20,942 nt of DNA from Octopus sinensis (Eukaryota): NCBI RefSeq assembly GCF_006345805.1, contig NW_021823874.1:1-20942 (forward strand), written 5' to 3'. Under the pieces are notes generated by a model. The model had not been told where the DNA came from. It was given only the letters and a program-made list of their open reading frames with translations, and made no database searches. A program made the position numbers and the translations under genes. Shown one piece after another: positions 1 through 20,942 of the stretch. Positions within the stretch are counted from its first letter, which is position 1, and every line of letters starts with the position of its first letter.

Positions 1-406
1 ACAAACAACAAGAAAACCATGGTTAAAGATAACAGAAAAAACATAAGGAAAGTATACAAAGCATAAAAACCACGTTCATATACGGACATGCCCCTATGCA
101 CTCATACACACACGCCCTATGTCCCCCCCCAATTTTTTTTAAAATACTAAGTAAAAACGTCTATTTATATATGTGCATTCTTATGCCCGCATACACGCAC
201 ACATCTAAAACTGCCACTCTACATATTCACACGTGTACAAATGAATCTATATACACGTCTATATAGGCACAGGAAAAAATGCAGGATATAAAAGTACAGA
301 AAAAATTATTATGTGTGAAAAATAAAAATATATGACAATAATAAAAGGTATAATGAGATAAAAACTTTTTGGGACATAACATAGAAAGCAAGTTCTATCT
401 GTTTTC

Positions 407-700
407 TTATAGGGGCCAAAAACGTAACAAAAATTTAGTCACATATGGGCATAATCCGAAAGTTCTGTCCTTGAGTTTAGACATGTAGTAGGGTCTAAGC
501 TGCTTTCCAGATAAGCCATCTCTCCATGTCGCAATAGGACCGTACCTTCCGCTGCCGTTGGTATAGGGCTTACTTTGGGCCAAATCTTCCAATGGATGTT
601 ATAATCGACACCTTTATCTTTTAAAGACCAAATATGATTAGATAATTTTGTCGCTTTTTTCTTTGTTCCAGTGCCTAAAACGGTATTTTTTCATAGCGTT
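407..700 (-). pseudogene. Degenerate Penelope-like retroelement (PLE) GIY-YIG endonuclease C-terminal fragment
   Basis: Minus-strand translation across several frameshifts gives FRH..ATKLSNHIWSLKDKGVDYNIHWKI/LAQSKPYTNGSGR../CDMERWLI../CLNSRTEL/GLCPYVTKFLL, ending at TAA 407-409. This follows the PLE endonuclease C-terminal pattern TxLSxxIWxLKD..YxIxWKIL..PY..CxxE..LNxRxEL..C..KFLL. Family assignment is from motif memory, not a search. Confidence 0.75.
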
Positions 701-712
701 TTTCAGATGGCC

Positions 713-775
713 AGATAACCGAAGAGATGGTGTTTGTGGATTTCACTTCGGCATCTGAAACTCAGAGTTTTATCT
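713..775 (+). ncRNA. Degenerate type I hammerhead ribozyme motif adjacent to the PLE fragment
   Basis: Stem I AGATAA(713-718)/TTATCT(770-775). Core CCGAAGA(719-725) has C instead of the canonical U4. Stem II GATG(726-729)/CATC(752-755), then an extra T and GAAA(757-760). Near-palindromic stem III ACTC-A-GAGT, cleavage triplet GTT(767-769). Confidence 0.55.
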
Positions 776-797
776 TGACTATTGAGTAAATGTAACA

Positions 798-910
798 TAT
801 TATATATATATATATATTATATATAATATATATATATAATATATAATATATATGTGTGTGTGTGTGTGTGTTGTGTGTGTGGTGTGTTGTGTGTGTGTGG
901 TGTGTATTAC
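798..910. repeat. (TA)n/(TG)n compound microsatellite
   Basis: Directly visible dinucleotide tracts. Confidence 0.95.
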
Positions 911-1066
911 ACGACGGGCTTCTTTAAGTTTCCCTCTACCAAATCCACTCACAAAGCTTGGTCGGCTACAGTAGAAGACACTTGCCCAAGGTGCCACGAA
1001 GTGAGACTGAACCCAGAACCATGAGGTTGGGAAGTAAGATTCTAGCCACATAGCCACTCCTGCGCC
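911..1066 (-). mobile_element. tRNA-derived SINE family A, 5' half
   Basis: Reverse complement reads GGCGCAGGAGTGGCTATGTGG..GGTTCAGTCTCAC..CCTTGGGCAAGTGTCTTCTAC, with A/B-box-like motifs. Homologous to the copies at 3350, 10286, 11121 and 19036. Confidence 0.85.
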
Positions 1067-1325
1067 TATTGTTACCACACAACCATATATATACGTGCGT
1101 ATATGCGTATACTCTCTCTCATACACACACACACACATACACGCACACACACGCATACACACACACACAAGTGAAATAGCCATTAGAGATCATTTGCCCT
1201 AGGCAGAAACTGCAGAAGCTACTCAAAGGTTTTGCTGGCTCTTCTAAATCCATTGCAATTCTGAAGATCAAGATCTTTCCGTATCATCAGCAGGTATCTC
1301 GGGGTCACAGGCGTTTCGTCCTTTA

Positions 1326-1362
<37 letters not shown>

Positions 1363-1412
1363 CACACACAAACACACACACACATATATAAAATTAATCA
1401 AAGCACATAAGA

Positions 1413-2027
1413 AGTATGTCTCCCTGCTGGAAATAACAGTCAAAGCTATTATTGAAATCGCCAAAATAACCGATGATAACTACAGAAATCAACCCTCTGC
1501 GAGCGAACGAGCTAAGACAATCTCTCAACATACATTCAAACTCACTTGGACCGATTTCTGGATTGGCATTATTGCTTCACCCCTCCTCAGTATGCGTTTC
1601 TATGATGGAATGCCCCAAACCGTCACGCTGAAGTCTGTGCAGCAACTGATTCGTTTTGCGTCGAATCATGGCAGCCACCAGTGTGAAAATAATTTCAATA
1701 CAGAGCAAAAAATTCAGGAGAAAATATTTGCGAAGATATTATTGACTCTGTTATTATCTAGTGTAACAATTAAAAATGATAATAATAACAAAATCAATAA
1801 TATAGGCAATTGCAGGTTCAGAAAAGCATTAAATAGCTGAGGGATTAAAATTAACCAAAAGACTTACTAAGTATGTCTACCTGCTAGAGATAACAGTCAA
1901 AACTCTTATTTACATCGCCGAAAAAACCTGATGATAACTACAGAAAACAACAGTTTGCGGATAAACGAGCTAAGACGAACTCTCAAAATACATTCTAGTA
2001 TTTGGACTCACGTGGACCCGTTTCTGT
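1413..2027 (+). repeat. Pair of diverged ~150-bp direct repeats (1413-1560 and 1869-2027)
   Basis: Shared AAGTATGTCT.CCTGCT.GA.ATAACAGTCAAA..GATGATAACTACAGAAA..AACGAGCTAAGAC..ACTCAC.TGGACC..TTTCTG. Confidence 0.8.
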
Positions 2028-2058
2028 CAGCCCAACAATCCTTAACACGCTCCTGAAT

Positions 2059-2090
2059 TATACATATATATGTATGTATATATATGTATG

Positions 2091-2171
<81 letters not shown>

Positions 2172-2215
2172 TGTTGATATATATATGTATGTGTGTATGT
2201 GGTGTGTGTGTATAT
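2059..2215. repeat. (TA)n microsatellite
   Basis: Long pure TA run with TATG/TG flanks. Confidence 0.95.
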
Positions 2216-2224
2216 TTTTTACAG

Positions 2225-2580
2225 CGCTCCGTCGTACAACAACGAGGGTTCCAGTTGATCCAATCAACGGAACAGCCTGCTCGTGAAATTAACGTGCAGA
2301 TAGCTGAACATTCCACAGACACGTGTACTCTTAACGTAGTTCTCGGGGAGATTCAGCGTGACACAGAGTGTGATAGGGCTGGTCCTTTGAAATACAGGTA
2401 CAACAGAAACAGGAAGAAAGAGTGAGAGAAAGTTGTGGTGAAAGAGTACAGCTGGGTTTGTCACCAACCCTTGCCGGAGCCTCGTGGAGATTTAGGTATT
2501 TTCGCTCAATATATATATCGAAACCGCGATCCTATGACCGCGAGTCAACCGCCCTAACCACTGGGCCATTGCGCCTCCAC
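2225..2580 (-). mobile_element. tRNA-derived SINE family C
   Basis: Minus-strand head GTGGAGGCGCAATGGCCCAGTGGTTAGGGCGGTTGACTCGCGGTCATAGGATCGCGGTTTCGA is tRNA-like (A box TGGCCCAGTGG, B-box-like GGTTTCGA). Its 3' half (2225-2400) is homologous to 6716-6880. Confidence 0.8.
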
Positions 2581-2640
2581 TCACACAAATATATGATGTA
2601 TATATGTATATATGTGTGTATGTATTTATACATTTATATA

Positions 2641-2846
2641 CCGCGTGTGTACCGTTGGCGATTTTTTTTTCTCTGTCTTCCCTTCTTTGGATATTTCCTT
2701 TTCCTATGTTTCTGACGAAGAGCTCCGCTCGAAACGTTAAACCCTCATTCTTTCCTTCTTTCCCGAGCGTCCATTCAACACTATACTTGTTCCACGTACT
2801 CGCGTTGTTGTGTTTTCTCTTTGGTTTTTCATGTTTGGATTAACTA
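2641..2846 (+). mobile_element. Short interspersed repeat carrying a hammerhead motif (likely non-autonomous PLE/pLTR derivative)
   Basis: Bounded by TA/CA microsatellites. Its 3' part (2766-2846) recurs at 5282-5362, and it contains the hammerhead at 2708-2742. Confidence 0.65.
2708..2742 (+). ncRNA. Minimal type I hammerhead ribozyme motif
   Basis: Stem I GTTT(2708-2711)/AAAC(2739-2742). Core CTGACGA(2712-2718) plus an extra A. Stem II GAGC-TCC-GCTC(2720-2730), GAAA(2731-2734), palindromic ACGT stem III, cleavage triplet GTT(2736-2738). Confidence 0.7.
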
Positions 2847-2933
2847 TATACATACACACACACACACCACACACACACACACACACACACCCACACAACA
2901 CACACATAATATATATATACATCATATATATAT

Positions 2934-2974
<41 letters not shown>

Positions 2975-3000
2975 CTATATATATATATATATATTACACA
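2847..3000. repeat. (CA)n/(TA)n compound microsatellite
   Basis: Directly visible. Confidence 0.95.
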
Positions 3001-3065
3001 CCAACACCACGCACGATGATACGGTATCAAACGTTATCACCAGCAAAACAACTATTTCTTTGTAA

Positions 3066-3271
3066 ATGATTTCAAATTTTGGCACAGAACCAGCAATTTC
3101 AAGTGGTTAAGACGATTGCATCGATCCTCAATATTCAACTGGTACTTATATTAAAGAAATCCGAAAGGATGGAAGACAAAGTCGACCTCAGCGAAATTTG
3201 AACTCAGAACGTAAAGACGAACGCTAAGCGTTTTGTTCGGCGAGCTGACCATCCTGCCAGCTCGTTGCCTT
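3066..3271 (-). mobile_element. SINE family B copy
   Basis: Homologous to the plus-strand copy at 8979 (GGCGGCGAGCTGGCAGAA..GAGTTCAAATT..GTCGACTTTG.CTT.CATCCTTTCGG..ATAAGTACCAGTT). Tail GTGCCAAAATTTGAAATCAT. Confidence 0.85.
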
Positions 3272-3349
3272 AACTGTTTCTTTATAGTTAGAAATATTTT
3301 AATTTTTTCGTTTGAGAGTAAAAGAACATGTAGCAACGGAATAGCAAAA

Positions 3350-3513
3350 GGCAAGGAGTGGCTGTGTGGTAAATAGTTTGCTTACCAACCACATGGTTAC
3401 AGGTTCAGTCCCACTGCGTGGCACCTTGGACAAGGGACTTCTACCACAGCGTCGAGCCGACCAAAGCCTTCGGAAAGGATTTGGTACACGGAAACTGAAA
3501 GAAGCCCGTCCTA

Positions 3514-3612
<99 letters not shown>

Positions 3613-3845
3613 ATGTGTGCGTGTTTGTGTGTCTGTGTTTATCCCCCTTCCATCACTTGGCAATCAATGTTGTTGTGTTCACCTCCCCGTAACATTTGCG
3701 GTTCGGCAAAAAGTGACCGATAGAATAAGTACTAGGCTACAAAGAATATGTCCTGGGGTCGATTTATTCGACTAAAAAATCCTTTAAGGCTGTGCTCCAG
3801 CATGGTCGCAGTTAAATGACTGAAACAAGCAAAATAATACAAGAA
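3350..3845 (+). mobile_element. SINE family A, full-length, with internal (TATC)n
   Basis: Head GGAGTGGCTGTGTGGTAA..GGTTCAGTCCCACTGCGTGGCACCTTGG, internal (ATCT)n at ~3513-3612, and tail CTCCAGCATGGTCGCAGTTAAATGACTGAAACAAG shared with the 10286 and 19036 copies. Confidence 0.88.
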
Positions 3846-3850
3846 TATAT

Positions 3851-4972
3851 ATATTGGGTTGGCAACTAAGCTCCCACGGTCTTTTTATATTTTGGAATTT
3901 ATTGCGTTTTTAAATTTTGGAATCTATTGTTTTCGAGAATTCAATTTTTGAATCATTTTGGAATCTATTTTGTCTTTCTCGCTGCTCGCAACATTTGTGC
4001 TGTGTATGGAGAGTGTGCCATAGCTGAAGGAACCGCTCGTGATTGGTATACCAAGTTCAAAAATGGAAATTTTGAATCAAGGACCCACCTCGTTCTGGCC
4101 GTCCAGTTGAGTTCCATGAAGAGCGATTAAACCAACTTTTGCACGAAAATTTTCGTCAAACGACAAGGGAACTGGCAGAGAAAATGGAATGCTCCCACAC
4201 TGCTATAGAGAAGCATCTTCACTCGATGGAAAGGTTTAGAAGTATGGAGCATGGGTTCTGCATGCTTTAAGTGACGACAACAAAAATCAACGAGCCACAA
4301 TCTCCGCTGGTTTGCTTGGTCGTCACCGCCCAACTCATAGACACAAGCAACGATTTCTTTATCGAATCGTTACTGGCGACGAAAAATGATACCTGTACAT
4401 CAATATAAAGCAGAATAAGGAATGGTTTAACCCCGGTAAAGAAGCGACACCGCGTGTGAACAAGATCTTCATCCGCGTAAAACGATGTTGTGTGTATGGT
4501 GGGACTAGGAAGGGATTATCCATTACGAATTGCTTGAATGGAACCAAAGGATCAACGCGGAACTATGTTCAACAGATGGTACGACTCAACACGGCTATTC
4601 AAGAGAAAAGACCTAATCGTCAGCATGGAGTTCTTCTGCTGCATGACAACGCCCGCCCTCATATCACCAATATGACCAAGGAAGCCATTCAAACGTATGG
4701 CTGGGAAGTGCTGCCACACCCGCCGTACTCTCCTGATTTAGCACCAACGGATTTCCACCTCTTTCGATCTCTTTCAAATGCTATGCGCGGAGTTTCGTTC
4801 AATACTGATGCAAAATTGAGAGCTTGGTCGGATCAATTTTTCGAGTCGAAATCGGGTGATTTCTTCAAACGAGGTATTGAAAATCTTCTTGAACAACAAG
4901 GGTGAATACATTATTGATTAATTAGTTATTTTTTATTAAACCTTTTAAAAAATTAAAATGTAAAAAAACCTA
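3851..4972 (+). mobile_element. Degenerate mariner (Tc1/mariner, D,D34D) DNA transposon
   Basis: Left end TATTGGGTTGGCAACTAAG follows a TA run. The transposase relic lies inside. No matching right TIR is visible before the (TG)n at 4974. Confidence 0.88.
3975..4905 (+). pseudogene. Mariner transposase pseudogene
   Basis: Frameshifted translation shows AARNICAVYG..WYTKFKNG, PRSGRP, TTRELAE, WVLHAL (WVPHEL motif), RIVTGDEK* (stop at 4387-4389), LLHDNARPH and HPPYSPDLAPTDFHLFRSL. Confidence 0.93.
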
Positions 4973-4973
4973 A

Positions 4974-5008
<35 letters not shown>

Positions 5009-5130
5009 ATGAATATATATATGTGTGTGTGTGTGTATCAGCATATTGGCATAGGAATCTTTGTTCTTTTGCCTTATTTATAATTGTATATATGTATATA
5101 TATATATATATATTATATATATATATATAT

Positions 5131-5195
<65 letters not shown>

Positions 5196-5248
5196 AATAA
5201 ATTATATACATATATATACTAACCTATCATATGCATACATACATACAT

Positions 5249-5281
<33 letters not shown>
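4974..5281. repeat. (TG)n/(TA)n/(CA)n microsatellite cluster
   Basis: Directly visible. Confidence 0.9.
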
Positions 5282-5282
<1 letters not shown>

Positions 5283-5362
5283 GCGTCCAATAACACTATC
5301 CTTGTTCCACGTCCTCCCGTTGTTGTATTTTCTCTTTGTGTTTTCATGTTTGGATTAACTTT
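5282..5362 (+). repeat. Second partial copy of the 2641-2846 repeat
   Basis: AGCGTCCA..AACACTAT.CTTGTTCCACGT.CTC.CGTTGTTGT.TTTTCTCTTTG..TTTTCATGTTTGGATTAACT matches 2766-2846. Confidence 0.88.
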
Positions 5363-5381
5363 ATGTTTATATAAATATATA

Positions 5382-5442
<61 letters not shown>

Positions 5443-5631
5443 AATTAGTAAATAAATGGCACAACAAAGTACCGATATTTACTGGAAATAGCGAACGTAA
5501 AAATACGACGCTAAAGTGTAGCTTCACCGCGTATGTATTAGTAAAAATGCGTGTGTGCAACAAAATAGAGAAAAAAACCGTCTTACCTCCAGGGAGAACA
5601 TCTGAAAGATGAAACACCCGGAAAATGGATA

Positions 5632-5710
5632 ATGTGGTACCTGCAGGTTTCAGGTTTTGCAAGATATGTCTCTCACCCATATTTGCTTTACCTTCTTCAG
5701 CCAAACATAT
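5632..5710 (-). ncRNA. Type I hammerhead ribozyme motif with extended stem II and palindromic stem III
   Basis: Minus strand reads TGG-CTGAAGA-AGGT-aaa-GCAA-ATATG-ggtgagaga-CATAT-c-TTGC-aaa-ACCT-GAAA-CCTGCAG-GTA^CCA. It has an intact CUGANGA/GAAA core, 13 bp of stem II, the palindrome ACCTGCAGGT (5639-5648), a GUA cleavage triplet and stem I TGG/CCA. Confidence 0.8.
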
Positions 5711-5851
5711 ACCAAGACGAAACTACGGTGTTACCACATAAATACTAACACACTCGACTGAAATACGGAACGCTAACAGTACGAGAAACGGTGAAGAAGT
5801 TTCAAAATATCAGTAATGCAATACAAAGTATTGCCTTCCAGTAAAAAGTAG

Positions 5852-5892
<41 letters not shown>

Positions 5893-5895
<3 letters not shown>

Positions 5896-5950
5896 GGTGC
5901 CCCAGCATGGCCACAGCTCATTAGCTGAAACTGGAAAAATCAAAAAAAAA
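5893..5950 (+). mobile_element. 3' tail fragment related to SINE family A
   Basis: GGCGGTGCCCCAGCATGGCCACAG..CTGAAAC plus an A-rich tail. Compare 10778-10830. Confidence 0.65.
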
Positions 5951-6235
5951 ATCTAAATCAAACATATATATATACACATATATAAGATTCAGTTAAATTA
6001 GGTACTTAAATTGAGGTACCTCTTTAGGTCAACTGAAATAGTAGCAGAATCGCTGTAAATGTTTTGCTCCGGAGATTTTAAACTATGTTAAATCATTTTA
6101 AATCTCCTTCATTTTGAAGTACATGAATGCATCTGACGAAAATGGTTTATTTACAACGATGTATTGTTTTTATTAATCACTTAAAGGAGTCATTAGAAAC
6201 GGCCGTAATGGATTGACACCTGTACTCTACTGTTA

Positions 6236-6279
<44 letters not shown>

Positions 6280-6715
6280 GCAAAACTACCCATTCGATAT
6301 AAAAGATTGTAGAGTTTAGTTAGATAAAGGTGTATTTAGAAAACTCTGTCAATCCATTTGGTGGATCTAAATATGGTGATATCTGGTTTTAAACCGAACA
6401 TCAGGTCCTTGATTGACATTACCCGAGATATATATTACCTGAGATATATATTGTTGAAACGAGAAAGAAAGTTCTATTTGCTCTCGACTATAGCTTTCAA
6501 TGGATACCAAGAAAAAAAATGCAGTTAGTTAAATTGTGAATTTAATTAAATTATCACCAATGGTGGTCGTTGATAAATTAATGGAAGTTATGTCTTGTAT
6601 GAAAATTGAATGATTTAAAATTTAAAATGAAACTAAATTTAAAAGATATATGGTTACAGTTTCATCGGGAGATAACAATAAAAGCACGTGGTTATAGTTT
6701 AATGGTCAGCCTGGG

Positions 6716-7021
6716 TCTCCGTCGTTTTCGACGATGCGTGTTTCAGATGAAACGAGTAACCGAACAGTCTCTTCGTGCAAGTGGCTGAGCACTCTGCAGA
6801 CACGCGTACCCTTAACGTAGCTCACATGGAGATTCGGCGTGACACAATGTGACAAGGCAGGACACTTTAAAATACAGGTACGTTTCTTCTTTGCCAGCTG
6901 AGTGGACTGGAGCAACGTGATATAAAGTGTTTTGTTCAAGGACACAACGCGTCGCCGGGAATCGAACTCACGACCTTTCCATTGCCAGCCGAATACCCTT
7001 TCCCCTATACCATGCGCTCAC
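6716..7021 (-). mobile_element. tRNA-derived SINE with CORE-like central domain (family C-related)
   Basis: Minus strand has a tRNA-like head ending GTGAGTTCGATTCCCGG (B box). It continues TTGTGTCCTTGAACAAAACACTTTAT..GTTGCTCCAGTCCACTCAGCTG (CORE-SINE-like), then a 3' region shared with 2225-2400. Confidence 0.78.
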
Positions 7022-7029
7022 ATACAGTA

Positions 7030-7190
7030 TATTTCTCACTCTCCCCCTCTCTCTAGCTGTCTGCCTCTTTCACAAACCCTCTCTTTCTCCCTTATATCTT
7101 TATCTCTCACTACGAGTTCTTCAGACGTCTGACCTTGTATTTTCTCCCTTCCTTCTTTTCTTTGTCTCCAATTCGCCTTCTCTTCTTCCG

Positions 7191-7234
<44 letters not shown>

Positions 7235-7632
7235 CTCTTTCTTCTTCTTCTTCTCTTTCTTTTTCCCTCTCTCTCCCAGCTTCATTCTCCCCTCTCTCAA
7301 ATATATACTCGCTCTTACTTCTTTTCTTCCTCTCTTTCTCACGCCGCATTCTCTCTTCCTTCCACCCTTTCTCTCTGTTTCTGCCTCTCTTTTTACATTA
7401 CCCTCCCTTACACAAGTATCTTCTCACTCCCCACTCCCTCCTTATACATAATTCTGTCTCTCACCCCACCTCCTCTTCCCGTCTCTTTACTTCTGTACTT
7501 CTCTCTCATACAATCACACTCTCTCGTTCTTACTCTCTCCTCTATTTTTCTTTTCTCTTGTGAAGAAAAAGAAGAGGAAGAAGAGAGAGAGGGAAAAGAG
7601 AGAGAGGGAAAAGAGAGAGAGAGACAGAGAGA
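7030..7632. repeat. Polypyrimidine (CT-rich) tract followed by a GA-rich tract
   Basis: CT-rich 7030-7560 including pure (CT)n at ~7194-7230, then purine-rich 7562-7632. Confidence 0.85.
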
Positions 7633-8010
7633 TTAAAACAACCACCACAACAACAAAACACACAAACAAAAAACAACTAATGATAAACAAGAAAAATAAG
7701 ATTATTTAATTTTTTTTGCTTGTATTTATCTTACTAACCATAACCGTTATAATAAGAAAATATATTGATAAGAAAACCCACAGCAAACAACGAAACTACC
7801 GGCAGCAGCAGCAGCAGCAGAAATAACAGGAGCAACAATAACGAGAACAAGAAGAAGAGAACGAGTGGTAACCATCTGCTCGGCTATCATTCACTGCCAT
7901 ATCTGTCTTCGCCCGAGGTGGTTGATGTCAACTGGGCATGAGAAACTGCTTAGGAATAGGAAAGAAGAACAAGACAATAAAAAAATAAGCAGACGACAAC
8001 CCCACCACCA

Positions 8011-8020
8011 AATAATAATG

Positions 8021-8063
<43 letters not shown>
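8011..8063. repeat. (TAA)n microsatellite
   Basis: Directly visible. Confidence 0.95.
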
Positions 8064-8370
8064 GAATTGTAAAAACGAAGATGGCGATAATGTGAGAGAA
8101 ATAATGAATAAGAGAAAACAGATAGTATTTGGACAGAAGGAAGGTGGAATGAAATGAAGGAATATAAATGAATGTTAGATAAAAAATAAGTGACAAAAGC
8201 CATTGCAATAAATGGAGAAAAAGACAAGAAAAATGATTACAGCATAATTAATAGGGAGAAAGAAAATAAGAAACCGGAAGTGAAGTTTAAAAATGTTTTC
8301 GAAATATGAAAAGAAAAAAATATTGATTCTACATTTACGCTTATTGGAGGTGTTTGGTTCGTTGTGGAGG

Positions 8371-8630
8371 TATTAGTTATGTCTGGCACTGGTTATGTCT
8401 ATTATTGGTTATGTTTGGTATTAGTTATGACTGCTATTGGTTACGTCTGCTATTGGTTACATATGGTATTAGTTATGCCTAGTATTGGTTATGTCTGCTA
8501 TTAGTTATATCGGTTAACTGGTAATGTCTTCTAACGGTTATATCTATTAATTGGTTATACCTGGTATTGAGTATGTCTGGTGTTAGTTATGTCTGCTAAT
8601 AGTTAAATCTGGTGTTGGTTAAGTCTGACA
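8371..8630. repeat. 16-bp minisatellite, consensus TATTGGTTATGTCTGC, ~16 diverged units
   Basis: Units start at 8371, 8387, 8403, 8419, 8435, 8451, 8467, 8483 and onward. Confidence 0.88.
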
Positions 8631-8732
8631 ATAACCTTGTGTAATATTCGTTATACTTCGTAATAGTTATCGAGCAATCTTTTGCCTTTTGTACATAGAA
8701 TCGGATATAGTTAGTAATGGTTATTGTTAATA

Positions 8733-8950
8733 ATGGTTTCAAATTTTGGCACAAGGCCAGCAGTTTCGGGGGAGAGGGAAGGTCGAATACATCTACCCCA
8801 GTGATCAACTGGTACTTATTTTATCGACCCCAAAATATGATATAAGGTAAATTCAGTCTCGGTGGGATTTGAACTCAGAACGTATTGACAGACGAAATGT
8901 CCCTAAGCATTTTGTCCGGTGTGCTAACGATTGCATTAGCTCACTGTCTT
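8733..8950 (-). mobile_element. SINE family B copy
   Basis: Same head, core and tail as 3066-3271. Confidence 0.85.
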
Positions 8951-8978
8951 GATGATTATCATTAATAATGGTTAATGA

Positions 8979-9486
8979 GGCGGCGAGCTGGCAGAAACGT
9001 TAGCACGCCGGGCGAAATGCGTAGCCGTATTTCGTCTGTCGTTTCGTTCTGACTTCAAATTCCACCGAGGTCGACTTTGCCTTTCATCCTTTCGGGGTCG
9101 ATTAAATAAGTACCAGTTACGCACTGGGGTCGATATAATCGACTTAATCCGTTTGTCTGTCCTTGTTTGTCCTCTCTGTGTTTAGCCCCTTGTGGGTAGT
9201 AAAGAAATAGAAATAGGTATTTCGCCCGTCGCTACGTTCTGAGTTCAAATTCCGCTGTGGTCGACTTTGTCTTTCATCCTTTAGGGGTCGATTAGATAAG
9301 TACCAGTTACGCACTGGGGTCGATGTAATCGATTTAATCCTTTTGTCTGTCCTTGTTTGTCCTCTCTGTGTTTAGCCCCTTGTGGGTAGTAAAGAAATAG
9401 GTATTTCGCCTGTCGCTACGTTCTGCGTTCAAATTCCGCCGAGGTCGACATTGTCTTTCATCCTTTAGGGGTCAATAAAATAAGTA
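8979..9486 (+). mobile_element. SINE family B copy with internally triplicated body
   Basis: One tRNA-like head, then ~185-bp units starting GTATTTCG at 9027, 9217 and 9401 (the last is partial). Confidence 0.9.
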
Positions 9487-10285
9487 ACGGGTAAAATAAG
9501 TATTAATAATGGTTATTGTTGATAATGGTTGGGGATAGCAAATTTGAAAAAAAAAGGAAGGGGGGTCGATTACTTGCTTATTGTAGTGTGTTGATCAGCC
9601 ATTTGGATCTGCGAACCGTAACCCGAGGCACTCAGTTCGTATGTCGTCCTTTATGATGTTTCGTCTGGCATTCGCAAGGCTATTATTTCATAAACATAAC
9701 TTTTAAACAACATTTTAGAACATCATCTTTAGCTTTGACTCCTGTTCTATATTTCTCATTTCTCATACATTCTCTCAATCAAATATTTCGAGTTTTGAAT
9801 TTTTCCGAATTACCAACCAATGAGAAAGAATGGTTTATATTGCTATCTTAACCTAGTTTCCATTTAAAGCATGCCTTTGTATGCAATAATTCATAATCGG
9901 TGAAAGATAGCTCAAGGAAAGAGAGACAGCAATTTATCATATTCTTTTTAAAGCCGCTTCAAATGCTGCTTTTTTTTTTGCATTTTAATTATTGGCAAAT
10001 CTTTCTCATAGCTTCATGTAAAAGACGGAAGCTTGTTGAAGACAAGAAAATTCCACGAAAAATGAACAAATGATTAATTTTAGTAAAAAGTTGACTAATG
10101 TGTTACTACATTTCAGGCGCTTTTACTCATTTGAGGAATTTTGTGGAGAAGCGTCGTTATGTTAGTATGACAAATATAAAGGAGATATGAGAGAGTTTAA
10201 GAACTGAAACAATATTAAACAAACCAGAAGTCGGAATACATTTTTTACTAAAAGTACAAAAGTTCAGAAGAAAATATGTACACAA

Positions 10286-10830
<545 letters not shown>

Positions 10831-11120
10831 AAAACAAGAAACAAGCTATGTTTTTAGTGAAAAATTGCTTAGTAATCTTATAATTACTCTGACTGAATAT
10901 TTGAGAAGGAATTACTTCAGATTGTTATTGAAATTTTGTGCCTGGAAAAGATAGAACTCTTTAAAAAAAACAAAATAGTTTGTTTAGCAGAGTAATGATG
11001 TCGAGAGAGTTGAAGAAGTTACCGTTGATATAAAGGGTAAATTAACAGATAAAACCCCGGAATTTAGTCAATTTTAACAGGCTATCAACAAATCTTGTTC
11101 ATTTTAACAAGCAATGTATA

Positions 11121-11222
11121 GGCGCAGGAGTGGCTGTGTGGTAAGTAGCTTGCTTACCAACCGCATGGTTCTGGGTTCAGTCACTTACCCAAGGTGCCAC
11201 GCAGTGGGATTGAACCCGGAAC
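11121..11222 (+). mobile_element. Rearranged SINE family A head (forward part plus inverted part)
   Basis: 11121-11182 is the forward head. 11182-11222 is the reverse complement of GTTCCGGGTTCAATCCCACTGCGTGGCACCTTGGGTAAGTG. Confidence 0.85.
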
Positions 11223-11695
11223 AATATCGGCATAGGTCTCATTAAATCTGGAACGCTTAGTTATTGCATTATTTATCAATGATAACATAATCTAATGAGC
11301 TTTCGTTTTTAAGATGGACGGGCGTTATTTGAGGTTTAGTTAGCTTATAGAGGTCTCCCTCATTCGTTCACACATACAAGAGAAGAGCATAATTTGAAGT
11401 AAATTTGGCTCGTATTCCTACAAAGATCAGCTGCCATGTAAACGCTCCTCCATTGATAAATATTTATGCATATATAGGATACTATGGTCTGAGTTGAGGG
11501 GAAGCTGGTTCAAACTAAAGATCATCCGCATTCATCTCACTCATCATTAAACACCTCTTATTCCAGAAGGTCATGAATACCGTGTCTCTCTCTCTCTCTC
11601 CCTCTCTTTCTCGTTAACTCTCTCCTCTTCTATTTTCTACTTTTACTTTCTCTTTCCCTGTTTCCCACCCCTTTCCCCCTCTTTGTTACACCCCA

Positions 11696-11720
11696 CTACT
11701 ACTACTACTACTACTACTAT

Positions 11721-11803
<83 letters not shown>

Positions 11804-11813
11804 ACTATTACTA
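11696..11813. repeat. (ACT)n microsatellite
   Basis: Directly visible. Confidence 0.95.
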
Positions 11814-12410
11814 CTCTATCTAATATTTCTCCGCTGCTCCCTTCTCCACCGTTTCTTTCTTTCGCCATAAACCACAGGCAGAGTGGATGCATCTAAATAT
11901 ACAGAATATCAACTGGAAGCATTGAAAATGGCGGCAACAAATTTTGGAATTGTTATTAACGAAAGAAAACAAACTCGTGTCACACCCAAACAGTTTTCCT
12001 CCTAACAAGCAACAACAAAACAAGAAAAAACAAACAAAAGCAAACACGCAAATAAATATAACCACGAAAACAAATTACGTAGTACTGTAGTGTTAGTGAG
12101 AAAGGAAGGGCGCATTGGGGGCAAGTGAGTGAAGGGGTCAGCGTTAGCGGAATATCAAAATGGTTGCTAATAAATAAGACATATGTTATTAACCAAGATG
12201 TTATTTTTCTTTTTGTTCATCATCCTCTTCTCTTCGTCTACTCTCCTCCCCATATGCCCGCCCTCCCTCCGCCAATCCCTTCAATCTTTCGGCACATTTA
12301 TGTCATTTTCTAGAATGGGTACCCCCCCTATTTTTTTTTCCTTATTTCGACAATTGCTCCTATGGGAAATCGACTCAGTTGGCCCACCGGCCAATCAGCC
12401 AACCAGCCGA

Positions 12411-12535
12411 CAGAGAGACGAGAGAGAGAGAGAGAGGGAGGAAGAGAAGAGAGAATGGAAAGAGGGAGAGAGAAGGGGAAAAGAAGAGAGAATGGAGAGA
12501 GGGAGAGAGAGAGAGTCACAGAGAAGACAGATAGA
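12411..12535. repeat. GA-rich low-complexity tract
   Basis: Directly visible. Confidence 0.85.
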
Positions 12536-12599
12536 CAGGTTCGACATAAAAAAAGCACTGTTGATTAGCTGGCTGCTGTGACCACAGTGACGACAACGA

Positions 12600-12675
<76 letters not shown>
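12600..12675. repeat. (ACT)n microsatellite
   Basis: Directly visible. Confidence 0.95.
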
Positions 12676-12676
<1 letters not shown>

Positions 12677-12690
12677 CCGCCACAAACAAT

Positions 12691-12889
12691 AATGGTTTCA
12701 AATTTTGACACAAGGCTATCAAGTTTGAGGTCCATTACATCGAACCCAGTGCTTCACTGGTACTTATTTTATCGATCACGAAAGAATGAAAGGCAAAGTC
12801 GACCTCGGTGGAATTTGAACTCAGAACGTAAAGAATAATTAAATGCCGCATTTTTGTCCGGCGTGCTAACGATTCTGCCAGCTCGCCGC
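12691..12889 (-). mobile_element. SINE family B copy
   Basis: Homologous to the other family B copies. Confidence 0.85.
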
Positions 12890-12894
12890 ATAAT

Positions 12895-13100
12895 AATCCT
12901 TTCTATTATAGGCACAAGGCCTGAAATGCAGGGGGAGGAGATGAGTCGATTATATCGACCCCTGTGTTTCACTGGTACTTAATTTATCGACCCCGAAAAG
13001 ATGAAAGGCAAAGTCGACCGCGGCGGAATTTGAACTCAGAACATAAAGACAGACGAAATACCGCTAAGTATTTCGCCCGGCGTGCTAACGTTTCTGCCAG
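12895..13100 (-). mobile_element. SINE family B copy, alternative tail
   Basis: Same head and core. The sense-strand tail is CAGGCCTTGTGCCTATAATAGAAAGGATTATTAT. Confidence 0.85.
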
Positions 13101-13110
13101 GTCACAACCT

Positions 13111-14060
<950 letters not shown>

Positions 14061-14070
14061 GGAAACAAAA

Positions 14071-14269
14071 AATGATTTCAAATTTTGGCACAAGGCCAGC
14101 ATTTTTGGGAGGAGATGTTAAGTAGTTTAACTGGTACTTATTTTATCGACCCGAAAGGATGAAATGCAATGTAGGCCCCGGTGGAATTTGAAATCAGAAC
14201 TAAATGACGGACGAAATGCGGCTAAGCATTTTGTCCGGCCTACTAACAATTCTTCCAGCTCGTCGCCTT
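14071..14269 (-). mobile_element. SINE family B copy
   Basis: Homologous to the other family B copies. Confidence 0.85.
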
Positions 14270-14294
14270 AACACGCAATAATAATAATAATAAT

Positions 14295-14511
14295 AATGAT
14301 TTCAAATCTTTGGCACAAGGCCAGCAATTTCGGGGTGAAGCTTAAGCCGATTAGATCGACCCAGTGTTTAAATGGTACTTATTTTATCGACCCCGAAAAG
14401 ATGAAAGGCAAAGTCGGCCTCGGCGGATTTTGTACTCAGAACGTAAAGACAGACGATATAGCGCTAAGTATTTCGCTTGGTGTGGTAACGATTCTGCCAG
14501 CTCGCTGCCTT
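14295..14511 (-). mobile_element. SINE family B copy
   Basis: Homologous to the other family B copies. Preceded by (TAA)n. Confidence 0.85.
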
Positions 14512-14526
14512 CACAATAAAAATAAT

Positions 14527-14742
14527 AATGGTTTCGAATTATGGTACAAGGCCAACAATTTCTGGGGAGTGGGGTAAGTCGATTGCATCGACCCCAGGAG
14601 TTAGCTGGTATTTATTTTATCGATTACGAAAGGATGAAGGCTGAAAGTCGTCCTCGGTGGTATTTGAACTCAGAACGTTAAATCGGAAGAAATGCCGACA
14701 AGCACTTTTCCGGCGCGGTAGCGATACTGCCCGCTCACTGCC

Positions 14743-14744
<2 letters not shown>
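14527..14744 (-). mobile_element. SINE family B copy
   Basis: Homologous to the other family B copies. Followed by (TAA)n. Confidence 0.83.
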
Positions 14745-14784
<40 letters not shown>

Positions 14785-14802
14785 TTGATAATAATGATAA
14801 TT

Positions 14803-15362
14803 CCCCTGATGCAGTACCATAATTTGTCCTGATGCAGTACTAGACAGTGGCTCTCATGGCTTCTCATCTTAACTGATTGGAAGTGTTATCATGTACACTG
14901 TTTTGTCTTGGTATAAAAGATGGGCCACAGCAAATATTCTGCTCAGTTGTCAGTTGTTTGACCGTAACCAGTTGAGCATGTCCCTTGGTGGCTGACGATA
15001 TGTGCATCTCTGATCACGAGCAGAAGTAGTGAGGGAGCATCATAGCCGCGTGTTGAAAGGAATTCTTAGAGGTTTGGATAATTCACCTTTGGAAACATGG
15101 GTGTTTCGTTCAACAATCCTTATTCAGGCACCTTTTGAGCGGGATGAGCTACTCGACCAGAAGAAAATTCTAACTGGGCTCCACCTGCAAGTTTATGCGC
15201 TGTTTATCTTGATATAAGATCACCATGTCGCGCACATATGGTTGTGATGCATGTGCCCGGTGTACCCTTATCAGACAGGTAGTCATGATGGGTATACTGG
15301 GCTTCATATATTTTACCCCAGTGTCACTTTGATGGCATGCATTGCTCTCTCACTCACTCAAT
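14803..15362. mobile_element. Probable interspersed repeat (~560 bp) bounded by (TAA)n on both sides
   Basis: Higher-GC complex block with sharp (TAA)n borders and a duplicated CCTGATGCAGTAC at its left end. Only one copy is in the window, so repeat status is inferred. Confidence 0.5.
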
Positions 15363-15397
<35 letters not shown>

Positions 15398-15566
15398 TAA
15401 TAATAAGAACAACAACAACAATGATAATGTTGCATATTGTAGTTATTGATGATGATGATGGTGATGACAATGAAGATGATGGTGATGACAATGACAACGA
15501 TGATGATGATGACGACGACGACGATATCGACGACTACGACGCCGCCGCCGACGATGATGATGATTG

Positions 15567-15630
<64 letters not shown>

Positions 15631-15663
15631 AGTGATGATGATGAACGATACTAATAATAATAA
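15363..15663. repeat. (TAA)n / (GAT)n / (GAC)n trinucleotide microsatellite cluster
   Basis: Directly visible. Confidence 0.92.
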
Positions 15664-16397
15664 AGTTACCACAAGCGTGATGATGAATATGAATTTTTCC
15701 GACTCCGTTCTCGCATTATACACAGATGATGTGAGTGAAGCGGAGAAAATGATTAAAAAACGCGAACCGAGATAGATTGCTGTGAAGAAGTAAGAGATAG
15801 AGAGATAGAGAGAGAAAGAGAGAGAGGGAGATAGATAGAGAGAGAAATAACAGAGAGTAGGAGGAGAGAGGATGAAGCTGAGAGAGCGATAGAGAGAATA
15901 GGATAGAGCGAGAGGAAAGGAAGACGGACGAAGAGGATAAAGCGGGGAGAAAGAGATAATGAATTTTGATTGTTTCAATGAATGATTGAAAAGAAGATCT
16001 GCTGCTGAAAAACTGAAGCCAAGATTAACTTGAAAGATGCTATAATAAGATGGAAGAGAACAAGATGGAAGGAAACGGAGAGAGAAATTGCCAAATGAGG
16101 CGAACGAAATGTTATTTAGGGCCAGGTTGTGCCGTATCAATTGATGGAGTCGGGTGATATATAGATGCTATTGTGCTGCAACCTGTCTGACGAACCGGAA
16201 AACAAAACAGGGGAGACAATTTGGTGAATTGATAACCAATTATAAGGCAGTGTGTTTTCACAGACACTTGATTATGCACGGCATAAATTCATTTTAGAAA
16301 AACACTGACTGTAATTTCCCTTTGGTCGTAGCCATAGAGAAAAAGGAACAATTGTTAGCCGCCATCATTGCGTTAATGCATACACATATGTGTTTGC

Positions 16398-17340
<943 letters not shown>

Positions 17341-17717
17341 TAAGGTGTATCTATTCATGCGTTCGAGGGGGTGCTGGCTATGCGTGCGTATGCGTGTATG
17401 CGTGTGTATGTGTGTGCATCCGTGTGTGTGTATATGAGAGTGCGTGCATTCATACATAATCTTGTTCTTTTTATTCACACCGGATTATCAATATGACGTG
17501 TTAAAATCGTATTGTTGTTGCAATTGTCACTGTTGGGGGCGTTGTTGTTATTGTTGCTATCGTTTCTGTTGTTGTTGTAGCTGCTGCTGATGATGTTGTT
17601 GTTGTTGTGGTTGTCGTGGTCTCTCTATTAATTTTGTACAGTTAACGATGTAATCAACCGTGAAAAATAAACTAAAAAAAAAGTTTGGCGCAATTCTCCT
17701 TTAAATCTAAGAAACGA

Positions 17718-17895
17718 ACACCACCACAAATCACCACTCTCACCACCGCCACCATCACCACCACCACAAATCACCACTCTCATAACCACCACCACCACCA
17801 CCACCACTACAACCACCATCCACACCACCACCACTACCACCACTACCATCACAACCATTAACTACTAACATCACTACTACCACCAACACCATCAT

Positions 17896-17935
<40 letters not shown>

Positions 17936-18262
17936 TTCATCATCACCACCACTACTACCACGACCACCACTACTATCACAATCACTACCATCATCACCAC
18001 CAACGCCACCACCACCACCACCACCACCACCACAGGAATCATCATTTACTCCGACATCGTTACCACTATCACCGTCACCAGCACCGCCACAACCACCACC
18101 ACCGCCGCCACCACCACCATCATCACCACCGTCATCACCATCATCATCATTGTCATTCTTGTCGTCGTCGTCTTTCTCCTCGTGCTCCTCCTCCTCCTCC
18201 TCCACATTATCATCATCATCATCACCACCACCACCACCACCACCACCATCATCATCATCATT
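17718..18262. repeat. (CAC)/(CAT)/(TAC) degenerate trinucleotide field
   Basis: Directly visible. Confidence 0.92.
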
Positions 18263-18395
18263 TCATATGTCAGGCTACGTTTGTCCTTTATTATTGATGG
18301 GTCCAATAATAATAAGGAACAATATCTAAGATGGAACACTGTAAATGTAGAAAAAAAAAACTACGGCGGATTGTATCATATTTGAAGAAAGATAC

Positions 18396-18600
18396 AATAT
18401 ATTTAATGTAGGAGAGACGGTAATATATAATGTATGGGAGACTGTAATATATTTAAAGCGAAGACGACTGCCATTTTATATTTAAAGTATAGAAGACTAT
18501 AATATACGAAAAGTATGAAAGACTGTAATATATTTAAAGCGAGGAAGACTGTAATTCTATACTTAAAATATATGAAAAGTATGGAAGATTGAAATGTAAG
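18396..18600. repeat. ~26-bp degenerate minisatellite (GAAGACTGTAATATATTTAAAGTATG)
   Basis: Recurrent GACTGTAATATATTTAAAG units. Confidence 0.75.
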
Positions 18601-19035
18601 GAAACTCTGATATATTTTATGTACCACTTGGGTAGTGATAAACAATTTAATTTAAAGTAATTTTAATTTAAATTAATTTAATTTCACTGTATATTTTTCC
18701 CACATTAGTTTTTTTTTGTCTTTGTTTATCATTTGTATGTCATTGAAAGAGAAGATTCTTCTGTATCACTATAGTATCAGCACTTTTCGTCATAGCATGT
18801 GGACCCTCGTGTTATGGTCAGTTTTGAGTATCTTGGAGAAAGCCTCGTACCAAGCAAAGGTCCTGTTGTAATCACTGATGTCATTAGAGGAAAATACCTG
18901 CAAGTTTCAGGCTGAGACCAAAGCAAGAACAGCTTAGTGATACATTCCAAAGACAGCCCGGCGTAGATAGGCATGATTTGGCAGTCTCTTCAGCAGAGAC
19001 ATTCATCAACCAATCGTTTACAGACATGCGATGTT

Positions 19036-19274
19036 ACTCTCTTTTACTCTTTACTCATTTATTCTTTTACTTGTTTCAGTCATTTAACTGTAGCCATGCT
19101 GGAGCACCGCCTTTAGTCGAGCAAATCGACCCTGAGCTTATTCTTTGTAAGCCTAGTACTTATTCTATCGGCCTCTTTTGCCGAACCGATAAGTTACGGG
19201 GACGTAAACACACCAGCATCGGTTGTCAAGCGATGTTGGGGGACAAACACAGACACACAAATATACACACACAC

Positions 19275-19305
<31 letters not shown>

Positions 19306-19481
19306 TATATACATACATACATATACGACGGGCTTCTTCCAGTTTCCGTCTACCAAATCCACTCACAAGCTTTGGTCGGCCCGACGCTATAGTAGAAGAC
19401 ACTTGCTCAAGGTGCCACGCAGTGGGACTGAACCCGGCACCATGTGGTTGGTAAGCAAGCTACTTACCAAACAGTCACTCC
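19036..19481 (-). mobile_element. SINE family A, full-length
   Basis: Reverse complement of the same head, microsatellite and tail structure as the 3350 and 10286 copies. Confidence 0.9.
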
Positions 19482-19519
19482 AAAAAAAAAAACAAAAAAA
19501 AAACTATGCAAAATAGTGT

Positions 19520-19672
19520 TGGGAGAACTGTCATATACTTAAAGTATAAGAGACCCTCATACGTTTAATGTAGGGATGTAATATATTTAAAGTATGGAAG
19601 ATTGCAATCTGCTTAAAGTATGGGGACCAATAATACTTTCATATGGAAAATATGGTAGACTGTAATTTAAAA
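19520..19672. repeat. Second block of the ~26-bp minisatellite
   Basis: TGTAATATATTTAAAGTATGGAAGATTG and related units, as at 18396-18600. Confidence 0.7.
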
Positions 19673-20625
19673 CCTATTTAATACTATAAATTTTGACAGT
19701 TTGCAATTTTTTGACGCTAATCGCCGTTCGCTCGGACTGCTCTCGTAACTCAGGTGCCAACAGCAGTCGTTTAATTTGATATAAAAAAATAAACTTTCGC
19801 ATCAATTTTAAGTGAGTGGTTGCCATGGAATCTCACAATTACTTCATTGTTCAGTAACAATAAAATTCCTGATGTAGTTGACTTAAGAAAACTCCAGCAT
19901 ATCCTCCAGCTGTATAATCAGACACATTAAAAAACGCTATCCCGCATTGTAAGATCACAATGTCATTGAAGTCTACGATAATAAAAGAATCTTGAAAACT
20001 ACATTTTGATAAAAAGAAGTGTTAAAATTAGAATTTATAAGAATTGTCTAGTTAGTGTGAACTTTAAAATTGATTGTTGTAGAAAAATTTACTCACTGAC
20101 GACTAATTAATAAGCAGCTTTCTTAGATGTATAGATATCTGTATTAATGTATGTATTGTTATTACTGTTAAGGCGATAAATCAACGAAGATATAAGAGCG
20201 CTCACTTCGACTGCTTTGCAGTATTCACACATGATCCATGAGTTCAAATAATATCGATGTTAAATTTGTCTTTTATTCTTCAAATATCAATAAAATAAAG
20301 TAGTAATCATTCATTTGCGTTCGTGCAACCAACTAAATTAATATTTGGTCTTGTGACCATAAATTAGTTATTAAAACAAAAGCGAAAATATTTGAAACCA
20401 TTGCAGTCATGTATTCGATCACAGAATTAATGTAGAGATATTGTACACCCAAAACCACTTCCTCATTAGCCTTGATACTGACAAAACCCTTAGCTCTAGA
20501 ACCGCTACAAGTAGTGCTACGATCACAGTAACACCAGACAACAGGCAAATATCAACACTATCACATCCATTCCTCACTAGCGCTACAAGAGCCGTTCAAG
20601 AATTTAGACCTGGAGATCTCCATTT

Positions 20626-20682
20626 CCAGCGACTTCGAGGGCCACCTCTCAGTGGTGTCGGGCATCAACGAAGAGCCCTCGA
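20626..20682 (+). ncRNA. Possible degenerate HDV-like ribozyme fold
   Basis: Elements occur in HDV order: P1 CGAC(20630-33), P2 TCGAGGGC(20635-42), P3 ACC, L3 TCTCAGT, P3' GGT, P1' GTCG(20657-60), GG, short linker, CGAAG, P2' GCCCTCGA(20675-82). P1 is only 4 bp and P4 is absent. Confidence 0.35.
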
Positions 20683-20836
20683 CTACAACAAGACGACCAA
20701 AGCTTTTTTTTTCCCAAGGTCTGGTGGCTGCCACCCCTAAGCCCTAGACCATCACCTAATCACCCTTACCCGTCTTGTTGCTTTACTACAACAACAACAG
20801 CGTTACAAGACAGAACACCTCAGCAGTAACTACTAT

Positions 20837-20927
20837 CGCCGCCACCACCACCACCACCACCACCACCACCACCACAGTCACTGCCGCCACCGCCACCGCC
20901 ACCGGTTCAATAACGACAACAACAACC
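20837..20927. repeat. (CAC)n/(CCG)/(CAA) trinucleotide tract
   Basis: Directly visible. Confidence 0.9.
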
Positions 20928-20942
20928 ATATTTATAACAGAG

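What the first reader, a model, noticed from the sequence alone, without database searches (positions are those of the whole stretch)
2641..2846. Minimal 35-nt hammerhead in a short multicopy repeat
Seen: GTTT-CTGACGA-A-GAGC-TCC-GCTC-GAAAC-GTT-AAAC (2708-2742). The loopless ACGT stem III can only form between two copies. The 3' part of the host repeat recurs at 5282-5362, so the repeat is multicopy, and both copies sit in TA-rich microsatellite context. Known: this is the minimal hammerhead architecture of PLEs. Inference: a SINE-sized PLE-dependent element without a tRNA head.
Basis: partly seen in the sequence, partly recalled or inferred. Interest (0 to 1): 0.72.

Follow-up and report, generated by a model that had tools for sequence, protein, structure and literature searches.

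The report
Penelope retroelement tail with minimal hammerhead
This 206-base repeat is the cut-short tail of a Penelope-like jumping gene, found at more than 13,000 places in this genome, and it carries that family's usual minimal hammerhead motif, which is predicted to cut RNA only as a pair, so it is a new member of a known kind rather than a separate SINE.

Summary
The motif is real: a loopless type-I minimal hammerhead at 2708-2742. It is not the core of an independent SINE. The 206-nt repeat is the 3' terminus (pseudo-LTR end) of an endonuclease-positive Penelope-like element of Neptune/Nematis type. Of 20 RT-GIY-YIG copies fetched, 15 end in it, and two show the pLTR-body arrangement. The genome holds 13,468 exact 3' ends (roughly 25,000 copies by estimate), mostly solo and mostly followed by (TA)n. 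Short copies interleave with RT-bearing copies in a tree. Two features go beyond the textbook. First, 47 of 90 sampled copies start inside one 21-nt window about 210 nt from the 3' end, likely a transcription start in the pLTR. Second, the window's canonical CUGA core is the minority, older form: a CCGA (U4C) core, reported to lower cleavage, outnumbers it 6,207 to 2,431 and marks the younger subfamilies. Internally deleted mini-elements with a terminus at each end also exist. I found no sign of cleavage in vivo: 5' ends are not enriched at the cleavage site (33 versus 38 at a control site). Verdict: new member of a known kind, modest interest.

The parts
2640..2845 (+). Solo 3' terminus (pseudo-LTR end) of a Penelope-like element; older CUGA-core subfamily; starts about 99 nt before the predicted cleavage site, inside the common 5'-end window
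   Evidence: 87% over 206 nt to the terminus of full-length copy L171; 81-91% to nine termini of RT-bearing loci
2708..2711 (+). Hammerhead stem I, 5' strand
   Evidence: each column 70-72 of 72 conserved
2712..2719 (+). Catalytic core C3-U4-G5-A6-N7-G8-A9 plus the extra base before 10.1; position 4 (2713) is C in most other copies
   Evidence: descriptor in PMC4209133
2720..2730 (+). Stem II (4 bp, G10.1-C11.1 closing pair) with 3-nt loop
2731..2738 (+). GAAA core, loopless palindromic ACGT stem III (2734-2737) and H17 (2738); cleavage predicted between 2738 and 2739
   Evidence: H17 = T 63, C 8, A 1, G 0 of 72; cleavage site inferred from hammerhead numbering
2739..2742 (+). Hammerhead stem I, 3' strand
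2590..2639 (.). Upstream TA/TG microsatellite, likely insertion target
2846..2994 (.). Downstream TA/CA microsatellite, likely insertion target; no target-site duplication can be read
   Evidence: 78 of 90 sampled copies have a TA-rich 3' flank
5282..5360 (+). Second, more strongly 5'-truncated terminus without the hammerhead, in (TA)n

Best explanation
The repeat is the last 206 bases of a Penelope-like retroelement whose full-length copies encode reverse transcriptase followed by a GIY-YIG endonuclease, and it was likely pasted here alone by that element's own enzymes into a TA microsatellite. Shown: the full unit is terminus, a short TTATAT junction, 5' UTR, one ORF (RT, Cx4CxxC linker, GIY-YIG), a long CA-rich 3' UTR, then the terminus again. 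Inferred: transcription starts inside the upstream terminus, about 110 nt before the hammerhead cut site, as for Drosophila Penelope. The endonuclease nicks (TA)n DNA, and the nicked strand primes reverse transcription at the UA-rich junction right after a terminus. Priming at the first terminus of the RNA, or on a transcript of a solo copy running into (TA)n, gives a cDNA of about 210 nt that ends at the RNA's 5' end. That would explain the pile-up of 5' ends. The hammerhead would pair with a second copy through the ACGU palindrome (the two termini of one transcript, or two RNAs) and cut weakly, possibly releasing a unit-length RNA that circularises. A solo copy like this one has no partner in cis and is probably an inert by-product.
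For: 15 of 20 RT-EN copies chosen by ORF similarity alone carry the terminus 0.5-3.2 kb downstream on the same strand; about 2% would be expected by chance at the estimated density. L123 runs continuously from RT and EN through the 3' UTR to the terminus. An upstream pLTR followed by the same body start is seen in L171 and L183; the junction occurs 26 times exactly, control 0. Pfam gives GIY-YIG (E 0.002-0.004) and RVT_1 (E 0.002), both under the curated cut-offs; 60 homologues of 785-1339 aa were found, most with RVT_1, many with GIY-YIG annotations. Short, long and RT-bearing termini interleave in the tree. 47 of 90 copies start within -115..-95, 16 further upstream and 27 spread over about 195 nt downstream. 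Nine of 26 junction loci end 45-129 nt into the 5' UTR, which fits priming near the 5' part of the RNA. Literature: minimal hammerheads in pLTRs, mostly solo and tied to truncated PLEs (PMC4209133, sections read); internal promoter in the Penelope pLTR (PMC2377424, passages); microsatellite bias linked to the Cx2-5CxxC linker (PMC8557442, passages).
Against: The transcription start is inferred only from genomic 5' ends. Four of 6 junction loci with a full body have upstream pLTRs that reach more than 215 nt before the cut site, which a single linear RNA from that start cannot template; they need a read-through, tandem or circular template. Right breakpoints of internal deletions lie at -160..-73, so an RT stall zone could also explain the peak. 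5' ends are not enriched at the cleavage site (33 versus 38 at a control TA site). Folding does not favour the active form: active dimer -5.7 versus best alternative dimer -22.5 kcal/mol for the isolated 35-mers; the whole element folds no better than shuffles (z 0.27) and not into the hammerhead. Most copies carry U4C, reported to lower activity considerably in vitro (PMC3088659, passage). Five of 20 RT-EN copies showed no downstream terminus in the fetched stretch (one ends at a contig end).
Confidence: 0.8

Rival explanations
1. The short copies form a self-propagating non-autonomous element (SINE-like or solo retrozyme). A solo terminus holds an internal promoter, is transcribed into flanking (TA)n and is copied in trans by the PLE enzymes.
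For: Sharp shared 5' end (47 of 90). Solo copies far outnumber long ones: 11 of 90 reach more than 150 nt before the cut site, and only 1 of 20 in the CUGA group. The 3' end is followed directly by ATATAT in 43 of 90 and by the master junction's TTATAT in 33 of 90. Precedent: non-autonomous pLTR-related elements and monomers (bioRxiv 10.64898/2026.07.22.740005; MRC1 in PMC8557442).
Against: The main supported clades each contain long or RT-bearing copies; short-only groups are pairs. Mean distance from a short copy to the nearest short copy is 5.2% and to the nearest long or RT copy 6.0%, with only 20 long rows against 52 short. No arrays.
Confidence: 0.25
2. Ordinary 5' truncation: RT starts at the downstream terminus of a full-length RNA and falls off or stalls after about 200-270 nt, where AT-rich microhomology to the (TA)n target completes integration. 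No transcription start is involved.
For: Deletion breakpoints cluster at -160..-73. Many 5' junctions use AT/TG microhomology. Further truncations occur all along the terminus.
Against: The peak has a sharp upstream edge at -113..-109 and a downstream tail, and falls at the homologous place in subfamilies with different sequence there. Stronger TA-like sites nearer the 3' end collect few ends (3 of 90 at +31..+38).
Confidence: 0.3
3. The hammerhead motif no longer cleaves in this lineage and is kept for another role, such as a protein-binding or dimerisation element.
For: U4C dominates (6,207 versus 2,431) and marks the younger copies. No excess of 5' ends at the cut site. Folding is unfavourable. 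PMC4209133 itself allows functions other than cleavage.
Against: All other core bases are kept across subfamilies whose flanks diverge. H17 changes only among T, C and A (72 of 72; 29 of 30 in other families), as the cleavage rule requires. U4C is tolerated in vivo in a viroid (PMC3088659, passage).
Confidence: 0.25

Closest known systems
Minimal hammerheads (min-HHR) in pLTRs of metazoan PLEs (Cervera and de la Pena 2014, PMC4209133)
   Same: Type I, loopless palindromic stem III, extra base between 9 and 10.1, G10.1-C11.1 pair, U-rich 5' flank, thousands of mostly solo copies tied to truncated PLEs
   Different: Stem II is 4 bp; the majority core is U4C (the sections read report only the U3-A8 core variant); solo copies share a sharp 5' end, which the sections read do not describe
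Neptune/Nematis-type EN+ Penelope-like elements (as described in PMC8557442)
   Same: RT followed by Cx2-5CxxC linker and C-terminal GIY-YIG with the CCHH residues; pLTR partial tandem; hammerhead in the pLTR; microsatellite targets
   Different: Clade not fixed by a tree with named references; long CA-rich 3' UTR (0.8-3 kb)
Non-LTR retrozymes and their monomers (bioRxiv 10.64898/2026.07.22.740005; PMC7229834 seen as listing only)
   Same: Short, non-coding, type-I hammerhead, pLTR-related; 11 of 26 junction loci are two-terminus mini-elements with units of 378-687 nt
   Different: No head-to-tail arrays of the short unit; each mini-element has its own breakpoints; the short copy is the PLE end itself
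Drosophila virilis Penelope pLTR promoter (PMC2377424)
   Same: Transcription inferred to start inside the upstream pLTR
   Different: Start site here is inferred from copy ends only; no intron or promoter motif was established

Membership tests
Minimal PLE hammerhead (min-HHR) | CUGANGA and GAAA boxes with NUH site | tested here: met
   Window copy; per-column counts. Majority of the family has U4C
Minimal PLE hammerhead (min-HHR) | Stems I and II pair; base between 9 and 10.1; G10.1-C11.1; palindromic 15.2-16.2 without loop 3 | tested here: met
   Within this family the stems barely vary, so there is no covariation (only C to T opposite G in stem I, 14 of 72). Other families in the genome: 417 matches versus 16 control; stem II >=3 bp in 23 of 30 (shuffled mean 16.6, max 24) and stem I >=3 bp in 13 of 30 (mean 6.8, max 13)
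Minimal PLE hammerhead (min-HHR) | Self-cleavage as a dimer | not testable with these tools
   Indirect tests gave no support:
EN+ Penelope-like element | Single ORF with RT and GIY-YIG endonuclease upstream of the terminus | tested here: met
   the copies examined carry frameshifts or stops; no ORF remnant lies in the window itself
EN+ Penelope-like element | Partial-tandem pseudo-LTR structure | tested here: met
   L171 (both termini) and L183 (upstream terminus); 26 exact junctions, 6 with full body
Neptune/Nematis clades | Cx2-5CxxC linker before a C-terminal GIY-YIG | tested here: met
   Cx4CxxC in translations
Neptune clade specifically | RT phylogeny with named Neptune, Nematis, Poseidon and Hydra references | not tested
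   No named reference sequences were supplied by the tools used
SINE (independent non-autonomous family) | Own lineage of short copies with diagnostic changes absent from the partner element | tested here: not met
   sample of 72 rows, about 225 columns, so small short-only subfamilies are not excluded
SINE (independent non-autonomous family) | Defined 5' end from an internal promoter | tested here: inconclusive
   Defined 5' end in 47 of 90; promoter not tested
Non-LTR retrozyme | Head-to-tail tandem units each with a hammerhead | tested here: not met
   1 match genome-wide to an exact end-to-start pattern, with a TA spacer; exact patterns miss diverged junctions. Two-terminus deletion derivatives exist

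The most novel reading that the evidence does not exclude
This PLE lineage makes promoter-complete solo pLTRs as its main product, and these re-amplify as polymerase II, ribozyme-bearing SINE-like elements. Meanwhile its source elements switched from the canonical CUGA core to a weakened CCGA core that was kept through several later waves, which would show selection for throttled cleavage or a non-catalytic role of PLE hammerheads. The two natural variants in one family make the open question of what PLE hammerheads do directly testable.
Probability: 0.2. Interest if true: 0.62.

Novelty: new member of a known kind. Interest (0 to 1): 0.33.

Why it matters
The class is known: solo minimal hammerheads from PLE ends number in the thousands in many animal genomes. 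The value here is narrower. First, the family supplies a matched natural pair of cores (U4 older, C4 younger) in one sequence background, a clean substrate for asking whether PLE hammerheads need to cleave. Second, the sharp 5' end of solo copies points to where a PLE transcript starts and how solo pLTRs arise.

Tried and rejected
Rfam scan of the window at E<=1: no hammerhead family matched; hits were microsatellite-driven miRNA and snoRNA models. Tandem-array search of the short unit: 1 match with a TA spacer, read as two insertions. GIY-YIG family search: the best 30 loci belong to other PLE families and none had this terminus downstream within 1.5 kb; one had an unrelated copy upstream. 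CpG decay as the source of the CUGA form: rejected, because position 4 is linked to a second site 11 nt upstream (C with C 47, T with T 21, of 73 rows). Cleavage-site fossil: the sample hinted at a small cluster of 5' ends at 0..+9 (6 of 90), but the genome-wide count was 33 versus 38 at a control site, so it was dropped. Expression: no RNA holder listed; four runs laid were contigs only and cannot show starts, ends or strand. Folding gave no support for the active fold. No PLE ORF remnant in the window. No earlier finding of this scan matched. The paper on dimer cleavage of small PLE hammerheads (Lunse et al., PMC5785218) is not held.

Full report
Observation. The bare core pattern is unremarkable in the window alone (2 matches against 0.5 expected), and Rfam has no matching model at E<=1. 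In the own genome G000 (2.72 Gb; I take it for an octopus-type cephalopod from size, chromosome-scale contigs and microsatellite load, which is recall and was not tested) the exact 26-nt core occurs 2,431 times, reversed control 0. The exact 19-nt 3' end occurs 13,468 times, control 0. A rough capture-recapture estimate gives about 22,600 hammerhead-bearing copies and 26,800 termini.

What the repeat belongs to. Some copies continue upstream: 175 exact matches to a 24-nt motif crossing the usual 5' edge. Following them led through about 1.1 kb of CA-rich sequence into a GIY-YIG endonuclease and RT (L097/L123). I then searched with that ORF alone (1,839 candidates, 40 scored) and fetched 20 of the 30 best loci. 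Fifteen of the 20 carry the terminus downstream on the same strand, three of them in part; one of the five without it ends at a contig end. L171 has the terminus both before and after the body, and L183 has it before; in both the terminus is followed by TTATAT and the same body start. [quoted passage not shown] Pfam scores are weak and under cut-off, but 60 homologues of 785-1339 aa were found among 7,995 scored candidates, most annotated with RVT_1. This is the layout given for Neptune and Nematis PLEs in PMC8557442 (passages read); I did not run a tree with named references. The best 30 loci of a GIY-YIG family search were other PLE families without this end.

Solo copies. I sampled 90 of the first 91 exact 3' ends listed on contig C1, skipping one inverted duplicate of its neighbour. 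5' ends were placed by local alignment to long references; four references were dropped because the cleavage landmark was not found. Relative to the predicted cut site, 47 of 90 start within -115..-95, 16 start further upstream (11 beyond -150) and 27 are spread downstream. A few of those 27 are internal deletions rather than true ends. The peak has a sharp upstream edge at -113..-109. The window copy starts at about -99. Seventy-eight of 90 have a TA-rich 3' flank; the first six flanking bases are ATATAT in 43 and TTATAT in 33. In a tree of 72 termini (52 short, 11 long, 9 from RT-bearing loci) the classes interleave, and short-only groups are pairs. An exact end-to-start pattern for arrays of the short unit matched once, with a TA spacer. 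So the short copies are PLE ends, not a distinct SINE or retrozyme array, though a defined 5' end is a SINE-like trait.

Junction loci. All 26 exact terminus-to-body junctions were examined. Six continue into a full body. Eleven are terminus, 205-473 nt of body, then a second terminus, with units of 378-687 nt and different breakpoints in each; the right breakpoints lie at -160..-73. Nine stop 45-129 nt into the body, mostly at TA repeats (one of these is followed by a separate insertion). The eleven are retrozyme-like deletion derivatives; no two share breakpoints, so none is shown to have amplified. The nine fit priming near the 5' part of the RNA. Four of the six full-body loci have upstream pLTRs reaching beyond -215, which needs a read-through, tandem or circular template.

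The core variant. The same 26-mer with C in place of U at position 4 occurs 6,207 times. It is a subfamily marker, not CpG decay: it is linked to a site 11 nt upstream (C with C 47, T with T 21, of 73 rows). C4 copies are closer to their nearest neighbours (median 3.6%, n = 42) than U4 copies (6.7%, n = 20), so they are likely younger; unequal group sizes and kinship inflate the formal p of 1.5e-7. The rest of the core is held across subfamilies with diverged flanks, and H17 is T, C or A in 72 of 72. Other minimal hammerhead families exist in the genome (417 matches against 16 control); 7 of 30 loci examined have CCGA, and 29 of 30 obey the NUH rule that the pattern did not impose. PMC3088659 (passage) states that U4C lowers activity considerably in vitro yet suffices for viroid infectivity.

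Does it cleave? Not shown. For isolated 35-mers the active dimer scores -5.7 kcal/mol against -22.5 for the best alternative dimer, and the whole element folds like its shuffles. Copies beginning at the cut site after (TA)4 number 33, against 38 at a control TA site about 32 nt upstream, so there is no fossil sign of cleaved RNA being copied. PMC4209133 (introduction, results, discussion and part of methods read; two supplementary files searched, one not searchable) found no monomer activity and low dimer activity for such motifs, and notes the lack of in vivo evidence.

Mechanism. Shown: the structure of the element, its target preference and the distribution of copy ends. Inferred: transcription starts in the upstream terminus near -110, by analogy with the internal pLTR promoter of Penelope (PMC2377424, passages; PMC6765202, passages). 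Target-primed reverse transcription begins at the UA-rich junction after a terminus. Priming at the first terminus yields solo copies of about 210 nt. The two hammerheads of one transcript could pair through ACGU and release a unit-length RNA whose circle would give long pLTRs, the model of PMC4209133. Rivals are RT stalling (0.3), self-propagating solo copies (0.25) and a non-catalytic motif (0.25); they are not mutually exclusive.

Novelty. Minimal hammerheads in solo PLE ends are described in PMC4209133, and pLTR-derived non-autonomous elements in bioRxiv 10.64898/2026.07.22.740005 (first fifth and passages read; supplements closed). Searches listed no paper whose title or abstract start describes this family, a cephalopod PLE hammerhead or a U4C-dominated PLE family. 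PMC13282606 (passages) counts Penelope families in Octopus vulgaris and has no mention of hammerheads. Repbase and Dfam could not be searched, and the Lunse et al. paper on PLE hammerhead variants is not held; either may already cover this. Verdict: new member of a known kind, interest 0.33.

Noticed in passing
window 3850-4960: Decayed DNA transposon with a DDE transposase fragment (DDE_3, E 1.9e-6, 4390-4905); looks Tc1/mariner-like (recalled motifs).
   Followed up: partly
window 13313-13744: Fragment of a non-LTR retrotransposon C-terminal region (zf-RVT, E 7e-4).
   Followed up: partly
window 3350-3515, 10270-10390, and repeats at 8950-9490, 12745-13130, 14120-14530: Other dispersed short repeats next to microsatellites, probably SINEs; not identified.
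   Followed up: no
G000, loci L240-L269: At least several other minimal-hammerhead families (417 matches versus 16 control) with varied stem II sequences; one group (L240, L250, L253, L255, L263, L268) seems tied to a different short repeat, next to AAT microsatellites in the two flanks viewed.
   Followed up: partly
G000, loci L062-L091 and one search list: Young PLE families with open frames up to about 780-880 aa and no clear hammerhead within 1.3 kb after the ORF.
   Followed up: partly
L217, L219, L220, L223, L224, L225, L227, L228, L229, L234, L237: Internally deleted two-terminus mini-elements (units 378-687 nt), candidate precursors of retrozymes.
   Followed up: partly
window 2726-2731 with 2763-2768: The 3' strand of stem II can pair instead with a sequence about 30 nt downstream in the predicted fold, and 2720-2725 is itself a palindrome; both compete with the active fold.
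   Followed up: no
L041/L042, L215, L221, L236: Inverted pairs of termini, as described for PLE insertions.
   Followed up: no

Follow-up and report, generated by a model that had tools for sequence, protein, structure and literature searches.

A putative many-copy non-LTR retrozyme of Octopus sinensis, set between (TA)n tracts and carrying a type I hammerhead motif with a long stem II

The block and its (TA)n flanks

The window, i.e. the whole stretch of DNA analyzed (20,942 nt, positions 1 to 20,942 of the Octopus sinensis contig NW_021823874.1, assembly GCF_006345805.1), is microsatellite-rich animal DNA in which DDE transposase and LINE-like fragments are found. A search with the LINE-like fragment returned at least 120 matches, three of them under a species or genus name, including one from Octopus sinensis and one from Clytia, a signal too weak to identify a host by itself. 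A block of 413 nt resides at 5441-5853 on the minus strand, its RNA running from 5853 to 5441, and is regarded as a retrozyme-type monomer covering 413 nt of a unit of ~430 nt. The sequence flanking the block is (TA)n on both sides. The tract at 5368-5440 lies at the RNA 3' end, and is the predicted primer for target-primed reverse transcription; the tract at 5854-5892 lies at the RNA 5' end. A previous sequence-only reading had set the block at ~5441-5855 between two such tracts: both flanks are there, but the block ends at 5853. In the bin 5501-6000 the GC fraction is 0.35. The block is crossed by a stop-to-stop frame of 167 aa (5722-5219, minus strand), the in-block part of which has no Pfam match. 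No ORF for a reverse transcriptase (RT) or a GIY-YIG endonuclease was found in the block or in the closed ~430-nt unit described below, in line with the earlier statement that the block has no recognisable ORF. Neither self-comparison nor a motif search allowing three mismatches revealed a second copy of the block within the 20,942-nt window.

The hammerhead motif

A type I hammerhead motif is found on the minus strand of the block, and every element was located both by sequence reading and by a motif descriptor in which each stem has at least three pairs. Moving along the RNA, the 5' arm of stem I (5713-5701, with a UU bulge at 5705-5704), set from the sequence and the listed pairing, is followed by the catalytic core C3-A9, CUGAAGA (5700-5694), by a stem II of 42 nt (5693-5652), and by the core residues G12-A13-A14 (5651-5649), identified from the sequence and the descriptor. 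The stem III palindrome ACCUGCAGGU (5648-5639, A15.1 to U16.1) comes next. Residue A17 of the GUA triplet falls at 5638, so that by hammerhead numbering the predicted cut is between 5638 and 5637, and the 3' arm of stem I extends over 5637-5627 in the listed pairing. The CUGAAGA...GAAA core, the long stem II, and the GUA triplet with its cut all lie where the sequence-only reading had placed them.

Stem II has 13 pairs. From the base upwards, 4 bp are followed by a 3x3 A-rich internal loop, 4 bp, a 1-nt bulge, 5 bp and a 9-nt loop, the basal pair being A10.1-U11.1. Folded in isolation, stem II reaches -10.3 kcal/mol (z -2.3), 6 of 200 shuffles being equally good. In hammerheads loop II normally contacts a bulge of stem I, and stem II usually starts with a G-C pair. 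Located four pairs above the base, the 3x3 A loop occupies the usual position of loop II, and this would be a natural hammerhead with an internal loop in that place; a tertiary contact between the A loop and the UU bulge of stem I may be guessed. Stem I, previously called short, has indeed only 3 contiguous pairs, but reaches 6, and possibly 10, across the UU bulge. The 10-bp palindromic stem III also holds in part. The palindrome is present, but 10 bp are formed only between two copies (predicted duplex energy -17.7 kcal/mol), stem III being reduced to 3 bp and a 4-nt loop within one molecule.

The motif shows what defines a type I hammerhead, with CUGANGA, GAAA and NUH arranged around stems I-III and an open stem I. 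Of 14 CUGANGA cores in the window, the descriptor matched only the one at 5713-5627. When the window was dinucleotide-shuffled 300 times and both strands were scanned, three loose matches were obtained, one of them equally good. The motif is thus rare per window but not per genome scan, and the case rests on family evidence. Rfam returned no hammerhead family at E up to 10, for the whole window or for the block alone, and no other credible family; the length of stem II is the likely reason of the missing hammerhead match. The term "intact-looking" used for the motif is right to the extent that all the elements are present, but has to be set against the Rfam result and the best fold of the lone copy, which differs. 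A scan of metagenome contigs with the hammerhead pattern gave no matches. An 8-base complement to the cut-site strand, at 5739-5732, was set aside, about one such pair being expected by chance in 413 bases.

Predicted folding

The minus strand of the block folds at -116.4 kcal/mol (z -4.6), and none of 200 shuffles was as good; the z score of the plus strand is -2.6. Compared with 31 repeat-free 413-base stretches of the window, taken on both strands with 12 shuffles each, the block minus strand ranks second lowest of 62, and the lowest overlaps a long inverted repeat. In the prediction the strand forms a branched rod that carries the hammerhead at its tip. The rod is closed by an 11-bp helix, in which 5845-5835 pairs with 5488-5478 (probabilities 0.5-0.99), and which would bring the ends of the unit together, leaving the joint between them in a mostly unpaired loop. 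A side hairpin is formed by 5624-5586, with pair probabilities of at least 0.9 in 6/8 and at least 0.8 in 5/5 pairs. Of the 22 listed sequence variants, 8 disrupt a predicted pair, 5 preserve one and the other 9 lie outside pairs, and their partners are unphased: the rod has, as a consequence, no covariation support.

The best fold of a lone copy lacks the hammerhead, 5655-5651 being paired with 5643-5639, and the active fold costs 4.8 kcal/mol. Two copies behave differently in the predictions. For pairs of the segment 5713-5627, a double hammerhead is predicted at -41.7 kcal/mol. Two single hammerheads reach -24.8, which is 17 kcal/mol worse, and two copies each in its best single fold reach -39.4. 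In the two-strand optimum (-45.1 kcal/mol), each copy keeps its stem II and the 10-bp stem III is formed between the copies.

A dispersed repeat family

At least half of the sampled words of the block are present in 20 of the 24 listed runs, which carry three organism labels and come from eight studies. The block is many-copy by this measure as well, and the single-copy outcome that would have spoken against the earlier reading is not what was found. Contigs from four runs (X2, X5, X8, X10) were aligned to the block at 80% likeness. X8 is guessed to be DNA, X5 and X10 are guessed to be RNA, and X2, whose kind is unrecorded, was taken as DNA from its size and depth; none of the listed runs holding the block is recorded as RNA. 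Such contigs show neither strand nor ends nor circularity, and their depth is no copy number. Contigs matching the block number 818 in X2, 391 in X8, 7 in X5 and 6 in X10. In X2, 176 are at least 99% identical to the block, 266 fall in the 95-99% band, 292 in the 90-95% band and 84 under 90%. A single locus cannot yield such a spread across identity bands, hence the block is a many-copy repeat. The near-identical copies suggest that the family is young.

In X2, 32 contigs enter (TA)n at the 5441 end (loose end at 5447), and the offset at which the repeat starts in them, in a consensus read by hand, is that of the window. Insertion into (TA)n with a recurring end is on this ground a family trait. 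A different rearrangement was noticed in the same run, where one contig of depth 256 joins 5546 to 5601, the unit being fused to itself on opposite strands. Inverted, truncated copies are typical of Penelope-like insertions, and this joint resembles them.

Variants and sister families

Within 5627-5713, variants reaching at least 5% are a GUA to GUC change, one substitution in stem II (5686), which breaks a pair, and one insertion in stem II (behind 5681). The GUC form at 5638 makes up 5% of summed depth in X2 and 43% in X8. At the same 5% threshold, no variant of the catalytic core is listed in any of the four runs.

Sister families were read by hand. In the sister variant reached from the X8 loose end at 5681, N7 is the only core residue changed, and the stem I bulge reads CU. 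The X10 and X5 sisters keep GAAA and the 3' strand of stem I, which is retained in sister families at loose ends in X2, X5 and X10; stem III is the 6-nt ACCGGU in the former and a 12-nt perfect palindrome in the latter, both followed by GUC, each palindrome being taken from one low-depth loose-end contig. The central tetramers UGCA, CCGG and GCGC are all palindromic, which has a chance of 1 in 16 each by simple arithmetic, the families being related. A symmetric loop is needed for a dimer, not for a hairpin. As judged from the sequences, the hammerhead appears conserved in the way function would predict, the changes seen (N7, bulge, GUC, palindrome length) being those that are tolerated. The notion that the motif arose by chance inside an unrelated repeat could appeal to the one shuffle in 300 that was as good, a frequency expected in a genome-wide scan, and to the Rfam result; it can practically be discarded, since sister families keep GAAA, NUH and the stem I strand while swapping perfect palindromes.

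The same variants bear on whether the hammerhead is dead, the block being then a retrozyme-derived repeat, and its RNA-like contigs the outcome of DNA or of read-through of tandem loci, with no circle formed. The competing fold of the lone copy, the basal A-U pair of stem II, where G-C is usual, and the guessed kinds of the runs all leave space for this, as do published data: eight of nine predicted retrozyme dimers gave no cleavage in vitro (bioRxiv 10.64898/2026.07.22.740005), and the Poseidon element inserts in vitro with hammerhead cutting dispensable (PMC11167929). The lack of listed core variants, the restriction of changes to tolerated ones and the near-identical copies, which suggest youth, point the other way, and an inactive hammerhead is held to be improbable.

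In X2 summed depth is highest at 5455-5496, with 392,000-636,000 compared to 10,000-52,000 for the stretch 5609-5853, and many contigs have loose ends at 5449-5457 and 5488-5492. These two features indicate that several families share ~35 nt beside the priming end; truncation at the 5' side would likewise raise depth near 5455-5496. The common motif, delimited by depth and loose ends, maps at 5490-5457 on the minus strand, near the RNA 3' end. It comprises 5488-5478, the 3' strand of the closing helix, and 5473-5458, which forms a small hairpin. The motif is a candidate recognition site for a reverse transcriptase. A scan of viral contigs with this 3' motif gave no matches, and the two found in metagenome contigs, bare 19-base matches with unlike flanks, were judged to be chance. 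A second shared stretch is at 5585-5618, short sister contigs aligning at 5585-5625. One sister contig in X5 has part of the closing-helix partner just past the 5441 end, as if that family also formed a closed unit.

Just 3' of the hammerhead, and within the stretch shared with sisters, 5601-5578 on the minus strand reads as AG-ATG, five codons and a splice-donor-like GAG/GTAAG. Introns can occur in Penelope pseudo-LTRs; the arrangement seen here may be due to chance.

Head-to-tail joints and the closed unit

In three of the four runs (X2, X5 and X10), under two organism labels, contigs pass from 5853 to 5441/5443 through 17-19 further letters. By virtue of this head-to-tail joint, the unit closes at ~430 nt with no recognised ORF. 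In X5 a 460-nt contig is made up by 5587-5853, the extra letters and 5443-5614; it exceeds one unit, has no space for an ORF, and differs from the window copy by two substitutions and two inserted letters, the hammerhead being identical. A 362-nt contig of X10 spans the same 5853/5441 joint. The earlier proposal of a non-autonomous ribozyme-bearing retroelement gains support from the joint and from the ORF-less unit that it closes.

An alternative is that an autonomous Penelope-like element (PLE) that targets (TA)n was 5'-truncated at insertion and left the block as its 3' end (pseudo-LTR), the joints being partial tandems of truncated ends. PLEs of the Hydra clade, an octopus family included, share (TA)n and hammerheads near the 3' end, as described in PMC8557442; the summed depth declines from the RNA 3' end to the 5' end, as 5' truncation predicts, and contigs overrunning 5853 leave room for ORF-bearing copies. 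The recurrence of one joint in three runs and two organism labels, and a contig closing the whole unit without an ORF, fit this poorly, and the predicted 11-bp helix between the block ends would suit a defined unit. Moreover, five motifs of the block were sought in the consensus files that accompany PMC8557442 (Naiad, Chlamys and Hydra) and none matched, and the octopus Hydra and Naiad 3' ends published there are, by eye, unlike the block. A truncated PLE is, on balance, an unlikely source, albeit the likeliest of the alternatives to a retrozyme.

The joint contig accounts for all the depth at 5847-5853 in X5 (12.5) and X10 (7.77). In X2 the joint share at these positions is 39.1 of 19,013 (0.2%), from two contigs whose short side is 21 letters, and no 5853/5441 joint is listed in X8. 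From these figures, the RNA-guessed runs may contain the unit as a circle or multimer and not as stray monomer DNA, and most DNA copies may be monomers or fragments, tandems looking rare in DNA; the hint of enrichment is weakened because short repeat contigs probably undercount joints. No drop in depth was seen at the cut site, as would be expected of a cleaved linear template, contig depth being a poor measure of it. The best reading of the window copy is a monomer inserted by retroposition and lacking 17 nt of a complete unit.

The size, the strong rod-like fold and the closed contig in an RNA-guessed run would also be expected if the block were the integrated trace of a viroid-like circle replicating from RNA to RNA and occasionally reverse-transcribed into (TA)n, and RNA-to-RNA copying has been proposed for retrozymes (PMC7761336). 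Yet a hammerhead core is found on one polarity only within the block, hundreds of DNA contigs account for the RNA without replication, and the X5 contig is ~99% identical to the genomic copy. Such an origin is very improbable.

Proposed identity and mechanism

The reading preferred is that of a many-copy non-LTR retrozyme, for which paired-hammerhead cutting, circles, and copying into (TA)n by a Penelope-like enzyme are predicted; its probability is put at about 0.68. Tandem source loci would give rise to multimeric RNA, in which neighbouring hammerheads may pair via the palindrome, as the folding models suggest, and then cut after GUA or GUC, by analogy with known retrozymes. A host ligase of the RtcB type would then join the ends of each monomer into a circle, as reported for other retrozymes (PMC7229834). 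The off-state fold of the lone copy could protect the monomeric circle; the metazoan retrozyme circles published in that paper mostly keep the hammerhead free.

The anatomy of the copies suggests how insertion might proceed. A nicked (TA)n end would pair with ~5 bases next to 5441 in the joint, with one G-T wobble, and the start of priming would be set at one position of the junction loop, which is U-rich and single-stranded; cDNA copying would be halted 17 bases before one full unit. The window copy begins and ends at a distance from the cut site and runs through it. If it was made by reverse transcription, a linear monomer fresh from cutting cannot have been its template, which must have been either an uncut multimer or a ligated circle. 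With its one hammerhead, the window copy is most likely a dead end. That an enzyme suited to the task exists is plausible, because both Hydra and Naiad elements insert into (TA)n and both are represented by octopus families (PMC8557442). Internal priming on AT-rich DNA from an uncut RNA template has been shown for Poseidon of Anolis carolinensis (PMC11167929).

A more tentative extension, for which the odds are well short of even, is that hammerhead-bearing circular-RNA families of the octopus share a module (closing helix and 35-nt motif, next to a single-stranded U-rich loop) that recruits the RT of a (TA)n-targeting PLE and sets its priming site in the fashion of telomerase, one turn around the circle yielding a monomer in (TA)n. 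If this is true, animal retrozymes would possess, in such a module, a signal from which partner and priming can be recognised. The dimer helices of the families, with 6, 10 and 12 bp, would in addition form a natural series.

Relation to known elements

Non-LTR retrozymes of metazoans have been described in coral, in the mussel Mytilus galloprovincialis and in axolotl (PMC7229834; bioRxiv 10.64898/2026.07.22.740005). The octopus unit is similar in being protein-free, a few hundred bases long and under 50% GC, with one type I hammerhead per unit, a head-to-tail joint, dispersed monomers and an RNA that is strongly self-paired (predicted here). At ~430 nt, it is at the upper end of the retrozyme range (150-450 bp quoted, 350-390 in the mussel). 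Differences were also noted. Stem II is 42 nt long with an internal loop, vs. 4 bp and a loop in the known retrozymes, and the position at which copies give way to (TA)n recurs, a feature setting them apart from the metazoan retrozymes described in these sources. A 35-nt motif is common to several families, whereas the review PMC7761336 states that metazoan retrozymes lack a conserved motif that would indicate their partner. Retrozyme circles have been published for metazoans; for the octopus unit, contigs cross the joint in two runs guessed to be RNA, and may stem from a circle, a multimer or DNA.

According to the same bioRxiv text, solo monomers and a Penelope origin of retrozymes are already on record. 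The class is known; what is unusual is the targeting of (TA)n with a recurring end, the long stem II and the 35-nt cross-family motif. A defined unit, a recurring (TA)n end and a shared motif make it testable which enzyme moves non-LTR retrozymes and how it is primed, and the finding would extend retrozymes to the octopus lineage. Among the reports listed by literature searches for octopus or cephalopods, none concerned this family.

The Hydra clade of PLEs, which inserts into (TA)n and includes the octopus family Hydra-1_Obim, features hammerheads with a stem III of 3-4 bp, a loop of 1-3 nt and a location roughly 100-250 nt from the 3' end (PMC8557442). Shared with the block are (TA)n, a sense-strand type I hammerhead near the 3' end, a short near-palindromic stem III and a GUA, GUU or GUC triplet. 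Unlike these PLEs, the octopus unit has no RT or GIY-YIG ORF; its hammerhead and 3' end differ from those of Hydra-1_Obim, and its stem II is much longer than in all the Hydra rows tabulated in that paper.

The combination of palindromic stem III and loop into one inter-copy helix likens the block to newt satellite 2, avocado sunblotch viroid and PLE hammerheads (PMC4209133), and a dimer helix of 10 bp has already been described for Aedes aegypti (PMC3088659). Unlike in those dimer-acting hammerheads, a 3-bp stem III is also possible in the lone copy, and the palindrome ends duplicate the base of stem II, giving rise to the competing inactive pairing. Poseidon resembles the model in its use of nicked AT-rich DNA, a fixed internal start of reverse transcription and a template uncut by the hammerhead. 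However, it is autonomous, primes without target homology and has an optional tail of 30-40 nt (PMC11167929); in the block, a short pairing with (TA)n could form, and 17 nt are missing.

Other repeats in the window

A second minimal type I hammerhead-like motif is found on the plus strand at 2708-2741, within a repeat spanning ~2645-2849. CUGACGA at 2712 is followed by one additional A, by a stem II of 4 bp and by GAA; stem III is a palindrome of 4 nt, the triplet is GUU and stem I has 4 bp. The descriptor missed this motif because stem III is too short. It fits the minimal PLE hammerheads described in PMC4209133, and is unrelated to the family of the 5441-5853 block. The 3' part of the same repeat (2766-2849) is 89% identical to 5282-5364, plus strand, which is separated from the block by (TA)n only; the tract beside the block seems to have taken more than one insertion.

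On the minus strand, 439-690 is a frameshifted remnant that by eye looks like the C-terminal part of a Hydra-type GIY-YIG endonuclease. The fragment 439-687 gave no match in Pfam or in a search of longer proteins, and nothing above noise in Atlas; with these searches blank, the reading relies on the comparison by eye. Fragments of other mobile elements, both under the Pfam cut-off, are on the plus strand: a DDE transposase fragment at 4390-4905, which we take to be mariner-like, and a LINE-like fragment with a zf-RVT match at 13313-13744. A SINE-like repeat of octopus type forms many tandem and inverted copies at 8728-9486, 12684-13135, 14063-14762 and 3065-3274; an inverted repeat, long but imperfect, extends over 8782-9143, and the predicted fold of 8889-9301 has a z score of -6.3.
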